Of a DNA stretch of 64,000 bases, positions 1 through 64,000 are shown in pieces. Each line of letters begins with the position of its first letter. Positions within the stretch are counted from its first letter, which is position 1. Position numbers and translations under genes: made by a program. Origin of the DNA: Nanobdellota archaeon (GTDB lineage: Archaea; Nanobdellota; Nanobdellia; CSSed11-243R1); contig JAGGWW010000007.1 in the NCBI GenBank assembly GCA_021163365.1, positions 13,929 through 77,928 on the forward strand, in the 5' to 3' direction. A model generated the notes under the pieces. That model did no database searches, had not been told where the DNA came from, and was given only the letters and a program-made list of their open reading frames with translations.

Positions 1-2
1 AA

Positions 3-122
3 AGAGGTGTTTTGTTCGGAGAGGATTTTGTTAAAAACATTGTTCCTCATTTAACTCAAATTAAAAATGCAAGAATTGGTGGTGGCGACCCACTTAAAGG
101 GTTTTTAAAAAGTTTAACGTAG
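3..122 (+). CDS. 3' end of an upstream gene, unknown product (the window starts inside it)
   Basis: Frame 3 stays open from the window edge to TAG at 120-122 (…RGVLFGEDFVKNIVPHLTQIKNARIGGGDPLKGFLKSLT*). No family recognised. Confidence 0.3.
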   Translation, partial: RGVLFGEDFVKNIVPHLTQIKNARIGGGDPLKGFLKSLT

Positions 123-506
123 TAAAGTTTCACACTCATATTCTTTTGGCTTTAGTTCTTCTATTAATAACTCAAGAGCTTTGTTTGCTTTTTCTTCATG
201 ATTCCCACCGCCATCAATACTACATGTAAATATATCAATTAAAGCAGCGCCTTTTTCCGGCCATGTGTGAATAGATAAGTGGGATTCTGAAAGAACAATC
301 ATTGCACTAACACCATATGGCTCAAATTGATGATAAACACTGTTAACAGCATGTAAATCCGCATTTTCTATAACTCTTTCAAGAATTGGTTTTAAATTTT
401 CCACATAATCTATTTTATCTTGAGAAACACCATAAAAATTTGAAGCAATATGGGTTCCAACTCTGGTGTAACCTTCCTTTGTTAAGGTTACTACCATCTT
501 CATCAC
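114..506 (-). CDS. speH: S-adenosylmethionine decarboxylase proenzyme (pyruvoyl-dependent, archaeal SpeH type)
   Basis: 130 aa with the self-cleavage motif VLSESHLSIHTWPE. Size and motif are typical of archaeal/bacterial class-1 AdoMetDC. Confidence 0.85.
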   Translation of the reverse strand: MMKMVVTLTKEGYTRVGTHIASNFYGVSQDKIDYVENLKPILERVIENADLHAVNSVYHQFEPYGVSAMIVLSESHLSIHTWPEKGAALIDIFTCSIDGGGNHEEKANKALELLIEELKPKEYECETLLR

Positions 507-565
507 CCATTTCTTCCATGGAAATTTTCACATAGTTGCTCTTTTAAAACTTTTCTATCAAGTCT

Positions 566-580
566 CGCAAAGTTTATAAA
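566..580 (+). promoter_or_regulatory. Candidate archaeal BRE/TATA promoter (CGCAAAG-TTTATAAA) for the gene at 628
   Basis: TATA-like TTTATAAA at 573-580 is preceded by the purine-rich CGCAAAG. It lies about 50 nt upstream of the ATG. A GGGGG Shine-Dalgarno-like element sits at 614-618. Confidence 0.4.
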
Positions 581-627
581 AAGAAGGCTTCTCAATGAAT
601 TTAGTTAGTTAAAGGGGGTAAGCTAAA

Positions 628-804
628 ATGGCTGAATTGTTAGTTGTCGGCTCAAAAGTAAGAAATGTAATTAAAAAAGCAAAATGTAACATGTCTGGAG
701 ATTTTATAAAAGCACTTTCAAAAGAAGTTGAGAACTTGGTTAAAAAAGCATGCATGAGAGCAAAAGCAAACAAGAGAAAAACAGTTAGAGCAGCTGATTT
801 GTAA
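628..804 (+). CDS. Small histone-fold-like protein (58 aa), tandem paralogue 1
   Basis: ORF below the 60-aa track cutoff: MAELLVVGSKVRNVIKKAKCNMSGDFIKALSKEVENLVKKACMRAKANKRKTVRAADL. It shares LVVGSKV…SGD.I.AL.K.VE.L…A..RAKANGRKT…DL with the next gene. The C-terminal RAKAN(K/G)RKT(V/M)…DL resembles the archaeal histone 'AGRKTIKAEDI' region. An SD-like GGGGGT lies upstream. Confidence 0.5.
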   Translation: MAELLVVGSKVRNVIKKAKCNMSGDFIKALSKEVENLVKKACMRAKANKRKTVRAADL

Positions 805-858
805 TCTTCTCAGCTGCATTTCTTTTTTATTTTTTGGTGATAAGTTCTTTCTAAGAAA

Positions 859-1041
859 ATGGATGGTGATAAGATGTTAGTTGTTGGTTCGAAAGTAAAG
901 GAGTATGTGAAATCAAAAGGGTTAAATTCTTCAGGAGATTTAATTGAAGCATTAAATAAAAAAGTTGAAAAATTGCTTGATGAAGCAGCAGAAAGAACAA
1001 AAGCAAATGGAAGAAAAACAATGAGGCCAGAAGATTTGTAA
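859..1041 (+). CDS. Small histone-fold-like protein (60 aa), tandem paralogue 2
   Basis: MDGDKMLVVGSKVKEYVKSKGLNSSGDLIEALNKKVEKLLDEAAERTKANGRKTMRPEDL. Paralogous to 628..804. Basic, histone-fold-like (DUF1931-like short archaeal histone-fold proteins). Confidence 0.5.
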   Translation: MDGDKMLVVGSKVKEYVKSKGLNSSGDLIEALNKKVEKLLDEAAERTKANGRKTMRPEDL

Positions 1042-1064
1042 TCTTCTTTTTTCTATTTCTTTAA

Positions 1065-1080
1065 GCGAAAGATTTATAAG
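1065..1080 (+). promoter_or_regulatory. Candidate BRE/TATA promoter (GCGAAAG-A-TTTATAAG) for the MoxR/VWA operon
   Basis: Same architecture as the element at 566-580 (CG[C]AAAG then TTTATAA). About 54 nt upstream of the ATG at 1134. GGTGGTGAGG SD-like element directly before the ATG. Confidence 0.4.
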
Positions 1081-1133
1081 CAGTCCTTTAGTAGTATTTA
1101 CTACTTATAAGTGATATAGATTGGTGGTGAGGA

Positions 1134-2465
1134 ATGGATACAAGGGAAAAGTTAAATAATCTTATTACTATTGTGGGTGAAAACTTCTATGGTGAGAGAA
1201 AGCCTGTTGAATTAATATTTGCTTCTTTGCTTTCTGAAGAAAATGTAATGTTATATGGACAAAAAGGTACTGGTAAAACAACATTAGCAATAAATGTGAT
1301 AAGTGCTCTTTATTCTTTTCCAACAAAATTTGTTGGAGAAGCCACTCTTCAAGGAAGTGTGACAAATCCAACAACACTTTTTGCAGCTCCAAAGTTAGAT
1401 AAGTTAAGAGAAGAAGGAGAGTATGAATATGTTTTAAGAAAAACACCATTTGTTTTTGCAGGAAGACTTATAGATGAAGTAAACAGGGGTGATTCAGGAA
1501 CTCAAAATATTCTCATTCCGATGTTGGATGAGAGAAGAGAATACATTGTAAATGGTATGCCTGTGGGAAATGCTCTTGATGCATATATTGGCACTGTAAA
1601 TGTTAATGGAACTGGAACCTATCAAATAAGCGAACAACTTGCAGATAGATTTGGTGTTTGGATATTTTTAATGCCCAGATATGTTTCAAATATTAATTTA
1701 AAAGGTAACAAAAGAGAACAACTTGAAGATATTCTTGGTAGTGGAGAAGATGAAGAACTTTGCAAAAAGTTCATTGAAGCTATTGATAATAAAAAAACAT
1801 TAGGAGAAGTTAGGGGAAACATGAATGAGCTTAGAAAGGAATACGCAGAAAAGTATAACACAATCTCTCCAGATGAATTAAATGAAATAAAACATGAGAT
1901 AAACAGCATTAGAGAAAAACTTTCAAACAAAATTGAAACAACTTTGTTCCCAGTAGTTTACACATCTATTTACTTTACAAATGCAAATTCACATGAAACT
2001 GGAGCAAAGCCATATCTTGGATATGTGGATTTAAAAAATACAAGCAAAAGGCCAGAAATAACAATTAAGAAGTTAATACCATCCTTAATATATTCAAGGG
2101 GGCGCGATGTAAACAATATAAGTGAAAAGGAAATTGAGAACATTGTTTGGGAATTGCTTCCTCATGTTATTGCAAGAGAAATAAGCATTACTCAAAATGG
2201 TTTAGACTTCTTAAAACAAAAGTATGAAAATGAAGAAATATCTGGGCGTATTTACAAAAGCGAAGAAGGGAAAAAATGGTTTATGGCAAAATATGTAATT
2301 AATAGCTTAAGAACAGATTACAATAGAGAAAGAGATGTTTTAATAAATGAATTTAAAGAAATAATGGAAAAAATTGAGGAAGATTCAAAGGTTCAAATTG
2401 ATACAAGAAAAATGCACATTGTTATTAAAGAAATCGTGCGCGACTTACAAAGGTGGGGTGCTTGA
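1134..2465 (+). CDS. MoxR-like AAA+ ATPase
   Basis: Walker A GQKGTGKT. Walker B/sensor LIDEVNRGDSGTQN, as in MoxR/AAA_3/AAA_5 'DEINRA' proteins. Followed, with a 13-nt overlap, by a VWA protein (a classic MoxR-VWA pair). Confidence 0.8.
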   Translation: MDTREKLNNLITIVGENFYGERKPVELIFASLLSEENVMLYGQKGTGKTTLAINVISALYSFPTKFVGEATLQGSVTNPTTLFAAPKLDKLREEGEYEYVLRKTPFVFAGRLIDEVNRGDSGTQNILIPMLDERREYIVNGMPVGNALDAYIGTVNVNGTGTYQISEQLADRFGVWIFLMPRYVSNINLKGNKREQLEDILGSGEDEELCKKFIEAIDNKKTLGEVRGNMNELRKEYAEKYNTISPDELNEIKHEINSIREKLSNKIETTLFPVVYTSIYFTNANSHETGAKPYLGYVDLKNTSKRPEITIKKLIPSLIYSRGRDVNNISEKEIENIVWELLPHVIAREISITQNGLDFLKQKYENEEISGRIYKSEEGKKWFMAKYVINSLRTDYNRERDVLINEFKEIMEKIEEDSKVQIDTRKMHIVIKEIVRDLQRWGA

Positions 2466-3937
2466 ATCAAGAATTAGTCGATGAGGTTAAAGAATACTTT
2501 TGGGAGAAATATATACTTCAACCACCAAGGACAAAGTTAGTGCCTCCTGATGCTAAGTCTCCAGACTTTATAGAATTTTCTCCTGGAGAGTATGTTATTT
2601 ACACAAAAGGATTAAACAAAGGTGTTGTAGCACACGAAATAACTCATTATAGATACTGGGGTTATTCTTTTTACGATGCTTTGATTGCTGAGATTTTTAT
2701 GGGAAAACATTTTAAAAATAAGGCACGCACTTTATTAAGCTATATTGATGATATAATCGCAAATTTAGAGATGGCAAGACAAGGAGATTATATTGATGAC
2801 TTGGCGGATTACTATCATGATGATGTTAAGAGTGCAGAAAAGATTTCTCCAATAAACAAGGTTTTCTTAGCTTTTCTTACATATAAAACAGGATATGACT
2901 TTGGTATTTCTCCAAACGAACTTGATAAGAACTTAAAGAAAAAGATTGAAGAATTAGATAAAATAAATTGGGAACTTGATTTAAATGACAGGCTTGGCTC
3001 TGCTATTAACATATTGTACAATGCTGGAAAAATCCTTGAAGATTTAGTAAAAGAACCTGAAGACGAAGACCTTCATAAGACTAAGATAAAATTTGATGAA
3101 AATGAGATTCCAGAAATCATGGACAAGGTAAAAAGAGATTATCCGAATTATTCAAAAATTGTAGAGGAGTATTTTAATAACAAGCCAGAATTAAGAGAAC
3201 AATTAGATTTGTGGAGATATAAAAATGAACTAAGTAAATATGAGATTAAAATAGTTGGAAAACACCAGTTTGGGAAAAGTGGAAATATAATCAATGGATT
3301 TAAAAAATGGAATGGTGGTGAATTTGACCCAATAAATAGTTTGGGTGTTTTACCTGGCGAATTACCAGGAGACCCAACAGTTGTTGAGCCGATGTTCAAA
3401 GAAAGTTTAATATATGAAAAAAACGAAGTGGATATACCAAATGCTTTTATTATCCTTGATGCATCAAGCTCTATGAGAGGAAACTTTCCAATGCCGCAAA
3501 TTGTTGCTGCCATGCTCTTAGCTAAGGAATATTTATTTAACGATAGGTATGTTGCTGTTGCAACATTTGGTTCACCTGGAACAACAGAGGTTTTTGATTA
3601 CAGTAACAATGAGATGGAAGTTTATAGAAAACTTGTTAGAAACCCAGATGGCAGCACACATCTGGATTTAGACAAAGTTGAAAATATTTTATGGAAAAAG
3701 AAAGGGGTTGATACGTATCTTATTACAGATAGTCCGGGAGGTGGATGGGACAACCTTGTTGATACTTTGTCTTTGCTAAACACACAACGTTCTAGAGGAA
3801 ACGAAGTTTGGGTTTTTTGGGTGAATCCAAATGGGATACCTGATATCGCGAGGAGTTACAAAAACATCAATTATGTTTCTATTAAAAACATAAATGACCT
3901 TGTTCAATTAGTAATTAATAGGGAAAGAAGATTTTAA
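2453..3937 (+). CDS. von Willebrand factor A (VWA) domain protein with an N-terminal HExxH metalloprotease-like motif
   Basis: C-terminal MIDAS motif AFIILDASSSMRG (DxSxS). The N-terminus carries VAHEITHY (HExxH). Start overlaps the stop of the MoxR gene. Confidence 0.7.
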   Translation: MGCLNQELVDEVKEYFWEKYILQPPRTKLVPPDAKSPDFIEFSPGEYVIYTKGLNKGVVAHEITHYRYWGYSFYDALIAEIFMGKHFKNKARTLLSYIDDIIANLEMARQGDYIDDLADYYHDDVKSAEKISPINKVFLAFLTYKTGYDFGISPNELDKNLKKKIEELDKINWELDLNDRLGSAINILYNAGKILEDLVKEPEDEDLHKTKIKFDENEIPEIMDKVKRDYPNYSKIVEEYFNNKPELREQLDLWRYKNELSKYEIKIVGKHQFGKSGNIINGFKKWNGGEFDPINSLGVLPGELPGDPTVVEPMFKESLIYEKNEVDIPNAFIILDASSSMRGNFPMPQIVAAMLLAKEYLFNDRYVAVATFGSPGTTEVFDYSNNEMEVYRKLVRNPDGSTHLDLDKVENILWKKKGVDTYLITDSPGGGWDNLVDTLSLLNTQRSRGNEVWVFWVNPNGIPDIARSYKNINYVSIKNINDLVQLVINRERRF

Positions 3938-3958
3938 TCAACCTTTAAAAATAAAAAA

Positions 3959-4714
3959 TTAAATAAAGCCGAAAGTTACACTGACTGTTGCAGAAAACTT
4001 TATCTCTCCTGGTGTTATTTCTGTTTCTGCTGGAGCGCCAGTTGCTACTCCTGCTAACATATATCTTGGCATGTCATAACCGATGTAACTGATTCTTTCT
4101 TCTTGTATACTTTTTATTTCAACAATTTCAATTCCAAGCCCTTGTGCAATTGCTTCTGCTTTTTCTTTTGCGTTTTGTCCAGCAAGCTTTAATGCTTCTT
4201 TTCTTAACTCGATTTGTTTTTCGTCGCTTAACCCAAATCTTACCCTATCTACCCTATTTGCTCCTGCATTAACTGCTGTGTCAATTATTTTTCCAGCATT
4301 GTTTATATTCTTACTCTTGATTCTTATTGTGTGTACTGTCTTATATCCAACTATTTTACTTGTTCCATTCTCCCATTTTATATCTGGATAAATATTGTAA
4401 TTTGTTGTTTTGATATCACTTATCCCAATTCCTCTTAATGCATTCCTAACTGATTGCATTTTATTTGCATTTTCTTGTTGCGAATCTTTAGCGCTTAAAG
4501 AATGCGTCTCAACTGTTATGTAGATGTAAACAACATCTGGATTTTCGTATAAAGTTGCTGTTCCTCTCACTGTTAATGGTTTTGTTGTTATGTTTTCATC
4601 TAGCTTTTGCCATGTTTGTTCTTGTGAAAACCAAACTGCGCTTGCCTGACTAAAAATTAAAGCAACGGCAATTGCTCCGAATAAAATTGTGTAAAACATT
4701 TTTTGATTGCTCAT
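3959..4714 (-). CDS. SIMPL/BP26 (DUF541) family secreted protein
   Basis: Internal start MSNQKMFYTILFGAIAVALIFSQASA gives a signal peptide. The body matches the SIMPL/26-kDa periplasmic protein family layout. The ORF-track N-terminal extension to 4855 lacks a signal peptide and is probably not translated. Confidence 0.55.
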   Translation of the reverse strand: MSNQKMFYTILFGAIAVALIFSQASAVWFSQEQTWQKLDENITTKPLTVRGTATLYENPDVVYIYITVETHSLSAKDSQQENANKMQSVRNALRGIGISDIKTTNYNIYPDIKWENGTSKIVGYKTVHTIRIKSKNINNAGKIIDTAVNAGANRVDRVRFGLSDEKQIELRKEALKLAGQNAKEKAEAIAQGLGIEIVEIKSIQEERISYIGYDMPRYMLAGVATGAPAETEITPGEIKFSATVSVTFGFI

Positions 4715-4898
4715 TTTTATCACCCAAGACTTAAATCTTGTGGAAGTATATAAAGAAGAGGTAAACTTCAAAATAAATTGAAGTTTAGAAATGCTTCTCA
4801 CAAATATTATCAACACACTTACATTTGAAAGGTAACTCATAGAGTGTGATTCCAATTAGCTAAAGAGAACCCACAATTACAAGCCAAGCAACAAATAT

Positions 4899-5249
4899 TT
4901 ATCTGTTCAATGTCCTCTGAAAATATTTGACTCCTTTTTGGGTGTTCCATAAAAGAGTGTAAACTAAAAGAGGTAGTTCTATGTAATGTTCATTATGCAT
5001 TGACATGCTAGCATACACAACAGCTTCTTTATGTATAAAAAAATTGTAAAGAATATCTTCAGCCAAAAGCCCCAAAATCGTAATTGTTGATGTATAGCCG
5101 AGTATGTTTAAATATTCTCTTATCTGGACATTCCCAATACAATGATTTAGTATATCATTTAATTTTAGCCCTTTCATCTTTTCCTCACTAAATAAGCTGT
5201 TATAAAAATCAATGTTGTAAAAACAGCTCCCAAAAAGAAAATGAACCAT
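4899..5249 (-). CDS. Hypothetical protein (116 aa)
   Basis: ORF only. It overlaps the 3' end of the next gene and is weakly supported. Confidence 0.25.
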   Translation of the reverse strand: MVHFLFGSCFYNIDFYNSLFSEEKMKGLKLNDILNHCIGNVQIREYLNILGYTSTITILGLLAEDILYNFFIHKEAVVYASMSMHNEHYIELPLLVYTLLWNTQKGVKYFQRTLNR

Positions 5250-5740
5250 GGTTGCTGGTAAAATGCTATTTTTGTGGTTTCATAAACAGCTGTAGCACTT
5301 GCTGTTGGAGCTTCTGCACCTGTCATTGTTACTGCCTTTTTAATTGGTTTTGTGAAGAGTGTCTGCCCCAAGAACCCAGCAAATATTGAGAGTCCAAGAG
5401 CTATAGGAATGACAAAATTATTTTTAAGCACACTTAGAATGGATTCTTTTTCTTTTTCAGGTGCAAGTATTATTAGCTTCTTAGCTGGCTCATAATAAAG
5501 TATCTTTTTACCTTTTTCAGAATACCTATATGCTGTGTCTTTTATTAAATTAACACCTTTTAGCAAGTCAAGATTGTATTGAACTGTTGACATTGGAAGA
5601 TTTAATTCTTTTGCTATTTCGCTTGCTGACATTCTTTTTTCAGAGAGCTTATTTAGGATTTTAATTGCTGTTTCATTTGAAAGCACTCTTGCTATTTCTT
5701 TACTTTCTTTTGTCATAGAAAGAACAACAAATTTATCCAT
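5174..5740 (-). CDS. ArsR-type winged-HTH protein with C-terminal transmembrane segments
   Basis: N-terminal wHTH (ETAIKILNKLSEKRMSASEIAKELNLPMSTVQYNLDLLKGVNLI). Two hydrophobic helices in the C-terminal half. Confidence 0.55.
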   Translation of the reverse strand: MDKFVVLSMTKESKEIARVLSNETAIKILNKLSEKRMSASEIAKELNLPMSTVQYNLDLLKGVNLIKDTAYRYSEKGKKILYYEPAKKLIILAPEKEKESILSVLKNNFVIPIALGLSIFAGFLGQTLFTKPIKKAVTMTGAEAPTASATAVYETTKIAFYQQPWFIFFLGAVFTTLIFITAYLVRKR

Positions 5741-5800
5741 AATGATAACAAAAGATAGCTGTTTTTAAATAGGTTTTTAAAACTTCAAAATTCTTTGAAC

Positions 5801-6250
5801 CTATTCTCTATGAATCACTATCATTGATTGGGTTTTGTCAACGCCTTCTAAAAGCTGTAGTTTTCCAAGCAATACTTTGTCAAATTCTTCAACATCTTTA
5901 ACTCTTATTACAACAACAATATCTGCGCCACCAGAAACAATATCAACCCTCTCAACAAAGTGAAATTTTCTAATCTCCTTTGCCAAATCATATTGTGTTT
6001 TTTTCTTTTGCTTTAATAGATGAAGATTTACAGATACAAGTACATACGCTACAAAATTTTTTTCTAATTTTTTATAATCTAATTCAATTGTGAATTTTTT
6101 AATCACTCCTTCTTGTTTTAATTTTTTAATTCTTCTATGAACTGTTGTTGGTGGAACTCCTATTTTTCTTGCAATTTGTCTAACTGTGTAGTCACCATGC
6201 TCTTTAAGAATCTGTAATATCTTTAAATCAGTTTCATCTATCTTAGCCAC
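5801..6250 (-). CDS. lrp: Lrp/AsnC-family transcriptional regulator
   Basis: MAKIDETDLKILQILKEHGDYTVRQIARKIGVPPTTVHRRIKKLKQEGVIKKFT… followed by a RAM domain. Canonical AsnC HTH. Confidence 0.85.
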   Translation of the reverse strand: MAKIDETDLKILQILKEHGDYTVRQIARKIGVPPTTVHRRIKKLKQEGVIKKFTIELDYKKLEKNFVAYVLVSVNLHLLKQKKKTQYDLAKEIRKFHFVERVDIVSGGADIVVVIRVKDVEEFDKVLLGKLQLLEGVDKTQSMIVIHRE

Positions 6251-6339
6251 AATAGAACATATGTTTCATCTATTATATAAATATTTCGATTTTTTGCAAT
6301 TTTTCCCATAAAATTTGGAATAGATTTAAAAAGAATATT

Positions 6340-6756
6340 TTGGTGATATTCTCAGGAGGTGGTAAAATGAAAGAAGCATATTTTGCTCTTATTGCAATAC
6401 CAAAAGGAAAAGATGTTGAAAAAGAATTGGAATTAGCAAAAAAAGCAATTGGAGTAGAACCAATGTTAGAAGAACACTTGTATGCTGTTGCTGCTACTGG
6501 GGGGCTTTCAACAGATGCACTTCCAATTAGCCCGCAAGAAAGAGTAGGAGGAGATGGAACTGTTTATTCGTGCTTTATGTTCCCGCTTGGAGAATCTGGA
6601 AAAGGATTGGAGGACATAATGCAAGAATTAAAAGATAAGCTTGGAGAAAAAAAGGAATTGCTAAAAGGTGTTTATAGAATTGTTGCAACAGATGTTCCTG
6701 AAGGATATAAGATCATTAGAAAATTACCATGCGGCATAATTGATTTGTGGAGTTAA
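6340..6756 (+). CDS. Hypothetical protein (about 130 aa; likely start at MKEAYFALIA)
   Basis: ORF with reasonable codon usage. No family recognised. Confidence 0.4.
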   Translation: MVIFSGGGKMKEAYFALIAIPKGKDVEKELELAKKAIGVEPMLEEHLYAVAATGGLSTDALPISPQERVGGDGTVYSCFMFPLGESGKGLEDIMQELKDKLGEKKELLKGVYRIVATDVPEGYKIIRKLPCGIIDLWS

Positions 6757-6757
6757 A

Positions 6758-6829
6758 AAAAGATTTGGAGGGTGCGGCGAGTCGGAGGTAAGCTGATGAG
6801 GTAGAGAACGCGGAGCGCCCTCCAAATCA
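6758..6829 (+). ncRNA. GC-rich 14-bp stem / 43-nt loop hairpin (candidate small RNA or transcript-end structure) containing CUGAUGA
   Basis: gatttggagggtgc…gcgccctccaaatc pair over 14 bp with one G-U. The loop holds a C-box-like CUGAUGA and GAG. It is about 60 % GC in a genome of about 30 % GC. It lies directly 3' of the gene ending at 6756. Confidence 0.35.
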
Positions 6830-6905
6830 AAATATAATAAATCAATTTTAATTTATAAATCTTTTGATTTGTTACTACTTATAAAAAGTTACAGATATAC
6901 TAAAC

Positions 6906-6917
6906 CTTTATATATTA
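6906..6917 (+). promoter_or_regulatory. Candidate TATA box (CTTTATATATTA) for a leaderless rpl21e-rpoF-DUF655 operon
   Basis: An AT-rich TATA-like element about 25 nt upstream of the ATG at 6937. No SD, consistent with a leaderless archaeal transcript. Confidence 0.35.
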
Positions 6918-6936
6918 CCCCTTTATTGAAATTTTC

Positions 6937-7227
6937 ATGGTAGTACGTTCGCATGGGTTTAGGATAGGCACAAGAAGGAAGCTAAGGAAGAAAATAAGAG
7001 AAAAAGGAAAAATTAGCATTAGAAAGGCTTTACAAAAATTTGAAATAGGCGATAAGGTAGTTATTGATGTGGAACCAGCTTATCATAAAGCAATGCCATA
7101 TAAGAGATTTTTCGGAAAACACGGAGTAGTCATAGAACAAAGGGGAAAATCCTATGTTGTTGAAGTAAAAGATGGAAGAAAAACAAAGCAAATAATTTGC
7201 GCTCCAATTCATCTTAAAAAGATTTAA
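6937..7227 (+). CDS. rpl21e: 50S ribosomal protein L21e
   Basis: MVVRSHGFRIGTRRKLRKKIREKGKISIRKALQKFEIGDKVVIDVEP…: characteristic L21e sequence. Heads the conserved archaeal L21e-RpoF-DUF655 operon. Confidence 0.9.
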   Translation: MVVRSHGFRIGTRRKLRKKIREKGKISIRKALQKFEIGDKVVIDVEPAYHKAMPYKRFFGKHGVVIEQRGKSYVVEVKDGRKTKQIICAPIHLKKI

Positions 7228-7230
7228 AGG

Positions 7231-7578
7231 GTGTTTATTATGAATGTTGATTATGAAATACTCAAAGAGGAATTTATTCCAATAGCAAAAGTAAAAGAAA
7301 TTTTAGACAAAATAAAGGACAAGAATTATGAGCAAAAACTTGCATATGAACATGCAAAAAAATTTTCAAAGCTTGATGTTAAAAAAGCAGAAGCTTTAAT
7401 TAAAGAGCTTTCAGAATTACAAATGAGGAAACTAAAAGATGACCAAATAGTTAAAATCGTTGATTTAATGCCAAAGGATGTTGAGGATTTAAAAGTTATT
7501 TTAGCAAAATCTCAAATACCATTCAAAGATGAGGAGCTTAATAAAATAATGGAAATAGTGAAAAAATATGAGAAGTGA
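7231..7578 (+). CDS. rpoF: DNA-directed RNA polymerase subunit F (Rpo4/RpoF)
   Basis: 115-aa helical protein immediately downstream of L21e, in the conserved position of rpoF in archaeal genomes. Rpb4-like K/E-rich helical profile. Confidence 0.65.
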   Translation: MFIMNVDYEILKEEFIPIAKVKEILDKIKDKNYEQKLAYEHAKKFSKLDVKKAEALIKELSELQMRKLKDDQIVKIVDLMPKDVEDLKVILAKSQIPFKDEELNKIMEIVKKYEK

Positions 7579-8132
7579 TTTTTATGATAAAACAAACACC
7601 AAGAGAGGAATATGGAATAGTGCTGGATTTCCTACCTCATGGGCACGCGAATTCAAAAGACAGAATTCCTATAGCTCAAGTTCTTGGTGAAAAGCACTTA
7701 ATCCTTCTTGAAGTTGTTCCAAGAAAGGGTGTATTTCTTAAACCAGGAGAAAGAGTTTACATAGGGCCGGAAAAAAGAGAAAAAGTTCATCATGTTGCTG
7801 GAAGAATCCATTTTAATAAATTAACAGAAACAGCTAAAATGGAGCTTGAAAATGTTATAAACAAATTAGTTGAAGAAAGAGAAAAAGAGTTTGTTGAGTT
7901 CTTTAATAAATGTGGACCAATTTCTACAAGACTTCACACACTTGAGATTTTGCCAGGAATTGGTAAAAAACATATGTGGGACATTCTTGAGGCAAGAAAG
8001 GAAAAGCCATTTGAGTCATTTGAAGATATTAAGAAAAGAGTTAAGCTTATTCCAGACCCAAAGCAAAGCATTGTAAGAAGAATATTGGAAGAATTACAAG
8101 AAAAAGATAAATACAAATTATTTGTTGGTTAA
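7575..8132 (+). CDS. DUF655-family putative RNA-binding protein (conserved partner of the L21e/RpoF operon)
   Basis: REEYGIVLDFLPHGH…ILPGIGKKHMWDILEARK…: an OB-like N-terminus plus helix-hairpin-helix, as in DUF655. ATGA start/stop overlap with rpoF. Confidence 0.7.
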   Translation: MIFMIKQTPREEYGIVLDFLPHGHANSKDRIPIAQVLGEKHLILLEVVPRKGVFLKPGERVYIGPEKREKVHHVAGRIHFNKLTETAKMELENVINKLVEEREKEFVEFFNKCGPISTRLHTLEILPGIGKKHMWDILEARKEKPFESFEDIKKRVKLIPDPKQSIVRRILEELQEKDKYKLFVG

Positions 8133-8992
8133 ACAGAAAGCAAGTCCAAGATTGTTTCTAACTTTGCTTTTCTTCTTTCAAGGTCTTTTTTTGCTTCTTT
8201 GTATGCTTCTTCTGATATTTTTCCTGCTGCAAGCTGCTTTGCTAAGTTAGCTAAGTCTTTTTCAATCTCTTTTGAGCTTTTTGCAATCTCTGCTAAGGCG
8301 TTTCTTTTTGGCTTTATCTCTTTGATTATTTCTGTTTTTGTAATTGGTTTTTTCTGTGTCTTAACATATCTTCTTATCAAAGAGTTGTAAAGCTCTGAAA
8401 CATCCTCTTCCAATACTTTAAATGCTTCTGCATCCTTCTTATCAGCATCTCCAGCAATTACAACTCTAACATCTGCTTTTTCATCAGCTATGTTATATAT
8501 TCCTGAAATCTTAAGCCATATTGCCATTGAGACTACTTCTTTTATTGAATAAACAAGTATTGCTAAAATAAACCATGCAATGCTTCCAAATAAAAACATG
8601 TTTGAGTTCCAAACTCTTGCTGTGTCAATTAATGTGTAAAAGTAAAACACTAAAAAGCCAATGCCAATTAGTGTAAGAAGTTTCCAAATAAGCGGGTATC
8701 TTGGACCTTTTTTAAATTGCTTGTATGCTTTCATAATTGTTTTTATTGGCTTCAATCTTCCGCCCCTGAACATGCCTTCGACTTCTGCTTCTTCAAATTT
8801 CATAAGTTCGTTTACAGATGTTTTCCAGTCCAAACTTTTTAATAATTCTGTAACATAACCACGCAGTTCTTCTGGGTCTCCTACACGTGCATATAAGTCA
8901 TAAAATATGTGCTTGTTTTGCATTTCACTTACTTTAAATTGCTCTTCATATCTTTCTAAAACAGTTTTTTTCTCAAACATTTTTAACACCAT
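8129..8992 (-). CDS. Membrane protein with a C-terminal SHOCT-like domain
   Basis: Three hydrophobic helices in the middle. C-terminal GKISEEAYKEAKKDLERRKAKL resembles the SHOCT short C-terminal oligomerisation motif. Confidence 0.45.
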   Translation of the reverse strand: MVLKMFEKKTVLERYEEQFKVSEMQNKHIFYDLYARVGDPEELRGYVTELLKSLDWKTSVNELMKFEEAEVEGMFRGGRLKPIKTIMKAYKQFKKGPRYPLIWKLLTLIGIGFLVFYFYTLIDTARVWNSNMFLFGSIAWFILAILVYSIKEVVSMAIWLKISGIYNIADEKADVRVVIAGDADKKDAEAFKVLEEDVSELYNSLIRRYVKTQKKPITKTEIIKEIKPKRNALAEIAKSSKEIEKDLANLAKQLAAGKISEEAYKEAKKDLERRKAKLETILDLLSV

Positions 8993-9051
8993 ATTTAATC
9001 AAAATTTATTTGCTTAAATTAACTTCTTACTATCATTAAGTAGTGAAGTAA

Positions 9052-9522
9052 TTATAAACCTTTCGTAAAAAGCTCTTTAGCAGTTTTTACAAAATTAACT
9101 TTAGTAGCTGGGTATGCTTCAAGTGAAAAAACTATTTGAATTGTGTCTCCAGATTCTTCTGCTAATGAAATTTTTTCATTAAATGCATCTTGTTTATCAA
9201 AGCGAAGATAAAGCTTTCCTTCATCACTTAATCTAAGGTTTATTTCATTAAGAATTTGCTTTTTTTCCAAGTCTGTTAAAGAATCTAATATTCTTTCGAA
9301 AAGCTCTCTTGCTTTTCTTTTTTCAAGCTTGGCTTTTAATATTTTTATCTTTGTTCCATACATACCTGGTTGTGTTTCTTGCTTGATTACTTTCTTTGGA
9401 AAAAACAATTCAAATGCTTTTTTTACTTTTTCTATACTTTCACTTTCATGACAAAAGGTTTCACCATAAACACTTCTAATTGGAATTTTTTTCATGAAAA
9501 ACAAATAAAAACGCACATTCAA
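9052..9522 (-). CDS. Hypothetical protein (156 aa)
   Basis: ORF only. It sits divergently next to guaB. No family recognised with confidence. Confidence 0.4.
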   Translation of the reverse strand: MNVRFYLFFMKKIPIRSVYGETFCHESESIEKVKKAFELFFPKKVIKQETQPGMYGTKIKILKAKLEKRKARELFERILDSLTDLEKKQILNEINLRLSDEGKLYLRFDKQDAFNEKISLAEESGDTIQIVFSLEAYPATKVNFVKTAKELFTKGL

Positions 9523-9556
9523 AAACTTTATATAGCTACTATGTAGTTACAATATT

Positions 9557-11131
9557 ATGGGTTGGGTTGATAAAAAACTGGACTTAAATGAAGCTCTTAC
9601 TTTTGATGATGTTGTAATCCTTCCAACATATACAGAGGTTTTGCCACATGAACCAGATGTTTCTTCATATCTTACTAAGAAAATAAAATTGCACACACCT
9701 TTTGTAAGCTCTCCAATGGAGTCTGTTACAGAATACAAATTAGCAATAGCAATTGCTCAAAATGGTGGGTTTGGATTTATTCATCGTAATCTAACTCCAA
9801 CAGAACAAGTACAGCAGGTAAAACAGGTTAAGAGATATGAGGCTTTTTTAATTGAAAACCCAACTGTTGTGAAAGCAAGGAAAAAGAGAAAGGGAAGTTT
9901 TTATCCAACTAAAGTTAAAGAAGTTTTATCATTACGAGAAAAATATGGGTATTCTACATTTCCTGTTGTTGATGAAAATAACAATCTCGTTGGAATTGTT
10001 ACAGACAAAGATGTTAGGTGGAGAAGTCTTGATGAATTGGTTGAGGATATAATGGTAAAGGATGTTGTAACAATCCCTTATGTTAAAAATGATGATAAAT
10101 TAAGAGAGATGGCAATAGAAGCTATGAGGGATTATAGAGTTGGATGTGTTGTTGTAACAAGAAGAAGAAATAGCAAGAAAATAAAAGGTTTAATTACAGA
10201 AACAGACATAAAAAAAAGAGATAAGTTCCCATATGCTACAAGAGATAAAAAAGGAAGATTAATGGTTGGTGCTGCAATAGGTGTTGGAGAAAAAGAATTG
10301 GAAAGAGTTGCAAAGCTTTACGAAGCAGAGGTTGATGCAATTGTAATTGACATCTCTCATGGACATTGTAAGAATCTATTGGATGTTCTTTATCAAATTA
10401 AATCCAAAGAATATTTAACAAAAGTAAAAGAAACAGTTAAAAGAGTAAAAAAAGATTATGACATTCCTGTTGTAGGTGGCAACATTGTAACAAAAGAAGC
10501 TGTTGAAGATTTATATTCTGCTGAAGCAGATGCTCTAAGAGTTGGTATAGGTCCTGGTTCTATTTGTACAACAAGAGTTGTTGTTGGAATAGGACTACCA
10601 CAAATATCTGCAATTTTAGAAACAGCAGAAGTTGCACGAGATTATGGCATTCCAATAATTGCTGATGGAGGTATTAAATACTATGGTGATATAGCGAAAG
10701 CAATAGCAGCTGGAGCGAGCACTGTTATGATGGGTAGATTGTTTGCTGGAACTCAAGAAGCTCCTGGCGAATTAGTATCTTTGCATGGAAGGTTATACAA
10801 AAAATATTTTGGAATGGCTTCTGAAAGAGCATTAAAGAATAAGGCAGGTGGTGGAAGACTAAGATATCTTGAATTTTTGGATAAGCCAATTGATTATCTA
10901 CATGTTTTTCCCCAAGGAGTTGAAGGTTATGTTGATTATGCTGGCTCTTTATCAGATGTTATCAATCAAATGAGGGAGGCATTAAAAAAAGCAATGGCTG
11001 CAACGAATTCAAGAACAATAGAAGAATTTCATGAAAACGCTGTTTTAAGAAAGGTTTCAAAAAGCGGTGCAATAGAAGGGCATCCATCTGTTACTTTAGA
11101 AAAAGAACCAATAAATTATAGAAAAACTTAG
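9557..11131 (+). CDS. guaB: Inosine-5'-monophosphate dehydrogenase with CBS pair
   Basis: FDDVVILP start and the catalytic loop GIGPGSICTTRVVVGIGLPQ. GGIKYYGDIAKAIAAGASTVMMG. CBS domains inserted after the first beta-strand region. Confidence 0.9.
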   Translation: MGWVDKKLDLNEALTFDDVVILPTYTEVLPHEPDVSSYLTKKIKLHTPFVSSPMESVTEYKLAIAIAQNGGFGFIHRNLTPTEQVQQVKQVKRYEAFLIENPTVVKARKKRKGSFYPTKVKEVLSLREKYGYSTFPVVDENNNLVGIVTDKDVRWRSLDELVEDIMVKDVVTIPYVKNDDKLREMAIEAMRDYRVGCVVVTRRRNSKKIKGLITETDIKKRDKFPYATRDKKGRLMVGAAIGVGEKELERVAKLYEAEVDAIVIDISHGHCKNLLDVLYQIKSKEYLTKVKETVKRVKKDYDIPVVGGNIVTKEAVEDLYSAEADALRVGIGPGSICTTRVVVGIGLPQISAILETAEVARDYGIPIIADGGIKYYGDIAKAIAAGASTVMMGRLFAGTQEAPGELVSLHGRLYKKYFGMASERALKNKAGGGRLRYLEFLDKPIDYLHVFPQGVEGYVDYAGSLSDVINQMREALKKAMAATNSRTIEEFHENAVLRKVSKSGAIEGHPSVTLEKEPINYRKT

Positions 11132-12160
11132 GTGTTGTTTATGGAATTTCCAGAAGAGATTGTTATAACTCTTAAAAAAGTTGGAAATCCAAGATATGGA
11201 GAAAACCCACAACAAGATGCAGCTATCTATGAAATTGAAGAAGCAAGTGGGATTAGCTTAGAAAAAATCTTTCCAATTACAAGAGCAGAGCAGCTTAATG
11301 GCAAACCAATGTCTTTCAACAACTGGCTTGATGCAGATGGTGTTCTTAAAATGCTTTGGCAATTTGAAGAACCAGCAGCAACTGTTTTTAAACATGTAAT
11401 TCCATCTGGTGCTGCACAAGCAGAAAACATTTTTGATGCTTATAAAAAAGCTTGGAACTCTGACCCATTAAGTGCATTTGGTGGTGTTGCTGGTGTAAAT
11501 CGCAAAGTTGACAAAGAACTTGCAAACTACATTGTTGATAAAAAATTCTTAGAAGTTTTAATTGCGCCAGACTACGATGATGATGCTCTTGAAACCTTAT
11601 GCAAGAAAAAGAATTTAAGAATACTTAAAACAAACACAGAAATGCCAGATTGTATTGGATATGACATTAGAGCAATCACTGGTGGGTTTTTAATTCAAGA
11701 ATTTGATTTTTCCAATTTAACCCAAAATGATTTAATTTATCTTGATGATAAAGAAATTAAGAAACCAACATATGAACAAATCGAAGATATGCTTTTTGGA
11801 TGGAAAATAGCAAGAAGAACAAGGTCAAATACTGTTTTACTTGTTAAGAACAAAGCAACTATAGGGATTGGTGCAGGACAACAAAGTAGGGTTGATGCTG
11901 CGTATATTGCATGTCGCAGAGCAAATCAACACCATGGTGGAGCAGAAGGGAGCGTTGCTGTTTCAGATGCATTTTTTCCTTTTCCAGATTCAATTGATGT
12001 GTTGCATGAGAATCGTGTATCAGCTGTTCTTAGTCCAGCTGGTTCAATTAGAGATGAAGAAGTTTATGAAACATTAAGAAAATATCAAATGTCTGCAGCG
12101 CACACACCTTATGTTGAAAAAGGTGGTTATAAAGGTGGTATGCGAGCATTTATACATTGA
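11132..12160 (+). CDS. AICAR transformylase domain protein (PurH C-terminal AICARFT domain, stand-alone)
   Basis: RYGENPQQDAAIYE matches the AICARFT signature RYGENPHQ. The length of about 340 aa equals one AICARFT domain. No MGS-like IMP cyclohydrolase domain is present. Confidence 0.65.
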   Translation: MLFMEFPEEIVITLKKVGNPRYGENPQQDAAIYEIEEASGISLEKIFPITRAEQLNGKPMSFNNWLDADGVLKMLWQFEEPAATVFKHVIPSGAAQAENIFDAYKKAWNSDPLSAFGGVAGVNRKVDKELANYIVDKKFLEVLIAPDYDDDALETLCKKKNLRILKTNTEMPDCIGYDIRAITGGFLIQEFDFSNLTQNDLIYLDDKEIKKPTYEQIEDMLFGWKIARRTRSNTVLLVKNKATIGIGAGQQSRVDAAYIACRRANQHHGGAEGSVAVSDAFFPFPDSIDVLHENRVSAVLSPAGSIRDEEVYETLRKYQMSAAHTPYVEKGGYKGGMRAFIH

Positions 12161-12479
12161 TTATATCATAGAAGTTTATAATCTAGTGAAAGAATTAGAT
12201 GAAGCAGTAAGTAAAATTGCAATAAAAAGAAGATGGTATAGAAAAGGGGACTTAGTTGTTTCTTGTGAAATTAAAGGAATAGGAGAATATACTGTTTATG
12301 CTGATAGAATTATAAAAAAAGGTTTGTTTAAATCATTAGTTGATAGGTTTATGATATTTTACAGAAACGGCAAACACATTGGTGAGTATCATCTTGGCAA
12401 AATTCACTTAAAGCCCAGAGGAGGGGTTGTTAATAAAAACATTGAAGAATTAGTCAATTATTTTGAAGTAAATCTTTAA
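12111..12479 (+). CDS. Hypothetical protein (122 aa; start uncertain, overlaps the end of the previous gene)
   Basis: ORF only. Confidence 0.3.
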   Translation: MLKKVVIKVVCEHLYIDYIIEVYNLVKELDEAVSKIAIKRRWYRKGDLVVSCEIKGIGEYTVYADRIIKKGLFKSLVDRFMIFYRNGKHIGEYHLGKIHLKPRGGVVNKNIEELVNYFEVNL

Positions 12480-13254
12480 TTTTTTGTTTTATAAGCATTA
12501 TTTCATCTATTTCTAAGTAAAAAACCTTTTTTTCACCCAGTTTGCCAAGCGACTTTGCTAGAATCTTTCTAAGTTTGTTTTTATCTTTTTCTTTTAAAAA
12601 ATGTCTTGAATCAATAAGTGCATTAATGACTTTTTTGTTTTTGTGCATGAAAAGAATTTTAGCAACATAAAAAAGCAAGTCATCTCTTTTAACATCTTTT
12701 GGAATAAGTTTCACAAGTGCTGATTCAACTTTCGGCGCTGGTCTAAAAGCTGTTTTTGGTATATACTTTATTATCTGACAATCAGCATAGTAGTTTACCA
12801 ACACAGAAAGCCGAGAGTAATCCCTTAAGCCAGGAAATGCAGTCATTCTTTCTGCAAACTCACGTTGATACATTAGAACTGCAAATAAATCTTTAACACC
12901 TTTATGAAGCTGCGAATTAAGGAAAAGCAAAATTTTTTCAGTAATTGCAGACGAGATTTCATAAGGCAGGTTCCCCACTATTTTATTTACTTCTTTTGGA
13001 AATTCATAATCCAACACATCTTTGTTTATGACTTCAACATTTGAGAATTCTTTCATTTTTTTCTTAAGTTTTAAAAAAAGTTTCTTATCAATTTCAATTG
13101 CATAAACCTTTTTTGCACTTGTTAAGTACTTTGTTAATCTTCCATCACCAGCGCCAATCTCAAGAACAACATCATCTTTTGTTATCTCTAAGTAATCTGC
13201 TATTTCCTTTAATAATTCTTCACTTTTTAAAAAATGCTGTCCAAGTTTTACCAT
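12454..13254 (-). CDS. rsmA: 16S rRNA (adenine1518/1519-N6)-dimethyltransferase KsgA/Dim1
   Basis: GQHFLKSEELLKEIADY…VLEIGAGDGRLT…GNLPYEISSAI: canonical KsgA motifs. Confidence 0.9.
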   Translation of the reverse strand: MVKLGQHFLKSEELLKEIADYLEITKDDVVLEIGAGDGRLTKYLTSAKKVYAIEIDKKLFLKLKKKMKEFSNVEVINKDVLDYEFPKEVNKIVGNLPYEISSAITEKILLFLNSQLHKGVKDLFAVLMYQREFAERMTAFPGLRDYSRLSVLVNYYADCQIIKYIPKTAFRPAPKVESALVKLIPKDVKRDDLLFYVAKILFMHKNKKVINALIDSRHFLKEKDKNKLRKILAKSLGKLGEKKVFYLEIDEIMLIKQKIKDLLQNN

Positions 13255-13263
13255 TTTACTTTC

Positions 13264-13950
13264 TTACATATTTAAATCATTTGGATTAACAATTGGCTTG
13301 TCAAACCTTTCTATATCATCAATTGCAATTCTTGGACAAGCAGTGTTAATCCACGCTTCAATGTCTGGGAAGTCTAAAAGTGATTCTGGTGAAAGTGTTT
13401 CAAACATAAAGATATATGCTTTCTTTCCTTTTTCTTCAATTTTTTTCTTAATTCTCTTTGCTAATTCTAAATTATATTGCCCTGGTTTTGTGCAAACAAG
13501 AATGCCATAAACTTTTGCTTTTTTTGCTTTTGAAATAGCATCTTCTCTTAACTTTTTATATCTATTTATTTCTTTTTCACTTAACTTACTTACAACTTGT
13601 GTTATGGGATTAGCTTGATAAATTGGTTTATTTGTTTCCAAACCAACAGAAATTGAATGAAAATATCCACTTCCTAAATAAACATAACAATCAACATCTT
13701 TTGAAATTGACAATGGAGATGTTATATCACAACCAAGAACTTGCCCTTTTTCTATTGCGCGATAAGCTGGTTCTCCAACAAACACTTTTTTACCTTTTTT
13801 CTTTAAAAAATCTTCAAGCTCCTTAAGTTGTTCTATAAATTGGATTGTTGTAAAAATACCCATGTTTCTACAAGGAATTTCAGCTACCTTTTCCATAAAA
13901 TCATTTGATAATCTTTTCTTATACTTTACTGGAATAAACAAAATATCCAT
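13264..13950 (-). CDS. dph2: Dph2-like protein (2-(3-amino-3-carboxypropyl)histidine synthase family), unusually short
   Basis: GILVCTKPGQ and WINTACPRIA resemble Dph2 motifs. Only 228 aa against about 340 for a typical archaeal Dph2. Confidence 0.45.
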   Translation of the reverse strand: MDILFIPVKYKKRLSNDFMEKVAEIPCRNMGIFTTIQFIEQLKELEDFLKKKGKKVFVGEPAYRAIEKGQVLGCDITSPLSISKDVDCYVYLGSGYFHSISVGLETNKPIYQANPITQVVSKLSEKEINRYKKLREDAISKAKKAKVYGILVCTKPGQYNLELAKRIKKKIEEKGKKAYIFMFETLSPESLLDFPDIEAWINTACPRIAIDDIERFDKPIVNPNDLNM

Positions 13951-14040
13951 GTTTTTTCTTAAAATATCATTAATTAAAAGCTTATCCTCAAAAACTTTAT
14001 AATAGATTATGTTTTTCTAATCAATGGAGGTAGATATCAA

Positions 14041-14331
14041 ATGGCTGAAAACACTTTAGTAATTGCCTTGGCTGTTATTGCAATTGTAGCAATTGTTGCA
14101 GTATTTGGGTTAGTTCAAATGACAGGGTACGTGATAAAAGAAAGAATAAGAGAGCCGCTTGGTTACTGCTATGTTACTGGCTTAAATCTACCAGACAAAA
14201 AAGAGGTAGCAATACCAATCTATTCATGTGAGCAATACTTTGCATTGAAGTCAGTAGACAAAATCCTTTGCCCAACATTGCGTGCATGTGAAGGAGGCGG
14301 ACCAACAGAGCCAAGCGAAGGTATGAAGTAA
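14041..14331 (+). CDS. Small membrane protein with a Cys-containing C-terminal region (96 aa)
   Basis: N-terminal TM helix (LVIALAVIAIVAIVAVFGLV) and 5 Cys in the C-terminal half. SD-like GGAGG upstream. Confidence 0.4.
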   Translation: MAENTLVIALAVIAIVAIVAVFGLVQMTGYVIKERIREPLGYCYVTGLNLPDKKEVAIPIYSCEQYFALKSVDKILCPTLRACEGGGPTEPSEGMK

Positions 14332-14389
14332 TTTTCTTTTTTATTTTTTTAGCGCAATTAATTTAACTTAGTAAGCATTTGTTTTTTCT

Positions 14390-15115
14390 ATGAAATTGCT
14401 CATTGATGAAGAAGGAAGAAAAATTTTAGTAAAAGAAAATAAAGAAATACACACGCATCAAGGTGTTGTTAAAAAGCAAAAGCTTTTGCATGGAAAAGTT
14501 GTTAAAACAAACATTGGAAAAAAATTTCTTGTTATTGAACCAAGCTTTGTTGATTTATTTGAAAGAATAAAAAGAGGACCACAAATAATAACATTAAAAG
14601 ATGCTGGAATTATTTCTGCTTACACTGGTGTTAGTTCTGGCTGGAAGATTGCAGAAGCTGGAAGCGGAAGTGGTGCATTAACGTGTTATCTTGCAAATCT
14701 CGTAAAGCCAAAAGGCAAGGTTTATTCTTATGAAAAAAGGAAAGATTTTTTGAAGATAGCTAAAGAAAATGTTGAAAAATTTGGGCTTTCTAAATTTGTT
14801 GTTTTTAAGAATAAAGATATTTCAAACATATCTGAAAAGAACTTGGACATGGTTGTTCTTGATTTGCCAAATCCATGGGAATATATAAAGCAAATAGAAA
14901 AAGCTTTGAAAATTGGAGGATTTTTAGTTATATATGTTCCCACAATTAATCAAATAATTAAAGCTGTAGATGCTCTTGAAAATTCTTCTTTTAAGGTGTT
15001 CAAAGTTTGCGAAGTAATTGAAAGAGACTGGAAAGTTGGAAAAGCAACAAGACCCTTGAATGTGATTCTTGGGCACACAGCATTTCTTTTATTTTCAAGA
15101 AAGTTGCCACTTTAA
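14390..15115 (+). CDS. trmI: tRNA (adenine57/58-N1)-methyltransferase TrmI (Gcd14 family)
   Basis: IAEAGSGSGALTCYLA (motif I) and VVLDLPNPWEY (motif IV, D-x-P-x-P-W of TrmI/Gcd14). Confidence 0.85.
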   Translation: MKLLIDEEGRKILVKENKEIHTHQGVVKKQKLLHGKVVKTNIGKKFLVIEPSFVDLFERIKRGPQIITLKDAGIISAYTGVSSGWKIAEAGSGSGALTCYLANLVKPKGKVYSYEKRKDFLKIAKENVEKFGLSKFVVFKNKDISNISEKNLDMVVLDLPNPWEYIKQIEKALKIGGFLVIYVPTINQIIKAVDALENSSFKVFKVCEVIERDWKVGKATRPLNVILGHTAFLLFSRKLPL

Positions 15116-15134
15116 AATAGTTAAATTTATATAC

Positions 15135-16019
15135 ATGCAACTTGTTTATTTAATTATGGAAGACATATTGTCAGATATAGAGGAAATGTTCGAAAGTGAA
15201 ATTAACAAAGTTGATGGTGTTTTCAAAAGATATGCTGTTAAAAAAGCATTTGAAAGTTTTAATTCATATGAGGCTCATGTGTTAGAATATATCATTAGGA
15301 GATATAGCAATGCAAAAATAGCGCAGGAAAATTATGTAGAAACCCAAGATGTTCAAAGAGATATTTCTGCTTTAGGCAATTTTGTTTATGATTGGTTTGC
15401 ATATCTATGGAGATTTGATTTGCATAGAACACCAGATTTTGACACTTTTATGAAATCAATTTCATCAACATCTAAAGCTGGAAGTATTTCTATCTGGAGA
15501 TGGAATTATGAACCAGACCCTGTTGAAAAATGGCAAACACCAAAGGAGACATATACAAGGAGAGATACGTTTGGAAGATTTATTGGAGACTGCGATGATA
15601 TAGCTCGCTTTTTGCTTTGCGGCTTAAATAGAAATGGACATAATGCATATTTATATGCTATGTGGGATGAGGAACATGGGCATGCAACTTGTGCTGTTGA
15701 AGAAGGAGAAATAGAAACAATTGGGACATTTCATAGAATTAGTCATTTCACAAAAGACAGAAAAGAGGTTGCTGAATATTGGTATAATAACTTACTTGGA
15801 TTATTAGTTTATAAGCAAGACCCAAATACATTTGAGCTTAAACTTGTTTATGAGTATACAAATCCAGAAAACAAAAGAGTTGGCACAAATGCATTAACAA
15901 CACCAATTGATAGATTTGTTAAAAAAATGAAAAAACTTCATCCAGAATCAGTTGAAATAATTCTGCAAACAATTGATGAAAGTGTTGCAAGAGAAATAAA
16001 AAAAGAGCTTGGTGATTAA
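15135..16019 (+). CDS. Hypothetical protein with a possible transglutaminase-like Cys/His core
   Basis: GDCDDIARFLLCGLNRNGHNAYLYAMWDEEHGHATCAV is suggestive of a papain-like/transglutaminase-like C…H…D arrangement. Start placed at an internal Met after the trmI stop. Confidence 0.35.
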   Translation: MQLVYLIMEDILSDIEEMFESEINKVDGVFKRYAVKKAFESFNSYEAHVLEYIIRRYSNAKIAQENYVETQDVQRDISALGNFVYDWFAYLWRFDLHRTPDFDTFMKSISSTSKAGSISIWRWNYEPDPVEKWQTPKETYTRRDTFGRFIGDCDDIARFLLCGLNRNGHNAYLYAMWDEEHGHATCAVEEGEIETIGTFHRISHFTKDRKEVAEYWYNNLLGLLVYKQDPNTFELKLVYEYTNPENKRVGTNALTTPIDRFVKKMKKLHPESVEIILQTIDESVAREIKKELGD

Positions 16020-16774
16020 TAAACATCTTTATAGCTTTTTCCCCTTTCCTTTACTTTTGATACAACAGCTACATATTTTTTTAATCCAGAATTTTTTATT
16101 TTCTTAAGCAAAATTTCTTGAACCTGAAAAACACCAGCAGCACTACTCATCTTAATCTCAATCTCAACTGGTTTTTCTTTTCCTTTCTTAATGTTAACCT
16201 CATCAATCGCCATTGCAGAGTATTCATGTATGCTTCTATCTCCTATTGTAAAAGAAATCCTTGCTCTTCCTTTTGTCATATCACAACCATCAGCAATGGA
16301 AATAATTCCAGCTTCTACGCTTGTTGGCTTGTAATTACCCATATGACAAAGGATTCCTTCAAGAACGACTGGTAAAATTGCATATGCTTTTTTTGATTCT
16401 TTGTAATAATCAATTAAAAGCTTTTCAGCAATTGGCTTTGCAAGAATAACAGAAAAAAGCTCGTGATTCTCCCTATTTATTGAGATTCCAATGTCATGAA
16501 GATAAGCTGAAAGCATTACAGCCATTTTTGCATCATCTTCGTTTCCAATTTTTTCTTTCATAATTGTTGATTTTTTTAGAAGACTTAAAATCTTCAAGGC
16601 ATTCCTTGTTGTTATCTTAGAATGCATTTCTCCATGGTCATTTAATCCCAATCTTCCAATTGAAACATTATTTGCTTGCTTAATTAATGTTTTTACTTCT
16701 TTGTTTGATTTTAGATTTTCATAAAAATTAATTAAATCTTCTTTCTTAAGAAGTGCTTTTATCTCGTCATCCAT
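16016..16774 (-). CDS. HD-domain phosphohydrolase
   Basis: H…HDIGI metal-binding motif (AYLHDIGISINRENHE) and further His/Asp ligands downstream. Confidence 0.75.
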   Translation of the reverse strand: MDDEIKALLKKEDLINFYENLKSNKEVKTLIKQANNVSIGRLGLNDHGEMHSKITTRNALKILSLLKKSTIMKEKIGNEDDAKMAVMLSAYLHDIGISINRENHELFSVILAKPIAEKLLIDYYKESKKAYAILPVVLEGILCHMGNYKPTSVEAGIISIADGCDMTKGRARISFTIGDRSIHEYSAMAIDEVNIKKGKEKPVEIEIKMSSAAGVFQVQEILLKKIKNSGLKKYVAVVSKVKERGKSYKDVY

Positions 16775-16775
16775 T

Positions 16776-16919
16776 TTATCCCTTTAATCCAAATCTTCCA
16801 CCGCAATCTAAACACTCATAAATACCTGTTGATTGTTTGCCGAAAAGCAAGTTAGAAAGCGAAAACCCTTCTTTTTTGTATGGTTTGATATTATAACTCC
16901 CACAATAAATGCATCTCAT
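16776..16919 (-). CDS. Zinc-ribbon micro-protein (47 aa)
   Basis: Not in the ORF track (<60 aa): MRCIYCGSYNIKPYKKEGFSLSNLLFGKQSTGIYECLDCGGRFGLKG. Two CxxC pairs. Its stop lies 1 nt from the start codon of the HD-domain gene, which suggests translational coupling. Confidence 0.4.
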   Translation of the reverse strand: MRCIYCGSYNIKPYKKEGFSLSNLLFGKQSTGIYECLDCGGRFGLKG

Positions 16920-16982
16920 GAAATTTTATAAGCGCTTTACACTTAAAAAGATTTTTAAATCCTTTTTGTTTGAGTTTTGCTT

Positions 16983-17132
16983 ATGAATCCAGTCGATTTG
17001 GTGCTTGGAAGTGTGCAAATCATTGGCGCTATTATGTTAATTTATAACTTATGCTGGCTTCCGAAATTTATAATATGGCCAATTGCCATATTACTTATTA
17101 TCTCTGGCTTGTTAGAATACATTGGTGCTTAA
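16983..17132 (+). CDS. Possible 49-aa single/double-pass membrane micro-protein
   Basis: MNPVDLVLGSVQIIGAIMLIYNLCWLPKFIIWPIAILLIISGLLEYIGA, an ORF in an otherwise empty 350-nt gap. Hydrophobic. Confidence 0.25.
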   Translation: MNPVDLVLGSVQIIGAIMLIYNLCWLPKFIIWPIAILLIISGLLEYIGA

Positions 17133-17636
17133 TCTTTGTAATTTCCATACTTTGGGATAACATGCCTAACTCCACCAACAGGATTATCCACATCTCCAAA
17201 GAATCTTGGTATGATGTGGATGTGTAAATGATGAATTGTTCTTCCTGCAGCTTTTCCTTCATTTACTCCTATGTTATATCCATCAGGCTTTTTATTAATA
17301 AAAGGACTTTTAAGCATTTCTTCCAAAAACCACTTAGATTTTTCATTAATTGGATTTTTTTAAAAACCCCTCATAAACCTTTTTTAAATCACTTTTTTCA
17401 ATAATTTCTTTTACATCTACAAGTGCTGATTTTAAATATTTCCATTCTTCATCTGATAATTCAAACAAAGAAGCAACATGTCTCTTTGGAATAATCTCTG
17501 CATGACCTGGAGAAACAGGAAATTTATCAAATTGAGCAAAGAAATATTTATTTTCATATATAACGTCTTTGTTTTCTTTGTAAATCTTACAAAAAACGCA
17601 TTCCATGTTAATCTTGGATTTCACATTTTTTTCCAA
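17129..17636 (-). pseudogene. HIT-family hydrolase gene interrupted by a frameshift (two ORFs: 17346..17636 N-terminal, 17129..17326 C-terminal)
   Basis: The N-terminal ORF has CVFCKI…FPVSPGHAEIIPKRH. The C-terminal ORF has DGYNIGVNEGKAAGRTIHHLHIHIIPR (the HxHxHxx histidine triad). The frames meet inside a G4T5A7 run (plus strand A-T7-A5-C4 at 17346-17362). Removing one A/T gives one continuous HIT ORF. Confidence 0.6.
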
Positions 17637-17874
17637 TTACTTGTCCTGGAAGTCCTTTCTTGAACCTTGCTCTCACAACACCTTTTTTCCCATGAAGTGC
17701 TACAATCTTTCCAATGAATTTCTTATTTTTTGATACTTGCACAATAACCTTTTTTCCAAGAAATGCATGCGCTTTTGTATATCCAATACCATCTGCTTTA
17801 ATTAAAATTTGATTTGGATATTGCCTATGCCTACTTCTTCTGTAACTTGTTATAATAGCTTCCATATCAAACAC
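17608..17874 (-). CDS. rpl35ae: 50S ribosomal protein L35Ae
   Basis: …IKADGIGYTKAHAFLGKKVIVQVSKNKKFIGKIVALHGKKGVVRARFKKGLPGQVIG: characteristic L35Ae. Confidence 0.85.
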   Translation of the reverse strand: MFDMEAIITSYRRSRHRQYPNQILIKADGIGYTKAHAFLGKKVIVQVSKNKKFIGKIVALHGKKGVVRARFKKGLPGQVIGKKCEIQD

Positions 17875-17901
17875 CCACTTTGTTTTTGTTTTTAAATCTT
17901 A

Positions 17902-19056
17902 CTATCTTTGTGCAAGCTCTTTTCTTATAAGCTCTTCTGCTTTTTCTTGTGGTTTTTCTCCTCTTTCAAGCTCTATGTCTGTTGGCCTTTGAACCTTTAA
18001 TTCTTTTTTCTTTTTTTCAACAGCTTCAAACAAGAAGGTTTCTCCTTTTTCTGAACGTATCTTTTTAAGCAACTGCTCCATTTTCTTTACAAATTCTTTT
18101 GTCATCTTTAAATGCTCATCCCATTCTTTTCCAGAATATGCTTTTTTCTCTTTATGTTCGATGTCTTTGTAATTCTTAACTATTGTTTCAGCAATCTTTG
18201 CATACTTTTCTGGTACAAGCTTTTCTTTTTCAACAAGAACCTCTTTAACAAATTTAGCAATCTCATTTGGCGCTGGCGGCCTATATCCTAATTCCATGAG
18301 AACAGCTTGAGCACTTGAAACAACTGCTTGTTCTAAATCATATGTTAATTTTGTTAGCATGGTATTTTCTGCAAGCTTAATTAATTCTGTTGCAACATAG
18401 ATGTGTTTATCAATTGCTTCTTTGCTTGGTTTTATGTGTCCCATTTTCATTAACATCTGTATTGGCAAAAAGAACCCAGTATCGTATAAGATAACCCCAT
18501 CTCTTAAAACATTGTAAATAACAGGATTACCTTCCATTGTGTATTGCCAAAATTCTGTTAATAAATATGGTTGTGGGTGAATCTTCTTTGAAATTGGATA
18601 AGCTAATTCTAAAAGCCTTTGAAAAAGTTTGTCTTTTAATTCTGGCCTTGTCATTCTTCTTACATCTGTATCATCAACAATTATAGCGATATCAATATCA
18701 TGTGTTTTTTTACTCATTGTAATCTTTGTCTTTTTGCTCCCCCATAAAACAATTGATTTAATATATCTGCCAAATTTTCCAACAACAGCTGCTATATATT
18801 GCTCAACTGCTTTTGCATCTTTTTTATTTAAAAACTGCTCAAGAATCTTAAGAATTGGAGTTTCTCCGCGTGGAGCTTGAGCAATTAATTTATTTGCAAT
18901 TTCTTCAGCTTCTTTTTTTGAAAGCCCTTTTTCTTTCATTAATCTTTCAACAATTTGTTTTTTTGCTTGTTCAATTGCTTTTGTTTGTTTAGTTTTTTTT
19001 GATGATTTCTTTGCCTTTGCCATGTTTTCACCACACTTTTTATAAACATTCAACAT
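17902..19056 (-). CDS. Pol-beta-superfamily nucleotidyltransferase with a C-terminal helical (KNTase_C/HEPN-like) domain; paralogue of 20045..20866
   Basis: IVLWGSKKTKITMSKKTHDIDIAIIVDD (G[SG]…DxD). The C-terminal …DTGFFLPIQMLMKMGHIKPSKEAIDKH… region is shared with the 273-aa paralogue. Lys-rich N- and C-terminal extensions. Confidence 0.6.
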   Translation of the reverse strand: MLNVYKKCGENMAKAKKSSKKTKQTKAIEQAKKQIVERLMKEKGLSKKEAEEIANKLIAQAPRGETPILKILEQFLNKKDAKAVEQYIAAVVGKFGRYIKSIVLWGSKKTKITMSKKTHDIDIAIIVDDTDVRRMTRPELKDKLFQRLLELAYPISKKIHPQPYLLTEFWQYTMEGNPVIYNVLRDGVILYDTGFFLPIQMLMKMGHIKPSKEAIDKHIYVATELIKLAENTMLTKLTYDLEQAVVSSAQAVLMELGYRPPAPNEIAKFVKEVLVEKEKLVPEKYAKIAETIVKNYKDIEHKEKKAYSGKEWDEHLKMTKEFVKKMEQLLKKIRSEKGETFLFEAVEKKKKELKVQRPTDIELERGEKPQEKAEELIRKELAQR

Positions 19057-19138
19057 ATTCCGTATTTAAAAGCGTTTCCTATGTCAAAACCGAAAGGTTT
19101 ATAAATGATTAAGTTATATAACTACTTGGTGGTGGTAA

Positions 19139-20062
19139 ATGGATAACCAACCAAACCAACAAATTATATTTCAAAATCAAATAGATGCTGGATTCAGGAA
19201 TTACTTAGAATTAATTGAAAAAGGGTTTGCACAAGCATCTTTACTTGATAAACTTGATGGCCCAAATGCACAAGAAGCAATGCCAGAAATTTACAAAACA
19301 TTAAATTATTTCTTGGGCGCATACGATGAAAAAACAGGACAAACAATAAGTTTGCCTCAAGAGATATTTCAAGATAAAGAGAAATTAAAGTCAATATATT
19401 CAAGATTGATTACAGTTTTAAATGGTGGTCCAACATACAAAGGACTTCCAACATTTTTAGAAACAATTTGGGACAGAATATCACAAGCATTGTCACCAGG
19501 CGCAGCATATGTTAACATAATCCCAGAAATTGAAGAGCTTGGAAAACAAATTGGCTATGGTGCATTAAATGATGCAAAGCATGAAGAAATAAAAAGCAAA
19601 CTTGAACAAATAACAGATGGAAAAATATCAGATGAAGAAGCAAGAAAAATTGCAGAGTCATTTGCAAAAAGACATTTTAAAGCACTTAAAGAAAAAGGCA
19701 TACTTGGAGAATTAATGGATGACAAAGTAATTGAACAACTTGTTGAATTATTTGCAGATGTTTGGACTGATGCAAAAGCAACACAAAATGGTAAAATATT
19801 CTATACAATAACATATATGAGAAACGAAGTTGACCCATACGCTGAACAAAACAAAGATAAGTTCAAAGAGTACTTTAAAGGTGTCTCAGACTACGCAATC
19901 AACACTGGAAAAGCACTTGAATTTGAATCGTACAAAAAAGCATTGCAAACAATCTATGGAATAAATGAAAAAAGAGGAGCGCTTTTGAAACTTGGGCAAG
20001 AAGGAAAATTAATTGAAGCATTAATGCTTCCGTACATGGGTAAACTAAACGCTGGAGCTTGA
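19139..20062 (+). CDS. Hypothetical protein (307 aa)
   Basis: ORF with good coding statistics and an SD-like GGTGGTGG upstream. No family recognised. Confidence 0.4.
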   Translation: MDNQPNQQIIFQNQIDAGFRNYLELIEKGFAQASLLDKLDGPNAQEAMPEIYKTLNYFLGAYDEKTGQTISLPQEIFQDKEKLKSIYSRLITVLNGGPTYKGLPTFLETIWDRISQALSPGAAYVNIIPEIEELGKQIGYGALNDAKHEEIKSKLEQITDGKISDEEARKIAESFAKRHFKALKEKGILGELMDDKVIEQLVELFADVWTDAKATQNGKIFYTITYMRNEVDPYAEQNKDKFKEYFKGVSDYAINTGKALEFESYKKALQTIYGINEKRGALLKLGQEGKLIEALMLPYMGKLNAGA

Positions 20063-20866
20063 TTCTTCTTTTCTTTTTACTAATTCTCTCATCTTTCCTT
20101 CAAAATCTTCTGCCATTTCCCTATATCTATCAAAATCAACACCATTACCCCTTAAAATCTCTCCATGAACAATTGCTTTTGCTGTTTTCCAAATTTCTCT
20201 GTAGTAATTAACATATTTTTTTGCAAGAAGTTTTTTTGATACAAATGTATCCATTAGCATTTTTTCAATGTGCTCTGGAGATGGTGGAACCTTTCCATAT
20301 GCCATTAATGCAGCATGAGCAGAGTCAATCATCACCCAATACAAATCAACTAATCCAGCAAGAATTCTTGAATTTGCTCTTGTTAAATGCCATGGAGCTC
20401 TTGTTAAAGCATTGTAAATTGCTTCTTTGCTTGGACGAATTCTTCCAGCTGCTAACAAAAATTGTAAAGGTTCAAAGTACCCAGTATCAATTAAAGGTAC
20501 ACCATATCTAAGAACATTTATTGCAACAGGTTCTCCAACAAGGATGTTTTCCCAAAACGTTGTTAGTGTTACTGTTGTAACATGTAAGCGCGGGTCACTT
20601 TTTCTAATTAACTTTGCAAGCTCTAAGTTATACCAATCAATGAATTTTCTCGTTGGTGCTACAGAGGTATCATCAACAATTATCAGTATATCTATATCGC
20701 TTCCTTTTTCAGGAACAGCTTTTGCTATAGAGCCAAATAAAACAACTGATTTTATTATTCCAGGAAAAAGTTCGAAAACATCTTTCGCAAATTTATAACC
20801 GATTTTATAAGCTTCCCCAACAAGTTTTTCTTTTTCTTCGTGTGTTAATTTTCTGTGCACAACCAT
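20045..20866 (-). CDS. Pol-beta-superfamily nucleotidyltransferase with a KNTase_C/HEPN-like helical domain; paralogue of 17902..19056
   Basis: VVLFGSIAKAVPEKGSDIDILIIVDD, and …DTGYFEPLQFLLAAGRIRPSKEAIYNAL…. Confidence 0.65.
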   Translation of the reverse strand: MVVHRKLTHEEKEKLVGEAYKIGYKFAKDVFELFPGIIKSVVLFGSIAKAVPEKGSDIDILIIVDDTSVAPTRKFIDWYNLELAKLIRKSDPRLHVTTVTLTTFWENILVGEPVAINVLRYGVPLIDTGYFEPLQFLLAAGRIRPSKEAIYNALTRAPWHLTRANSRILAGLVDLYWVMIDSAHAALMAYGKVPPSPEHIEKMLMDTFVSKKLLAKKYVNYYREIWKTAKAIVHGEILRGNGVDFDRYREMAEDFEGKMRELVKRKEESSSSV

Positions 20867-20907
20867 TTGCTCACCTCACCTTTTTAAATATTTTATTAAA
20901 TATATTT

Positions 20908-22596
20908 TTAACTCATTGGCGTACCAGCAAATCTTTCACCTGGTTTTTGTCCACCAATTTGCGCCCCAGTTGCATAAGGTAAACCTGAAAATCCAACACC
21001 ATATGTTTGGAAATTCACATCAGGTAAAATTGGTCCTGTTGTAAAAGCATAACCTGTTTGGAAATATGTGCCAAAAGCCATGTCCCATGATGGTCCTCCA
21101 GGAACAAGAGGCACACCCATTTGATAAAGAGATTGTGCAACACCAAATGCTTGCTGTCCATAAGGTATTGCTCCAAATGTTTCAAGTATTGCTCTTCCTT
21201 TCCAACCTTTTTTTCGAAGAATTTCTATTGCTTCTTTTATTGGTGCAGTTCCCCACCCAATTGGTAGATGGGCATCAATATCACCAAAGTTATCTGTAAT
21301 ATGAACATGCTTAATATATGGATAAACCTTTTTTACCCATTCTAATATCTCTTTATCACTGTAGAGCTTACCTGTTTTTGGATTAATGTATTTCTTAAAG
21401 AGATTTAAATGCCCTATATCAAGAGTTATCCCAATCAATTCATTTGCTACTTTTCTTGCTGCATCTCTTGAAAGTCCTTTTTTTCTAACTAATTCTTCTG
21501 CTAAAGATTGCCTTATTTCTTTTACTGCTTCTGCAAGTTTTTCTGGATTGCTTAATGCATGCTCTGGATAAAAGTTTTCAATTACAATCATTGGCTGGCT
21601 CTTTTTTTCATAAGCTTTTAACCCAAGCTCAACAAATGTCTTCTTAATTTGTTCCTTTGCAACATTATCTGGTGAATCTAAAATCCTAAGATTGCCTTTT
21701 TCATCAGTATATTTTCTTAACAAATGTCTCATTTCTGCTTTATGCTGCTCCTCTTCCTCTTTTATTGCTCTATACATCCTTGCAACCTCAAGCAAATCTA
21801 ATCTTCCTTTATCAATAAGTTCTTTTTCAACCTTTTTTGGATTTCTTTCAAGTTCAGCAAGTTGGATACCAACTGCCTTAAGTTGCTCTTCATAGTGCTT
21901 TCTCCAATATGCTGTGTGAGCTTCTTGATACCTTAAATTATCAACCATTCTTTTGTTGTACATTTTTAACCTTCCTTGTGGAAGAAGTTCATAATGTCCT
22001 GGCTTTCCTGGAATAGGTTTAAAATCAACACCTTCTTTTAACCCCATGCCTTCAAGATAACTTTTATCATATGCAACTTCTTTTGCTTCTATTGGTACTA
22101 TCTCTCCACTATCTCTATTTATTACATACATATACTTATCTGGCATTGGGTTACCAGGAACTGCATTAACAGCATGAATAACTACTGGAACATGTTTTTT
22201 GTTCATGCTTCTTCCAATCTGGTCAACAAAATCCAATGTTTGTTCAAACTCTTGCACTGCTTTTACTCTTGCTATTTCAGAAATAGCATTACCTTGTCCT
22301 CCTGCTGGACATAAAAGTGGAGCATGAACAGACAAATTAACCTTGTTTAGTTTTGCAAGTCTTATCAATTCCTCTCTTTCAATTTTTCCAAGTTGTGCTA
22401 AGTGTCCTGCTTGTTGAAAACTCATTTGTGTTCCAAGGTTTACTTCTAAATTTTGCAAACCCCAATTTATTGCAGTATTTGTTGTCATAAGTTGGGAACC
22501 CATTGGTGTAACACTTGCTCCAAGGCCATAGCTACCAAAATCAAGAGAATTAAAATGAGCATATTCAAATCTTAAATTGTCATACATTTTACACAC
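20908..22596 (-). CDS. Xylose-isomerase-like TIM-barrel (AP-endonuclease-2/sugar-phosphate isomerase superfamily) protein with a large internal coiled-coil insertion
   Basis: SVHAPLL (HAP motif), LDIGHLN (DxGH) and HVHITDNFGDIDAHLPIGWG (HxHxxD…H) match this TIM-barrel metal-site pattern. An inserted K/E-rich segment of roughly 190 aa separates the N-terminal HAP motif from the C-terminal DxGH/HxHxxD motifs. Confidence 0.5.
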   Translation of the reverse strand: MCKMYDNLRFEYAHFNSLDFGSYGLGASVTPMGSQLMTTNTAINWGLQNLEVNLGTQMSFQQAGHLAQLGKIEREELIRLAKLNKVNLSVHAPLLCPAGGQGNAISEIARVKAVQEFEQTLDFVDQIGRSMNKKHVPVVIHAVNAVPGNPMPDKYMYVINRDSGEIVPIEAKEVAYDKSYLEGMGLKEGVDFKPIPGKPGHYELLPQGRLKMYNKRMVDNLRYQEAHTAYWRKHYEEQLKAVGIQLAELERNPKKVEKELIDKGRLDLLEVARMYRAIKEEEEQHKAEMRHLLRKYTDEKGNLRILDSPDNVAKEQIKKTFVELGLKAYEKKSQPMIVIENFYPEHALSNPEKLAEAVKEIRQSLAEELVRKKGLSRDAARKVANELIGITLDIGHLNLFKKYINPKTGKLYSDKEILEWVKKVYPYIKHVHITDNFGDIDAHLPIGWGTAPIKEAIEILRKKGWKGRAILETFGAIPYGQQAFGVAQSLYQMGVPLVPGGPSWDMAFGTYFQTGYAFTTGPILPDVNFQTYGVGFSGLPYATGAQIGGQKPGERFAGTPMS

Positions 22597-23224
22597 CCAT
22601 TAACGTTCTTCTCAAATATTCTTCTTTTTCTTTCTTTTCTCTTTCTATAAACTTAGTAAGGTATTCCTCCCTTTTATACTCTACTGTTAATTCTTCTGGT
22701 GTTTCATCTGGTTTTGTTGCTTCAAAATCAATATTAACAAAAGGCTTTGAAACATCAATTCCACCTTGAATTTCTGCTTCTATTGGTATTGCTGTTTGAA
22801 TTCTTTGATATGTTGTTTCTGATTCAAGTGGGATATATGTTGGCTGAGATATTTTTCTATATTCTTCTTTTTCCATGTAAGCACTTGATTTAATTTCTTC
22901 TTCAATTGAAATTGGAATCTCTGTTATTTCTGAAGGTAATTCAACAAAATATTCTTTTAATTCTTCAAGATGTATTTCTGGTGGTGCTGCTCTTTGCATA
23001 ACAATTTTTTCAATTTGGCTTTCTTCTTCCTCTTCTTCATGAATTTTTTCAAAAGAAAGCCGCTTTTTCTCAAGATGCTCAATTTCCTTAAGCATCTTAA
23101 TTAACTTTTCTTTTGCCTTCTTATCTTTAGTTTTAAAAATAAGTTTTTCTAAAAATTTTATCTTACCTTTTACATCATCTATTTTATTAAGTTCCTCTTC
23201 AATAAGTTCAAAATCAAGTTTCAT
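22589..23224 (-). CDS. Acidic coiled-coil protein (211 aa)
   Basis: E/K-rich ORF. Its start overlaps the stop of the next upstream gene. Confidence 0.4.
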   Translation of the reverse strand: MKLDFELIEEELNKIDDVKGKIKFLEKLIFKTKDKKAKEKLIKMLKEIEHLEKKRLSFEKIHEEEEEESQIEKIVMQRAAPPEIHLEELKEYFVELPSEITEIPISIEEEIKSSAYMEKEEYRKISQPTYIPLESETTYQRIQTAIPIEAEIQGGIDVSKPFVNIDFEATKPDETPEELTVEYKREEYLTKFIEREKKEKEEYLRRTLMGV

Positions 23225-23230
23225 TTTTTA

Positions 23231-24730
23231 TCAGAACTTGACTGGTTTTGGTGGTTTTGTAATTGTGTGTGGTACAGCTTTGTATTCTGGGAAATACGGG
23301 AATGATTTGAACCTATGAGCTTTCTTAAATATGTCATATAATGTAAACAACCTATCCGCTGTTTCTTTTATTACAAGTTGTTTTACTTTTCTTTCCAACA
23401 CTTTTGATGTTGAAAACAAAGAAAGCAGTCCCTTTTTCCCACTGCTGGTTTTGCCTTTTAAAAACTTGTCAAGAATTGGTTCTCTTTTCTTTTTTTCTTC
23501 TTTTTTCTCAAGATCTTCAATTTCTTTTAAATACTTTTCTAGCTCTTCTCTCATTGCTTCAAGAGATTCTGTTGTTAAGCCCTCTATGAATTTCATTGCT
23601 TCATATTCTTCTTGTTTCTTTAAAGCATCATATTCTTCTTGCGTCATTGCATAACCTATGAATTCAATATTTAACTTACCCATTTGTCTGTAGGAGCCAC
23701 CTGTTTGGGCTTGTGCAACAACAGCTGGTTTTGTTCTATATGTAAATCTAAGTTCAATCACAGACAAAGCATAAGGACCACCTTTTTCAGCTTTCATAGC
23801 ACCCATCTCTTCTTCAGAATAAACTTTTGGTTCAACTAATGAAGGAGTCTTAGTTGGCTTCATTGTTGGTGGAGAATACTTCTTTGGCAAACCAAATGGT
23901 CTTTTAAACTCATGAAGATAATATTTTTTGGTTCCTCTTACAACAATTTCAATTACATTTTGGTCAAAAGCTTGAACAAGTTCTGGGTCTCTTATATTTG
24001 GTTCTTTAAACTGAAGCATTTGAGCTGCTTTAAGATATGGCTTTGCCCAAACAGAATATAATCTTAAAGCTTCAACTTGCGATTTAAGATATGCAAGTTC
24101 AATTTTTCTTCTTTGTTCTAATTCTTTTTCGCTTTCTTTTTCCCATTTTAAGTACTCCTCTATTCTTCCTTTTAAAATCCTTTTTACCCTATCGTTTAAA
24201 TCCATCTTGTCAACTTCTTCTGGACTATTTGCAAGCATAAATGCATCTCTAAGTGTTGTAAATTCTAATCCTCTTTGCGCAGTCATGGAGTTAATAGATG
24301 CCGCACCTTTTCTAACATCTACTTCATCCATCCATATTCTTTTCAATGTTAATCTTGCTGCTTCTCTTGTTTTTGGATTTGGGCTATGCAAGTCTTTATA
24401 AACCTCTAATCTTCTATCAAATTCCCTTAAATCATAAAGCAAATTAACAATAGATTTAACAACAGTATTTATTGTTGCAAGTATTTCCATGCCTCTTTTT
24501 TCAAGATATTGTCTTCTTGCAGACATCTCTCCAAAAAATTGTGAAACAACACTTGCAGCGATTTGCTCTTTATGTTTTTCAACTTTATATCCTAATTTTT
24601 TTAAAAAATCGATTAACCAGAAGTAATATGGCTCTAAACTAGTTGTAAAGCTATGAATCTCCATCTCATACTTATCAACGAAACACCTAACTAATATGTC
24701 GTGAATCTTCTTTTCATTATCTTTAGCCAT
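23231..24730 (-). CDS. Hypothetical protein (499 aa)
   Basis: Long ORF. Co-directional with 22589..23224 and 20908..22596, separated from them by 6 nt and an 8-nt overlap. No recognisable domain. Confidence 0.45.
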   Translation of the reverse strand: MAKDNEKKIHDILVRCFVDKYEMEIHSFTTSLEPYYFWLIDFLKKLGYKVEKHKEQIAASVVSQFFGEMSARRQYLEKRGMEILATINTVVKSIVNLLYDLREFDRRLEVYKDLHSPNPKTREAARLTLKRIWMDEVDVRKGAASINSMTAQRGLEFTTLRDAFMLANSPEEVDKMDLNDRVKRILKGRIEEYLKWEKESEKELEQRRKIELAYLKSQVEALRLYSVWAKPYLKAAQMLQFKEPNIRDPELVQAFDQNVIEIVVRGTKKYYLHEFKRPFGLPKKYSPPTMKPTKTPSLVEPKVYSEEEMGAMKAEKGGPYALSVIELRFTYRTKPAVVAQAQTGGSYRQMGKLNIEFIGYAMTQEEYDALKKQEEYEAMKFIEGLTTESLEAMREELEKYLKEIEDLEKKEEKKKREPILDKFLKGKTSSGKKGLLSLFSTSKVLERKVKQLVIKETADRLFTLYDIFKKAHRFKSFPYFPEYKAVPHTITKPPKPVKF

Positions 24731-24806
24731 GTAAAATTAAACTCATTGTGCATATATAAAATTTCAGATAACAAAGCTTAAAACCTATGCATGATTAAAA
24801 AAATCC

Positions 24807-25169
24807 ATGGGATTGTTTGATTTTTTGAAAAAGAAAAAAGAAGAGGACTTTGGGGAATTTGGTGGCGGGCTTGGTGGATTAGAACCAGGAATGCCAGGAG
24901 AACCCACCCCGCCAACAGCTGCACCACAACCACCACCATTATTTGGAGCACCAGAAACACCACCGCCTGGAACACCACCGCCATTAGCACCACCAATCTC
25001 ACCAACACCAGTTAGAATTGGGCCACAGCAACCACAGCAACAAGATAGAATTCAATTGTTAAAAAGCAGCATAGATGTGCTTTCATCGAAAATAGATGCA
25101 TTAAAAGCAACAATTGATAGAATAAATGAAAGGCTTGATTACATAGAACGCTATTTGCTAAGGAGATAA
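24807..25169 (+). CDS. Proline-rich protein with N-terminal amphipathic MGLFDFLKKKK and a C-terminal coiled coil (120 aa)
   Basis: MGLFDFLKKKKEEDFGEFGGG…, then a low-complexity Pro run (PTPPTAAPQPPPLFGAPETPPPGTPPPLAPP), then LLKSSIDVLSSKIDALKATIDRINERLDYIERYL. A local GC-rich island from the Pro/Gly codons. Its stop is adjacent to the start of the membrane protein downstream. Confidence 0.5.
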   Translation: MGLFDFLKKKKEEDFGEFGGGLGGLEPGMPGEPTPPTAAPQPPPLFGAPETPPPGTPPPLAPPISPTPVRIGPQQPQQQDRIQLLKSSIDVLSSKIDALKATIDRINERLDYIERYLLRR

Positions 25170-25170
25170 T

Positions 25171-25896
25171 ATGTACACAATTGGCAAAACAATTTTGCTT
25201 GGCATTGTTTTAGTTTCCTTAGTTTTTGTTTTTTATAAGGTTTTCAAAAAATTAAAGATAAAAATAAACAAGCAAATGTATGTCGCCCTCTCTGTTTGGG
25301 TTCTTCTTGCAGCATTTGTTAGGGTTTTTGAAGATGCAGGAATTTATCCAACAAGTTTTTTTACAGTTTCTCCAGGCATAATCATCTTATTTTCAATTAT
25401 CTTTTTAGCAACACTTTTCATTTGCGTTAAACTTCAAAAAAAGATTGAGCTTTGGAAAAGTTTGTCTATTGCAGGGTTGATTGGTATTTTAGTGCATCTT
25501 CCTTTTTTTAATCTTAAGAATGTTGAAGGATTTATTCTTGTGGTTGCTGTTTTTACAGTTGTCCTTCTTGTTATGATGCTAATAAACAAATTTGTGAATG
25601 CTGATTTTTTTTCTTTTTCAGCGCTTTCATCACACATGTTTGATGCATCAGCAACCTTTGTTTCTTTGCAATTCTTTGGTTATAGTGAAAAACATGTTTT
25701 GCCAACATATTTAATAAATTATGTTGGACCTTGGGTGATGTTTGTGCTAAAGCTAATTGTCCTTATACCTGTGATTTTCCTTATAAACAAATACTCAGAA
25801 ACAGAAGAATTCCGCAGATTCCTTTTGTTAGCAGTTTACGTAATTGGATTAGCACCAGCTTTAAGAGATTTGCTTAGGCTTGCAATGTTTGTCTGA
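25171..25896 (+). CDS. Polytopic membrane protein (241 aa)
   Basis: At least six hydrophobic segments. Translationally coupled (1-nt spacing) to the Pro-rich protein upstream. Confidence 0.5.
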   Translation: MYTIGKTILLGIVLVSLVFVFYKVFKKLKIKINKQMYVALSVWVLLAAFVRVFEDAGIYPTSFFTVSPGIIILFSIIFLATLFICVKLQKKIELWKSLSIAGLIGILVHLPFFNLKNVEGFILVVAVFTVVLLVMMLINKFVNADFFSFSALSSHMFDASATFVSLQFFGYSEKHVLPTYLINYVGPWVMFVLKLIVLIPVIFLINKYSETEEFRRFLLLAVYVIGLAPALRDLLRLAMFV

Positions 25897-25957
25897 AATT
25901 TTTTTCAGCATTCTAAGCTAAGGTTCATATAAATACTTTAGGAGATTTAATCTAACT

Positions 25958-26830
25958 ATGAAGGTAAAAGAAAGAGCTTGCGGAAAGGTAATCTTATTTG
26001 GTGAGCATACTGTTGTTTACAGTGGTTATGCTTTAGCAGCTTCTATTGATTTGTTTGCTGAAGTTGAATTAAGAAGAAGCTTATCAAAGAAAACATACAA
26101 TAGCCCAATAAAAGACATATTAGAAAGGTTTTCAAAAGATTATGGTGTTAAAACAGATAAATTAAAAATAAACATAAAAAACGAAATACCAAAAGGTTGT
26201 GGTTCTGGAAGCGCAATTGCTTGTGCACTTACAAAAGCACTTCACAAGTACTTTAATATTGAATTAAATGATGAAAAACTAATTGATTATGTGAATTTCT
26301 CTGATAGTATAACGCATGGAGGAAAAGTAAGTGGTATAGATGCATATACTGTTGTAAAAGGTGGTTTTGTTTATGCTGAAGAAGGTAAGTTTTCTCAAGT
26401 AGATGTTAATGAACCACTTGAGCTTGTTGTTTGCGATAGTGGTGTTAGAGCTCAAACAAAAAAACAAATTGAAAAACTTGAAAAATACAAGCAAGAAAAT
26501 GAAGAATTATTTAGATTAAGTAATGCAGCAATTACAACGTTTGCTGTTACAACTGCTGAATTTCTTCTTTCGCCTTTAGACAAAAAAGCTATTGGGCACT
26601 TTATGTATGAAAATCACGAAATATTAAAACACATGGGTTTGTCCTGCAAAGAACTTGATGAAATAGTTGAATTTGCAAAAGAAAGAGGAGAACTTGGAGC
26701 AAAGCTTACTGGAGCAGGTGGTGGTGGAGCTGCGATAATATTATCAGAAAATCCAAAAGAGCTTGTAGAAGAACTAAAGAAAAAAGGATACAAAGCATTC
26801 ATTGTAAGATTAGGAATATCCAAAGTATAA
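25958..26830 (+). CDS. mvk: Mevalonate kinase (GHMP kinase family)
   Basis: GKVILFGEHTVVYSG (N-terminal MVK motif), GCGSGSAIACALTKAL (GHMP ATP-binding motif 2) and KLTGAGGGGAAII (motif 3). Confidence 0.7.
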   Translation: MKVKERACGKVILFGEHTVVYSGYALAASIDLFAEVELRRSLSKKTYNSPIKDILERFSKDYGVKTDKLKINIKNEIPKGCGSGSAIACALTKALHKYFNIELNDEKLIDYVNFSDSITHGGKVSGIDAYTVVKGGFVYAEEGKFSQVDVNEPLELVVCDSGVRAQTKKQIEKLEKYKQENEELFRLSNAAITTFAVTTAEFLLSPLDKKAIGHFMYENHEILKHMGLSCKELDEIVEFAKERGELGAKLTGAGGGGAAIILSENPKELVEELKKKGYKAFIVRLGISKV

Positions 26831-26877
26831 GTCTTGCACAAGTAAGTTGTTTGTTTTTTCTTTAGGAAACATGTCTA

Positions 26878-27429
26878 TTATTTTATGTTTGGCATTCCAT
26901 GTAAAGTATGTAAAATCAAAAAGTTGGTAATATGTTCTTGGCTGGGAAAACACAACACCAGCGCATGCATGTTGTTTATTTGGTGATATTTGTCCCCATA
27001 CATATCCTCTTTTACAAGAACAAAACGGGCATCTAAACCTGCTGCTTTTGCTAAAATAAGAAACAGCATTGTTTTATGGTAACATGTGCCATTGCCATTT
27101 GTTAGAATGTATTTAATCGCAGAACCTTTAAGTTCATCATTTGCTTTTTCATCGTAATCATACAAGAAGGTTATAGCCATGTAAATTGAAATTGCCTTTG
27201 AAAATTCATCATCCAAATCTTTTGTTATTTTCATTGCAATTTCATACAATGGCTTTGGTATGTACAATGGTGATTTTTCATTTAAAACAGCATATTCCAA
27301 TCCCTCAGAAAGCACAAATAAATCTTTATTAACATATTTTGAAAAATCATGCAAGGCTTTCAACCATCTCACCCAAACTTTTAACAAGTTGCATATTTCT
27401 ATAAACACCGCTATTTGGAAGAATTTCAT
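26878..27429 (-). CDS. Transglutaminase-like cysteine-protease-fold protein, paralogue 2 (last gene of the long operon)
   Basis: GNGTCYHKTMLFLILAKAAGLDARFV… parallels GTCYSMTRVYVALAKSVGLDARIV in the upstream gene. The annotated start overlaps the upstream gene by 83 nt, so the true start is probably internal. Confidence 0.5.
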   Translation of the reverse strand: MKFFQIAVFIEICNLLKVWVRWLKALHDFSKYVNKDLFVLSEGLEYAVLNEKSPLYIPKPLYEIAMKITKDLDDEFSKAISIYMAITFLYDYDEKANDELKGSAIKYILTNGNGTCYHKTMLFLILAKAAGLDARFVLVKEDMYGDKYHQINNMHALVLCFPSQEHITNFLILHTLHGMPNIK

Positions 27430-28159
27430 AAGAGCGCCAAAAGAAATTATATGCAGTTTTATAATCTTTTCTTCTTACACATTCTAAACCAGCTTCATTA
27501 AGAACGCGTGCTTTTTTACTTCTTAATTTTAATTCTTGTGTTGCATAACCACCAGTTAATTGAAGAGCGATCTCACAACACATATAAGCATCATCAAATT
27601 TTTTCTCTTCAATTAAGTTTTCAATTGCAGTATAGTATGGCTGAAGAATATCATATATTATCTCTTCATTTGTTTCTTTTCTTGTAAAAATCCTAACTTC
27701 TTTATGTTGTGCATCACCATCTTCATAAGCTGGGTCAAATAATAAGAATTTATCTTCATTAAACATAACACCAGCGCAAACATGCCCTGGATTAGTTATT
27801 TTTTCTCCATATTCATCAACATAAACTCTCACAATCCTTGCATCTAAGCCAACAGATTTTGCTAAAGCAACATACACTCTTGTCATAGAATAGCATGTTC
27901 CTTCCTTATGTTGAAGAGCATATAATATTGCACTTTTTCCATTTATCTCATCATTGTTATTTTTATATTTAATGTTATCAACAATCCAAGTATGTATTGC
28001 GTATGCTTTTACTCGCGAATCCTTTATTCCTTGCGTTATTTGATTTGCTAATAGAACAAGCTCTATTGGAATCTTTGGGATTGGCTCAGTGGTGTCTATC
28101 TCAATAAATCTCTTTGGGTTTGTTAGATGTATATTTCTAACTAAATCATCGAGGTGCAT
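27347..28159 (-). CDS. Transglutaminase-like cysteine-protease-fold protein, paralogue 1, with a C-terminal helical region
   Basis: Cys (EGTCYSMT), His (NPGHVCAGV) and Asp (FLLFDPAY) in the order and spacing of the transglutaminase-like core. Confidence 0.6.
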   Translation of the reverse strand: MHLDDLVRNIHLTNPKRFIEIDTTEPIPKIPIELVLLANQITQGIKDSRVKAYAIHTWIVDNIKYKNNNDEINGKSAILYALQHKEGTCYSMTRVYVALAKSVGLDARIVRVYVDEYGEKITNPGHVCAGVMFNEDKFLLFDPAYEDGDAQHKEVRIFTRKETNEEIIYDILQPYYTAIENLIEEKKFDDAYMCCEIALQLTGGYATQELKLRSKKARVLNEAGLECVRRKDYKTAYNFFWRSYEILPNSGVYRNMQLVKSLGEMVESLA

Positions 28160-28168
28160 TTAATCACC

Positions 28169-28399
28169 TCATAAATCTCTTAAAATAGCTAAGCCAGTAA
28201 TTATTGAAGTTAGTGCAACACTTGTTGTTGCAATTGCTTTATAATCAATACCATATATTGCTCCGTCTGGAATTGGCAAATAACCATAGAGATAATTCAT
28301 AACCTTTGAAGCGAATTCTGGTGAATACAACATGTATCCACCCATTCCAACTCCACCTACACCAATTCCAAGTTTCATTTTATTAAGCAAACCCATCAT
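28169..28399 (-). CDS. Small Gly-rich membrane protein (76 aa)
   Basis: GIGVGGVGMGGYML… and a C-terminal TM helix. 9 nt upstream of the transglutaminase-like gene. Confidence 0.4.
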   Translation of the reverse strand: MMGLLNKMKLGIGVGGVGMGGYMLYSPEFASKVMNYLYGYLPIPDGAIYGIDYKAIATTSVALTSIITGLAILRDL

Positions 28400-28512
28400 C
28401 CCACCTCACAAATAATTCAAAGTCAAATTTACGCGTGCAGCTATTGCATAGGGTTATGCCTTCTTTTTTCTTTGTTTCACATTCACTTTTACAAAAAACG
28501 CACTTTTCCAAA

Positions 28513-29688
28513 TTAACTCACCTGTTTCCTGTGTTCATCAATTTTATTAACTAATTCTTCTAAATCTTTGAACTCCTCAGAAACCTTGTCTTTGTGCCTT
28601 TTGTATTCATCAACCCATCTGTATAATGACGAGCGTGTGTCTTTAATTACCTCAACTAAATCAGCGTGACATAGTTTTCTACTTGGGTCTTTAATGTGTT
28701 CTTTTAAAGCCCTTCTTCCTGCTTCTGCACATATTGCTGTTATATCTGATGATGCATAGTATTGCGTCATTCTTGCTAATTCATCATAATTAATATCATT
28801 TGAAACTAACAACCCGTCAAGTGATAATTTAAACAATTCTTTTCTTGCTTCAAAATCTAATGGGTCAACTCTTATATGATAGCCAAATCTACCAGACCTT
28901 AAAAGAGCTGAGTCAATTCCCCAAACCTTGTTTGTTGTTCCAACAACTAAGACTGATTTTCCTGTTATTATATCAAATGATGATAAAAACTGATTAACTA
29001 ATCTTTGAGCATAAGATGACCTATTTCCACTTCTCGACATTCCTATTCCATCTATTTCATCAAAAACAATTATTGCTGGTTCTTTTTCTGCTGCTTCTTC
29101 AAAAACTCTTTTTAGATTCTTTTCGCTAACTCCAACGTATGAACTTAAAACACTGCTTGCATCAATGTAAAGAAATGTCACTTTCTTGCCTAATCTTTTA
29201 CTTGCTTCTCCTGCTGCAGCTTTTGCTATGTATGTTTTTCCACAGCCTGGTGGACCATACAATATTATTCCGCTTGCCATGTAATCCTTTTTTACAAACT
29301 TGAAAAACAAATCTGGATTTTCTAATGGCAATATTATTGCATTGTAGAACCTGTCTTTTACTTCTTGCATACCAGCAACTTTGTCAAATGTTAAATCTGG
29401 AATTTCTACTTCAAATGATTTTACAACATCTTCTTTATCATCTCCTTCTCTAATTGCTGTTTTCTTTGGTGCTGACAATGCTTGAGCTTTTGCTTTACAT
29501 ATTTCAATTTGATTTTGAAATGCATTTATTGCTGTTTCATCTTTGCATAACTTTGTTGCTTTCAAAAGCTCTTGAGCTGCTCTTATGTAATTAATCGCTG
29601 CTTGATTGTAATTTTTAGTAGCTTCTTGTTCTCTTGCTATTTTTACATATTCATTCGCTGCTGCAACATGAGGTGTGTATGAGTCCAA
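28513..29688 (-). CDS. MIT-domain AAA+ ATPase of the Vps4/CdvC-spastin-katanin ('meiotic') clade
   Basis: The N-terminal three-helix region (AAANEYVKIAREQEATKNYNQAAINYIRAAQELLKATKL) resembles a MIT domain. Single AAA cassette with Walker A ILYGPPGCGKTY, Walker B IIVFDEID and a second-region-of-homology/Arg-finger segment (…SALLRSGRFGYHI). Confidence 0.8.
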   Translation of the reverse strand: MDSYTPHVAAANEYVKIAREQEATKNYNQAAINYIRAAQELLKATKLCKDETAINAFQNQIEICKAKAQALSAPKKTAIREGDDKEDVVKSFEVEIPDLTFDKVAGMQEVKDRFYNAIILPLENPDLFFKFVKKDYMASGIILYGPPGCGKTYIAKAAAGEASKRLGKKVTFLYIDASSVLSSYVGVSEKNLKRVFEEAAEKEPAIIVFDEIDGIGMSRSGNRSSYAQRLVNQFLSSFDIITGKSVLVVGTTNKVWGIDSALLRSGRFGYHIRVDPLDFEARKELFKLSLDGLLVSNDINYDELARMTQYYASSDITAICAEAGRRALKEHIKDPSRKLCHADLVEVIKDTRSSLYRWVDEYKRHKDKVSEEFKDLEELVNKIDEHRKQVS

Positions 29689-30245
29689 ATGATCACCTCC
29701 TTTTTAAATCCAAGAAGCTCTTCAAGGTCTTCTTCAAGTTTATTTATTTCTAGCCGCTGTGGTGAGACTTCGTTTGAGAGATATTCTTCCATTAGTTCTT
29801 TTCCTCTATAGGGCTTTAACATGGATTCTCGCTGCGAAATAAACAGCAGATCTAAAAAAAATTCCCTTAATTCTTCAGCTGCCGTAAAACCACGCTTAAT
29901 AGTATACCTATCACTAGCAGAGTTTTCTATCGAATACCTTAATCCTTCGATTATTTTTTTAAGTGCAACCACATAAAACTCTAATGCGCATGTATTCTTT
30001 ACATACCTAGCATGTGTAGTCATCCTTTCTGCTAAGAAATCCCAATATTTCTCTGCTTCCTCTAGTTTTCCTTCGTCTGTTAGAGCCTCTGCCTTTGGCC
30101 GTATTGTGTCTATTTCTCTTCTTAATGTTCTTACTGATGTAACATAGCGTGTTAGTTTTTCTGATGCTTCTTCAAATCTCTCTTCCAGCTCTCTAATTTT
30201 TCTCCTGTACCATAACGCCATGAAAAAACCAAACATACGCACCAC
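29643..30245 (-). CDS. Coiled-coil protein, candidate ESCRT-III/Snf7-PspA-superfamily member (paralogue of 30259..30840)
   Basis: N-terminal amphipathic MVRMFGFFMALW. Shares LTDEGKLEEAEKYWDFLAERM with its neighbour. Acidic C-terminus with EEDLEELLGF. Overlaps the AAA gene start by 46 nt. Confidence 0.45.
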   Translation of the reverse strand: MVRMFGFFMALWYRRKIRELEERFEEASEKLTRYVTSVRTLRREIDTIRPKAEALTDEGKLEEAEKYWDFLAERMTTHARYVKNTCALEFYVVALKKIIEGLRYSIENSASDRYTIKRGFTAAEELREFFLDLLFISQRESMLKPYRGKELMEEYLSNEVSPQRLEINKLEEDLEELLGFKKEVIIWTHTHLMLQQRMNM

Positions 30246-30258
30246 TGTTTAACGTTGT

Positions 30259-30840
30259 TTATGCAACAGCGCCTTGTAATTGTTGAAGTTGTCTCTCTAA
30301 TTCGCTTTCTTGTGTTTGTATTTGTGATTCTCTTGCTTGTTTCTTTTTCAAATATTCTTGCATTAGTTGTTCTCCTTCTGTTGTCAATTGTGTATCTATT
30401 ATGTAATCCCTAGAATATGTATGTACTTCCTCTGCACTTTCTACATCATTCAAAACAGCCTCTATTCCATCGTCCCTTTCTCCAATCTTTGCTTTTTTCT
30501 TTTTTATCCTCTTCAAAGCACGTTTAGCAATGCGTTCTAATTTCTTTGTGTTGTATTGAGTGTCCATTAATTCATTACCAATTTTTTGTGAAGCAACCTC
30601 CCATGCTCTTCTTTTCCTCTCATATAATTCAAACTGCTTCTTTGCTTTTGCTACTTGATTCCAATACCTCTTTGCTTCATCTAATCTTCCTTCATCTGTT
30701 AATTGCTCTGCAAGTGTTCTGTTGTAATCCATGTTAGCTTTTGCTGTTCTTGCTTTTTGTTCGTACGTTTTTGCCACTGCTCTTGCGCTTTCCAAGTCAG
30801 CTGGTTTCACATAGCCAAGTAAGCTAAATAACCCCAACAT
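30259..30840 (-). CDS. Coiled-coil protein, candidate ESCRT-III/Snf7-PspA-superfamily member with a MIM1-like C-terminal helix
   Basis: N-terminal MLGLFSLLGY. A basic helical hairpin (…KRRAWEVASQKIGNE…KRALKRIKKKKAK), then an acidic tail ending SELERQLQQLQGAVA (L-x-R-x-L-x-x-L, close to MIM1 D/ExxLxxRLxxL[KR]). Conserved LTDEGRLDEAKRYW with the neighbour. Confidence 0.45.
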   Translation of the reverse strand: MLGLFSLLGYVKPADLESARAVAKTYEQKARTAKANMDYNRTLAEQLTDEGRLDEAKRYWNQVAKAKKQFELYERKRRAWEVASQKIGNELMDTQYNTKKLERIAKRALKRIKKKKAKIGERDDGIEAVLNDVESAEEVHTYSRDYIIDTQLTTEGEQLMQEYLKKKQARESQIQTQESELERQLQQLQGAVA

Positions 30841-30844
30841 CTTT

Positions 30845-31873
30845 TTACACCTCCTTTTTTATTAGATATCCCTCTCCAAGAGGGAAGAGCATGGTTTTTT
30901 CTAAGTGCCTTAAAGATTTCTTAGATAGATTTAAATCATGTGTTAAAAACCTCTTAGAAACAACATCGTTTTTTGCATTTTCTTTTATTACGTCATAAAT
31001 TGATTTAAATCTATCATCAGTAAAATAAACTTTGTAGTAACCTGCAGCTGTATCTTTTTCGTTATATATAAGTGTGTTGCTCGATAGTTCATAAATGAAT
31101 ACTGGATAACTACCAAAGTACCCATTTACAAATTCTTTCAATTCATCGCTTGCTTTTTGAACAACATAACAAGTGATTTCTTTTTTCTTTGACTTCTTAG
31201 TTATCTCATCCATTGTTGGTTCTTTATTTTTATATTCGCAAACAATTTTGAAATCTTTATGTTTGCCGATAACCTTTTTTTCTTTTTTATTATATGTAAC
31301 CTTTAATTTTCCTGTTAAAATCTCGCCTTTTGGGTATGGAACATAGTCTGGAGGAAATCTTTCTAACTTTGAATAAACTTTTAACAAATAGTGCGACTCG
31401 TCCTCACGTTCTTTTTCCTCTTTAAGAATGTAAACATCATTTAATTCAATTGATTTCTTTACCTTTTGTAATTCACGTGAAAATTCCGTTAGTAAATAAT
31501 CACCAAACAACTTTCTTGATTTTCTAATATAATCTGCGTTTGCTGTTTTTTTAACTAATGAGATTCTTTCATGAACAGCTTCTAAGAGTTCTTTTTGTTC
31601 TTTTCTTTCATCATATGTTTCTCCAATTATCAAATTATCAACATTAGACTTTAATGTAAGAACATCCATTCTAATATCTGATAAAGAGTTCCAATACTTT
31701 GTCCAATCTTCATCTTTGTTTAAATAAATCTCTTTTCTTGTTGATTCAACTAATGTTTCTAATGAATCCAAATCCTTAGCTATCTTGTTTGACAAATCTA
31801 TTATTTTCTTTTCATATCTCCACGACATAAACTTCTTGTAAACACCTTCAATTAACAATAGGGCCAAACTCAT
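30845..31873 (-). CDS. Membrane-anchored hypothetical protein (342 aa)
   Basis: Single N-terminal TM (SLALLLIEGVYKKF), then a K/E-rich soluble region. Overlaps the upstream gene by 26 nt. Confidence 0.45.
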   Translation of the reverse strand: MSLALLLIEGVYKKFMSWRYEKKIIDLSNKIAKDLDSLETLVESTRKEIYLNKDEDWTKYWNSLSDIRMDVLTLKSNVDNLIIGETYDERKEQKELLEAVHERISLVKKTANADYIRKSRKLFGDYLLTEFSRELQKVKKSIELNDVYILKEEKEREDESHYLLKVYSKLERFPPDYVPYPKGEILTGKLKVTYNKKEKKVIGKHKDFKIVCEYKNKEPTMDEITKKSKKKEITCYVVQKASDELKEFVNGYFGSYPVFIYELSSNTLIYNEKDTAAGYYKVYFTDDRFKSIYDVIKENAKNDVVSKRFLTHDLNLSKKSLRHLEKTMLFPLGEGYLIKKEV

Positions 31874-33026
31874 CTTCTACCCCCCTTAGGATTTGTTCGA
31901 AGGTTCTTCTAAAGTAAGACTTAACTTTATTTTCATCAAGACGAGGGTCAAAAGCACTTACTAAGTTGCCTAAGCCATCACCATATTTCTCAGAAAGCTC
32001 TTTAATAGCGTTCTCCCTTCCCTTAAAGATTGTATTTAGAATATCAATAAGTTCATCTCTTGTAATTCCACTTCTTGCTTTTTCAACTGCAGAGGTAAGT
32101 TGTTCTATTTTTCCTTCAATCGTATCTATTTCTTCTGCACTAACGCCTTTAATAGCATCTATCTTTTTTTCAAGCTCGTAAATAGCGCTGTAAACATCTC
32201 TTAACAACCTTTCTTCTACTTCGCTTTGATTATCAACAGCATGCTGAAGTTTGTCAAGCTCTTCTTCAATTTTATACAATCTTTCATTGTATTTTTCTTT
32301 TGCAATTGTTTGCTTTAATCTATCTATGTCTTGTTTGATTTCACTTAATCCGACGTCTAAAACCTTTGCAAGTTCTTCATTTGATTTATAAAGACTTGAT
32401 ATTTCTCCTTCTAAAACACGAACTTTTCTTTCTAAATTTCTAGGCACTTCTTGATACTCATCTAACTTATTCTCAAGTATCCGTTGAGCAGAAAAAACAG
32501 CTTCTTTTATAGAATTTTCAACATCTTCCAATTCCTTTTGTGAAACCATTGTTTTGTTTTTATAATTGAAAACAAATTGCGAATCAATTAATTTTATACC
32601 CATATTTGACATAGCGTAAGACATCTTAGTGTGTGCATGTGCTTCAAATTCATTTTTTGAATCAACTATTTCCTCCAAACTCTTTGTTTGTAAATAGTCA
32701 TCAGCTATTGCCTTTGTTTTGCTAAACATAATTCCATCTAAGCACTCTTGTGGTGTTTTGTACGATGGAAGCCTTGTTAACAACTTGTTGATGTTTTGAT
32801 ACTCAACTGTGTAAAGTGCAGTAATCTCTATCTCATAACCGTCCTTTGAATAGCTGCTAAAAACATATTTAAGTTCAGAATCCAAATCAGCGTATATCTT
32901 TGCATTTTGTGGCCCAACATATTGCTTCTTTATTTTTCCTTTTTTTCTTTTAGCAACAATTGTTCTTGGAGAAGCAAGGCGCTCCCAGGATTTAACCTCC
33001 ACCCCATTTTTAATTCCCTTTACCAT
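31848..33026 (-). CDS. SPFH/band-7-like protein with a long C-terminal coiled coil (flotillin-like architecture)
   Basis: N-terminal …GPQNAKIYADLDSELKYVFSSYSKDGYEIEITALYTVEYQNINKLL… is compatible with the SPFH core (TKDnv.v.vd.vv.yrv.d). Residues about 170-330 are heptad-rich. Confidence 0.4.
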   Translation of the reverse strand: MVKGIKNGVEVKSWERLASPRTIVAKRKKGKIKKQYVGPQNAKIYADLDSELKYVFSSYSKDGYEIEITALYTVEYQNINKLLTRLPSYKTPQECLDGIMFSKTKAIADDYLQTKSLEEIVDSKNEFEAHAHTKMSYAMSNMGIKLIDSQFVFNYKNKTMVSQKELEDVENSIKEAVFSAQRILENKLDEYQEVPRNLERKVRVLEGEISSLYKSNEELAKVLDVGLSEIKQDIDRLKQTIAKEKYNERLYKIEEELDKLQHAVDNQSEVEERLLRDVYSAIYELEKKIDAIKGVSAEEIDTIEGKIEQLTSAVEKARSGITRDELIDILNTIFKGRENAIKELSEKYGDGLGNLVSAFDPRLDENKVKSYFRRTFEQILRGVEDEFGPIVN

Positions 33027-33142
33027 TTCAGCTTACCTCCCATTAATTTTAAGAAATAGCTAATATAATCATGAATACAATTGAATACATCTTAAGAAAA
33101 ATAAAAATGTTTGAAAAAAATTTCAGAAAACAGGTCATTGAG

Positions 33143-34222
33143 CTAGTTTAAATTTGGATTTTTAACGTAAAACCCGTATTTATCTTTGTATTTTGCATAT
33201 ATAGAATAAGCTTTCCTTAAAGCTTCATTTTTTAAAGATGGGTTTTTATCAGCAAAGCTTTCTAAAGCATCTTGTATGCCTCTTAAATCTTTTAATCCTT
33301 CTTTTACAGCTTTTTTATAATACTTTATCCCTTTTCTTAAATGTGATTTGTCATTGCCTTTCAAAAGATGATATATAGATGCGACTTCATATGCAAATGC
33401 GCTGTTGATTCTGAATAAAATATTGATTAACTCTTCTGCATGAGGCTCATCAAACTTTTCAATGGTAGAAACAATGGTTTCAGTTAAACACATATTTTCT
33501 CCAACTACTTGTTTTGCTTTGTTAACGATGTAGTCTTCAAAAAAGAGGAGAGTGTTATTGTTGCAAATCCTCTTAAAAACTTCAGCAAAAGATACAAAGT
33601 CTTTTATATACTTATCATACACTTCTTGTACCAATTCTATTGCTTTATCTGAAATATACATATCAACATCATCTATCGTATCAGCAATTTCAAGAAATTT
33701 TTCACCATCCAATGTAACACCATTGTTAATGAGGGTTTTAATTGTGCGTTCTTTTATAACATCATCATCTATATCTTTAAGCACTTTAATATCTTTAGTA
33801 ATAAGAATATAACTAGCGTACATATCTGCTGCTTCTAGAGGATACCAACATGTCTTCGCGGTATATAAAAGTCCTAATGTTGTATTTGGACCCACGCTTC
33901 TTTCTAATTCCTTCTTTAAGTCAATGTTGTTCATTGCAACGTAAATGTCCATAAACAATGAAAGGTTTACGTTAACATACTTACGTAGCAAATCTATTAA
34001 TGGCTGCTTTTCATTAACAAACTCCAATTCTCTAATAAGTGCTAATAAATCTGACTTATGCAGATAGGATACTTTTCCATCTCTCAAAAGATTCTTAATC
34101 CATGCCTGTAGCAAATTCTTATAATCTTCTTCATCCAATCCAAGTTCTTCGTGCGAATATTTCCAAGGCTCCCAATTTGGATTAGATTTGTACATAGTAT
34201 CTAAAATTTCTTCCAATTCCAT
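33143..34222 (-). CDS. Unknown-family protein, tandem paralogue C (NWEPWKYS…GL…DY N-terminal motif)
   Basis: Shares an N-terminal W-x-P-W-K-x-S-x-x-x-x-G-L-x-x-x-D-Y block and a C-terminal Y.KA(V/L)K.G(L/W)..L..IQ..L..FA………AL..I..IY block with 34667..35710 and 35704..36525. Confidence 0.5.
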   Translation of the reverse strand: MELEEILDTMYKSNPNWEPWKYSHEELGLDEEDYKNLLQAWIKNLLRDGKVSYLHKSDLLALIRELEFVNEKQPLIDLLRKYVNVNLSLFMDIYVAMNNIDLKKELERSVGPNTTLGLLYTAKTCWYPLEAADMYASYILITKDIKVLKDIDDDVIKERTIKTLINNGVTLDGEKFLEIADTIDDVDMYISDKAIELVQEVYDKYIKDFVSFAEVFKRICNNNTLLFFEDYIVNKAKQVVGENMCLTETIVSTIEKFDEPHAEELINILFRINSAFAYEVASIYHLLKGNDKSHLRKGIKYYKKAVKEGLKDLRGIQDALESFADKNPSLKNEALRKAYSIYAKYKDKYGFYVKNPNLN

Positions 34223-34657
34223 TTAAACCACTGGCTTAAGACTTTTTAGATAAACCAAAGCAATCTCATAATCTCTTCCGCTTAATTCTTTTTTCGCATA
34301 TGATTTTAAACGTTCAACATCTTCTTTTCTTAAAAATGGATGAACAAATCTTTCTCTTTTTGAGTTATCCACATAGAAAATTCCTTCTTCTCCACTTAAA
34401 GTAAAAATAATCATATCTAAAGATGGTTTTTTAGATAAATAATCAACAAACCCTTTTCTATTCCCAACAACTTGCTCTGCGTTATTTATAAAATCATGCA
34501 TATCCTTAACTAATCTTTGAAAGTAATTATCAAAAACATGGCTTGCTTGTTTTTCTAAAATATTTTTCAAATTTAACTTATCACTTTCGCACATTTGCTC
34601 AACATTTAAAGGAATACCTTTCAAAAAATTTGATAAATATCTTTCAATCTCTACCAT
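34223..34657 (-). CDS. Hypothetical protein (144 aa)
   Basis: ORF. Stop abuts the start of paralogue C, and the start lies 9 nt after paralogue B. Confidence 0.45.
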   Translation of the reverse strand: MVEIERYLSNFLKGIPLNVEQMCESDKLNLKNILEKQASHVFDNYFQRLVKDMHDFINNAEQVVGNRKGFVDYLSKKPSLDMIIFTLSGEEGIFYVDNSKRERFVHPFLRKEDVERLKSYAKKELSGRDYEIALVYLKSLKPVV

Positions 34658-34666
34658 TTTACCACC

Positions 34667-35710
34667 TCAAACCTTTTTCTTTTTCATGTACTTCTCTATC
34701 TTCTTAGCTGGATTCATTGAATTAAGTAAATAAGACGCAATTCTATCAATGAAAAAGCCCAATGGGAGTGCAAAATAAGTAGTGGAAACAAATGCAAAAT
34801 CAGTGTAATCATAGTAATAATATGTCTCATGAACACCGCTACTATCCCATTCACAAGTATGCGCATATTCGCCTGAAGTAGCTGCAGCAAGTGCTAAAAG
34901 CATTGCTGATTGGATTGCTGCAATCTTAAGTGCAGTTGTTTTATTCCAAACTTCGCTGTACTCCAAATCAAAATCTTCTAAAGAAATAAGCTCTCTTGGG
35001 TTTAATGCAAATTCTGGATTCTTCTTATAAATATTAACTATGCTCCTTAATGCTAAATAAGAGTAGAACCTATTGCTTTGTTTCACATCTTCTGCAAAGT
35101 TATACAATGCCTTTTGAAGAGCTTTTAAACCATCTTTATACTTTAAAGCATTCCAATAATGTGGGAATCCTTTTATTGCCATGCGCTTTCTTTTTCCAAC
35201 CTCTTCATCAGCAGTAAGATGTGCTACTGAAAGCAATATGTGTTTTATTGGATTTTTTGATTTACTTAATAATTTCTCTAATGTCTCAACATCTTCTTTT
35301 TTCAAATCATACAATAAATCAATCTTTTCATTAAGTATAACTTCATTAAGCAAACTGTAGTCATTTGTACTATGAATTACTTCAGCTAATGTAAAGATAC
35401 CTGAGATACCTGTTGAATAAAGCATCTTTACTGATTCATAGCTATTAGCTACAATATCTTCTCTTGGGTTTAACTCTTTAGCTCTTGACATAAGCACATC
35501 AGCGAGCTCGAAAATATCTCTGCTATTTTTTAACAAACCATTATCCAAAGCTCTTTTAGCATATCTATTAAGCAAAAGCAAATAATCTCTTTTTGACAAA
35601 CCAAAGTCCTTTGGTGATTTTTTCCACGGCTTCCATTGAGAATCTTCCATATTTTCGCCAATAATTTTTTCCAAATTTGGGGGCTTGTACATTTCCATTT
35701 TTATCACCAA
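34667..35710 (-). CDS. Unknown-family protein, tandem paralogue B (QWKPWKKSPKDFGLSKRDY), with a hydrophobic C-terminal extension
   Basis: Conserved N- and C-terminal blocks as for paralogues A and C. An extra about 80-aa C-terminus with a hydrophobic segment (ALKIAAIQSAMLLALAAATSG). Confidence 0.5.
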   Translation of the reverse strand: MVIKMEMYKPPNLEKIIGENMEDSQWKPWKKSPKDFGLSKRDYLLLLNRYAKRALDNGLLKNSRDIFELADVLMSRAKELNPREDIVANSYESVKMLYSTGISGIFTLAEVIHSTNDYSLLNEVILNEKIDLLYDLKKEDVETLEKLLSKSKNPIKHILLSVAHLTADEEVGKRKRMAIKGFPHYWNALKYKDGLKALQKALYNFAEDVKQSNRFYSYLALRSIVNIYKKNPEFALNPRELISLEDFDLEYSEVWNKTTALKIAAIQSAMLLALAAATSGEYAHTCEWDSSGVHETYYYYDYTDFAFVSTTYFALPLGFFIDRIASYLLNSMNPAKKIEKYMKKKKV

Positions 35711-36525
35711 TTTTCAAGTATGTAAATAATCTTATCTTTGATTGTTTTTCTTTGGATATATCTGTCAATCAAATTTGCTAAGTTAAAGAAAAACAAACGT
35801 TTATCAAAATAATCTAATTGTATAATATCCTGTGGCTTCTTTGAGTCAAAAGGATTATTTCTGTAAATTTTAACAATCTCCTTAAGTGCAGTTATTGAAA
35901 GTAATGGATGCACTTGCTTAGCAAACTCATGCAGTTCTTCTTGAATCGCAAGAAGATTTTCCCATCCTTTTTTCACAGCTTTGTTTTTATACCAAAGTGC
36001 CTTGTCCAAGCTTAAAAGTTTGTTTGTATTAAGATGATATAGGGATATCAAAAAATAACCAAGGGCTGTTTTTTTCTTTTTTAATCTTTTTATATCCTTT
36101 TTTGAGAACTTTTTAACAATATCTTTGTTTTCCAAAACAAATTTAGTAACTGCATTGTTTTTATATTTTGACTCGCTTCCATGTGTAACCAAATAAACTA
36201 ATGCTTCTTTTTTGTCTTTACTAATCTTTAAATAATCCAGGTATAAATCCTTTGCAGTGCTATGTTCGCCTTGTGCAAGTCTTTCTGCTAAGTCAAATTG
36301 GTAATCAAAACGTTTACGCTCAAAGATGTGTAATTCTAAAATCTTCTCTGCCCAATAGCATAAAAATGAATCAAAATCATCTTTTTTAAGATTAACTTCT
36401 TCAGGTGAAACACTTAAAGGATTCCAATCACTATTATGTTTAAATAATTTATCAACGAGCTCGGGTAATTCATCTTCGTATTTGAATGCATAATCCACTT
36501 TAACCACCAAGATATTTTTCAACAA
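35704..36525 (-). CDS. Unknown-family protein, tandem paralogue A (DWNPLSVSPEEVNLKKDDF)
   Basis: Conserved blocks as above (ALWYKNKAVKKGWENLLAIQEELHEFAKQVHPLLSITALKEIVKIYRNNP). Confidence 0.5.
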   Translation of the reverse strand: MLKNILVVKVDYAFKYEDELPELVDKLFKHNSDWNPLSVSPEEVNLKKDDFDSFLCYWAEKILELHIFERKRFDYQFDLAERLAQGEHSTAKDLYLDYLKISKDKKEALVYLVTHGSESKYKNNAVTKFVLENKDIVKKFSKKDIKRLKKKKTALGYFLISLYHLNTNKLLSLDKALWYKNKAVKKGWENLLAIQEELHEFAKQVHPLLSITALKEIVKIYRNNPFDSKKPQDIIQLDYFDKRLFFFNLANLIDRYIQRKTIKDKIIYILENW

Positions 36526-38035
36526 GCAATCTATATTTATCAGGAATTAAATCCAAGACATTTTCATCTTTCTTTTTTATTAACTCATCTACTAACTCCT
36601 TCTTTTTTTCTTTTATTTCACCCATACTCACTTTTATTAAAGTAGGAAGATAATCAAATCTTATTTCATCAACAGGCGTGTATTTCGCAATATTTTCTAA
36701 TAAAATAATTCCTCCAACAAGAGTTTCTGAATCAACAACATTCTTAGCATAAAAAAGCTCATTAGCTATAACCTCTGCTGTAGCCATACTATAAATATGC
36801 TTGTAATCTTCATCTTTAACACTTTGATGTTTTCCAGATAGTTTGTGGAAATTCCTCACCAAACTATCGGAAACAAACATGCTTGCAAAATTTCTTATTT
36901 CTTCTGATGCTTCCTTCTTATAAAGCGATGCATATGTTAAATATCTGGCAGTTAAATAAACCATCTCTGGGAAGTCTTCATAGTTAAACACATCTATCAA
37001 ATCGCTAAGCTTTGATTCATTATCTAATGGTTTTTCATAGATATCTCTAACTATTTCATAAAATGTTTTACCATATTTCGAAAAAATATACCTGTGTGCT
37101 ATTGAAAGACGTTCTTCTCTTTTAGAAAGATTTAGCAAATCATTGAAAAAGCCAGTCATATCTTTGCTTAGGTTCTCAAATATTCCATCAAATTCATCAT
37201 TAGATATCCTATCTATAACATTAATCTCCTTTCTTTTATTTAAATAAGCACCTCCGAAGCTAGATATGAAATAAATAAAAGCTTCATTATCTTCAAGTGT
37301 TGCTACTAATTCATTTGTTTTTTTGAGAAAATTCAACAAGCCGTTCAATGTTGAATAACCAAAAGCACTAAAAACATTGTTATCTCTTTCAACCAATTTT
37401 ATGAATTCATTAACAGAAATCGCATGACCGCTCCCTAAGCTAAGATTTGCAGTTTTCTGAAACCCTATTGAAATAACTTTTTCAATTGTATCTTTTCTAA
37501 CCTGATTATATCCAAATGACAAAGCAGAAACCAACTTATTCTCATTTAGAACGCCTATCTTTTTCTCAAAATCATTTGTTACATCTTTGTACTTTTCTAA
37601 GAAATCATTTACAAACGTAAAACTTATATCTAAAGATGGAGTTATTTCTAAAAACTCAGACAATTCTTTTACGAACCTCGTATCTTTTTCAACTAAAGAA
37701 TAAAGTTTTTCGATTGAAGTTTCTTCTGGAACAACTGGTACAAAAGAAATATCAACATATGTAAGAAGAGAATAAAACTCTTTGTTTATAGAATCAATAG
37801 CTTTCGGCAGATAATTTTTGCATTTTTCATAAAGCACGCCATTAACAATGGTTGCAGTGCTTTTTCTTCTATCTGCATCTTCTAATTCATATATTGCTGT
37901 ATCAATAAGGTCTTCTAATTTTTTTGTTTCCATACCATATTGCTTAAAAACACTAATCAACTCTCTTAACATCTCCAATTCATCCTTTGTTTTCAGCACA
38001 TCATTTAAAAGCCCATCAAATGGCATATTTATCAC
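36500..38035 (-). CDS. Hypothetical protein (511 aa)
   Basis: Long ORF, overlapping both neighbours (20 and 26 nt). Helical, D/E/K-rich. No family recognised. Confidence 0.5.
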   Translation of the reverse strand: MINMPFDGLLNDVLKTKDELEMLRELISVFKQYGMETKKLEDLIDTAIYELEDADRRKSTATIVNGVLYEKCKNYLPKAIDSINKEFYSLLTYVDISFVPVVPEETSIEKLYSLVEKDTRFVKELSEFLEITPSLDISFTFVNDFLEKYKDVTNDFEKKIGVLNENKLVSALSFGYNQVRKDTIEKVISIGFQKTANLSLGSGHAISVNEFIKLVERDNNVFSAFGYSTLNGLLNFLKKTNELVATLEDNEAFIYFISSFGGAYLNKRKEINVIDRISNDEFDGIFENLSKDMTGFFNDLLNLSKREERLSIAHRYIFSKYGKTFYEIVRDIYEKPLDNESKLSDLIDVFNYEDFPEMVYLTARYLTYASLYKKEASEEIRNFASMFVSDSLVRNFHKLSGKHQSVKDEDYKHIYSMATAEVIANELFYAKNVVDSETLVGGIILLENIAKYTPVDEIRFDYLPTLIKVSMGEIKEKKKELVDELIKKKDENVLDLIPDKYRLLVEKYLGG

Positions 38036-39920
38036 TCACACTTTTTACATCAACATAATCATCAAGGTAACTAGTTTCATATGCTGCAAGAGCATCGTAA
38101 GAATGTTCAAGTTCATTAAAATAAGAAATAATGTCAAGCTTAAGCTTCAAATACTTTTTATAATCAACATATGTTATGAAATCTCCACTTTCCTTTAAAA
38201 TATCAATTGCTTTAACTAACTTTGTAATCAAGTCTGTTTGCTTATACAAAATCAAATAACGCATTAAAGTATACCTGTTTATCTCTTCTTTATTTTTTAA
38301 CTTCCTTTCTTCAAAATCATTTAATCTTTCTTCAAGCCCACCTTGGACTTCTGAAAAATATTTGTAATCTTCATTAAGAATGCAGTTAGTATAATTCTCC
38401 CATGATTCAAAAAATCTCTTTACATGTTTTCCTTTAAGTTTTGGCTCAAGCAAAACAGCTTTAATTGGATCCACAGAATTTTCTATAATTTTACTAAGTT
38501 CTTTATAACCTCCATCTCCTTCTATTTCACAAAGCACATCCCACAAAAATGGATTCAATGAATCTTTGTTAATAGCTTCATCTATAAGCTTGCGCGCTTC
38601 TTCATGTTTGCCATTTTTGAATTTAGCAAGTGCAAGCCTACCTCTTAAAGAGGAATCATACAAACTTGGCACAACACTATGTATACTTAACTCTTTCTGT
38701 AGACTAACTGCTTTTTGAAGCAATCTCTCTGCTTGTTCATAATCCTCTACCATAAGTTTAACCCCACCAGCAAAAGCGTAGTAAAAACCATCTTCTTCTA
38801 TCATTTTCTTTGCTAACTCAGAAGAAAGCTCGCCTATGTTTGAGATTTTTTTAAGCAAATCCTTTAAAATAGGTAAATCATCCTTTAAATCATTATATAA
38901 ATCTCCTTCTGCGTGTTCGATTTCTTCTGCATATTCGATTAAATCCTCACCGACAATAAGTGCAACAGAGTAAAAGATATCCCTTTTATCTTTATCCATA
39001 TTTTTATAACTCTCTATAACTCTTCTTGCAGTATCCTTTGAATAATTAATTAATTCTGTGTAATGTTCTCGGGGCATTTTAATTCCTATTTGTGCTTCTT
39101 TAACAAAAAGGCGCTTGAAGTAATTGAAGAACTTAACAAAACCCATAATCTCTTGATAATTAAATTCATATGTGTCTCTTCCTCTTTTTACATCCAATGC
39201 TTTTCTTGCTACTTCTTCATAATCTGAATACAAACCACTTAAGAAAAGCAATTTACCTTCTTGGAATATCTTTTCATAAATACCTTCATCAGAATAAGCA
39301 GGCCTACATCTAATCCTTATTCTAAATGCTTCAATTGTTCTAAGAATTGCTTTTGCCATCTTATTGCTTGCTACTTTTTTATTTCCATTGGTAAGTGCCA
39401 TTGCAATTGCTTCTATGGCATCCCTCTTACATGTAGTAAACAACTCTTCTCCTTCATATTCTGGAACATTCATTACCCTTGGATCGAATCTTAAGTCTTC
39501 AATTATCTTTTTTCCAGCTTCTGTTTTGCCTGTCATTGTAACATAAAAAAGTCTGTAATACGGTGCAATATTACCCCAGCCTTCATTAGAACGTGTTAAT
39601 GTTAAAAGCAAAGAAGAAACATCTAGATTAAAATAATACTCTAATGGTGCAAGAAAGATTGTTACATCATAGTCATCGTGTTCTTCTGCAATTTCATCAA
39701 GTGTTTTTTTAATTCTCTTGTAATTTTCTGCCTCATCATAATATTTAAAGCGCTCTGGGTTTAATTCATCATGTTTAAGCAGCAAAACCAAATCAATGTC
39801 AGAGCATGGGTCTGTGCTTCCAAATGAGAATAAAGAAAACCTTTTATCCCTAAGATTAAGCTTACTAAGAATCTCAGATACTATTTCCTTTTTAACTTCC
39901 TCTCTGCCCATCGTTATCAC
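38016..39920 (-). CDS. Nucleotidyltransferase (Pol-beta fold) fused to a long TPR-like helical domain (634 aa)
   Basis: N-terminal FSLFSFGSTDPCSDIDLVLLLKHD (hG[GS]…DxD) with a third acidic residue in DYDVTIFLAP. The remaining about 480 aa are helical repeats. Confidence 0.6.
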   Translation of the reverse strand: MITMGREEVKKEIVSEILSKLNLRDKRFSLFSFGSTDPCSDIDLVLLLKHDELNPERFKYYDEAENYKRIKKTLDEIAEEHDDYDVTIFLAPLEYYFNLDVSSLLLTLTRSNEGWGNIAPYYRLFYVTMTGKTEAGKKIIEDLRFDPRVMNVPEYEGEELFTTCKRDAIEAIAMALTNGNKKVASNKMAKAILRTIEAFRIRIRCRPAYSDEGIYEKIFQEGKLLFLSGLYSDYEEVARKALDVKRGRDTYEFNYQEIMGFVKFFNYFKRLFVKEAQIGIKMPREHYTELINYSKDTARRVIESYKNMDKDKRDIFYSVALIVGEDLIEYAEEIEHAEGDLYNDLKDDLPILKDLLKKISNIGELSSELAKKMIEEDGFYYAFAGGVKLMVEDYEQAERLLQKAVSLQKELSIHSVVPSLYDSSLRGRLALAKFKNGKHEEARKLIDEAINKDSLNPFLWDVLCEIEGDGGYKELSKIIENSVDPIKAVLLEPKLKGKHVKRFFESWENYTNCILNEDYKYFSEVQGGLEERLNDFEERKLKNKEEINRYTLMRYLILYKQTDLITKLVKAIDILKESGDFITYVDYKKYLKLKLDIISYFNELEHSYDALAAYETSYLDDYVDVKSVSDKYAI

Positions 39921-39931
39921 TTTAAAGTAGA

Positions 39932-40690
39932 TTATATTTCATAAACTTTTCCCTTAGAAAGTATCTCTAGATTTGTTTGCATATTCTCTGGAACATGAAC
40001 AAGATAAAGCCTTTCTTTAACATCATCTGGCAATGCTTCTAAGTTTCTAACATGTGTGTGAAAATATTCACCAAATTCATCAGTTGCTTCATGTAAAATT
40101 ATATGACAATCCCATCCAAAATCAATATTATTGTGGAAAAATTCTTCATCTATAATTCCATTGTAAAACAAGTGTTTTAAAAGTCTGGGATTGTAATTTG
40201 TATCTCCACTATAAAACAATCTTTTACCATCATATTCAAATATAAAACCAAATGCAGGCACAGGATGATAATTTTCTCTAATCCTTATTGATATTCCATT
40301 TTCTTTAAATTCTTCACCAACCTTTAGTTCTTTAAATTCAACTAAATCATCTAAATCAAACACTGTGGCTTTTGTAACATTATTTGGAAGTGCATAGCTT
40401 GGAGGATTTCTAAACATGATATCAAATATTTCCTTAAATCTGTTAAAAACCTCTTTTGTTGTATAAATCTTTGTTTTTTTGTTTGATTTATATCTCTGTA
40501 AAAGAAGTGTGAATATATCGCCAAGATGGTCTGGGTGCACATGTGTAAGGATAATATTATTAATCTCCTGTGCATTAATCTTTGATATATCTTTTGGACA
40601 TTCAACAAGATAAACATCACTAGCGTAAATTAAAAAAGAAGTGTTTTCTATTGAAGTTGCATTTCCTATTCCAAGTGCTTTTATTCTCAC
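39932..40690 (-). CDS. Metallo-beta-lactamase-fold hydrolase (first gene of the long minus-strand operon)
   Basis: ILTHVHPDHLGD (HxHxDH) plus downstream His/Asp ligands. 11 nt upstream of the NTase-TPR gene. Confidence 0.7.
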   Translation of the reverse strand: MRIKALGIGNATSIENTSFLIYASDVYLVECPKDISKINAQEINNIILTHVHPDHLGDIFTLLLQRYKSNKKTKIYTTKEVFNRFKEIFDIMFRNPPSYALPNNVTKATVFDLDDLVEFKELKVGEEFKENGISIRIRENYHPVPAFGFIFEYDGKRLFYSGDTNYNPRLLKHLFYNGIIDEEFFHNNIDFGWDCHIILHEATDEFGEYFHTHVRNLEALPDDVKERLYLVHVPENMQTNLEILSKGKVYEI

Positions 40691-40789
40691 AGAAAAATTA
40701 AGACATTTTAAAGATAATAATGAAAAGTGCTTATTTTTGCTGAATAAAATTTCAGAAGATTTAAATATTGAAACTTAATTAGTAAATAC

Positions 40790-41989
40790 ATGGATTTTGA
40801 AGAATATTTCAGAAAAACAATAGATTTTGTAATCAAAGAACAAAAAGCACAAGGAATATGGAGCAAAAGAATCAAACACAATGAGCCAAGAGAACTTTTT
40901 AGAAGGATTGTACCAACAAAAGAAGCTGTTGAAACATTAATATATACTGGTGCTTATGGAAATTCCAAAGTAATTAAAGCTGGAATTAAAAACATACTTG
41001 ATTATGAACTTGAAGAGGCAGACCCATTAGAACTTTGGGCAACGAAGCTAAGGATTGCGGAAATTGCTAATAATAAAGAAATTATAAAAGAAATCTCAAA
41101 ATGGCTTAGAAATAAAAACATCCTAAGCACACGATTGCCCATGTTGTTTTCTATGATGTTATCAGAAGCAATAGGTGAAAACATAGACTTAATAAAAAAG
41201 TTAAAAAAAGCAAGAGCAAGAGATGGCAAAGGATGGGGAAGAATTGTTAAGGATTCTAAATCGTACATTACATTTACATCAAACGCTGTAATAGCATTGA
41301 TACTTGCTGGAGAAAATCCAAATGAAACATATCTTCAAAAAGCAAGAATATTTATTGAAAAATCTCAAAATAAAAATGGGAGCTGGAATTCAAGCCCAGA
41401 AACACTTACTAAACCAACAACATATGCAACAGCATTGGCTGTTCAAGCACTAATGCTTCTTTCAAAGAATCCATTTAACAAAGCAGTAAATAACGGAATA
41501 TCCTATTTATTAAAAACAGCACATAAAAAAGGAGGCTGGCCACTTATTAAAAATGAAGAACCCGAGATATATACAACAATGTATGCTGTGAAGACATTGA
41601 GATTCTATAATTATTTAAAAGAAAACAATGAAGAATATTTATCAAAGTTTCTAACACCTCAACAGCTAAGCTGCTATTTGTTTAAAAAATTCACATTCGA
41701 TTATCCAAAGGAAAAATTGATAGATATTTGCATTAAAGACCTTCTTTCATCAAAAGCTATTGCTGCAACACCTTCTGCAATTAAAAGGAGAAGAGACATA
41801 ATAAAAATTCTAATGAAACACACACTTGATGTTGCTGGCATAATAGATAAGTTAAATCAAATGGGATATCACCTAAATAAAAAATCTCACATGACTCAAA
41901 TAAAGTTTGATGTTGAGCATTTAAGAGAAATGAACTTAGTTGATAGAATTAAAAATAGGTACTTCGTTGTTGTTGATTTAGGATTTTAA
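40790..41989 (+). CDS. Prenyltransferase/terpenoid-cyclase-like alpha-alpha-toroid repeat protein
   Basis: Repeated Q/GxW units (KAQGIW, GKGWGR, KNGSWN, KKGGWP) of the squalene-cyclase/prenyltransferase beta-subunit repeat type. Divergent from the long operon. Confidence 0.45.
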   Translation: MDFEEYFRKTIDFVIKEQKAQGIWSKRIKHNEPRELFRRIVPTKEAVETLIYTGAYGNSKVIKAGIKNILDYELEEADPLELWATKLRIAEIANNKEIIKEISKWLRNKNILSTRLPMLFSMMLSEAIGENIDLIKKLKKARARDGKGWGRIVKDSKSYITFTSNAVIALILAGENPNETYLQKARIFIEKSQNKNGSWNSSPETLTKPTTYATALAVQALMLLSKNPFNKAVNNGISYLLKTAHKKGGWPLIKNEEPEIYTTMYAVKTLRFYNYLKENNEEYLSKFLTPQQLSCYLFKKFTFDYPKEKLIDICIKDLLSSKAIAATPSAIKRRRDIIKILMKHTLDVAGIIDKLNQMGYHLNKKSHMTQIKFDVEHLREMNLVDRIKNRYFVVVDLGF

Positions 41990-43018
41990 ATAAATTCTCG
42001 TGGACTTGCCTTTAAATCCTCCGCCTGTTTTTTCAAGTTTTAGAAAACCAAGCCTTTCTAAGTTATTAACATATCTTTTAAAACTCTTATATGAAAGCTT
42101 ACCGCCTTTTGAAACATATTCTTTGTAAATTTCTCCTGAGATTGCGCCGTTCTTCTTTTTAACAGCACTTAAAATTAAATGCTCATCTTTATTAAGACTA
42201 TCTTCTTCTGGCTTCTTTTCACTAACTTCTTTTATAACTTTATCAACATGCTCTTTTTTTATCCTATTCTCACCTTCATACTCTGCTAACTTTGCTGCTT
42301 CATGAATAATATTTAAACCAACCCTTACATCTCCTTTTTTGTGCGTTACATTTGCAATTAGTTTTATTAACAAAGGATTAATTGCGCCTGCTCTTAATCC
42401 AAGCTTCACTCTTTCTTTTAAAATCCCTTCTATTTCTTCAAGTGAGTATGGTTTAAATTCTAAACTTCTTAATTGTAAACGCGATTTTATCCTTGGGTCA
42501 ATCCTTAAAATATAATTGTAATTGTTGCTAATCAAATGCACGCATGATTTTTGAGTAACATTTAAAATTTGATATAAAAAGTTAGAATTCTCTATTTTAT
42601 CTATTTCATCAAAAACAAAAACAGCGCTTTTGTTTTTTAACTTATACTTTATTTGATGTAAAACATGCTCAGCACTCTTTCCAGCAGTAAATGAAATCCC
42701 AAGCTGGTTTGCTATGTCTGTATATATAAAGTACTTTGTCTTCAGGTTCCAACAATTAACATAAATTGGGACAACCTCATCAGTTGTTTCTTCTAACTCT
42801 CTAAGAACCCATTTAACAGATGCTGTTTTACCTATGCCAGGAGCACCATGAATAAAAAGATTAGAACCTTTCCTTTCGTAAAGAAGTGGTTTTATTGCAT
42901 TTGCAATTTCCTGAATTTGATTTTCTCTGTAAGGAAGAACCTTTGGCACAAATTCATAACTAAAAGCATCTTCATTTTTTATTATGTCTGATTTTTTACC
43001 AACATCAAAAATTCCCAT
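41978..43018 (-). CDS. cdc6: Orc1/Cdc6 replication initiator
   Basis: YRENQIQEIANAIKPLL…FIHGAPGIGKTASVKWV (AAA+ Walker A), a D[DE] Walker B, and a C-terminal winged helix (…ISGEIYKEYVSKGGKLSYKSFKRYVNNLERLGFL…). Confidence 0.85.
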   Translation of the reverse strand: MGIFDVGKKSDIIKNEDAFSYEFVPKVLPYRENQIQEIANAIKPLLYERKGSNLFIHGAPGIGKTASVKWVLRELEETTDEVVPIYVNCWNLKTKYFIYTDIANQLGISFTAGKSAEHVLHQIKYKLKNKSAVFVFDEIDKIENSNFLYQILNVTQKSCVHLISNNYNYILRIDPRIKSRLQLRSLEFKPYSLEEIEGILKERVKLGLRAGAINPLLIKLIANVTHKKGDVRVGLNIIHEAAKLAEYEGENRIKKEHVDKVIKEVSEKKPEEDSLNKDEHLILSAVKKKNGAISGEIYKEYVSKGGKLSYKSFKRYVNNLERLGFLKLEKTGGGFKGKSTRIYLKS

Positions 43019-43326
43019 TAGACTGCACCTTTCTCAAGTTTCTTTAAAAATTTGAAAACCTCTGGATGCAAAGATGTTGTAAAATATTTTTTCACTTGTG
43101 TTGGTTTAATCCATTTAATTTCAACAAGTTTTTCTTTTGCTAATTCCAAATCCTTTGAATAGCCAGGCCTGCCACCTGGAAAACACCAACTAAGCTTTGG
43201 GAAATAAGGGTCATTTTCTCTTCTGCCTATTAAGATTTTCTTCTTTTTTTCGTCATAAACAATACCTAAAACATTGACTAAGAATACACCTCTGTTAAAT
43301 TCATGCAAATTAAGAGTTTTTCTCAT
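43018..43326 (-). CDS. Hypothetical small protein (102 aa), possibly a degenerate Nudix-like fold
   Basis: …ILIGRRENDPYFPKLSWCFPGGRPGYSKDLELAKEKLVE… weakly resembles the Nudix N-terminal strand/loop but lacks a full Nudix box. ATGA overlap with cdc6. Confidence 0.3.
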   Translation of the reverse strand: MRKTLNLHEFNRGVFLVNVLGIVYDEKKKKILIGRRENDPYFPKLSWCFPGGRPGYSKDLELAKEKLVEIKWIKPTQVKKYFTTSLHPEVFKFLKKLEKGAV

Positions 43327-43435
43327 TTTTATTCGACAACTAGATAGTCAGTAATGGTTTATAAATATTTGTAAGTGCTTTATCTTCTTCCAGATAAAAA
43401 AGAGAAATAAAATTTCATGAAGTGCTTTAACTTTC

Positions 43436-43969
43436 ATGGACATCAAGGGATTTAAGAAAAATACAATAGTGCTTATAATTTGCGATGCAGACAAGATTCT
43501 AAAAAACACAATTGATATAATAAAAACATTGCAGAACGATTATCTTTTCTTATATGTAGCAATAAGCCATCCCTATCATGTTTTAAGCGAGATATTTAAA
43601 AAACAAGAAATAGATGTTAACAAAATTTTCTTTATTGATTGTGTTACAAAAATGACTTTGCCTGAAAAAGCAGTTCAAACACCACATTGTTTGTTTATAG
43701 ACACGCCAAGCTCGTTAAATGAGCTAAATATAGCAATAAATAGAACTATTAACTCAATGCCAAACAAGGATAAACTTCTCTTTATGGATAGCCTTACAAC
43801 ACTTTTAGTTTATAGCTCATCTGGAAGCATTGCAAAATTTTCTCATTTTTTAATAAACAAGATAAAGCTAATGGGATTAAGTGGTGTTTTCATGAGCGTT
43901 GAAAAAGAAATGGATGAAAGGTTAGTTGCACAACTAACTGAATTTTGTGATGAAGTTATAAGGATTTAG
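43436..43969 (+). CDS. KaiC/RecA-superfamily-like protein lacking a canonical Walker A (degenerate ATPase domain)
   Basis: Size and strand topology resemble a single KaiC-like domain. No GxxxxGK[ST]. Precedes a bona fide KaiC-like ATPase by 10 nt. Confidence 0.4.
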   Translation: MDIKGFKKNTIVLIICDADKILKNTIDIIKTLQNDYLFLYVAISHPYHVLSEIFKKQEIDVNKIFFIDCVTKMTLPEKAVQTPHCLFIDTPSSLNELNIAINRTINSMPNKDKLLFMDSLTTLLVYSSSGSIAKFSHFLINKIKLMGLSGVFMSVEKEMDERLVAQLTEFCDEVIRI

Positions 43970-43979
43970 GTGATGGAAA

Positions 43980-44696
43980 ATGTTGTCAAGATTTGCAAAA
44001 TTTGGTATTAAAAAACTTGATGAATCTTTGGGTGGAGGATTAGAAAGAAATTCGTTAAATCTAATAAGCGGAAAAACAGGAACTGGTAAAACAATTTTAG
44101 CTCTTACATGGTTGGCTGAAGGTGCAAAAAATGGAGAGAAATGCACTTTTATATCAACAACAATGGAAACAGATAGAATAAAGAATTATATGAAAAGAAT
44201 CATGGGAAATAAGGTGAACAAAATAACATTTAGAGACTTTACTCCAGAACCAAAAGAATTGATGCCAATAAATGAAGAAGTTATAAAAGAACTTTTTGAT
44301 AAGAAGCTAAGAGTTGAAGGAAAAATAGACAGATTAGTAATAGACTCTATATCAACTTTTGAAAGAGTTTTACTTGACCAATCAATGATAAGAAAGTTTT
44401 TTTACATACTAAGCAGGCAATTAGCAGAAAATAAATGCACAAGCATATTTGTTGAAGAAGCAAGAAAAGCAAGTTCTCCAATATGGGATGAAACGAGAAA
44501 TATATGTGAATCTTTTATTGAGCTAACAACTCTTCCAACAAGAACCAAACTTGTAAGAGCATTAAGAATTGTTAAAAGATATGGTGTAAGTCATCCATTA
44601 GAATGGCTTCCCTTTGAAATAACAAACAAAGGTGTGAAATTGCTTAATGGAAGATACATAGAAAGAAACGAAGATGTTGTTTTTATCAGGAAATAA
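43980..44696 (+). CDS. KaiC-like RecA-superfamily ATPase
   Basis: GIKKLDESLGGGLERNSLNLISGKTGTGKT (KaiC/RadA-type P-loop). Walker B …RLVIDSIS. Confidence 0.7.
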   Translation: MLSRFAKFGIKKLDESLGGGLERNSLNLISGKTGTGKTILALTWLAEGAKNGEKCTFISTTMETDRIKNYMKRIMGNKVNKITFRDFTPEPKELMPINEEVIKELFDKKLRVEGKIDRLVIDSISTFERVLLDQSMIRKFFYILSRQLAENKCTSIFVEEARKASSPIWDETRNICESFIELTTLPTRTKLVRALRIVKRYGVSHPLEWLPFEITNKGVKLLNGRYIERNEDVVFIRK

Positions 44697-44807
44697 TTGA
44701 ATTAATGGAAATATTGGACAACACCCCGACAAATATTAATACATTTAAAAGATAATATAAATTAGCCAAGGCGGGCAATACCCGCCTTTAAATTCGGAGG
44801 TGTTCAA

Positions 44808-44930
44808 ATGAACGGGCTTTTTTATGATCTTGATGAATGGCTTAAAATGGTTGAAGAAAGAAGGAGACCCTCATCTGCAGAAGGTGCAAGATGGTGGCTT
44901 GAAAGAATAAAAGCACGCTCTTTCTCCTAA
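44808..44930 (+). CDS. Possible 40-aa basic micro-protein
   Basis: MNGLFYDLDEWLKMVEERRRPSSAEGARWWLERIKARSFS. A strong SD (GGAGGTG) sits 7 nt upstream. It lies in a 290-nt gap and is preceded by a perfect 6-bp GC hairpin (GGCGGG-caata-CCCGCC, 44770-44786). Confidence 0.3.
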   Translation: MNGLFYDLDEWLKMVEERRRPSSAEGARWWLERIKARSFS

Positions 44931-44984
44931 CGAGGTTTTCGCAGCCCTCTCCCTCCGTTTTTTCTTTTCTTTTTTGGTGAAAAA

Positions 44985-45767
44985 ATGAAAATTTTCCATG
45001 TTATTAAATTCTCACCAAATAAAAGAAAATTAGTTGTCCGACAATTACCAAATAAACTTTCTGAAATTAATTTGGATGGAGTTATTAACTTTAAAGTTTT
45101 ATCTGGAAAGTTCTGCATTGGCTACTGGAAAAACCAGTCTTATTTTAAATGTTTTAAGAAAATTCAAAAAGGTTTTCAATGCGAGAGCTGTTTTAAGAAA
45201 GAAACAAATAACTTTTGCGCTATGTGTAATGGAAAATGTTTTCTTAGAAAACCAATTTGCGGGCAACATTATGTTTATCTTGCAAGCTTTGGGAATATTT
45301 TAAAAGTTGGTGTTACATCAGTAAACAGATTTCCAGAAAGAGTAATAGAACAAGGTGCTGATTTTGCAGCAAGAATATTGCTTGTTGAGAATGGTTTAAT
45401 AGCAAGAAAAATAGAAAGAATGATTTCAATTAATTACAACATTAGAGATAAAATTAGTGCAATAACTAAGCTAAAAGTATTGTTAAACAAAAATGCGCGT
45501 GAGATTGGAAAAGAATTTCTAAAAACAGTTTATTGGCAGATAATTGACAAATTACCTGCTAAGATAAAACTTGACTTAGAAATAGAAGATTTATCAATAT
45601 ATTATAAAGAACCTCAAAAAGCAAAAGCAATTTCAATAGAAGACAATATGGAATTGCAAGGAAAAATCATAGGATATAAGGGGAATTACATTTTTATTAA
45701 AAATCACCAAGGGATTTTCATGTTTAATGGATATGAATTAGTATCACGAGTTGTAAAAATACCATAA
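44985..45767 (+). CDS. Cys-rich hypothetical protein (260 aa)
   Basis: Cluster CFKKIQKGFQCESCFKKETNNFCAMCNGKCFLRKPICGQH (at least 8 Cys), suggesting Zn binding. Confidence 0.45.
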   Translation: MKIFHVIKFSPNKRKLVVRQLPNKLSEINLDGVINFKVLSGKFCIGYWKNQSYFKCFKKIQKGFQCESCFKKETNNFCAMCNGKCFLRKPICGQHYVYLASFGNILKVGVTSVNRFPERVIEQGADFAARILLVENGLIARKIERMISINYNIRDKISAITKLKVLLNKNAREIGKEFLKTVYWQIIDKLPAKIKLDLEIEDLSIYYKEPQKAKAISIEDNMELQGKIIGYKGNYIFIKNHQGIFMFNGYELVSRVVKIP

Positions 45768-45840
45768 TATCACTGCAAGGAGACGAATTTACCGCAATCC
45801 ATCACAAATGCTTTTAAATGAACGAATTCTATAAAAAAAC

Positions 45841-46134
45841 ATGGTAGAGGTAACAGAAGCCCTTTTGCTTCCATTAATGGCAATTGCTTGGTTAGTATTT
45901 GCCTGGCTATGGAAGGAAGGGGGCTTTAAAACAAAAAAAGGATTGAAGTTTGTAGCTATTGGAGCAGCATGGCTTTTGTTTTACAATGCATTTCAAATGT
46001 TTTCAATGGTATTAGCAGGACAAGGGTTTGAAGCAACAATTCTTGCAATAGGTAAATGGGTTGGCGGAACATTAGCATGGCTATTTGTGTTCATTGGAGC
46101 ATTGTTCTTAGTGATTGAGAACTTCAAGATGTAA
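45841..46134 (+). CDS. Small membrane protein (97 aa, 3 TM)
   Basis: Hydrophobic ORF. Confidence 0.4.
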   Translation: MVEVTEALLLPLMAIAWLVFAWLWKEGGFKTKKGLKFVAIGAAWLLFYNAFQMFSMVLAGQGFEATILAIGKWVGGTLAWLFVFIGALFLVIENFKM

Positions 46135-46136
46135 TT

Positions 46137-46877
46137 TTATTTTTTCATTTTTTCTTTTTCTGCAAGGTGTTTTATAAAAGGTATATATATTGGTGATACA
46201 GCAAAAAGGATAAGCATTACTATACCCATTATTATTGATATTTGTGGGTTTTCAAGCAATATGTATCCAACATAAGTATAGAATATTGTAACAGGAATAA
46301 GCCCAAAAAAAGTTCCAAGAACATAATCCTTAAATCTAACACTAGTTACACCAAATAAATAGCTCATTAAACCAAAGGATACAACTGGCACAGCTCTAAG
46401 TAAAAACGTTAAAATAAAACCTCTTTTTTCAAAGAAATAATCAAGCGACTCTAAACCTTCATGCTTTGTTATTTTTTCAACAAAGGGCCTTCCATATTTT
46501 CTTGCAATTAAGAAGCAAACAACTGCCCCAATCATACTACCCAATATTGTATATATTCCACCAACAAGAGGGCCAAATAAGATTGCACCAGCTATTGTAA
46601 AAACAAATCCAGGAATTGGAGCTATAACTGCTTGGGAAATTTGTAAAAGCACAAATACAAGAGGCGCGTAAATAGAGAATGAAGAAACAAATGCTCTTAC
46701 TTCATCAACATCAATAGTTGATAAAAAATCAAAAATATCTTTTGTTGTTGCACCAGACATTCTTATAAATACATATGCTACAAGGGACAAGATTATTATT
46801 AAAATAATTAAAGGGTATGTTTTAGCTAGTGCTTTTTTAATTTCATTCTTTGTGTCAAAACCCATTGTTATTTCCAT
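46137..46877 (-). CDS. DedA/TVP38/SNARE-associated family membrane protein
   Basis: …RAVPVVSFGLMSYLFGVTSVRFKDYVLGTFFGLIPVTIFYTYVGY… is typical of the DedA core. Confidence 0.7.
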   Translation of the reverse strand: MEITMGFDTKNEIKKALAKTYPLIILIIILSLVAYVFIRMSGATTKDIFDFLSTIDVDEVRAFVSSFSIYAPLVFVLLQISQAVIAPIPGFVFTIAGAILFGPLVGGIYTILGSMIGAVVCFLIARKYGRPFVEKITKHEGLESLDYFFEKRGFILTFLLRAVPVVSFGLMSYLFGVTSVRFKDYVLGTFFGLIPVTIFYTYVGYILLENPQISIIMGIVMLILFAVSPIYIPFIKHLAEKEKMKK

Positions 46878-46915
46878 GCGCTAAGTATTTATAATCTTTT
46901 ACGCTCAACTTAATC

Positions 46916-47458
46916 ATGGTGAAAAAAGACTTTTTTAAACAAGACACGATATGTATTGCTAAAAAACTTCTTGGAAAAGTTCTTGTTAAAGGAAAGTGTA
47001 AAGGCATAATTGTTGAAACTGAAGCGTATAAAGATGACCCAGCAAGCCATGCAAGGAAAAGAACTCCAAGAAGTGAAATAATGTTTAATTCCTATGGAAA
47101 GGTTTATGTTTACTTTGTTTATGGAAACCACTACTGCTTAAATTTTACATGCGAAGATGGAAAACCTGGTGCTGTTCTAATAAGAGCAGTTGAACCAATT
47201 GCAGGTATAGAACTAATGAAAAAAAGAAGAAAAGTTGATAATGTGAAAAATCTTTGCAATGGACCGGGAAAACTTTGTCAAGCTTTTAATATAACAAAAA
47301 AAGATAATGGCACTAATGTTGGAGATAAGATAAAAGTTGAAGATGGAATAAAACCAAAAGAAATTGTTGCAACCCCAAGAATTGGGATAAAACAAGGAAA
47401 AGAATTGCTTTGGCGCTTTATTATAAAAGGCAACGATTTTGTAAGCAAAAGAATTTAA
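46916..47458 (+). CDS. DNA-3-methyladenine glycosylase (AAG/MPG family)
   Basis: GIIVETEAYKDDPASHARKRTPRSEIMFNSYGKVYVYFVYGNHYCLN: the ETEAY…DPASHA signature of the Mpg family. Confidence 0.85.
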   Translation: MVKKDFFKQDTICIAKKLLGKVLVKGKCKGIIVETEAYKDDPASHARKRTPRSEIMFNSYGKVYVYFVYGNHYCLNFTCEDGKPGAVLIRAVEPIAGIELMKKRRKVDNVKNLCNGPGKLCQAFNITKKDNGTNVGDKIKVEDGIKPKEIVATPRIGIKQGKELLWRFIIKGNDFVSKRI

Positions 47459-47481
47459 GTAAGAAAAGATAAAAAATATCT

Positions 47482-48573
47482 ATGGGCAAGTTTGCAACAG
47501 CTGTTTCTATGATTGTTGGGACAGTCATAGGAGCGGGTGTTCTTGGAATACCTTATGCAATTTCAAAGTCAGGATTCATTCCTGGCATGATTACAATGGT
47601 GATTGTTGGAATCATGGTTACTATAATGACACTTTACATGGGTGAGGTTGTTTTAAGAACAAAAGGAGAAAAACAATTTACAGCACTTGCAAAAAAATAT
47701 TTGGGTGAAAAAGGAAAATGGCTTATGTTGTTGTTTATGATAATGGGTATATTTGGTGCTTTAATTGCGTATTTAGTTGGAATAGGAGAAACAATTGCTG
47801 ATTTAGTTGGAGGTAACAGTTTGCTCTTCTCTTTGATTTTTTTTGCTATTGCTGCTCCAATAACATTTAAAGGTTTAAAAGCAGTTTCAAAGGTTGAGCT
47901 AACTCTTGCTTCCTTGCTTGTTGCCATACTTTTCATAATCTGCTTGCACTTGCTTCCTCAAGTTAAGCTTTCAAATTTAACATATTTTAACTTAAAAAAC
48001 GCTTTTGTACCATATGGTGTTGTTTTATTTGCATGTCTTGGATATCAAGTAATACCAGAAGTTAAAAAAATTCTTACAAACAAAAAACAAATGTCAAAAG
48101 TAATAATCATAGCATTAAGTTTGTGCCTTGGGTTATATGCTTTTTTTGCATTTTCATTTGTTGGAACATATAACCAAGAAGTAAGAGAAATAGCAATTGA
48201 ATCACTTAGTGGAGTTTTCCATGTTTTGGGAACAATTGTTGCAGTTCTTGCAATGTCAACTGGTTTTCTGGCTTTAAGCATTGTACTAAAAGATGTTTTA
48301 CATTGGGATTTTGGTTTAAATGAAAAGGTTGCATGGGCGATTGTTTCTTTTTTACCACTTCTAGTAGTTTTAGTAGCAAAACCTGGATTTGTAACCTCCC
48401 TTGCTTTAACTGGAACATACGCTGGAGGATTAACTGGAATTTTAAGTGTGTTAATTGTAAAGGAAGCAAGAAAGAAAGGTGAAAGAAAGCCAGAATTTGT
48501 TGTTCCAGGAGGAAACTTACTTATCTATATCTTAATTGTTTTCTTTGTGCTTGGTATGATACTGCAATTTTAA
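47482..48573 (+). CDS. Amino-acid permease (aromatic/hydroxy amino-acid permease-like, about 11 TM)
   Basis: Polytopic. N-terminal VGTVIGAGVLGIPYAISKSGF is typical of the Trp/Tyr/Ser permease (HAAAP) family. Confidence 0.65.
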   Translation: MGKFATAVSMIVGTVIGAGVLGIPYAISKSGFIPGMITMVIVGIMVTIMTLYMGEVVLRTKGEKQFTALAKKYLGEKGKWLMLLFMIMGIFGALIAYLVGIGETIADLVGGNSLLFSLIFFAIAAPITFKGLKAVSKVELTLASLLVAILFIICLHLLPQVKLSNLTYFNLKNAFVPYGVVLFACLGYQVIPEVKKILTNKKQMSKVIIIALSLCLGLYAFFAFSFVGTYNQEVREIAIESLSGVFHVLGTIVAVLAMSTGFLALSIVLKDVLHWDFGLNEKVAWAIVSFLPLLVVLVAKPGFVTSLALTGTYAGGLTGILSVLIVKEARKKGERKPEFVVPGGNLLIYILIVFFVLGMILQF

Positions 48574-49048
48574 TACTATTCATAATATCTTTGTTTTCTT
48601 CTTCTTTTTTACCTGCAACATCTAAAAAAGGATGTTTGTCAAAATGAAGTCTAACAATGGTTTCTGCGCGCTCCATAACAGCGCTTAGCCGCATAAATTT
48701 ATCTAATTCATTCATTTCATTTAAAGAAAGTTTTTTATTTCTTTTTCTTGTTAATCTATCTACAAATTTTCTGCAAAGCTGCATATATTCATCAATATTT
48801 TTCATTGCAAGATTAACAATGCTGAACTGTTCGTCTTCTATTTTATCAATTAATGAAATTGCTTCTTCATAATTTAACTCCTCTTCTCCGCCCAGCATGT
48901 AATAAATGACATAGGCATGAAAAAAGTGAGCTCGCGCAATTCCAAAGTAATATTCTCTTTTTCTTGTTTGTTTAATTTTTTCCAAATAAGCTTTTACATT
49001 TTCTTTTGTTGGATTATCAAGTATTTCGCAAATTGTTTCTAATTCCAT
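48521..49048 (-). CDS. Hypothetical protein (about 176 aa from internal start MELETICEILDNP)
   Basis: The track ORF extends to 49342 and overlaps the next plus-strand gene, so the internal Met at 49046-49048 is the more plausible start. The C-terminal 53 nt overlap the convergent permease gene. Confidence 0.4.
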   Translation of the reverse strand: MELETICEILDNPTKENVKAYLEKIKQTRKREYYFGIARAHFFHAYVIYYMLGGEEELNYEEAISLIDKIEDEQFSIVNLAMKNIDEYMQLCRKFVDRLTRKRNKKLSLNEMNELDKFMRLSAVMERAETIVRLHFDKHPFLDVAGKKEEENKDIMNSIKIAVSYQAQRKQLRYR

Positions 49049-49151
49049 ATTTTTTCCTTTACAATTTAGATTTATAAAAGTTACTTTGTGGTGGTGAAAA
49101 ATTACTAAGCTTTTATAAAATATTAAAAAAGATAAAAGGCATGCAATAAGC

Positions 49152-51035
49152 ATGGCTCTTAAAAGAAAATTGACATTTGGCATATTGCTTTTTTTAACAA
49201 TAAACGCATTAATAGGAACAGGTATATTCTTTACACCAGGAATAGCAGCTTCTATTGCTGGTGTTAATTCAATTTTTTCATGGATTCTTGCTATAATTGT
49301 TTCAATTTTAATTGCACTTGTTTTTGCAGAACTTTCAAGCATATATCCAAAAGCAGGTGGTGTTTACGAATATTCAAAAAGAGCATTTGGAAATGAAGTT
49401 GGATTCTTTGTTGGTTGGATTTCTTGGGTAGTCTCAAACATAGTTATTGCAATGCTTGTTGTTGGAAGCCTTGATTATTTAAAGATATTGTTTCCGATTT
49501 CAGATACAATAAAACTTGTTTCTGCAATAAGCTTTGTTGTTTTCTTTAATTACGTAAGCTTTAGGGGGATAGAAATAAGCGGAAAAATCCTTCTTGCATT
49601 TTCCTTAATAACATTGTCTGTTCTTTGCTTAATTGGTTTTTCAGGAAGCACAGCAATTAACTTAAAAAACTTTAGTGATATAAGTTTAACGAAATCTACG
49701 GTTTTTCCAATTGTTATTGCAATGTTTTATGCAATTGAAACATTTTTTGGATGGGAGTCTATTTCTTTTCTTTCTGAAGAAACAAAGAACCCAAAGAAGA
49801 ACATACCAAAAGCATTGTTTATAGGAACTTTAGTAATTTCTGCGCTTGTCATGTTTGTAATTTTTGTCTCATTAGCATCTGTTCCAGCAAAAGAGCTTGG
49901 CTCATCTAGTTATCCATTACTGCTTGTTGCATCAAAGTTTTTCTCAGAAAAAGTTGTTAGATTAATATCAATACTTGTTGTTTTAACAATAATGGGTGGT
50001 GCTGCCTCATGGATTATAACAACACCAAGACTTATTTATGCAATGTCAAGAGATAGGGTTCTTCCAGAAAGCTTTAGCAAGGTTCATAAAAAATACAATA
50101 CTCCTTACACAGCTATAATCCTGCAAGCTTGCATAACTGTTCTTGTAATTGCTTCTGGTTCATATAAGTTTTTACTTGATGTTGCATTACCTTTAGCAAT
50201 TGTTATGTATTCAATTGTTATATTAAGTGTTGTAAAATTAAGAATAGAAAAACCAAAACTTAAGAGAACATTTAAGGTTCCTTTTGGAAAAATTTTGCCA
50301 ATTTTATTAGTTGCTTTGTTGATGGGTGCTTTAATTATTTCTTCAACCCTTCATAGCATTATATTAGGATTTATTCTTGTTTTGCTTGGAATACCCTTAT
50401 ATATTATTGCAAGCTTAGGTTATCATGAAAAGATAATAAAATATTTCTCTGACATTTTTGCAGAAATACATTATTGGGCAAACAGATTCATGATTGAAAA
50501 GGACATAGTGGAGCACATACTTAATTATTTAAGTGATGTAACAGTTGAGCGTGTTCTTGACTTAGGATGTGGTGTTGGCGTAGTAACTAACAGGATTGCA
50601 AGAGAGGTTATTCCACCAAATGGAAAAGTTTATGGTGTTGACTTCTCAAAAAGAGCATTAAGAATTGCTAAGAAAATTGCAGAATCAAGGGATATAAAAA
50701 ATGTTGAGTTTATTCATGAAAACTTTTACAATTTAAGTAAAAACAAAAAAGTGAATAAAAAGCTTAGAAAATTAGATGCTGTTGTTGGTGTCGGAGTTCT
50801 TGGATACATTGATAGACTTGAATTCATCCTTAAAGAGATTAGAAAAAGACTAAGAAAAGGTGGAAAGATTTATTTTGTTGATTATGACTATCCTGGACAT
50901 TTTCTTGACAAGCCACTTATCGAAGATAATAGAAAAATTCATGATTTATTTGAAAAATTTGGATTTAAAATAAGGGTTTGGAGACAAAAGAAATTGTTCT
51001 GGACTTATGTTCATATCTACGGGGAAAAGATTTAA
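49152..51035 (+). CDS. APC-family amino-acid/polyamine transporter fused to a C-terminal class-I SAM-dependent methyltransferase domain
   Basis: Residues 1-about 430: APC permease (…FAELSSIYPKAGGVYEYSKRAFG…, 12 TM). Residues about 450-627: VLDLGCGVGVVTNRIA (motif I), GVDFSKRAL (post-I), LDAVVGVGVL (motif II). Confidence 0.7.
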   Translation: MALKRKLTFGILLFLTINALIGTGIFFTPGIAASIAGVNSIFSWILAIIVSILIALVFAELSSIYPKAGGVYEYSKRAFGNEVGFFVGWISWVVSNIVIAMLVVGSLDYLKILFPISDTIKLVSAISFVVFFNYVSFRGIEISGKILLAFSLITLSVLCLIGFSGSTAINLKNFSDISLTKSTVFPIVIAMFYAIETFFGWESISFLSEETKNPKKNIPKALFIGTLVISALVMFVIFVSLASVPAKELGSSSYPLLLVASKFFSEKVVRLISILVVLTIMGGAASWIITTPRLIYAMSRDRVLPESFSKVHKKYNTPYTAIILQACITVLVIASGSYKFLLDVALPLAIVMYSIVILSVVKLRIEKPKLKRTFKVPFGKILPILLVALLMGALIISSTLHSIILGFILVLLGIPLYIIASLGYHEKIIKYFSDIFAEIHYWANRFMIEKDIVEHILNYLSDVTVERVLDLGCGVGVVTNRIAREVIPPNGKVYGVDFSKRALRIAKKIAESRDIKNVEFIHENFYNLSKNKKVNKKLRKLDAVVGVGVLGYIDRLEFILKEIRKRLRKGGKIYFVDYDYPGHFLDKPLIEDNRKIHDLFEKFGFKIRVWRQKKLFWTYVHIYGEKI

Positions 51036-51062
51036 ATATTAAAAAGTCATCACTTCTTAATA

Positions 51063-51431
51063 ATGAATGAAACAGAAGTTAAAAAGATTACAGTAAGATT
51101 AGAAGGTGAGCCACTAAAAGCATTAGAGGATTTGCTTCGCATGAAAGACCCATTAATTGGAAAAAACCCAAGCGAAATTGTAAGAAATGCCTTAATTTTC
51201 TTTAGAAGAGTTCCATATACACCAGATCTGATCTTGCTTGCTGAAAAAGGACTTTATGTTAAAACACATGATAGTGTAACAAATGTTAACATACCAAGGG
51301 TTGTTATGGAAAGAGCAATATATGATGTTGCACATGGAAGATTTACTCGCGTTGATGAAGCAATAAAATATTACTTAATAAAAGGCTCTGAGAAAGACTA
51401 TGCACAAACAAGATTAGACGATTATTCGTAA
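51063..51431 (+). CDS. Hypothetical protein (122 aa)
   Basis: ORF only. Confidence 0.4.
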   Translation: MNETEVKKITVRLEGEPLKALEDLLRMKDPLIGKNPSEIVRNALIFFRRVPYTPDLILLAEKGLYVKTHDSVTNVNIPRVVMERAIYDVAHGRFTRVDEAIKYYLIKGSEKDYAQTRLDDYS

Positions 51432-53191
51432 TAAAACTCTCCTTTTTCTTTTTGCTCTCTGTCTTTTACAGAACCCAATTTGTTTATCCTTGGCCTATTT
51501 GTTTGTCCGTCTCTTCTCATTGTTATGTTAACTTCTTTTAAAAATAAGTTCATTCCTTGTCTCATGCTAAGGGGCCCAACTGTTTCTCCTTTTACTGAGG
51601 GCTTTCCTTTAAAAACTAAAAGTCTTTCTGATAAATAATCTAAGAAAAGCAAATCATGGTCAATTATTAAAGCAGATGCATTTCTTTTTTTAATTAATTC
51701 TCTAATTGCTTTTGCAACTAAAAGCCTTTGTTCTACATCTAAATATGCAGAAGGCTCATCTAATAAGTACAGATTAGCATCTTGTGAAAGGCAAACAGCT
51801 ATGGCAACTCTTTGAAGCTCACCACCACTTAAAGAATTAACTTTGTGATTAAGCAAATAATCAATTTGAAGGGGTTTTATTATTTGAAGCCTGTAACTGT
51901 CAGAACCAAACTCCTTTGTAACATTTGATAAAACTTCTGCAACTGTTTGCGATGTTTCAGCTTTTATATACTGTGGTTTATATGAGATTTTTATTTTTTT
52001 GTCAATCTCTCCTGAGTCTGGTTTTATTTCTCCTGCTAAAATCTTTGCAAATGTTGTTTTACCTGTTCCATTTTCTCCAAGACAGCCAACAACCTCATTC
52101 ACATAGATTTCTCCTGGAGAAACAGCTAATTCAAAATCACCAAGTTTTTTCTTTATCTCACCCCACTTTGTTAAAACAATGACATTTTTTGATTCAAGGG
52201 GTGGTTTTACTTCAAATCTTATTGGGTATTCTCTAAATCTTACATTTTCATCTTTCAAATAACCAGATAAATAAGTGTTTATTCCATTCTTAGAAGACAT
52301 TGGATGTGAGACAACACCATAAACACCTCTTTTTCCATACATTATGTGGATTAAATCAGAGATGTAATCAAGAACAATTAAGTCGTGTTCTATTACGTTT
52401 ACGCTTGTTTGTTCATTTGCAAGTTCGTAGATAAGCTTTGCTATGTTTAACCTTTGCTTTATGTCAAGATAAGATGACGGCTCATCAAAAAACATAACAT
52501 TTGCTCCTTTTAGGATTGTTGCTGCAATTGCAACTCTTTGAAGCTCACCACCAGAAATGTTTTTTATGTCTCTATTAAGAATCTCATAAATTCCAAGTTT
52601 TTTTGTTACCTCTTCTATTTTTCCAAGCTTATCAACTTTTTTAAGCAAATCCATAACTTTGCCATCAAACTCTTTTGGAATTGCATCAACATATTGCGGT
52701 TTATAAGCAAGCTTTATTTGTTTTTTAAAGAGTTTTTCAAAATATGCTTGTGCTTCTGTTCCTTTAAAGAAGTCAATTATTTCTTTTTCTTCCGGCTTTT
52801 CTCCAACTCTTCCAAGGTTTGGATAGATTAATCCTGCAAGGATTGAGATTGCAGTTGTTTTTCCAATCCCATTTGGACCTAAGACACCAACAACTTTTCC
52901 AAAATGTGGAACAATTGTTCTAAAAAGTTTAAATCCGTTTTTAGAATAGCGATGAAGCGCTTGGGTTTTTAACTCTTCTGGAAGATTTAAAATGTGAATG
53001 CATTTTGTTGGACATTTTTTAACACAAATTCCACAACCTATGCAAAGCTCTTCATTTATTACTGGCTTTCCATCTTCACCAATTACAATGCATTCCTTCC
53101 CAGCTCTATTTATTGGGCATGCTTTTTGACAAATGTAATTGCATTCTTTTGGAGCTATGCAGTCTTCTTTTTTTATAACTGCAATTCTCAT
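51422..53191 (-). CDS. abcE1: ABCE1 (RNase L inhibitor/ribosome recycling factor): Fe-S domain plus twin ABC cassettes
   Basis: N-terminal CIAPKECNYICQKACP…CIGCGICVKKCP (two [4Fe-4S] ferredoxin motifs). Two ABC domains (GPNGIGKTT / GENGTGKTT; LSGGELQRVAIA twice). Start placed at MRIAVIKKE (53189-53191). Confidence 0.9.
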   Translation of the reverse strand: MRIAVIKKEDCIAPKECNYICQKACPINRAGKECIVIGEDGKPVINEELCIGCGICVKKCPTKCIHILNLPEELKTQALHRYSKNGFKLFRTIVPHFGKVVGVLGPNGIGKTTAISILAGLIYPNLGRVGEKPEEKEIIDFFKGTEAQAYFEKLFKKQIKLAYKPQYVDAIPKEFDGKVMDLLKKVDKLGKIEEVTKKLGIYEILNRDIKNISGGELQRVAIAATILKGANVMFFDEPSSYLDIKQRLNIAKLIYELANEQTSVNVIEHDLIVLDYISDLIHIMYGKRGVYGVVSHPMSSKNGINTYLSGYLKDENVRFREYPIRFEVKPPLESKNVIVLTKWGEIKKKLGDFELAVSPGEIYVNEVVGCLGENGTGKTTFAKILAGEIKPDSGEIDKKIKISYKPQYIKAETSQTVAEVLSNVTKEFGSDSYRLQIIKPLQIDYLLNHKVNSLSGGELQRVAIAVCLSQDANLYLLDEPSAYLDVEQRLLVAKAIRELIKKRNASALIIDHDLLFLDYLSERLLVFKGKPSVKGETVGPLSMRQGMNLFLKEVNITMRRDGQTNRPRINKLGSVKDREQKEKGEFYYE

Positions 53192-53264
53192 AGAAATGTG
53201 AAAAATGGTGTGTTTTTTAAAAGTTACCAAAAATGATTAAAAAACAAATTGTTTTCATAAAAAC

Positions 53265-54443
53265 ATGCTTATAGGTGTTGTTGGAAAAGCAAATGTTGGA
53301 AAATCAACTTTTTTTAAAGCAGCAACATTAGCTCCAGCAGAAATAGGACCTTATCCATTTGTAACAATAAAACCAAATAGGGCGGTTGCATATGTTAAAG
53401 TTAAATGTCCTTGCAAGGAGTTTAATTTAAAATGCAATCCAAGAAATTCCCCTTGTATTGATGGGTATCGTTTTGTTCCTTTTGAACTTTTAGATGTTGC
53501 TGGTTTAATTCCTGGTGCTCATGAGGGGCTTGGTTTAGGTAATCAATTCTTAGATGATTTAAGACAAGCAGACGCACTAATTCATGTTTTAGATGCTGCT
53601 GGAGCAACTGACGAAAAGGGGAATCCTGTTGCTCCAGGAACAAGGGACCCAAAGGAAGATGTTTTGTTTTTAAAAGAAGAATTTGACTTTTGGCTTCAAA
53701 ATATTTTAATAAAGAACTTTAGAACAAAGCACAATCAACCAATTAGTTTAAATGATGTAGCAGAAAAACTTTCTGGATTAAAAATAAAAAAAGAACACAT
53801 AGTACAAGCTGAAAAGGAAACAGGATTAAATTTAAAGGATATAAGAAATTGGACAGACGACCAATTCCTTGAGTTTGCAATTGCACTAAGAGTTAAATCA
53901 AAACCAATGGTTATTGCTGCAAATAAATGCGACATTCAGATTGCGCGAGAAAATGTTTTTAGATTAAGAAAAGAATTTCCAACAGAGATAATTATTCCAA
54001 CTTGCTCTGAGTGTGAATTGGTTTTAAGAGAAGCAGCTGAAAAAAAATTAATTAAATATATCCCGGGTGATTCGCATTTTGAAATTATTGGAAACTTAAA
54101 TGAAAAACAAAAGCAAGCACTTGATTTTGTTCAAAAGACTTTAAAGATTTTAGGGAACACAGGTGTTCAACAAGTTTTAAATGAAGTTGTTTTAAGACTC
54201 CTTAATTACATTGTTGTTTATCCTGTTGAAGATGAAAATAAGCTTACAGATGGTGAAGGAAATGTTCTTCCAGATGCTTTCTTATTACCAAGTGGCTCAA
54301 CAGCTCTTGATTTAGCATACAAGATTCACACAGATATAGGTGAAAATTTTATTGGCGCAATTGATTGCAGAACAAAAAGAAAAATCGGAAAAGAAACAAA
54401 GCTAAAGAATGGAGATATAATTAAGATTCTTGTAAGAAGATAA
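53265..54443 (+). CDS. Obg-family (YchF/DRG-like) GTPase with a C-terminal TGS domain
   Basis: G1 GVVGKANVGKST, G3 DVAGL, and a C-terminal ALDLAYKIHTDIGENFIGAIDCRTKRKIGKETKLKNGDIIKI (TGS). Confidence 0.8.
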   Translation: MLIGVVGKANVGKSTFFKAATLAPAEIGPYPFVTIKPNRAVAYVKVKCPCKEFNLKCNPRNSPCIDGYRFVPFELLDVAGLIPGAHEGLGLGNQFLDDLRQADALIHVLDAAGATDEKGNPVAPGTRDPKEDVLFLKEEFDFWLQNILIKNFRTKHNQPISLNDVAEKLSGLKIKKEHIVQAEKETGLNLKDIRNWTDDQFLEFAIALRVKSKPMVIAANKCDIQIARENVFRLRKEFPTEIIIPTCSECELVLREAAEKKLIKYIPGDSHFEIIGNLNEKQKQALDFVQKTLKILGNTGVQQVLNEVVLRLLNYIVVYPVEDENKLTDGEGNVLPDAFLLPSGSTALDLAYKIHTDIGENFIGAIDCRTKRKIGKETKLKNGDIIKILVRR

Positions 54444-54509
54444 CCAAACTTATTTCGACTTAACTATCAAAACGAAAATTATTTAAATAATCGTTACAAT
54501 TATAACAAT

Positions 54510-55070
54510 ATGGTTAAAAATATATCAATGTGGTTAGTTTTAGAACCATTACTTTATTCTAAGGAGTTTATGCATCTAGCAGACATCTCGCGTAAGTTAA
54601 AGAAGCCACATGCCACAGTTAGAAAATATTTAAATTATTTTGAAAAACAGGGGTTAATAATAAAAGACAAAAAAGGAAGACTTACTTTATACAAACTTAA
54701 TTATAAAAATCCATTGGTAATCGATTATTTAAGTATTGTTGAAAAGGAAAGAGTAATCGAAAAATGCAAAAGAGACTTAGCTATGAAAGAAATAGTGCAT
54801 TTTCTACATAAATTTAAAAATGAAATTTTAATATTCGGGTCAGCTGTTGATGGAACAAAAAAAGCAAATGATATTGATGTACTTTTCCTTGGAAGAATTA
54901 GAGATATTTCATATATGAAAAAATTTGAAAAAAGACTTGGAGTAAAGTTTCACATAATAAACTTAAAGCAACTAAAGGACGTAACTCCAAGTTTGAAAAA
55001 TGACGTAACTCAAAAACATTTGATAGTGCAAGGAGTTGAAAAGTGGGTAAAATGGATGTTAAAAGATTAA
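54510..55070 (+). CDS. Winged-HTH plus minimal nucleotidyltransferase domain protein
   Basis: N-terminal wHTH (…ADISRKLKKPHATVRKYLNYFEKQGLI…). C-terminal ILIFGSAVDGTKKANDIDVLFLG (GS…DxD). Confidence 0.6.
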   Translation: MVKNISMWLVLEPLLYSKEFMHLADISRKLKKPHATVRKYLNYFEKQGLIIKDKKGRLTLYKLNYKNPLVIDYLSIVEKERVIEKCKRDLAMKEIVHFLHKFKNEILIFGSAVDGTKKANDIDVLFLGRIRDISYMKKFEKRLGVKFHIINLKQLKDVTPSLKNDVTQKHLIVQGVEKWVKWMLKD

Positions 55071-55081
55071 AATTTAACTAA

Positions 55082-55627
55082 TTGATTAAAATGTTAAACA
55101 CCACAACCATACTTGAAGCACCAAAAGAAATTTTTTCTAAATTTATTAAGCTTCCAGAAATTGGCCCGTTCTTACCAAGCAATTATGCAATTGTGTTTTT
55201 TGCGCTTTTTGTTCTAACACTTTTACTAGCAAGATTTCTTAAACTTAAAGGATTGATAATGTTAATATTAATCACATCAATTACTGGCTTGCTTTTTGGT
55301 GGCACATATGTTGCTGCTATGAGTTTTGCTATCTTGCTTCCCCTTTGTTTTATTTTGAAGCTTAAAAAAGGCGAAGGAAAATTTGGAAAAATTGGGAAAG
55401 GAGAGAAATTTGATTTTAAGGAAGAAGGAGAACTTAAGATGCCTGAAATGAAAGAACCAGAGATAAAAGAACCAGAACTTGGAGAAGAATTTAAAATGCC
55501 AGAAGAAAAAATGCCGCAAACACCAACACAACCCCAACAAAAACTTTGCCCTTATTGTGGAAGCCCTTTAACATACATCCCCCAATACCAAAGGTATTAT
55601 TGCTATAAGTGTAGGAGGTATATTTAA
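55082..55627 (+). CDS. Membrane protein with an internal (M/E)-P-E repeat region and a C-terminal zinc ribbon
   Basis: Two TM helices. Repeats PEMKEPEIKEPELGEEFKMPEEKMPQ. C-terminal CPYCGSPLTYIPQYQRYYCYKC. Confidence 0.45.
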   Translation: MIKMLNTTTILEAPKEIFSKFIKLPEIGPFLPSNYAIVFFALFVLTLLLARFLKLKGLIMLILITSITGLLFGGTYVAAMSFAILLPLCFILKLKKGEGKFGKIGKGEKFDFKEEGELKMPEMKEPEIKEPELGEEFKMPEEKMPQTPTQPQQKLCPYCGSPLTYIPQYQRYYCYKCRRYI

Positions 55628-56506
55628 TTAAACCACCAACGCAGCACCAACTACAATTAAAATAATTGAAATGATTTTTATAAAAAGGTTTTTTCCTTTA
55701 AGATGTTCTTTTATCTCTTTGATAAATCTTTTATCTATAACGCTTAAAAGGAGCAACAATCCAAGAACTACTAATGGCTGAATTGAGGTTAATGCGCTGA
55801 CAAGAGAAACAAGACCATAAGCAATTGCAAACGTACTGAAAATAACACCAAGTATGTTAAATGTTTCGCTTAAAGAGACTATTCCAACAGCTATTTTCTT
55901 TTTAAAGAAATCTTTGAAATCATTGTAGTAAATAAAAGGTAATGGCAAGACTGCAATTAAAACTCCCAGTCTTGTATATGAGTAAACTGTAAGGAAGTCA
56001 ATTCTTTCAAATAAATATTTTGAAATAACTGAAGATAAGGCCATTGGTATGTCTGCTAAAAACATGAGCCAAAAAGCCTTCCTAATCCTGAAATGCTTCT
56101 TAAAAGAAAGAAAAATGGCACCAAGAACTAAAAGAAATATCCCCATGTAGTTTTTAATTGAAAGGGGTTCCTTCAAGAGAAAAAATGCGAAAATTAGAAC
56201 AAAGATTGGAGATAGGTAAAACAATGGGATTACTCTTGAAACTTCCTCTATTTTTAAGGCATGAAAATAGAAATAAAGAGATAGTACATAAAGGATTCCT
56301 GCAAGTATGCTAAGTCCAAATTCAAAAAGGGAAAGAGCCACAAAGCCCTTTAGGATGTAAATGATAAAACTCGATACAATCCCAATCACTGCTACGAATA
56401 TTAAAGGGATATTCGGATTTCTTATGTACTCAGATAAAGCAAACTTATCAATTAGATTTGCGAATGACCAAAAGAGTGTCGCAAGCACAACAAACAAAAC
56501 CCACAT
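55628..56506 (-). CDS. EamA/DMT-superfamily transporter (10 TM)
   Basis: Two repeated 5-TM halves with EamA-like profiles. Confidence 0.65.
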   Translation of the reverse strand: MWVLFVVLATLFWSFANLIDKFALSEYIRNPNIPLIFVAVIGIVSSFIIYILKGFVALSLFEFGLSILAGILYVLSLYFYFHALKIEEVSRVIPLFYLSPIFVLIFAFFLLKEPLSIKNYMGIFLLVLGAIFLSFKKHFRIRKAFWLMFLADIPMALSSVISKYLFERIDFLTVYSYTRLGVLIAVLPLPFIYYNDFKDFFKKKIAVGIVSLSETFNILGVIFSTFAIAYGLVSLVSALTSIQPLVVLGLLLLLSVIDKRFIKEIKEHLKGKNLFIKIISIILIVVGAALVV

Positions 56507-56600
56507 TTTTACACCCTCGGCAGTATTATTTTTCCACTCTCCTCGTCACCAAATTCTTGATATTGGTTCTCTAAGTAAAATACACCAACTACAGCGCAGA

Positions 56601-57026
56601 TTATTGCATCTTTTTATGTTCGTTTTTGATTATATTCATAATTCTAACCTTTTTTAGTTCTTTCGCGTCTTTTATCCCTAAAATCTTTTTTGCAGAATTT
56701 GGATGTGTTTCAATCACTTCGCAGAATCTTTTTATTATGTATTTTAAATGCCTACCCCTTTCTGAAAGCTTTTTCATGGATGGAATATTTAAAGGTAAAA
56801 GCTTAAATCCCAATTGCTGCATTTCTCTTTCAGCAGGCCTAAAAGGTTTTTCTGAAGTTGTTAATGGTGCATCGATTACAACTACATTTGGCTTAAATCT
56901 TTTTATAAAGTCGATGATTTCAGAATCCTTCATTATAGTAAAAGTTTTTACCTTATCCTCTTCTAACTCCGCAATCCCAGTAGGATTTTTCTCATCTGCT
57001 GCTAAGTCAACCCCTATAACTCTCAT
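56601..57026 (-). CDS. DUF429-like predicted RNase-H-fold nuclease
   Basis: MRVIGVDLAADEKNPTGIAELE…VVVIDAPL: the N-terminal Asp-containing strand and second acidic strand typical of DUF429/YqgF-like folds. Start moved to the internal Met. Confidence 0.45.
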   Translation of the reverse strand: MRVIGVDLAADEKNPTGIAELEEDKVKTFTIMKDSEIIDFIKRFKPNVVVIDAPLTTSEKPFRPAEREMQQLGFKLLPLNIPSMKKLSERGRHLKYIIKRFCEVIETHPNSAKKILGIKDAKELKKVRIMNIIKNEHKKMQ

Positions 57027-57182
57027 ACTCACCAAAACTGAAAAAGCGACCACTATTTTATAAAAACTCCTATTGTTGGTGCTACACCTTTACCTCTGCG
57101 GTTTCCCCCACCCCTTACATTAATTGGAGAAGGTGAATTTGCTTTTAAAAACAAGATTATAGAATCTCGCATAAGACATTGT

Positions 57183-57458
57183 ATGACAGATGATAAAAAA
57201 CCAAGCAAAGAGATTCCTGTTTTATACGAAGCTTATCCAAATGCAACAACACCAACAGTAGAAATCCTTGGCAGAATAACAAAAGTTGATGAAAAACATG
57301 TTTGGTTTGAACAAGATTCAAGTTTAGAGAAAAAAGCAGAAGAAGAACTCTCTAAAGTTTACAATGCTGTAATATTTGGGAATCTTGATGAAAATGTTAA
57401 TGCTTGCGTGCCAAGAGTTCAAATCGGTAAAAGCTATTTCGTCCTTTGGGTTGATTAA
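57183..57458 (+). CDS. Hypothetical protein (91 aa)
   Basis: ORF only. Confidence 0.35.
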   Translation: MTDDKKPSKEIPVLYEAYPNATTPTVEILGRITKVDEKHVWFEQDSSLEKKAEEELSKVYNAVIFGNLDENVNACVPRVQIGKSYFVLWVD

Positions 57459-57459
57459 A

Positions 57460-57807
57460 ATGAGCTTGGCTGACAAAATAGAAGAATTCTATCTTGGTAA
57501 TGAAAAAGACGAGGGAAGACATTTTTTCTTAAACACACTTTTTCTTCCAACAACAGAACATTTCATAAGTTATAGGGCAGGAGAACTATATAGAAAAAAT
57601 GAAGCAGACTTAGAAATCACTGTCTATCAATTAGCAGCAACCTTTTGGGGTGGTTTAAGAAACACAATTTATCTATATAACTTAAACTTGCTCTTAGACA
57701 TAATCCCTGAAAAGTATAAAACACATGCATATACACTGATGTTTGCCGGAACAATTATTTCTTGCGCAATTTCTACCTTAGTTGGCTATTTTAAAAAGAA
57801 TTCATAA
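57460..57807 (+). CDS. Hypothetical protein (115 aa) with a C-terminal hydrophobic helix
   Basis: Starts at MSLADKIEEF, 2 nt after the previous stop. Confidence 0.4.
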   Translation: MSLADKIEEFYLGNEKDEGRHFFLNTLFLPTTEHFISYRAGELYRKNEADLEITVYQLAATFWGGLRNTIYLYNLNLLLDIIPEKYKTHAYTLMFAGTIISCAISTLVGYFKKNS

Positions 57808-58316
57808 ACAAACAAATCTTCAAAACCAATGTGTTTTTTCTCAAGAAGATTATGTGAATAACCAAGTTTTTCAGCAATCTCCAAAACTCTTTTTGGATTT
57901 GTTAAAGAAGAAAAAACCATGAGAATTTTTCCATTTTTATTTAAATGCTTCTTTGCTTCTTTTAAAAATCTTTCAATTGTTTCCCAACCTTCTTTACCTC
58001 CTGTTACATCTATTTCTTTATCAAACTTTGATTCAGGCAAATAAGGAGGGTTAAATATAATCACATCAAACTTTTCAGGAACATTTGAAAACAAATCACT
58101 TACACGAAACTCAATGTTTTTAAAAACATGAACAGCGTTTTTGCAATATTCAATTGCTTCAGGATTCGCATCAACTGCAATAACTTTTTTTGCTTTTGGA
58201 GCTGCTGCAAATGCTTGAATACCTGTTCCAGTACCCATATCTAAAACATCGCCTTTGGCTAATTTTTCAACCCATTTTTTTAATAGGTATGAATCCTCTC
58301 GCGGCAAATATACCAT
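57786..58316 (-). CDS. HemK/Mtq2-type N5-glutamine (release-factor) methyltransferase
   Basis: VLDMGTGTGIQAFAAA (motif I) and IIFNPPYLP (the NPPY substrate-Gln/adenine-N6 motif). Size matches archaeal Mtq2. Confidence 0.75.
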   Translation of the reverse strand: MVYLPREDSYLLKKWVEKLAKGDVLDMGTGTGIQAFAAAPKAKKVIAVDANPEAIEYCKNAVHVFKNIEFRVSDLFSNVPEKFDVIIFNPPYLPESKFDKEIDVTGGKEGWETIERFLKEAKKHLNKNGKILMVFSSLTNPKRVLEIAEKLGYSHNLLEKKHIGFEDLFVYEFFLK

Positions 58317-58347
58317 GTTAATCTAAACAGAATTGTTAATTTTAAAA

Positions 58348-58782
58348 CTATTGATGATAGCCAGTTGGTAATTTAACTTCCTTTTTAGCAAGCACATCAA
58401 CTATTTTTACATCATCGTGTTTTCCATCATAAGGCAAACTTGATAAATAAGCTGGAAACTCATTTGCTATTCTTACTAATGATTCTATCTCTGAGGGAAC
58501 ATCTCCTAAGATGCCACGCCAGTAGTTTATATCTTCTAAAGCAGACTTAAGGTGTTCGAATTTTTCATTTATTTCAGCTTCAGAAGGATAAATATCTCCA
58601 CCCAAAGCACTTTGTTTATTTCTCTCTAAAATTAATTTTTTTAATTCACCTGCTTGCGTGAAATATGATTCTAAGATATTTAGAAGCGAAGAATAATCTT
58701 CATTTACTTCTTTAAGATTTTTAATTAATTCAAGTGCATCTGAAGGAATTTGTTCTATGTTTAGTTCTCTTATTCCATTCAA
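58348..58782 (-). CDS. Hypothetical protein (144 aa)
   Basis: ORF only. 4 nt downstream of the next gene. Confidence 0.4.
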   Translation of the reverse strand: MNGIRELNIEQIPSDALELIKNLKEVNEDYSSLLNILESYFTQAGELKKLILERNKQSALGGDIYPSEAEINEKFEHLKSALEDINYWRGILGDVPSEIESLVRIANEFPAYLSSLPYDGKHDDVKIVDVLAKKEVKLPTGYHQ

Positions 58783-58786
58783 AATC

Positions 58787-59263
58787 TCACCTTTTAGCTT
58801 TTTTTAGTTTTTCCAATTTTTTTAAAGCATTTAATTTCCTTGTTTGCAAATCATGTAAGTGAATACTATCAATTCTTAATTGTTCATGTTTAGCTATATT
58901 TGAAAGTTTTTGAATATGTTTTTCTTGCTTTAAAAGCTCATTTAATCTGTTTTTCAAATTAAGATACTCATGAACCAAAGAAGGATTCACACCACTTATA
59001 TCAACAATTGGGCCTGCGGCTTTTTTAAGCATATTTATCTTTTCATTACCAATTTCTCTTGCTATCTTTGTTAAATCATGATTTATTTTTTCAATTTCTC
59101 TAAGTATTGAACTATAAATATGTTGAAATCTTGGGTGAATTAATTTATTTTGCAAAGCATTCATTCTTTCAACAACAGCATTTATTTGCTTATCAATCTC
59201 TATTAACTCGTTTTCTATTTTGGCTATTTCCCGCTCAACATGTTTTGTGCTTGGTTCAAACAT
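58787..59263 (-). CDS. Coiled-coil hypothetical protein (158 aa)
   Basis: Heptad-rich K/E/L sequence. Confidence 0.4.
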   Translation of the reverse strand: MFEPSTKHVEREIAKIENELIEIDKQINAVVERMNALQNKLIHPRFQHIYSSILREIEKINHDLTKIAREIGNEKINMLKKAAGPIVDISGVNPSLVHEYLNLKNRLNELLKQEKHIQKLSNIAKHEQLRIDSIHLHDLQTRKLNALKKLEKLKKAKR

Positions 59264-59428
59264 AAAATCACCTTAATAATTTATTAAAGCACTTTTTATA
59301 TATAAATGTTTTCACTATTAGATGATAACAAATATTTTTATACTCTTGAAAACTATATATATTAGGCAGTTCAATGGCGTTAAGCATGGCTACCATATAA
59401 CCGCTAACCCAAAACCAATCCACATCTG

Positions 59429-59840
59429 CAAAGAGATTGGGCCTTAGAATCTCAATGCAGATGCCTGGGTTAAGTTATATGGTGCCATGGGGAGCAGGCT
59501 GTTTGGCTTGGATTGGATTTTTCAAAAGGAGTCAAACAGAAAAACTCCCCCATTGAGCCCAAAGTAATCAAAGGGGTATTGCCTTGTGCAGTGTTCCTAT
59601 GATTACAATGCCTTCGGGCAGTTCCAGTGCCTTTTGGCAAGACAAGTGCCAAACCTCTGGTTGCAAACCAGCCCAGGTCTCATGAAAGAAAGGGCCTTAG
59701 AATCTTTCATGAGATCCAGCAACTAAAGTTTGGTGCTTTGTCTTGGGAAGTAACTTCACCTGCAGTTGGGCTGGGTCCTTCGGGATCAGAGAACTGCAGG
59801 GAAGCTAAACTTCCCACTGGAGCCCAAAGATTTCTTTGAA
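59429..59840 (+). ncRNA. Structured GC-rich non-coding RNA of about 410 nt (candidate SRP 7S RNA or RNase P RNA; identity unresolved)
   Basis: GC content is well above the flanking sequence. Two hairpins are closed by UUCG tetraloops on the plus strand (UGCC-UUCG-GGCA at 59609-59620; GGUCC-UUCG-GGAUC at 59776-59789). A perfect 12-bp hairpin UCUCAUGAAAGA/UCUUUCAUGAGA has the loop AAGGGCCUUAGAA, and that loop sequence GGGCCUUAG recurs in a second hairpin at 59437-59458. The possible terminal helix CAAAGAGAUUGGGC…GCCCAAAGAUUUCUUUG would pair the 5' and 3' ends. GGUGCCAUGGGGAGCAGGC resembles the SRP domain-IV GG(A)AGCAGG element. The only ORFs here are two short overlapping frames. Confidence 0.5.
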
Positions 59841-59933
59841 ATTATGACAGCATTCTCAAAAGTAGTAATTGCTTGTTCAAGTGTTGTGATGTTCTTAGAA
59901 AGAAATATTAACATTAAATTTCTCTAAATAAAT

Positions 59934-60485
59934 ATGACGTTCATTTTAGTTTCAGTAATTGTTGCAATTGCTGCATCAATTGGAGGATTAATTGCAATTT
60001 ACACAAAAAAGGAAATTGAACAATTTGACAAATGGATAAAATATTCTGAAATTGCACTTTCTATACTTCTTGCAATTTTGATGATAAGCGTGCATAAAAG
60101 CGTGTGGCCTGTGTTGTTCTTAATTGTTGGTGCAGTATTTGTCATTCTCTTAAATAAATCTCTTTTCCACATTCATTTGAATAGATTTATAAGAGCGCTC
60201 ATGTTTGGATTTGCACTTGGAATATTGTTTAACATAAACAGAGATATTGCATTTCCATTTGCTGTTATCTTATCACTTCACAATATAATCAAAGGAAGCA
60301 GGATTGGTGCATACTATCTTGACAAAAGAAAAAACATCTTTAAGGTTATTGGTAATTTCCAAGCAATTTTTATAATCGCTGCGCTGTTAGGTTTTTATGT
60401 TTTCTCGAATCAACTCCTACAAGCAGTAGTTTTAAACTTTGCAGCAGGAGCAGTTATAACAACTGCAATTGGAACTAAAATCTAA
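59934..60485 (+). CDS. Polytopic membrane protein (183 aa)
   Basis: 6 hydrophobic segments. No family assigned. Confidence 0.45.
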   Translation: MTFILVSVIVAIAASIGGLIAIYTKKEIEQFDKWIKYSEIALSILLAILMISVHKSVWPVLFLIVGAVFVILLNKSLFHIHLNRFIRALMFGFALGILFNINRDIAFPFAVILSLHNIIKGSRIGAYYLDKRKNIFKVIGNFQAIFIIAALLGFYVFSNQLLQAVVLNFAAGAVITTAIGTKI

Positions 60486-60507
60486 TTTCTTTGATGAAAC
60501 TTTCTTC

Positions 60508-60918
60508 TTAAGAAAGTGTTTTTGACAATTCAGCCAAAGGATGTCCTTTTACTTTTGTTTCAAATTCTTTATAATATCCAAAGGGTGCTCTAAAGACATC
60601 AATTCCTTTTTGTTTTGCAAAAGATTCCATTTCTTTGAGAATTGTTATTGCAATTGATGGTGTTGCCAAATTATTTGAAAGATGAGCATAAGGATAAATT
60701 AACAAGCAATCTGCTTTAACTTCATCTATTTGTTTTTTAACTGCAATTATCGCATTTCGTGCTGTTTCTGGTTCATCTCCTTTTTCAACACTAACTAATG
60801 CCACAATCACGTTTTTAAACTCTTTTTGTTCGCCATCTCTGTTCTCTGGCAAAATCTTCATTGCTGGCTTTGTTACCTTATACCTAAAGTATTCGCAATG
60901 CCATTGAAGTATTTTCAT
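60508..60918 (-). CDS. Free-standing archaeal ThrRS-type editing domain (D-aminoacyl-tRNA-deacylase-like fold)
   Basis: [13 protein letters not shown]…[26 protein letters not shown]…[24 protein letters not shown] aligns with the N-terminal editing domain of archaeal ThrRS (e.g. …VLVAFISVEK…[21 protein letters not shown]…[24 protein letters not shown]). ATGA overlap with the upstream catalytic gene. Confidence 0.85.
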   Translation of the reverse strand: [136 protein letters not shown]

Positions 60919-62381
60919 CTACTATCACTCCATGCAACAAAAATTGGCCTCTTTGTTAAAAGTCGTGGGACATACATTGGCCTTTTTGGGAATTCTCCAT
61001 ATTTTTCTTTAAACATTAAGATAAATTCATCTTTTGTCATCTCAACTATTTTTTCTTCTTCAGCCTTTGCTCCTTCTCTTATTACAACCTTAAGCTTACT
61101 ACCCCCAACTTCTTTATCACCAATAACAATTATGTATGGAATCCACCTCATCTTTGCATCGTGAACTTTTTTTGGAACTCTTTCACTTCTATCATCAATT
61201 CCAACACGTATGCCAGCTAATTCAAATTCATCTGCTAATTTCTCTGCAAATGGTAAATGCCTATCTGCAACAGGAAGCAACCTAACTTGTTCTGGAGAAA
61301 GCCACACTGGGAGCATCGGTAAAAACCCTTCTTTTTCCATACCAGCAGCTCTTTCAAGCATACTGCACAATGCACGCTCTACAGAGCCAAAAGAAGAAGC
61401 ATGTAAAACAATTTGAATTGGGTGTTTTTTGTTATCTTTTCCGACATATTCAAACCCAAACCTTTTTCCATTTTTAACATCCCACTGAACTGTTGAAATC
61501 TGTAAGTTATTCCCATCAGGCAAAATAGCTTGAAACTCATTTTTAAAAGCATAGTAATGCCACATTTCTCTCATTATCTTAAAGAAAGCTGGCATGTTCA
61601 TCTTTTTAATTATCTGTTTAAACCATTCCTTGTATTTATCAAAGTATTCATTTACAACTTCCCAACCAAAAGCCCAATCTTTTGCTATCATGCTTTCCAT
61701 GAGTTGTTGAAATTGCAAACAAAGTTCTTCGAACTCTTTTTTTGCAGATTTCTCATCTGCGCATAACGCGTGCATGTCACTCATTGTAAAATTGCGGACT
61801 CTTGCAAGGCCTAAAAGCTCGCCTGATTGTTCTCTTCTAAAGCAAATTGCTTCTTCATAAACCTTTAATGGAAGATGATTGTATGTATAAATCATCCTCT
61901 TAATTGCTGGAAAAGCACCAGGGTCAGAAGCAAATCTTAAAACAAGTTCCTTGTCGTCTGATTTAACTTTATACTCTCTTTCAAGAAACTCTTTCATTAA
62001 CTCAGCAACTTCCTTTACACTTGTTCTATACAACAAAGGATTTTGTATTTTAACAGCACCCCATGGGAGAGCAATGTTCTTTAATGCATAATCAAGTATT
62101 AAGTCTTTAATTAAAACACCATTTGGATACCATTTCATATTACCAATGTCGCTTTCAGGACAATAATCAACAAGTTCTAATTTTCTCATATAATCTATGT
62201 GCTTTGGCTCTTGTTTTTTCTCTGGTTTGCCAACAAGCTCGTTCCTAACAAAGTTCTTTAATGCCATGTACTTTCTGTCTTTCTTTTTCCACAGCTCACA
62301 TTTCTCCCAGTTATCCTTATTTACCTCATACTCTTTTCCATCAACGTCAATTATAACCCACCTAAAAAATTCACTTGGCAT
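60915..62381 (-). CDS. thrS: Threonyl-tRNA synthetase, catalytic core plus anticodon-binding domain (no editing domain)
   Basis: Class-II aaRS motifs (…FRREQSGELLGLARVRNFTMSDMH…, …HASSFGSVERAL…) and a C-terminal anticodon-binding domain (…LPVWLSPEQVRLLPV…IRVGIDD…). Confidence 0.9.
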   Translation of the reverse strand: MPSEFFRWVIIDVDGKEYEVNKDNWEKCELWKKKDRKYMALKNFVRNELVGKPEKKQEPKHIDYMRKLELVDYCPESDIGNMKWYPNGVLIKDLILDYALKNIALPWGAVKIQNPLLYRTSVKEVAELMKEFLEREYKVKSDDKELVLRFASDPGAFPAIKRMIYTYNHLPLKVYEEAICFRREQSGELLGLARVRNFTMSDMHALCADEKSAKKEFEELCLQFQQLMESMIAKDWAFGWEVVNEYFDKYKEWFKQIIKKMNMPAFFKIMREMWHYYAFKNEFQAILPDGNNLQISTVQWDVKNGKRFGFEYVGKDNKKHPIQIVLHASSFGSVERALCSMLERAAGMEKEGFLPMLPVWLSPEQVRLLPVADRHLPFAEKLADEFELAGIRVGIDDRSERVPKKVHDAKMRWIPYIIVIGDKEVGGSKLKVVIREGAKAEEEKIVEMTKDEFILMFKEKYGEFPKRPMYVPRLLTKRPIFVAWSDSR

Positions 62382-62421
62382 AAATTATAGCAGAGGCTTC
62401 ACTTTTTTATTTCTTTTGCTT

Positions 62422-63444
62422 TTACAATTCTTTTTGAGCGTTCTTCCATAACACTTCAAAATAATCTCTTAGAGAATTAGCAACATTTTTATCCTTTATT
62501 ACCACAACTTCTGGTATTTTAGTCCAAAGGATTATCGCAACTTTATCAGAATAAATATTAATCACAGCATGCGATTTTGTCCTTTTCTTAATGAATCTAA
62601 CTTCTGTTGTTTTTGATGGCTTTACATCCCTTCCTTTTCTTACAAGATGTCTTATTTGAATATTCTTCTTTTCTGTTTGATTAATAAACCATTTAGCAAA
62701 TTCTGGCATCCGTTCGGCAAATTGGCCTTCCGAATCTAAAACACAGTTTGGCTGGTTTTCAGCTAAGATGTCCTTAAAAACTTTTTTGACGCCCTCTTCA
62801 CCATAGAATAACTTTATTTTTCTTTCAAAATAAAATTCTTTAAACATACTCTTTATAATTTTTACAGCAGATTCCCTCATCTTACCTTCTGGATCCTCAG
62901 GAATTATTACGTGGGCTCTTTTTGCACTTGGTTCAATAAACATTTTATGAGCTGGTCTCACAAACCGGTTCCATTGCTCTATAACTGATTTCACATCCCT
63001 ACCTCTTTCTATTACGTCACGTTGAATCCTCCTTATTAATCGAATATCAGGTGGTGTTTCGACAAAAAGCCTTACTTTCATGAGGTTGCAAATTTCTTCA
63101 TCATAAAGAGCAAATATACCTTCAATGATTATAACATCTTTAGGTGTAACAATTTCATAACCAATTCTCACATGTTTGGTAAATGAGTATATAGGTGCCT
63201 TTACTTTTTTGTTTTTTAAAAGTTGCTTTATTTGTTTTCTAAAAAGAGGCCAATCAATGGAATTGGGATGATCAAAATTTACCTTCTCTCTTTCTGCTGG
63301 CTTTATCTTACTTAAGTCTTTGTAATACCTGTCCATAGAAATTAAGAGAACTCTATCTTGACCAATTTCTTCGGCTATCATTTTTGCGAGGGTTGTTTTT
63401 CCAGAACCGCTACCACCTGCTATTCCCATCAAAAACTTTTTCAT
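62422..63444 (-). CDS. udk: Uridine kinase fused to a C-terminal TrmB-C-like (putative ligand-binding) domain
   Basis: N-terminal GIAGGSGSGKTTLA (P-loop) with …DRYY…, DHP and IIEGI motifs of Udk/PRK. The C-terminal about 130 aa end …VAIILWTKIPEVVVIKDKNVANSLRDYFEVLWKNAQ, resembling the TrmB C-terminal domain. Start set at MKKFLMGIAGG. Confidence 0.7.
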   Translation of the reverse strand: MKKFLMGIAGGSGSGKTTLAKMIAEEIGQDRVLLISMDRYYKDLSKIKPAEREKVNFDHPNSIDWPLFRKQIKQLLKNKKVKAPIYSFTKHVRIGYEIVTPKDVIIIEGIFALYDEEICNLMKVRLFVETPPDIRLIRRIQRDVIERGRDVKSVIEQWNRFVRPAHKMFIEPSAKRAHVIIPEDPEGKMRESAVKIIKSMFKEFYFERKIKLFYGEEGVKKVFKDILAENQPNCVLDSEGQFAERMPEFAKWFINQTEKKNIQIRHLVRKGRDVKPSKTTEVRFIKKRTKSHAVINIYSDKVAIILWTKIPEVVVIKDKNVANSLRDYFEVLWKNAQKEL

Positions 63445-63511
63445 AGATATAAATAGCAGATAGATATTTATTAAGTTTAAGCGAGGAAGTATTTTTTCGG
63501 CAGTGTGATAA

Positions 63512-63808
63512 TTATTTCTCTGTTTTTTCTTTTCCAAGTTTAAACAATTTGATATATTCTTTGCTATAAGGTTTCCACTTAATTGTGCCAAGTTTGAATT
63601 CCTTGAATTCGGGAATTTCAGCTAAATTCCAATCAAAACCTTCTTCAAACAACTTACAAGGAAAATCTTTACATAAAAAGCAACATTTAATATTTCTTGA
63701 GCTCGCACATTCAGCAATTTCACATCTACCACATAATTCTAAAAGTTTTTGGCATCCTGGACATTTTTTTCTCTGAAAGCAGGACATAATGAACAACAAA
63801 TCCCGCAA
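63512..63808 (-). CDS. Cys-rich hypothetical protein (about 90 aa)
   Basis: CPGCQKLLELCGRCEIAEC…CCFLCKDFPC: multiple CxxC pairs. Confidence 0.4.
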   Translation of the reverse strand: MRDLLFIMSCFQRKKCPGCQKLLELCGRCEIAECASSRNIKCCFLCKDFPCKLFEEGFDWNLAEIPEFKEFKLGTIKWKPYSKEYIKLFKLGKEKTEK

Positions 63809-64000
63809 TAACTAATTAATTGTTTTTCTTTAGTCATAAACCAAAGTAAAGTTAAATTATTTTAAATCCCTTTCGCTTTAAAGCATCCCGAAAATTGCAA
63901 CTAACGTTTTGGATAAAAGAAGCTTTTCTTTTTGCGATAGTGAAAAACTCGATCATCTACTTAACCTAATTTCTTTTTTATAAGACCTTTTAGTTTCCTT

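What the first reader, a model, noticed from the sequence alone, without database searches (positions are those of the whole stretch)
49152..51035. Fusion of an APC-family permease to a class-I SAM-dependent methyltransferase
Residues 1-about 430 form a 12-TM amino-acid/polyamine transporter. The cytoplasmic C-terminus is a complete methyltransferase fold (VLDLGCGVGVV…GVDFS…LDAVVG). Transporter-methyltransferase fusions are uncommon. The fusion could couple uptake of a substrate to its immediate methylation, or act as a methylation-dependent sensor.
Basis: seen in the sequence. Interest (0 to 1): 0.55.

Follow-up and report, generated by a model that had tools for sequence, protein, structure and literature searches.

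The report
Amino-acid transporter fused to methyltransferase domain
A real gene, conserved across the tiny symbiotic DPANN archaea, joins a 12-helix amino-acid transporter to a cytoplasmic SAM-type methyltransferase domain; nobody has characterised this combination, and its function is still unknown.

Summary
ORF 49152-51035 (+) encodes 627 aa: a complete 12-TM APC permease (residues 1-425), three linker helices (426-460) and a seven-strand class-I methyltransferase domain (461-627) with canonical SAM motifs. It is not an assembly artefact. The identical protein lies on three separately assembled contigs. Full-length orthologues occur in at least 80 species-representative DPANN genomes (Woese-/Pace-/Nanoarchaeota, Undinarchaeota, Aenigmatarchaeota). 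Both halves are under purifying selection. Topology places the MTase in the cytoplasm. The MTase domain was never found as a verified stand-alone protein, matches no named MTase family, and resembles generic small-molecule MTases (UbiG, ArsM, Coq5). The permease is closest to BasC/LATs but lacks their conserved TM5 Lys and TM7 Tyr. One clade of the family has lost the Gly-rich SAM loop, often with the beta2 acidic residue too, yet keeps the domain and a conserved set of other residues. So part of the domain's role does not depend on canonical SAM binding. No conserved operon, riboswitch or paper was found. Best guess (about 0.4): methylation of a transported solute at the transporter's cytoplasmic mouth. 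Main rival (about 0.3): a SAM/ligand-sensing gate. This is an uncharacterised variant of known parts, of moderate interest.

The parts
49152..51035 (+). Whole fusion gene, 627 codons plus stop (51033-51035)
   Evidence: ORF list. Identical protein on 3 public contigs. Orthologues at 37-99% identity over 100% of the length.
49152..50426 (+). APC-fold permease core, residues 1-425, 12 TM helices, N- and C-termini cytoplasmic
   Evidence: Pfam PF13520. phmmer to BasC 6f2g covers query 13-421 and chain 10-428 of 435-444. Foldseek gives BasC a target TM-score of 0.84. AF2 helices. Positive-inside count is K+R 19 inside and 4 outside.
49203..49223 (+). TM1 unwound substrate-site motif N18-A-L-I-G22-T23-G24
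   Evidence: Aligns with BasC G15..G19-A20-G21, whose backbone binds the substrate alpha-carboxylate (PMC6472337). N18 is kept in 166/182, G22 in 178/182, T23 in 168/182 and G24 in 176/182 members.
49737..49757 (+). TM6 unwound substrate-site motif E196-T-F-F-G-W-E202, the family signature
   Evidence: Aligns with BasC F199-A200-Y201-D202-G203-W204-I205. Each position is kept in 170-182 of 182 members. It served as the scan pattern ETFFGWE[TS] that recovered 368 loci.
50427..50531 (+). Linker of three helices (residues 426-460) directly after TM12; it is the N-terminal cap of the MTase domain
   Evidence: AF2 helices 426-435, 437-447 and 450-460, with pLDDT 72-88.
50532..51032 (+). Class-I (Rossmann, seven-strand) SAM-dependent methyltransferase domain, residues 461-627
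   Evidence: Pfam Methyltransf_31/12/25/23/11. Domain model pLDDT 91.2, pTM 0.88. Foldseek to UbiG, ArsM, NovO, Coq5 and PEAMT at E about 1e-12, TM 0.65-0.73, 13-22% identity.
50553..50585 (+). Motif I, VLDLGCGVGVV (D470-x-G472-x-G474-x-G476), the Gly-rich SAM loop after beta1
   Evidence: Translation. Canonical in 12/12 members of the query's clade and in 59/182 of the family. Altered or lost in other clades.
50628..50648 (+). Motif II, VYGVDFS, with acidic D497 at the end of beta2 (the ribose-hydroxyl ligand in class-I MTases)
   Evidence: Translation. D at this position in 80% of the family and in all 59 fully canonical members (an acidic residue here was part of that definition). His in 67% of the degenerate subset.
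50772..50807 (+). Beta4 and the following loop, LDAVVGVGVLGY (G548, Y552 conserved)
   Evidence: G548 is kept in 95% and Y552 in 84% of the family, and in 95% and 81% of the SAM-motif-degenerate subset.
50868..50888 (+). Beta5 C-terminal end, IYFVDYD (F575, D577, Y578)
   Evidence: F575 97%, D577 73% and Y578 88% family-wide; 95%, 90% and 95% in the degenerate subset. The C-terminal ends of the strands form the ligand site in this fold (PMC10883374 states this for class-I MTases).
51000..51032 (+). Family-specific C-terminal strand WTYVHIYGEKI (W617, G624, K626 nearly invariant)
   Evidence: W617 90%, G624 99%, K626 98%. Generic MTases do not align to this part; they match only domain residues about 25-150.

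Best explanation
SHOWN: the gene encodes one polypeptide in which a complete, strongly constrained 12-TM APC amino-acid transporter is followed, after TM12 and a three-helix cap, by a cytoplasmic class-I SAM-type methyltransferase domain of the small-molecule-MTase kind. The fusion is a conserved, selected, DPANN-wide gene family. In the window's clade every SAM-binding motif is canonical. INFERRED (my commitment): in this clade the domain binds SAM and methylates a small solute that the attached permease carries, most likely an alpha-amino acid or a related amine. It would act at the cytoplasmic mouth of the transporter. Either the imported substrate is methylated on arrival (metabolic trapping or direct conversion), or a cytoplasmic compound is methylated and then exported. 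The residues conserved family-wide at the C-terminal ends of beta4 and beta5 (Y552, D577, Y578) would form the acceptor-binding site. Those residues persist even where the SAM loop has decayed, so the domain probably also has a ligand-binding or gating contribution that does not need methyl transfer. The confidence of 0.4 refers to the mechanism; the architecture itself is above 0.95.
For: Architecture. Not an artefact: the identical protein is on 3 contigs, 120 listed orthologues are almost all 618-663 aa with both Pfam domains, and the 80 shown of 368 matched loci in species-representative genomes all match query residues about 1-626. Selection: dN/dS against the 99% relative is 0.017 for the permease and 0.106 for the MTase; pN against the 80% relative is 0.137 and 0.106. 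In the query's clade MTase identity is 0.77, above the permease's 0.70. Cytoplasmic location, where SAM is available: positive-inside count 19 against 4, and BasC homology runs to the end of TM12. Functional transporter site: TM1 N-x3-G-T-G and TM6 ETFFGWE are nearly invariant and align with the BasC residues that bind the substrate's alpha-carboxylate and alpha-amino groups (PMC6472337). The fold class is small-molecule MTases (UbiG, ArsM, NovO/CouO, Coq5, PEAMT), not RNA, DNA or protein MTases, at the top of the list. The two halves were never found verifiably apart: the apparent split forms are a contig-edge fragment and a single in-frame TAG. About 50 of the 89 best MTase-domain relatives are 550-860 aa proteins that match at their C-terminal end. 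The pTM of 0.83 for the two-domain model suggests a defined relative arrangement of the domains (inference).
Against: No substrate, product or SAM binding has been measured. No conserved neighbouring gene points to a pathway. No named MTase family reaches its cutoff (best is UbiG at 52.6 bits against 103). 21 of 182 members, all in one permease-defined clade, have lost the Gly-rich loop, and 14 of them also the beta2 acid, yet they keep the full-length domain. Catalysis therefore cannot be the only selected function of the family. The most conserved MTase residues lie outside the SAM site. I could not inspect model coordinates, so I do not know whether the active site faces the transport vestibule.
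Confidence: 0.4

Rival explanations
1. Regulatory sensor (transceptor-like gate). The MTase-fold domain does not act as an enzyme in vivo. It binds SAM/SAH (or, in the degenerate clade, another ligand), and through the cap helices attached to TM12 it opens or closes the permease. Amino-acid uptake (for example methionine) would then follow the cell's methyl-donor status.
For: The domain is retained with conserved non-SAM residues in a clade that lost the SAM motifs. No verified stand-alone homologue and no enzyme-family membership were found. APC-fold transporters with cytoplasmic alpha/beta C-terminal domains (NKCC1, KCC3, NCC, and KimA solved with c-di-AMP bound) appear among the structural matches of the full-length model. 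SAMTOR is a documented SAM sensor built on a class-I MTase domain, and its GxGxG is altered to GSCF/YN although it still binds SAM (PMC10883374). The linker is the MTase cap and is joined directly to TM12.
Against: In the query's clade every catalytic-core motif is canonical and the domain is more conserved than the permease, which is more than a sensor would need. Putative acceptor-side residues (Y552, D577, Y578) are conserved. Sensors often lose these.
Confidence: 0.3
2. Membrane-tethered methyltransferase with a target unrelated to the transported solute (a lipid head group, another protein, or the permease itself). The permease would act mainly as an anchor, or work independently.
For: The top structural match, UbiG, and several others act on lipophilic substrates. 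The domain is held at the membrane surface by a short linker.
Against: The transporter's substrate-site motifs are nearly invariant, so it is not a mere anchor. A 12-TM transporter is an expensive anchor. The fusion is strictly maintained, with no verified separate forms.
Confidence: 0.12
3. Purely structural pseudo-enzyme. The domain serves for folding, oligomerisation or stability in all clades, and its SAM motifs in the query's clade are an unselected remnant.
For: Degenerate clade. Family-wide conservation is concentrated in the beta5-beta7 region and not in the SAM loop.
Against: Motif I plus the beta2 acid are 12/12 canonical in the query's clade. 117 of 182 members keep a G-x-[GS]-x-G loop with both acidic residues. 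dN/dS is 0.1.
Confidence: 0.1
4. Artefact: a missed stop, a frameshift or a chimeric assembly joins two separate genes.
For: One relative's contig (L081) has an in-frame TAG exactly between the domains. One MAG (L004) appears frameshifted near the N-terminus.
Against: The identical 627-aa ORF is on three separately assembled contigs from different size classes. There are more than 100 full-length orthologues from many samples and 80 genomes. In L081 the MTase continues in the same frame after the TAG, which is a point change and not a gene boundary.
Confidence: 0.01

Closest known systems
BasC and the SLC7 L-type amino-acid transporters (LAT1/2, Asc-1, xCT)
   Same: Best sequence and structure match for residues 1-425 (phmmer E 1e-41/6e-42; Foldseek target TM-score 0.83-0.84, 25% identity). 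Same 12-TM APC fold with unwound TM1 and TM6. The TM1 G-x-G element that binds the alpha-carboxylate is conserved (PMC6472337).
   Different: The two residues reported as fully conserved in LATs are absent. The column aligned to TM5 Lys154 is A/S/G, and the TM7 Tyr236 column is A/S/V/C. TM6a has an invariant Glu (E196) where BasC has the gating Phe199. BasC ends a few residues after TM12, while this protein continues for 200 residues.
ApcT / TC 2.A.3.6-type archaeal-bacterial amino-acid transporters (NCBIfam TIGR00909)
   Same: Best NCBIfam model (E 8e-65 over residues 3-419). ApcT (MJ0609) is a structural match.
   Different: The score of 219 bits is far below the family cutoff of 557. None of the transporter structures matched carries an MTase domain.
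Generic small-molecule class-I SAM methyltransferases (UbiG, UbiE/Coq5, ArsM, NovO/CouO, phosphoethanolamine N-MT)
   Same: Same seven-strand fold and canonical motifs I and II.
   Different: Only 13-22% identity. All named NCBIfam models score below cutoff. The family has its own C-terminal beta5-beta7 signature (F575, Y578, F600, G604-F605, W617, G624, K626), which generic MTases do not match. It is always fused to the permease.
APC-fold transporters with a cytoplasmic C-terminal regulatory domain (KimA with c-di-AMP; cation-chloride cotransporters NKCC1/KCC/NCC)
   Same: Overall layout of an APC core followed by a cytoplasmic alpha/beta domain. They are recovered by Foldseek with alignments of about 580-750 columns.
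   Different: High rmsd (13-15 A) and a different C-terminal fold and ligand. None is a methyltransferase.
SAMTOR (SAM sensor with a class-I MTase domain)
   Same: It shows that an MTase fold can serve as a nutrient-status sensor, and that an altered GxGxG (GSCF/YN) can still bind SAM (PMC10883374).
   Different: It is a soluble eukaryotic protein in mTORC1 signalling. No sequence relationship was detected or tested here. This is an analogy only.
Transporter-enzyme fusions such as Acr3-ArsC and MprF (from my own knowledge, not checked here)
   Same: A cytoplasmic enzyme domain converts a compound that the fused membrane domain then moves, or the reverse.
   Different: Unrelated folds and chemistry. 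None involves an APC permease or a methyltransferase.

Membership tests
APC superfamily amino-acid permease (Pfam AA_permease_2, PF13520) | Profile match above the curated gathering score | tested here: met
   200.2 bits against a cutoff of 27, residues 12-403.
APC superfamily amino-acid permease (Pfam AA_permease_2, PF13520) | 12-TM fold with discontinuous TM1 and TM6 | tested here: met
   The AF2 model has helix breaks at 22-27 and 199-200. Foldseek target TM-score is 0.81-0.85 to BasC, GkApcT and AdiC. This rests on a predicted, not a solved, structure.
LAT subfamily (SLC7 light chains / BasC) | TM5 lysine (BasC Lys154), fully conserved among LATs (PMC6472337) | tested here: not met
   The aligned column (query S151) is A80/S74/G24 of 182. 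A nearby Lys (K145) occurs in only 82/182. A 3-residue indel lies close by, so the alignment there is not certain.
LAT subfamily (SLC7 light chains / BasC) | TM7 tyrosine (BasC Tyr236), fully conserved among LATs (PMC6472337) | tested here: not met
   The aligned column (query V233) is A77/S46/V24/C22 of 182.
LAT subfamily (SLC7 light chains / BasC) | Obligatory amino-acid exchange activity | not testable with these tools
   Needs proteoliposome assays.
NCBIfam TIGR00909 (2A0306 amino acid transporter) | Score at or above the curated cutoff | tested here: not met
   219.4 bits against 556.8.
Class-I SAM-dependent methyltransferase fold | Seven-strand Rossmann-like sheet | tested here: met
   The domain model (pLDDT 91.2) has 7 strands alternating with helices. 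More than 1000 PDB MTase matches, top E 3e-13, probability 1.0.
Class-I SAM-dependent methyltransferase fold | GxGxG loop after beta1 (the hallmark according to PMC10883374) | tested here: met
   D470-L-G-C-G-V-G476. 12/12 in the query's clade, but only 59/182 fully canonical family-wide, and 21/182 have lost it.
Class-I SAM-dependent methyltransferase fold | Acidic residue at the end of beta2 | tested here: met
   D497 is present. D in 80% of the family; His in 67% of the degenerate subset.
Class-I SAM-dependent methyltransferase fold | SAM binding and methyl transfer | not testable with these tools
   Needs ITC/DSF and labelled-SAM assays.
Named small-molecule MTases (UbiG, UbiE/MenG, ArsM, BioC, PrmC) | Equivalog model score at or above the cutoff | tested here: not met
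   UbiG 52.6 against 103; ArsM 46 against 263; MenG 45.6 against 235; PrmC 48.4 against 199.

The most novel reading that the evidence does not exclude
A DPANN-wide class of amino-acid transporters in which methyl-donor chemistry is physically built into the carrier. One form would be 'group translocation by methylation', where the solute is methylated as it leaves the permease, a transport-coupled modification not known for APC carriers. The other would be a SAM-gated transceptor that links nutrient scavenging from the host to the symbiont's methyl-donor status. A pseudo-enzyme clade would record the shift from catalysis to pure regulation.
Probability: 0.25. Interest if true: 0.75.

Novelty: new variant of a known kind. 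Interest (0 to 1): 0.45.

Why it matters
DPANN archaea have tiny genomes and must take most building blocks from hosts, so each conserved transporter is a clue to how they live. This one is present in at least 80 species-level lineages across at least three DPANN phyla. The sources that name it call it only 'amino acid permease', or give generic transporter/methylase labels. It carries an enzyme-type domain whose canonical and decayed versions are both retained. If the domain methylates cargo, that would be a new way of coupling transport to metabolism. If it senses SAM, it would be a prokaryotic, membrane-integrated counterpart of eukaryotic SAM sensing. Either way it is a compact, single-gene system that can be expressed and tested.

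Tried and rejected
1. Missed stop or chimera: rejected.
2. Natural split versions: P0122 (181 aa, MTase only) is a contig-edge fragment whose frame is open to the contig end. P0022 (431 aa, permease only) has one in-frame TAG at the Tyr433-equivalent position, and the MTase continues in frame. Other short hits were not checked one by one.
3. Conserved operon: ORFs within 6 kb in 80 loci were clustered. The commonest neighbour is present in only 16 of 81 loci, and the neighbours look like housekeeping genes by inspection (ribosomal proteins, a class-I aminoacyl-tRNA synthetase, a release factor). Only the closest relatives share the window's flanking genes: the MPG glycosylase in L001 and L004, and RLI plus the GTPase in L001-L004.
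4. Riboswitch or other RNA element: Rfam at gathering threshold gives 0 hits in the whole window.
5. SAM-cycle genes nearby: ten larger ORFs of the window were scanned and none is a SAM-cycle enzyme.
6. My guess that the extra ~200-aa C-terminal extension in the 830-860 aa variants is a histidine-kinase ATPase: not supported. Pfam gives only DUF3108 in one of them and nothing in the other three.
7. Canonical plus degenerate paralogue pairs in one genome: none seen. The one tandem pair (L067) is canonical in both copies.
8. P0121, the second-best hit of the exhaustive search, is a 1535-aa repeat artefact of 'VLELGCGVG' units and is irrelevant.
10. Literature: four searches aimed at the fusion found no description of an APC-MTase fusion. 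The archaeal fusion survey PMC11237513 does not mention it in its main text (its supplementary tables were not searched).
Full report
OBSERVATION. The window has one uninterrupted ORF at 49152-51035 (+), 627 aa. Pfam places an amino-acid permease (AA_permease_2, E 7e-59, residues 12-403) in front of a class-I methyltransferase domain (Methyltransf_31, E 1e-20, also _12/_25/_23/_11 and Ubie, residues about 453-598). The window is about 31% G+C, so a 627-codon open frame is not a chance event.

NOT AN ARTEFACT. The identical protein was called on three separately assembled public contigs, with the same neighbours. A word-indexed search of 5.8 billion proteins returned 1414 hits. The best 120 are almost all 618-663 aa, cover 100% of the query at 37-99% identity, and carry both Pfam domains. 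A scan of one genome per GTDB species found 368 loci encoding a relative. All 80 shown match query residues about 1-626 in one piece. By record title they are Woese-, Pace- and Nanoarchaeota, Undinarchaeota and Aenigmatarchaeota. A few titles read 'uncultured Methanosarcinales' or 'uncultured bacterium', and one protein is labelled Thermoproteota; I could not check these and suspect they are labelling or binning problems. Two apparent split forms dissolved on inspection. P0122 (MTase only) is a fragment at a contig edge. P0022 (permease only) has a single in-frame TAG where the query has Tyr433, and the MTase continues in the same frame.

SELECTION. Against a 99%-identical relative, the permease has 17 synonymous and 1 non-synonymous differences (dN/dS 0.017), and the linker plus MTase has 11 and 5 (0.106). 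The counts are small. Against an 80% relative, pN is 0.137 for the permease and 0.106 for the MTase, with synonymous sites saturated. Within the query's clade (12 non-redundant members), mean identity is 0.77 in the MTase domain and 0.70 in the permease.

ANATOMY AND TOPOLOGY. AlphaFold2 with a 61-sequence alignment gives a confident full-length model (pLDDT 88.6, pTM 0.83). It has 12 TM helices with TM1 and TM6 broken, three helices at 426-460, then strands at 467-471, 492-497, 518-522, 541-547, 567-579, 605-613 and 618-626. The domain-only model is better still (pLDDT 91.2, pTM 0.88). The phmmer alignment to BasC runs from query 13 to 421 and ends at residue 428 of the 435-residue chain shown. 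The MTase is therefore a pure C-terminal addition to a complete transporter. Loops on the N/C-terminal side hold 19 Lys+Arg, against 4 on the other side. Together with the known inside location of both termini in this fold, this puts the MTase in the cytoplasm, where SAM is available. A pTM of 0.83 for a 430+200-residue protein suggests a defined relative placement of the domains. I could not read the coordinates or PAE, so this is an inference.

THE TRANSPORTER HALF. The closest solved structures are BasC, LAT1, Asc-1, GkApcT, AdiC and ApcT (target TM-score 0.8-0.85, 18-25% identity). In BasC the substrate alpha-carboxylate binds the TM1 backbone at Ala20-Gly21, and the alpha-amino group binds carbonyls of Val17, Phe199, Ala200 and Asp202 (PMC6472337). 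The aligned segments here, N18-x3-G22-T23-G24 and E196-T-F-F-G-W-E202, are nearly invariant in 182 non-redundant family members. This is a working carrier site and not a degenerate anchor. It is not a LAT in the strict sense, though. The columns aligned to Lys154 and Tyr236, both 'fully conserved among LATs', are A/S/G and A/S/V/C. The best NCBIfam model (TIGR00909) scores 219 bits against a cutoff of 557. An invariant Glu (E196) replaces BasC's gating Phe199. That might point to a cationic group on the substrate, but this is speculation.

THE METHYLTRANSFERASE HALF. Foldseek against the PDB gives more than 1000 MTase matches. The top ones are small-molecule enzymes (UbiG, SpnF, ArsM, NovO/CouO, Coq5, phosphoethanolamine N-MT) at TM 0.65-0.73 and 13-22% identity, and no single one stands out. 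No named NCBIfam MTase family reaches its cutoff. An exhaustive phmmer of residues 430-627 against 1.84 billion cluster representatives found 2643 hits at E<=1e-3 but only 89 at E<=1e-10. About 50 of those 89 are 550-860 aa proteins that match at their C-terminal end, that is, other fusions. Most of the rest are short entries that align right through to the domain's last residue, like the fragment P0122. Generic 200-300 aa MTases appear only at weaker scores and match only the SAM-binding core, domain residues about 25-150. The domain is thus a family of its own, and I found no verified instance of it outside the fusion.

A CLADE THAT LOST THE SAM SITE. I clustered 182 non-redundant members on the permease domain alone and scored the SAM site. 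59 are fully canonical ([DE]-x-G-x-G-x-G plus an acidic beta2 residue). 58 have G-x-S-x-G with both acidic residues. 21 have lost the Gly-rich loop (for example 'NFGTDVSKF'), and 14 of these also lost the beta2 acid, usually to His. All but one of the 21 lie in one permease-defined clade, where MTase identity is 0.47 against 0.68 for the permease. That is relaxed constraint, not loss of constraint, and the domain stays full length. Several positions remain conserved family-wide and in the degenerate subset. The figures are percent in all members and then in the degenerate subset: G491 97/95, S499 92/86, G548 95/95, Y552 84/81, F575 97/95, D577 73/90, Y578 88/95, F600 99/95, G604 94/100, F605 92/100, W617 90/100, G624 99/100, K626 98/95. 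Y552 and D577/Y578 sit at the C-terminal ends of beta4 and beta5, the side of the sheet that forms the ligand site in this fold (PMC10883374). I therefore read them as acceptor-site or interface residues, which is an inference. One caveat: SAMTOR binds SAM with its GxGxG changed to GSCF/YN (PMC10883374), so motif decay alone does not prove loss of SAM binding.

CONTEXT. There is no conserved partner gene. Among 80 related loci the commonest neighbour occurs in 16, and the neighbours look like housekeeping genes. Only the closest relatives share the window's flanks: the MPG glycosylase upstream (L001 and L004), and the RLI/ABCE1-like gene and a GTPase downstream (L001-L004). Rfam finds nothing in the window, and no SAM-cycle enzyme was seen among ten larger ORFs. 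Four literature searches aimed at the fusion and one archaeal fusion survey gave no description of this architecture. The public sources that name it use 'amino acid permease', or in JGI generic labels such as 'amino acid transporter/ubiquinone/menaquinone biosynthesis C-methylase UbiE'.

MECHANISM. Shown: one polypeptide, an intact carrier site, a cytoplasmic MTase fold, canonical SAM motifs in this clade, purifying selection and obligate fusion. My commitment (about 0.4): the domain binds SAM and methylates a small solute handled by the attached permease, at its cytoplasmic mouth, either import followed by methylation or methylation followed by export. The main rival (about 0.3) is a non-catalytic SAM/ligand sensor that gates the carrier through the cap helices joined to TM12. 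The degenerate clade, the absence of verified free-standing relatives, APC-fold precedents with cytoplasmic C-terminal domains (KimA, NKCC/KCC) and the SAMTOR precedent all favour it. Lesser rivals are a tethered MTase with an unrelated membrane-proximal target (about 0.12) and a purely structural pseudo-enzyme (about 0.1). An artefact is at most 0.01.

VERDICT. The functional idea is plausible but unproven, and the SAM-site-degenerate clade complicates it. This is an uncharacterised, widely conserved variant built from two well-known parts: a new variant of a known kind, of moderate interest (0.45).

Noticed in passing
window 47482-48573 (+): A second amino-acid transporter of a different APC branch (Trp_Tyr_perm, E 4e-38; Aa_trans; 363 aa) lies about 580 nt upstream of the fusion. 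In the related contig L081 a rotamase gene sits between the MPG glycosylase and the fusion gene instead.
   Followed up: partly
window 48521-49342 (-): This minus-strand ORF overlaps the first 190 nt of the fusion gene if read from its first ATG. The public gene call is 175 aa, which fits a start at Met99 (about 49048). It has no Pfam family above threshold (only a weak Imm6 hit, E 0.0012). It shares a 103-nt AT-rich divergent intergenic region with the fusion gene.
   Followed up: partly
window 51063-51431 (+): A 122-aa ORF starts 27 nt after the fusion's stop and overlaps the end of the RLI gene by 10 nt. It has no Pfam or NCBIfam hit. It is present in the 99%-identical relatives (L084, L085) but was not found next to the fusion in L001-L004.
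   Followed up: partly
L081 3085-3087 (contig of P0022): A single in-frame TAG lies exactly at the permease/MTase junction (the Tyr433-equivalent position), and the MTase domain continues in frame. It could be a sequencing error, a fresh pseudogene or read-through.
   Followed up: partly
L004 6001-7883 (JAJRVP010000013.1): The match to the fusion is 1883 nt long, which is not a multiple of 3. The N-terminal part shifts frame, and the NCBI protein call (P0011) is only 528 aa. This is probably a frameshift in that MAG.
   Followed up: no
proteins P0143, P0148, P0152, P0154 (827-858 aa): Some family members carry an extra ~200-aa domain after the MTase. P0143's extension hits DUF3108. The other three extensions look alike by eye and hit no Pfam family.
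   Followed up: partly
L067 2443-4362 and 4359-6257: An Aenigmatarchaeota genome has two full-length fusion genes in tandem, overlapping by 4 nt. Both have canonical SAM motifs.
   Followed up: no
window 40790-41989 (+): A 399-aa protein has prenyltransferase / squalene-hopene-cyclase-type repeats (E 2e-12). This is unexpected in a small DPANN-type genome.
   Followed up: no
window 1-64000: Rfam at gathering thresholds finds no RNA family at all (no tRNA, rRNA or riboswitch) in 64 kb.
   Followed up: no

Follow-up and report, generated by a model that had tools for sequence, protein, structure and literature searches.

Between about positions 59363 and 59830, the plus strand of the window (the whole stretch of 64,000 nt analysed here) carries a structured RNA of about 470 nt, an extent set by comparison with orthologues. 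The locus comprises, from 5' to 3':

59335-59343, + strand: TATA-like box TTTTTATAC of the RNA gene, predicted from motifs, with a predicted start at about 59363-59368
59363-59561, + strand: unit 1, the core module (covariance model R1, 200 bits)
59562-59614, + strand: variable spacer between the units, with a species-specific hairpin (59564-59570 with 59600-59606)
59609-59620, + strand: conserved UGCC-UUCG-GGCA hairpin, the same in L006 and L013
59615-59826, + strand: unit 2, an accessory paralogous module (R1, 95 bits over the full length)
59830-59838, + strand: T-rich stretch ATTTCTTTG directly 3' of the RNA, weakly suggestive of an archaeal oligo-T terminator
59902-59912, + strand: promoter-like box AAATATTAACA, 22 nt before the ATG of the downstream gene
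59934-60485, + strand: membrane protein gene (183 aa), separate from the RNA, co-oriented with it and always directly downstream of it

The GC content of the island is 46.8%, against 32.0% window-wide. The earlier note had singled it out as the only GC-rich island that codon content does not explain, and this stands because the one comparable island, at 24.8 kb (24.75 to 25.15 kb), is coding sequence, namely, a Pro/Gly-rich open reading frame. The 5' end had been placed at 59429; the orthologues move it to about 59363, some 66 nt further upstream, and a conserved 5' part (GGCAGUUCAAUGG...CAUAUAACC) had been missed. The MFE z score is −8.6 for the span originally reported and −10.7 for the full-length RNA, whose MFE fold recovers the helices of the covariation model. 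A fold so far beyond chance, together with covariation among orthologues, bears out the view that this is an unannotated, plus-strand, structured RNA that is noncoding. The strand is also evident from the pairing itself, as 55 paired cells are G-U and the same cells on the minus strand would be A-C mismatches. ARAGORN found no tRNA or tmRNA, and blastn against phage and plasmid collections gave no match.

Two homologous modules in tandem

The locus consists of two tandem, anciently duplicated homologous modules. Its self-alignment scores 86, against 25 ± 4.9 (maximum, 46) for shuffles, and the covariance model R1, built from unit-1 orthologues alone, detects the unit-2 copies at 71 to 103 bits. 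Unit-1 copies are 58 to 91% identical to each other and unit-2 copies 61 to 82%, while copies of unit 1 are 45 to 60% identical to those of unit 2; the copies of unit 1 cluster together, as do those of unit 2. The 9-nt motif GGGCCUUAG had been noted as a repeated loop sequence. It does occur exactly twice (at 59439 and 59692), each time in a hairpin loop, and its repetition is one sign of the duplication of the whole unit.

Each module of about 200 nt is closed by a stem, P1, with a 3-nt bulge, and opens into a three-way junction. Arm A runs from P2 through a conserved CNCU/AA internal loop and P3 to P4, which is capped by an invariant GGGNCU..G loop; arm B consists of P5a, P5b, and P5c. The parts are the following:

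59363-59367 / 59557-59561, + strand: unit 1 P1a (from the covariance model, covariation, and the MFE fold)
59368-59370, + strand: unit 1 P1 bulge AGU
59371-59377 / 59550-59556, + strand: unit 1 P1b
59378-59384, + strand: unit 1 J1/2
59385-59401 / 59474-59489, + strand: unit 1 P2
59402-59405, + strand: unit 1 J2/3, CGCU
59406-59411 / 59466-59471, + strand: unit 1 P3
59423-59430 / 59456-59463, + strand: unit 1 P4a
59433-59438 / 59448-59453, + strand: unit 1 P4b
59439-59447, + strand: unit 1 P4 apical loop, invariant, GGGCCUUAG (family consensus GGGNCU-N1-3-G)
59490-59494 / 59545-59549, + strand: unit 1 P5a
59500-59508 / 59530-59538, + strand: unit 1 P5b
59615-59619 / 59822-59826, + strand: unit 2 P1a
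59620-59622, + strand: unit 2 P1 bulge AGU
59623-59629 / 59815-59821, + strand: unit 2 P1b
59638-59654 / 59728-59745, + strand: unit 2 P2
59659-59664 / 59719-59725, + strand: unit 2 P3
59676-59689 / 59703-59716, + strand: unit 2 P4
59692-59700, + strand: unit 2 P4 apical loop, invariant, GGGCCUUAG
59746-59750 / 59810-59814, + strand: unit 2 P5a
59756-59765 / 59794-59802, + strand: unit 2 P5b
59774-59787, + strand: unit 2 P5c, a UUCG hairpin

Several elements recognized earlier find their place in this fold. Both UUCG hairpins are confirmed, that is, UGCC-UUCG-GGCA at the boundary of unit 2 and GGUCC-UUCG-GGAUC as its P5c. The A/U-rich stem is present as P4 of unit 2, with a length of 14 bp and not 12. 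The proposed terminal helix between CAAAGAGAUUGGGC and GCCCAAAGAUUUCUUUG is not conserved in the orthologues and has to be given up; its GAGAUU pairs locally with AAUCUC to form P4b. A local hairpin in unit 2, CUGGUU-GCA-AACCAG, was likewise rejected, as it is not conserved, whereas the long-range P3 is.

The spacer between the units varies in length and sequence among orthologues and is nearly absent in L007. The boundary hairpin has a counterpart in L009, AUAUCC-CAAC-GGGUAU, with compensating changes. Because it shares the 5' strand of unit-2 P1a, the hairpin and P1a are mutually exclusive.

Covariation and a pseudoknot in each module

The covariation data come from 7 lineages and 11 units, all within one synteny block. 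Of 622 helix cells, 94.2% are paired, compared with 74% in shuffled and 32 to 45% in slid controls, and 39 of 63 pairs are altered on both sides. Hence, the secondary structure is conserved through compensatory changes, and unit 2 provides an independent test of a model built on unit 1.

Each module contains, in addition, a pseudoknot between J3/4 and the internal loop of P5:

59415-59422, + strand: unit 1 pseudoknot 5' strand CCAAUCCA, in J3/4, pairing with 59509-59516
59509-59516, + strand: unit 1 pseudoknot 3' strand UGGAUUGG, on the 5' side of the P5 apical internal loop
59668-59675, + strand: unit 2 pseudoknot 5' strand CCAGCCCA, pairing with 59767-59774
59767-59774, + strand: unit 2 pseudoknot 3' strand UGGGCUGG

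It comprises 7 to 8 contiguous base pairs in 11 of 11 units. All 63 of its cells are paired (100%; slid controls, 8 to 49%), and five of the seven pairs show compensatory changes. The pseudoknot clamps both arms of each module side by side.

Scanning the alignment for further tertiary covariation gave nothing convincing, and the GGGNCU loop of P4 has no covarying partner inside the unit. Steric constraints make pairing of this loop with the neighboring J3/4 strand implausible, and the nucleotides concerned are already taken up by the pseudoknot. Kissing of the two P4 loops via GGCC is broken by unit 1 of L009, which reads GGGACU. A K-turn was considered in the P1 bulge and in the P5 sequence GGC-UUG-GA and was rejected, since the would-be sheared G-A positions are Watson-Crick paired or lie in the pseudoknot.

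Distribution and comparison with known families

Seven related lineages, from MAGs or metagenomes, carry the RNA: four have two intact units, in one (L007) unit 2 is decaying, and the other two (L012 and L021) carry one unit each. Only a 3' remnant is left in L022, though the membrane proteins of L022 and L021 share 78% identity, and the syntenic locus of L015, L017, and L023 has no RNA. A scan of genome and metagenome contig collections with a three-block DNA pattern recovered only already-known contigs, and a related pattern found nothing in a viral contig collection. Within the reach of these searches, the family occurs only in a small clade of Nanoarchaeota (DPANN) MAGs. Unit 2 or the whole gene has disappeared from close relatives, so that the RNA appears to be accessory and not housekeeping.

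No family of Rfam 15, including Archaea_SRP, RNaseP_arch, and RNaseP-T, matched in the window at the gathering threshold or at an E-value of ≤1. At an E-value of ≤10, the region and three orthologous regions gave chance matches only; no family recurred, and none was SRP or RNase P RNA. The RNA family is absent from Rfam, and a literature search found no description of it. The fallback offered in the earlier note, a divergent or different RNA, was the correct one.

Putative transcription signals and the downstream gene

A box reading TTTTTATA(C/T) or ATTTATAT lies 24 to 34 nt 5' of P1 in 7 of 7 lineages, a spacing that agrees with the TATA-to-ATG distance of leaderless genes in the window. Runs of T5 to T7 occur at the place equivalent to the T-rich stretch in L006, L007, L009, and L013. 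They are weak in the window copy, L012, and L021, so that read-through into the downstream gene is possible there. The orientation of the box and of the T-runs is consistent with transcription from the plus strand.

Between the RNA and the box of the downstream gene lies a variable spacer of 8 to 70 nt that carries these T-runs. The box itself, CTAAATATTTATTAA(C/T), stands at a fixed 22 to 26 nt from the ATG in all lineages, including L015, L017, L022, and L023, which lack the RNA, and no SD precedes the ATG. This genome has SDs at internal genes and leaderless starts at first genes, and the other first genes in the window are laid out likewise. The 183-aa membrane protein has no Pfam or NCBIfam match. 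Its AF2 model has seven helices and a weak ZIP-like fold match (BbZIP; E = 1.8e−3; TMq, 0.64); members of the protein family do not conserve HN, the ZIP metal-site motif. The upstream neighbors of the RNA and their orientation vary among lineages.

Discussion

What is the function of an RNA of this kind? We consider it best explained, with a probability of about 0.55, as an independently transcribed structured noncoding RNA gene of a new family, accessory to the cell and acting in trans. The motifs suggest that a separate BRE/TATA-type promoter drives the RNA, that the RNA ends at the T-runs, and that the downstream gene is expressed from a leaderless promoter of its own. With separate promoters, the RNA would fold into a compact particle that acts in trans. 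In all likelihood it would serve as a scaffold that binds a protein or a small ligand, although this is simply what one would assume by default of a structured RNA that is an orphan. The invariant unpaired elements, namely, the P4 loop, the P1 bulge, and the internal loop between P2 and P3, presumably form the recognition surface. Unit 1 would be the core, and unit 2 an optional second copy that makes the particle bivalent.

Other orphan RNAs invite comparison. Hgc and SscA are orphan noncoding RNAs from GC-rich islands of AT-rich archaea, and raiA, ROOL, and GOLLD are large orphan bacterial noncoding RNAs. The RNA described here resembles this type in forming a GC-rich island in an AT-rich genome and in having a complex, covariation-supported fold and orphan status. 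It differs in matching none of their covariance models, in its distinct fold and tandem duplication, and in its restriction to a DPANN clade.

One observation that we counted against a stand-alone gene is that the same co-oriented membrane protein gene always comes next on the 3' side while the upstream neighbors differ. A fixed downstream gene with varying upstream neighbors is the classic signature of a cis-regulator. The main alternative is accordingly a cis-regulatory leader, a riboswitch-like aptamer, single or in tandem, that senses a metabolite or metal ion and controls the ZIP-like protein, e.g., by regulated termination at the T-runs or by interference with the downstream promoter. 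We regard this as unlikely, although several observations speak for it. The RNA lies directly upstream of the same gene family in all seven lineages, the fold combines a complex junction and a pseudoknot with invariant junction nucleotides, the downstream protein has a transporter-like fold, and T-runs follow P1 in several lineages. Both singlet and tandem forms exist, and glycine riboswitches likewise occur as both. Some relatives keep the gene but no longer have the RNA, a frequent pattern among riboswitches.

The association with the gene is, however, confounded by synteny among close relatives, and the lack of a conserved metal-site motif weakens the link to ZIP transport. The promoter-like box between the RNA and the open reading frame keeps its leaderless distance and is unchanged in loci without the RNA. 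Because no SD precedes it, an internal AUG on a leader of about 500 nt would be poorly served. The stretch between the RNA and this box varies in length and has no conserved sequence that could pair with P1; hence, there is no expression platform, only T-runs.

Like the glycine riboswitch, the RNA has two homologous domains head to tail, with a single domain in related genomes, and lies upstream of a co-oriented gene for a transporter-like membrane protein. Unlike riboswitch aptamers, it matches no Rfam riboswitch, has modules of about 200 nt and an archaeal host, and is followed by a leaderless-type box that persists without it; it also shows no expression platform. The SAM-I riboswitch has a P1-closed four-way junction and a pseudoknot from a terminal loop to J3/4. 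Our module shares with it the P1-closed junction, two arms side by side, and a long-range pseudoknot that involves J3/4. However, it is about twice the size, its junction is three-way, its pseudoknot takes its 3' strand from an internal loop of the other arm instead of a terminal loop, and it has no sequence or covariance-model similarity to SAM-I. It is a doubtful proposal that the family represents a new DPANN-specific class of ligand-sensing or catalytic RNA, such as a singlet/tandem archaeal riboswitch governing a ZIP-like membrane transporter. Such a riboswitch may work by termination or promoter interference, a mechanism undescribed so far in archaea.

A processed or catalytic RNA is improbable. 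Self-cleavage or host endonucleases might separate the two units into RNAs of about 200 nt that are possibly circularized, or the unit might itself be a ribozyme of a new class. Processing would suit self-contained units, each with its own P1, separated by a variable spacer and with the conserved UUCG hairpin at the unit-2 boundary, and the core, compact and pseudoknotted with unpaired nucleotides that do not vary, recalls the architecture of ribozymes. However, no known self-cleaving ribozyme family in Rfam matches the region or the three orthologues, and nothing points to cleavage sites. A canonical bulge-helix-bulge motif would place a 3-nt bulge on each strand at the boundaries, with 4 bp between the two; P1 does not fit this, since in all units its only bulge, of 3 nt, is on the 5' strand and its 3' strand runs without interruption.

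The earlier note had hesitated between SRP RNA and RNase P RNA. Neither reading holds, as no Rfam family matches and the tandem modules, reduced to one module or none at the locus of relatives, do not befit a housekeeping RNA. A highly divergent RNase P RNA could be suspected from what the RNA shares with the archaeal families (RF00373 and RF02357), that is, a large size of a few hundred nucleotides, a GC-rich, structured nature in an AT-rich genome, a closing helix of the 5' and 3' ends and a long-range pseudoknot. The 5' strand of this pseudoknot reads GAAAAGGUCCA in several unit-1 copies, loosely like CR-I (GGAAAGUCC), and, as had been stated before, the window contains no other candidate for RNase P RNA or SRP RNA by Rfam search. 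This reading is effectively refuted. RNaseP_arch and RNaseP-T do not match any of the four orthologues at an E-value of ≤10, and CR-I and CR-V are absent. The P4 helix of RNase P, a pseudoknot that CR-I and CR-V form next to P2 and P1, is nearly invariant, whereas our pseudoknot covaries freely (GGUCCA, GGUUCA, AAUCCA, AGCCCA, and AACCCA). The topology is also wrong, since the pseudoknot joins J3/4 to the P5 internal loop and neither strand lies beside the 3' strands of P1 and P2. RNase P RNA combines nonhomologous catalytic (C) and specificity (S) domains, unlike the two homologous modules found here, and its gene is essential and present in single copy, whereas close relatives here have a single unit or no RNA at the locus.

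A divergent archaeal SRP (7S) RNA (RF01857) is equally well refuted despite its size range, its GC richness, and an AGCAGG-like string in the window copy (GGUGCC...GGAGCAGGC, recalling the 3' strand of helix 8), as Archaea_SRP has no match in the four orthologues at an E-value of ≤10, the supposed helix 8-like GGAGCAGGC consists of an internal loop and the P5a 5' strand and reads GGGUGCUAGUU, AGGCACUUGUU, or GAGAUGCAGAU in orthologues, the covariation-supported fold lacks a GNAR-capped helix 8 with its conserved loops for SRP54, helix 6, and the long helix-5 rod, and the build is tandem and modular, not a single rod, in an RNA that relatives dispense with.

An accessory RNA gene that acts in trans is our preferred reading. 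The practical interest of the family is limited for now by its narrow distribution and by the linkage to one membrane protein gene being the sole functional clue. It nevertheless presents a defined target, with a covariance model, a pseudoknotted secondary structure, and seven orthologues. To our knowledge, few large archaeal RNAs with complex folds exist beyond rRNA, tRNA, RNase P RNA, and SRP RNA. In DPANN organisms, which have tiny genomes and depend on hosts, there are next to none. Our work adds a new pseudoknotted module of about 200 nt with invariant unpaired nucleotides, kept as one or two copies. Its retention in reduced genomes argues for a specific biochemical role in protein binding, ligand binding, or catalysis.

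Extent and distribution of the RNA

The DNA upstream of a small membrane-protein gene in the window encodes a conserved, modular, pseudoknotted and structured RNA on the plus strand (about 59363-59830), which has no relative in Rfam. The GC content of the RNA region is 46.8%, compared with 32.0% for the window, and the plus strand folds with a z-score of −8.6 over 59429-59840, the span reported in the earlier note, and of −10.7 over the full-length RNA. That note set the 5' start too late: in aligned orthologous gaps, strong conservation sets in about 66 nt further upstream, with a conserved 5' part (GGCAGUUCAAUGG...CAUAUAACC) preceded by a TTTTTATAC box. Its two UUCG hairpins are present (59609-59620 and 59774-59787), as is the 9-mer GGGCCUUAG, found exactly twice, at 59439 and 59692, and in both cases as a hairpin loop; its long A/U-rich stem exists too, with 14 bp (59676-59689 pairing with 59703-59716) and not 12. 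The sole comparable GC island elsewhere, at about 24.75 to 25.15 kb, is accounted for by codon content and not by an RNA: it is a 120-aa ORF (24807-25169, plus strand) whose middle is Pro/Gly-rich (…PGEPTPPTAAPQPPPLFGAPETPPPGTPPPLAPP…) and whose C-terminus is coiled-coil-like.

In the 64-kb window, Rfam 15 cmscan gave no match at gathering thresholds and none at an E-value of ≤1. Chance matches alone were returned for the RNA region searched with permissive filters (E ≥ 4) and for three orthologous regions, among which no family was seen repeatedly. ARAGORN found no tRNA or tmRNA gene in the 64-kb window, blastn against phages and plasmids gave no match to the RNA, and we found no precedent for it in the literature or in Rfam 15. 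We rate the RNA as a new family with a fold unmatched by any known class; so far it is known from seven closely related lineages that share one synteny block.

Relatives of the downstream 183-aa membrane protein are very few, and their contigs all have a 490- to 640-nt gap upstream of the gene. Further loci were gathered with homologues of the neighboring ThrRS editing-domain protein and a membrane-protein profile. At NCBI, the source organisms are listed as “Nanoarchaeota archaeon” MAGs. Exact-pattern scans of GTDB species genomes and the JGI metagenome collection recovered only already-known contigs, and a related scan of a viral collection found nothing, so the family is rare or the pattern was too strict. 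The RNA accompanies the membrane-protein family in the window lineage and in the related contigs L006, L007, L009, L012, L013, and L021; in L015/L016, L017-L019, L022, and L023/L024, the protein is found without it. The membrane proteins of L022 and L021 share 78% identity. L021 has a single unit; the intergenic site of L022 (2560-2763) is 200 nt long and AT-rich, with only a faint 3' remnant (CCATAGCTTAAAA versus CACCGAGCCCAAAA) and an intact promoter-like box downstream. It looks like a decayed RNA gene in a lineage sister to L021. This remnant, together with the pattern of presence and absence, indicates that the RNA is ancestral to the clade and was lost repeatedly, in part or as a whole.

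Over the RNA, public gene callers annotated hypothetical ORFs in identical contigs (L001, 8874-9122, minus strand, 82 aa; L003, 642-968, plus strand, 108 aa) that are probably spurious. In L012, an ORF of 109 aa (6718-7047) that precedes the single unit looks like a real gene.

Two units with one fold

The RNA contains two units of about 200 nt (59363-59561 and 59615-59826). Three motifs, GGCAGUUC, GGGCCUUAGAAUC, and GAGCCCAAAG, each occur twice and in the same order, and local alignment of the two halves scored 86, versus 25 ± 4.9 (maximum, 46) for shuffled sequences. A unit profile run through nhmmer matched twice in the window, L006, L009, and L013 and once in L012; L007 has one good unit and a second that is degenerate. 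The covariance model R1, built with the proposed structure from six unit 1 sequences only, matched the unit 2 copies over their full length with 71 to 103 bits and found a single unit in L021. Identity is 58 to 91% among unit 1 copies and 61 to 82% among unit 2 copies but only 45 to 60% between the two, so the duplication is older than these lineages. Unit 1 of L013, a lineage that keeps its unit 2, shares 84 to 91% identity with the single units of L012 and L021, and therefore the latter two lineages have lost unit 2.

Elements of unit 1, all on the plus strand:
59363-59367 / 59557-59561, helix P1a
59368-59370, 3-nt bulge
59371-59377 / 59550-59556, helix P1b
59378-59384, short J1/2, a 2- to 4-bp mini-hairpin in most copies
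59385-59401 / 59474-59489, helix P2
59402-59405 / 59472-59473, conserved internal loop CNCU / AA
59406-59411 / 59466-59471, helix P3
59423-59430 / 59456-59463, helix P4a
59433-59438 / 59448-59453, helix P4b
59439-59447, 9-nt P4 apical loop, GGGNCU-N1-3-G
59490-59494 / 59545-59549, helix P5a
59500-59508 / 59530-59538, helix P5b

P5b is topped by an apical hairpin, often with a UUCG loop, and P2, P5a, and P1b adjoin without linkers, making the core a three-way junction. In a 10-unit alignment fitted to the model, 94.2% of 622 helix cells hold standard pairs, compared with 74% for shuffled columns and 32 to 45% when the partner was slid by 1 to 3 columns. Both sides change in 39 of the 63 pairs, and the unit 2 rows, which lay outside model building, retain the pairing by way of numerous compensatory changes. 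The 5' strand of unit 2 P1a is also part of a conserved hairpin, UGCC-UUCG-GGCA (59609-59620), that sequesters it; the L009 version, AUAUCC-CAAC-GGGUAU, has compensating changes. In the minimum-free-energy fold, its UGCC pairs instead with the 5' end of unit 1, and because GGGC/GCCC is common to both units, covariation cannot show which UGCC pairing is used.

J3/4, which joins P3 to P4, has its complement on the 5' side of the internal loop that sits above P5b, and the two form a pseudoknot with these strands:
59415-59422 / 59509-59516 (plus strand), window unit 1, CCAAUCCA / UGGAUUGG
59668-59675 / 59767-59774 (plus strand), window unit 2, CCAGCCCA / UGGGCUGG
Unit 1 of L006, L012, L013, and L021, AGGUCCA / UGGACCU
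L007, GGUUCA / UGAACC
L009, AAGUCCA / UGGACUU
Other unit 2 copies, (C)CAACCCA / UGGGUUG(G)

Every one of the 11 units has 7 to 8 or more contiguous pairs. In the formal count, 63 of 63 cells are paired, with changes on both sides in five of seven pairs and 8 to 49% pairing in slid controls. Such a pseudoknot must clamp the P2-P3-P4 arm to the P5 arm. Unpaired columns were also scanned for more covarying runs, with no convincing result, and thus the invariant P4 loop has no partner inside the unit.

Neighboring genes

The membrane protein (59934-60485, plus strand, 183 aa) has seven predicted helices (AF2 pLDDT, 75), an invariant YTKxE motif following the first helix, and no family match in Pfam or NCBIfam. 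Its model weakly matches the ZIP metal transporter BbZIP (5tsb; Foldseek E-value, 1.8e−3; TMq, 0.64). Beyond it, ThrRS is split between two minus-strand genes with a 4-nt overlap: one (60508-60918, 136 aa) encodes a free-standing editing-domain protein (PF08915), and the other (60915-62381, 488 aa) encodes the catalytic/anticodon-binding protein. The L009 ThrRS ORF in the same place (5273-7225) encodes at least 650 aa, with no separate editing-domain gene, and its editing domain may be fused. On the opposite side of the site there is invariably a pair of small proteins (about 128 to 160 aa, function unassigned), with or without the RNA and in an orientation that varies by lineage; judged by its sequence, one of the two looks like a coiled coil.

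Locations of the small-protein pair:
Window, 58348-59263 (minus strand)
L006, 8543-9406
L007, 116-1039
L013, 8381-9315
L015, 5255-6161
L022, 1635-2560

Transcription and possible role

In each of the seven lineages, a TATA-like box (TTTTTATA(C/T) or ATTTATAT) precedes P1 by 24 to 34 nt. The last unit is followed by T-runs in L006, L007, L009, and L013 and by weaker ones in the window, L012, and L021. The orientation of these signals and the 55 paired cells that are G-U, which the opposite strand would read as A-C, place the RNA on the plus strand.

Does the RNA then control the membrane protein? Such a riboswitch-like cis element is the main rival reading and is possible, if improbable: the RNA is invariably linked to this gene while upstream neighbors vary, singlet and tandem forms both exist, and the protein has a weakly ZIP-transporter-like fold. 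However, its ZIP metal-site residues are not conserved, the RNA has no expression platform, and a promoter-like motif, CTAAATATTTATTAA(C/T), separates RNA and gene. This motif lies at a fixed 22 to 26 nt from the ATG and a variable 8 to 70 nt from the RNA, and it persists at the same ATG distance in L015, L017, L022, and L023, all of which lack the RNA. No Shine-Dalgarno (SD) sequence was found upstream of the membrane-protein ATG. Many first genes in the window likewise lack an SD and have a TATA-like box 22 to 30 nt before the ATG, a leaderless layout (for example, the starts at 9557, 5740, 24730, 46916, 53191, 58316, and 59934), and GGTG or GGAGG occurs in 20 of 61 window ORFs, mostly operon-internal genes. 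Taken together, these signals suggest that the RNA constitutes a gene by itself and that the membrane-protein mRNA is leaderless and starts at a promoter of its own.

A ribozyme or processed RNA is still less probable, as the RNA matches no known ribozyme family and its P1 is not a bulge-helix-bulge motif. SRP RNA and RNase P RNA, between which the earlier note had wavered, are both very improbable, given the absence of any Rfam match beyond chance in the window and three orthologous regions and the repeated loss in relatives, which is unlike the behavior of either.

We infer that the RNA is independently transcribed, trans-acting, and accessory. Our overall reading, to which we give a probability of roughly 0.55, is that it is a folded particle, a scaffold for protein or ligand binding, although we are far less sure of scaffolding as the specific mechanism. 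The invariant unpaired elements, namely the P4 loop GGGNCU..G, the A-K-U bulge of P1, and the CNCU/AA loop, would form the recognition surface, with unit 1 as the core and unit 2 as an optional second module.

Follow-up and report, generated by a model that had tools for sequence, protein, structure and literature searches.

The locus described here is, in our reading, a genuine two-gene threonyl-tRNA synthetase (ThrRS) system of a DPANN archaeon, in which a 488-aa synthetase and a 136-aa Ser-tRNAThr deacylase acting in trans would be expressed from one operon and in which the synthetase would have been replaced in situ (estimated probability about 0.78). It is best read as a minimal version of the known 'proofreading in trans'. 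What is new is the apparent chimeric nature of the pair, whose editing domain (ED) and synthetase point to different ancestries.

Gene structure and domain content

The window, that is, the whole 64-kb stretch of DNA that was analysed, carries the following features at this locus:

62381..60915, minus strand: thrS-cat, a 488-aa ThrRS ORF with class II catalytic core and anticodon-binding domain, without ED
60918..60508, minus strand: ED gene, a 136-aa ORF for a predicted Ser-tRNAThr deacylase, PF08915 from end to end
60915..60918, minus strand: ATGA stop/start overlap, in which the thrS-cat stop TGA overlaps the ED start ATG (the plus strand reads TCAT)
60924..60931, minus strand: Shine-Dalgarno-like GGAGTGAT, 5 nt upstream of the ED ATG and within the last thrS-cat codons (W-S-D)
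62382..62421, minus strand: 40-nt spacer from the upstream uridine-kinase-family gene to thrS-cat, A/T-rich, with AAATAAAAAA about 22-31 nt before the ATG

The 488-aa protein carries the Pfam domains tRNA-synt_2b (PF00587, residues 137-343) and HGTP_anticodon (PF03129, residues 365-459), and PF08915 was absent from a Pfam scan of the whole protein. The archaeal ThrRS profile NF003068 (613 positions) matches it at positions 155-612 (448.5 bits, E = 3e-134); profile positions 1-154 are missing and the score lies below the equivalog cutoff of 484 bits. Pfam and NF003068 thus agree with the preliminary description, which had claimed a 488-aa ThrRS lacking the N-terminal archaeal ED. The protein is colinear with the NF003068/PRK03991 model, with both the class II core and the HGTP anticodon-binding domain present, and ends at a natural C-terminus (profile position 612 of 613). 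Full-length Aenigmatarchaeota ThrRS of 636-639 aa share 60-62% identity with it, and its N-terminus MPSEFFRWVIIDVDGKEYEV aligns to ...KFHRFMIIDVDGKEYEV, directly past the ED and linker of the full-length enzymes. Motif 2 is conserved (FRREQSGE...RVRNF), as are both His ligands of the zinc site. The Cys-His-His zinc site of ThrRS rejects valine; here the position of the Cys ligand is occupied by Asp (ASDPGA), and Asp at this first zinc-ligand position is common to every group-I ThrRS examined, full-length enzymes included; elsewhere the position reads MNCPGH in bacterial enzymes and AACFGQ in group II. A neighbour-joining tree assigns the synthetase to this group I of archaeal ThrRS, a group which also contains the sole ThrRS found for many archaea.

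The 136-aa protein matches PF08915 (tRNA-Thr_ED) with residues 1-134 on profile positions 1-136 of 137 (151.3 bits against a cutoff of 30.2, E = 2e-44). The solved EDs of P. abyssi, M. jannaschii and A. pernix (PDB 1y2q, 2hl1, 4rrf and 4rr6) match it over their full length, covering residues 1-135, with E values of 3e-30 to 1e-24 and, for the P. abyssi domain, 43% identity; at the level of sequence, this resemblance is far beyond chance. The similarity to the archaeal ED that had been claimed for this ORF therefore holds, and the peptide strings quoted for it are present. The active-site and substrate-pocket residues listed for the P. abyssi (Pab) ED (PMC4491819), namely P80, F81, A82, H83, F117, G118, Y119, Y120, K121 and E134, correspond to P76, Y77, A78, H79, F113, G114, Y115, Y116, K117 and E130, the sole difference being the conservative F81 to Y exchange (Y77). 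Conservation extends to every residue that lies within 6 Å of the scissile bond in Pab-NTD. The dN/dS values against relatives, 0.05-0.11, indicate strong purifying selection. Since the 136-aa protein matches NF003068 at positions 1-138 (140.9 bits) and the synthetase at 155-612, the two together cover a single canonical archaeal ThrRS, divided where its domains meet.

A Pfam search found no anticodon-binding domain PF03129 in the 136-aa protein, which ends at residue 136. The ThrRS-ed profile NF011500 is matched at positions 1-132 of 387 only (E = 5.6e-35, 121 bits against a cutoff of 362). Both results bear out the proposal that this is a bare single domain, unlike the crenarchaeal ThrRS-ed, and it lies outside the NF011500 Ser-tRNA(Thr) hydrolase family, though it probably works like a member. 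Public annotation already recognises the domain, as NCBI holds an identical protein named 'threonyl-tRNA synthetase editing domain-containing protein [Nanoarchaeota archaeon]'. The host is a tiny uncultured DPANN ('Nanoarchaeota') archaeon.

Reality of the split and ancestry of the pair

The ATGA overlap between the ThrRS stop and the 136-aa ORF, reported in the preliminary description, can be read directly at 60915-60918. Because the two ORFs overlap in different frames, a single indel would fuse them. In principle, one polypeptide with a C-terminal ED could thus be concealed, either by a frameshift that arose in sequencing or assembly or by programmed -1/+2 frameshifting at the ATGA. We consider this extremely improbable. 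The identical junction is found in six contigs from five independent metagenome assemblies, with 0-5 nt differences that are all synonymous, and in relatives the genes stand 1-112 nt apart, in differing relative frames, with stops in frame or even with another ORF between them. The ED ORF begins at the canonical Met1 of the domain (profile position 1) and has its own Shine-Dalgarno-like site, and the synthetase, as noted, ends at its natural C-terminus. No C-terminal ED fusion was found among the best 150 of 687 homologues (HMMER, library of 1.84 billion proteins); in these 150 representatives the ED is always N-terminal or free-standing. The split was thus upheld against both error and C-terminal fusion, and the two-gene arrangement is confirmed as real and conserved.

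The arrangement of a bare ED with an ED-less ThrRS occurs in about 31 protein clusters at 90% identity, in six GTDB species and in two independent ED lineages. In every linked relative examined the order is synthetase followed by ED, the reverse of the domain order in the fused enzyme, as the earlier claim of a permuted order had it. The junctions vary among the related loci (labelled L001 and so on): the 4-nt overlap of the window recurs in L005, L087/L088 and L096, gaps of 1-4 nt are seen in L006 and L009-L011, and gaps of 59 nt and 112 nt in L001 and L007, respectively. A 101-aa ORF is inserted between the two genes in L008, and the ED of L004 is an unlinked solitary gene. In L086, whose synthetase is 77% identical to that of the window, the adjacent ED gene has been cleanly deleted, and four of seven group-I ED-less synthetases are without a neighbouring ED. 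For this reason the ED may be dispensable in those genomes or encoded elsewhere in them; no second ED locus from six related GTDB genomes, which are incomplete MAGs, was found among the 80 best loci.

The preliminary description had also proposed translational coupling. The overlap and the putative Shine-Dalgarno function of GGAGTGAT make coupling plausible for the window, and with an own Shine-Dalgarno-like site in the last thrS-cat codons and a start overlapping the stop, roughly matched synthesis of the two proteins would be expected. However, coupling is not a conserved requirement, because relatives show gaps of up to 112 nt. Motifs of the (G)GTGAT type stand upstream of many window genes, with a Shine-Dalgarno-like 4-mer at -20 to -4 in 17 of 53 long ORFs against a background of 9%, and they also precede the ED genes of relatives regardless of the junction type. 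The 40-nt spacer before thrS-cat has no Shine-Dalgarno sequence. This spacer may serve as promoter for a leaderless mRNA of thrS-cat and ED; alternatively, both may share a transcript with the upstream gene, a member of the uridine-kinase family (PF00485, PRK). No remnant ED was found upstream of thrS-cat, where the preceding gene lies just 40 nt away, and a tblastn search with both proteins found no second copy of either in the whole window, in which no tRNA genes were found. A GC-rich island adjoins the locus; its window segment and five syntenic loci gave no Rfam match at E <= 1, and a covariance model of the island recovered the syntenic copies only.

The ancestries of the two genes are discordant. 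With the EDs of L006-L008 the window ED shares 84-88% identity, and the flanking genes are likewise close (85-88% for the methyltransferase, 67% for the membrane protein), whereas the window synthetase is merely 39-40% identical to the synthetases of these loci. In neighbour-joining trees the relatives' synthetases group with group-II full-length ThrRS (bootstrap 97) and the window synthetase falls in group I; the trees were built from corrected p-distances, and the ED tree, with 136 columns, is poorly supported at deep nodes. The window ED shows 45-54% identity to group-II/III EDs and 36-41% to group-I EDs. The native group-I pairs L087 and L096 share the same GCATGG(A/G)GTGA..ATGA junction and carry an ED lineage different from that of the window: between them, their EDs share 52% identity, against 39-42% with the window ED.

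These identities and tree positions indicate that the pair is chimeric. With the synthetase in a different deep ThrRS group and the ED and downstream genes close to those of sister genomes, we conclude on sequence grounds that the synthetase upstream of the resident ED was replaced in situ. Simple in-place fission of one gene is rejected for this lineage, since the affinities of ED and synthetase are discordant. The 'split' of the preliminary description thus applies to the present gene structure and fails as a history of this lineage. We propose that a resident ED gene (ED-A), normally downstream of a group-II ED-less ThrRS, was retained, and that the synthetase upstream of it was swapped in situ for a group-I ED-less ThrRS, which would make the pair modular rather than a simple fission product.

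Proposed proofreading in trans

Based on these features, we propose the following hypothetical sequence of steps, in which (i) both genes would be co-expressed from one operon; (ii) the 488-aa protein would aminoacylate tRNAThr, some Ser-tRNAThr being expected, as with all ThrRS; (iii) the 136-aa protein would act as a lone archaeal DTD-like ED, for which a homodimer with a cross-subunit Glu is expected by homology; (iv) the ED would hydrolyse Ser-tRNAThr once the tRNA has left the synthetase, guided by the aminoacyl-A76 end and probably by the U73 discriminator, with no anticodon-binding domain to help. The trans editing that the preliminary description implied is a well-supported prediction, given the intact active site, the low dN/dS and the in vitro activity of isolated domains. 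Isolated NTDs deacylate Ser-tRNAThr and spare Thr-tRNAThr, with kobs values of 0.209/min for PabNTD and 0.352/min for the anticodon-binding-domain-linked ApThrRS-2 (PMC4491819), and the P. abyssi domain, when isolated, tells different Ser-tRNAs apart, probably via U73 (PMC11295145; PMC8762117).

Alternatively, the 136-aa protein might dock non-covalently on the 488-aa dimer and so restore a cis-like enzyme; the synthetase would keep hold of the anticodon, and the CCA end of the tRNA would be shuttled. The tight conserved adjacency and the cut exactly at a natural domain boundary would suit such an assembly, and a 4-nt overlap favours equimolar co-translational assembly. The stand-alone EDs also carry no extra positive charge to offset the lost anticodon-binding domain: compensation by charge was considered and rejected, as their mean net charge of +0.9 against +1.1 for cis EDs (sd 2.7) does not make them more basic. 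However, EDs that are 84-88% identical pair with synthetases that are about 39% identical and come from different deep groups, and a co-evolved interface is hard to reconcile with nearly the same ED serving such different partners. The ED is moreover unlinked in L004, 59-112 nt or another ORF separates it from the synthetase in other relatives, and isolated domains nearly match the in vitro activity of the anticodon-binding-domain-linked protein (PMC4491819). We therefore regard docking as unlikely.

A different or broader job of the ED, with a merely historical adjacency to thrS, is in our view very unlikely. Under this explanation the protein would act on other mischarged U73 tRNAs (e.g. Ser-tRNACys), on hydroxyacyl-tRNAs or on D-aminoacyl-tRNAs. 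Bare tRNA-Thr-ED homologues are indeed linked to SepCysS/tRNACys genes, with other substrates proposed for them (PMC5424206; PMC8762117), the anticodon is out of reach for a protein that has no anticodon-binding domain, and some relatives have lost the ED or carry it unlinked. In contrast, the serine-pocket residues Y116, K117 and E130 are intact in the window ED, the Glu position being one that varies in divergent tRNA-Thr-ED groups (PMC5424206 Text S1), and in two independent synthetase lineages the ED is repeatedly and specifically linked to a ThrRS gene from which precisely this domain is missing. The immediate neighbours of the pair are the uridine-kinase-family gene and a membrane protein gene, with no SepRS or SepCysS among them; a methyltransferase gene also flanks the locus.

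Proofreading in trans by a domain that needs neither covalent linkage nor a co-evolved interface would allow DPANN lineages to swap very different ThrRS cores, drawn from different deep groups and sharing about 39% identity. It is tentatively conceivable, although we would not favour it over the opposite, that the bare ED is an autonomous, partner-independent proofreading cassette, before which these lineages exchange ThrRS cores or which they delete (L086). If ED-less lineages truly lack any other Ser-tRNAThr editor, they would be natural cases of tolerance to Thr-to-Ser mistranslation among archaea. Likewise, the cat/ED operon would, if our reading is true, be a natural system for the tRNA specificity that a 136-residue DTD-fold protein can reach from the acceptor end alone. 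The locus also bears on how acceptor-end (U73/A76) recognition suffices for specificity, on the gain and loss of aminoacyl-tRNA synthetase domains in reduced genomes and on the tolerance of mistranslation in DPANN archaea, and it offers a compact natural pair for biochemistry and synthetic biology; current understanding is not overturned.

Comparison with known systems

In the literature surveyed, which included few subscription-journal papers, we found no report specific to a split ThrRS with a bare ED in DPANN/Nanoarchaeota; what did emerge were reports of SepCysS-linked tRNA-Thr-ED proteins. One of the closest systems is the crenarchaeal ThrRS-cat/ThrRS-ed pair of Sulfolobus and Aeropyrum (Korencic et al. 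2004, PNAS, as cited in PMC5424206 Text S1 and PMC4491819). As in the window, aminoacylation and Ser-tRNAThr editing reside on two proteins, and the same DTD-like archaeal domain is used: the domain of S. solfataricus ThrRS-ed is 45% identical to the window ED, and the A. pernix domain (4rr6) matches at E = 2e-25. However, crenarchaeal ThrRS-ed has about 390 aa and includes an anticodon-binding domain (and a degenerate core), whereas the window protein is a bare 136 aa. Unlike in the crenarchaeal pair, its partner is an archaeal-type ThrRS trimmed of the ED (NF003068 155-612), and the genes are adjacent and overlapping, with the synthetase first. Trans-editing of Ser-tRNAThr was known from Crenarchaeota with an editor that has an anticodon-binding domain, and the sufficiency of a bare domain in vivo rested on laboratory truncations. 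The present locus and its relatives suggest that the bare domain is used in nature as the partner of a ThrRS without ED, and that editor and synthetase can be exchanged independently.

Free-standing single-domain tRNA-Thr-ED proteins have been known since 2017 in another context (Mukai et al., mBio, PMC5424206 Text S1, Fig. S4; PMC8762117). In methanogens and MSBL1/Hadesarchaea their genes are associated with those for SepCysS, tRNACys and sulfur metabolism, and tRNACys-related substrates have been proposed for them (PMC5424206). Like the window ED, they consist of a single ED-homologous domain without an anticodon-binding domain. In contrast, the neighbours of the window ED are the PRK-family kinase, thrS-cat and the membrane protein, and the MSBL1 protein is only 35% identical to it. 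The ThrRS to which the window ED is linked has no such domain of its own, so the ED is presumably the primary proofreader for ThrRS.

The isolated NTDs of P. abyssi, M. jannaschii and A. pernix share with the window ED the length, the fold family as judged by sequence (E = 3e-30) and the active-site residues. On their own, such excised NTDs cleave Ser-tRNAThr but leave Thr-tRNAThr intact (Ahmad et al. 2015, PMC4491819), a biochemical precedent for the predicted role of the window protein. The domains studied were laboratory truncations of fused or anticodon-binding-domain-linked enzymes, whereas the window ED is a natural free-standing gene product under purifying selection. DTD, AlaX-S and ProXp/YbaK are likewise small stand-alone deacylases homologous to synthetase EDs, which act once the mischarged tRNA has been released and depend on features of the acceptor end, for example N73 (reviewed in PMC11295145). 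They differ from the window ED in their substrates and, except for DTD, in their fold, and in no case does one of them share an operon with an ED-less ThrRS as the only editing activity encoded there.

The exchange of the synthetase has a parallel as well. When the window is set beside L006-L011 and L086, divergent ThrRS types appear to interchange at the same locus in related lineages. This resembles the concept of ThrRS 'homeoalleles' and biased gene transfer in Archaea, reported by Andam and Gogarten (2011, Biol Direct 6:47). Unlike homeoalleles, the exchange at the window locus would have involved ED-less cores and left a separately encoded ED in place.

Domain content and integrity of the gene pair

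The 488-aa ThrRS consists of a PF00587 class II core (residues 137-343) and a PF03129 HGTP anticodon-binding domain (ABD; 365-459), and the Pfam search found no editing domain (ED) in it. The gene that follows encodes a 136-aa protein that is PF08915 (tRNA-Thr_ED) end to end (E 2e-44) and matches the solved ThrRS editing domains of P. abyssi, M. jannaschii and A. pernix over full lengths (E 3e-30 to 1e-24).

Genes at the locus (window positions; the thrS-cat and ED genes from the ORF listing and raw sequence)
62422-63591, minus strand: PRK gene, 389 aa; uridine kinase/PRK domain at residues 55-235 (E 5e-47), then a C-terminal extension of ~150 residues without a Pfam match
62381..60915, minus strand: thrS-cat, ThrRS gene, 488 aa
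60918..60915, minus strand: stop/start overlap ATGA, ED-gene ATG over thrS-cat TGA
60918..60508, minus strand: ED gene, 136 aa

On NF003068, the archaeal ThrRS equivalog (613 positions), the 488-aa protein spans positions 155-612 and the 136-aa protein 1-138, so that together they tile a canonical archaeal ThrRS cut at the domain boundary, in reversed order. The preliminary description of a ThrRS without its N-terminal ED, overlapped at its stop codon by a bare, single-domain editing gene encoded after the synthetase, is borne out by these data.

It had also named a sequencing error in a native, C-terminally fused ORF as a possible source of the split; a programmed frameshift making such a fusion is a related possibility. 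The PRK gene, the 488-aa gene, the 136-aa gene and the convergent membrane gene downstream are the same in six loci, drawn from five metagenome assemblies that are independent of each other (three from ENA, two from JGI), with identical thrS-cat/ED junctions and 0-5 nucleotide differences, every one synonymous; the exact 136-aa protein occurs on at least 10 contigs in public databases. Eight related loci likewise have an ED-less ThrRS gene followed by an ED gene, with junctions that vary.

Junctions between the ThrRS and ED genes in related loci
L005: 4-nt overlap
L006, L009, L010, L011: gaps of 1-4 nt
L001: 59 nt
L007: 112 nt
L008: a 101-aa ORF in between (L008:4618-4923)

Searched exhaustively with HMMER, a set of 1.84 billion representative proteins yielded 687 homologues of the ED; among the best 150 of these the domain is N-terminal or the whole protein in 150/150, and none carries a C-terminal ED. 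Because of this, together with the agreement between assemblies and the differing junctions of relatives, a frameshift artefact or a recoded C-terminal fusion is very improbable. Stand-alone EDs of 133-139 aa form ~31 clusters (90% identity) that are 56-100% identical to the window ED and come from metagenome bins labelled Nanoarchaeota, Woesearchaeota and Aenigmarchaeota (labels of MAGs are the depositors' own); six GTDB species representatives possess one. In L004 the ED gene is solitary: the 4 kb of flanking sequence covered on either side contains no synthetase gene. The intervening ORF of L008 has a hydrophobic N-terminus (MMRLFAGLLAVVFFLIAWIILTLIV...) and a 4-nt overlap with the thrS stop.

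Ancestry of the synthetase and the editing domain

Compared with L006-L008, the ED (84-88% identical) and the methyltransferase beyond the membrane gene (85-88%) are clear orthologues, and the membrane gene is 67% identical to its L007 orthologue. The synthetases in the same position there, however, are 85-90% identical among themselves but share only 39-40% identity with the window synthetase. In a distance-based, neighbour-joining tree, 44 ThrRS cores fall into three groups, each with its own active-site motif.

ThrRS groups in the core tree
Group I: LRFASDPGAFP; full-length Aenigmatarchaeota, Thermoproteota, Bathyarchaeia and Nitrososphaeria enzymes, and the window synthetase
Group II: LRFAACFGQF; Micrarchaeota- and Woesearchaeota-labelled full-length enzymes, and the ED-less synthetases of L001 and L005-L011 (bootstrap 97)
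Group III: bacterial-like PMNCPGH motif

The window synthetase is 60-62% identical to group-I full-length enzymes. In the ED tree, likewise distance-based and weak at its deep nodes, the window ED clusters with EDs accompanying group-II synthetases, and its identity is 45-54% with group II/III EDs versus only 36-41% with group-I EDs. On sequence relationships, then, the window pair is chimeric, its ED and synthetase having different ancestries. The ED phylogeny called for earlier thus assigns the ED to a group-II-associated lineage, but does not support the splitting of one gene in this lineage, as the synthetase belongs to group I.

Other group-I ED-less synthetases (L087/L088, L096/L097) carry a separate stand-alone ED lineage (52% identical mutually, 39-42% to the window ED), with a stop/start junction that nearly matches that of the window (GCATGG(A/G)GTGA..ATGA). 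Across the group-I ED-less lineages examined, an ED lies immediately downstream in 3/7 and is absent there in 4/7. The L086 synthetase (Logan SRR26701722, a 4.9-kb contig) is 77% identical to that of the window and has the same ...AWSDSR tail, and its upstream synteny is of the group-II-genome type (SPP, ATPase, MiaB-like; compare L009). At this locus, the scope of the observation, the ED gene is cleanly deleted: ...GGAGTGATAGCAGATAA is followed directly by the membrane-gene stop (L086:4440-4520 versus window 60480-60960).

In the simplest history, the family would ancestrally have had ED-A, the free-standing ED lineage of the window, behind an ED-less thrS of group II; before the window and L086 lineages parted, an ED-less thrS of group I would have taken the place of that synthetase gene in situ; and ED-A would have been kept in the window and later lost in L086. 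The PRK gene has no counterpart at the same position in sister genomes and so marks a synteny break at the putatively replaced gene.

All group-I archaeal ThrRS examined, including full-length enzymes (P0124-P0230) labelled Aenigmatarchaeota, Thermoproteota, Bathyarchaeia and Nitrososphaeria, have Asp at the first zinc-ligand Cys position; in the window synthetase this is D153 (LRFASDPGAFP). Both His ligands are retained throughout. The motifs equivalent to ASDPGA are MNCPGH in bacteria and AACFGQ in group II, and motif 2 has Cys in group I (ICFRKEQ) versus Ser in group II (YSFRREQ). Group III ThrRS (560-593 aa), found in many DPANN MAGs (L012-L085, GTDB Woesearchaeota/Pacearchaeota; e.g. L013:5001-6731), is a third architecture within the same superphylum, combining an archaeal DTD-like ED with a bacterial/eukaryote-like catalytic core (PMNCPGH, DDAHIF, HRAIFGS) only 24-29% identical to group I/II cores.

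Expression signals and adjacent RNA candidates

The final thrS-cat codons (W-S-D) contain an SD-like motif, GGAGTGAT, placed 5 nt ahead of the ED-gene ATG. Related (G)GTGAT motifs precede many window genes (an SD-like 4-mer stands upstream of 17/53 long ORFs versus 9% background) and also relatives' ED genes, regardless of junction type; co-transcription of thrS-cat and the ED gene, possibly with termination-reinitiation coupling, is therefore plausible. Since relatives' spacers vary, translational coupling is not a conserved requirement. A 40-nt A/T-rich spacer without SD separates the PRK gene from thrS-cat and might, we infer, be a promoter for a leaderless transcript.

Just past the membrane gene, a GC-rich island (45-54% GC versus ~30% background) comprises a tandem pair of paralogous structured RNA candidates, each ~205-217 nt long:

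59612-59828, minus strand: RNA candidate 1
59360-59563, minus strand: RNA candidate 2

Conserved counterparts of the candidates occupy the equivalent syntenic position in L006-L010 (L006:6009-6483; L007:6008-6487; L008:5968-6175; L009:6015-6505; L010:2349-2839), and most relatives have an archaeal TATA-like box (TTAATAAATATTT) ~25 nt upstream. RNAalifold predicts a Y-shaped fold of 51 base pairs, 33/51 with compensatory double changes; the fold is closed by the stem 5'-GGGCUC...GAAnUGCCC-3' and has two arms, and a 13-nt loop (AUUCUAAGGCCC) is conserved. Pairing holds in 91.8% of cells, versus 29-46% in slid controls. A search of Rfam 15 gave no match at E<=1, and a covariance model found no further copies in the window or 48 other loci. 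The candidates may represent an undescribed DPANN RNA family. Across the 64-kb window (1-64000), ARAGORN detects no tRNA gene, and nothing matches Rfam at gathering thresholds.

Proposed editing in trans and known systems

The P. abyssi ED residues within 6 A of the scissile bond (P80, F81, A82, H83, Y120, K121 and the cross-subunit E134; PMC4491819) are all conserved in the window ED (P76, Y77, A78, H79, Y116, K117 and E130). The ED gene has a dN/dS of 0.05-0.11 versus five relatives (Nei-Gojobori), with synonymous sites close to saturation. By these signs the 136-aa editing protein looks functional. Excised N-terminal domains (NTDs) of three archaea hydrolyse Ser-tRNAThr nearly as fast as the ABD-linked A. 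pernix ThrRS-2 does (0.209 per min for the P. abyssi NTD versus 0.352) and reject Thr-tRNAThr (PMC4491819); the isolated P. abyssi domain discriminates against other Ser-tRNAs, probably via the U73 discriminator (PMC11295145, PMC8762117). Stand-alone EDs are no more basic than fused EDs and therefore give no sign of an extra tRNA-binding surface.

We propose, with a probability of about 0.78, a two-protein ThrRS as the best explanation: the 488-aa enzyme would charge tRNAThr, and the 136-aa DTD-fold protein would hydrolyse Ser-tRNAThr in trans, reading the acceptor end alone. The main rival, in which the ED docks onto the synthetase and rebuilds a cis-like enzyme, is unlikely: the ED is kept with partner synthetases only 39% identical, which speaks against a co-evolved interface, and the two genes are unlinked or spaced apart in relatives. 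Another or broader substrate, as proposed for SepCysS-linked tRNA-Thr-ED proteins, is very unlikely, since the serine pocket keeps all its residues and the gene's linkage is specifically to ED-less thrS.

The nearest known system to this proposed trans-editing pair is the crenarchaeal ThrRS-cat/ThrRS-ed pair. The 136-aa protein is not a ThrRS-ed, as it lacks an ABD and, at 121 bits, falls short of the 362-bit cutoff; the NCBI annotation pipeline already calls it an 'editing domain-containing protein'. A 2024 review of editing factors gives the ABD-containing ThrRS-ed as the sole free-standing ThrRS editor (PMC11295145), and no description of a DPANN thrS-cat/ED operon was found in the literature searched. 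Mukai et al. (2017), who defined the bare 'tRNA-Thr-ED' proteins, remarked on their lack of an ABD, 'contrary to all previously reported' editors of Ser-tRNAThr (PMC5424206). Those proteins are linked to SepCysS, whereas the window ED accompanies an ED-less ThrRS, in an arrangement that goes beyond a routine split gene: two modules that appear to have been exchanged independently and occasionally lost.
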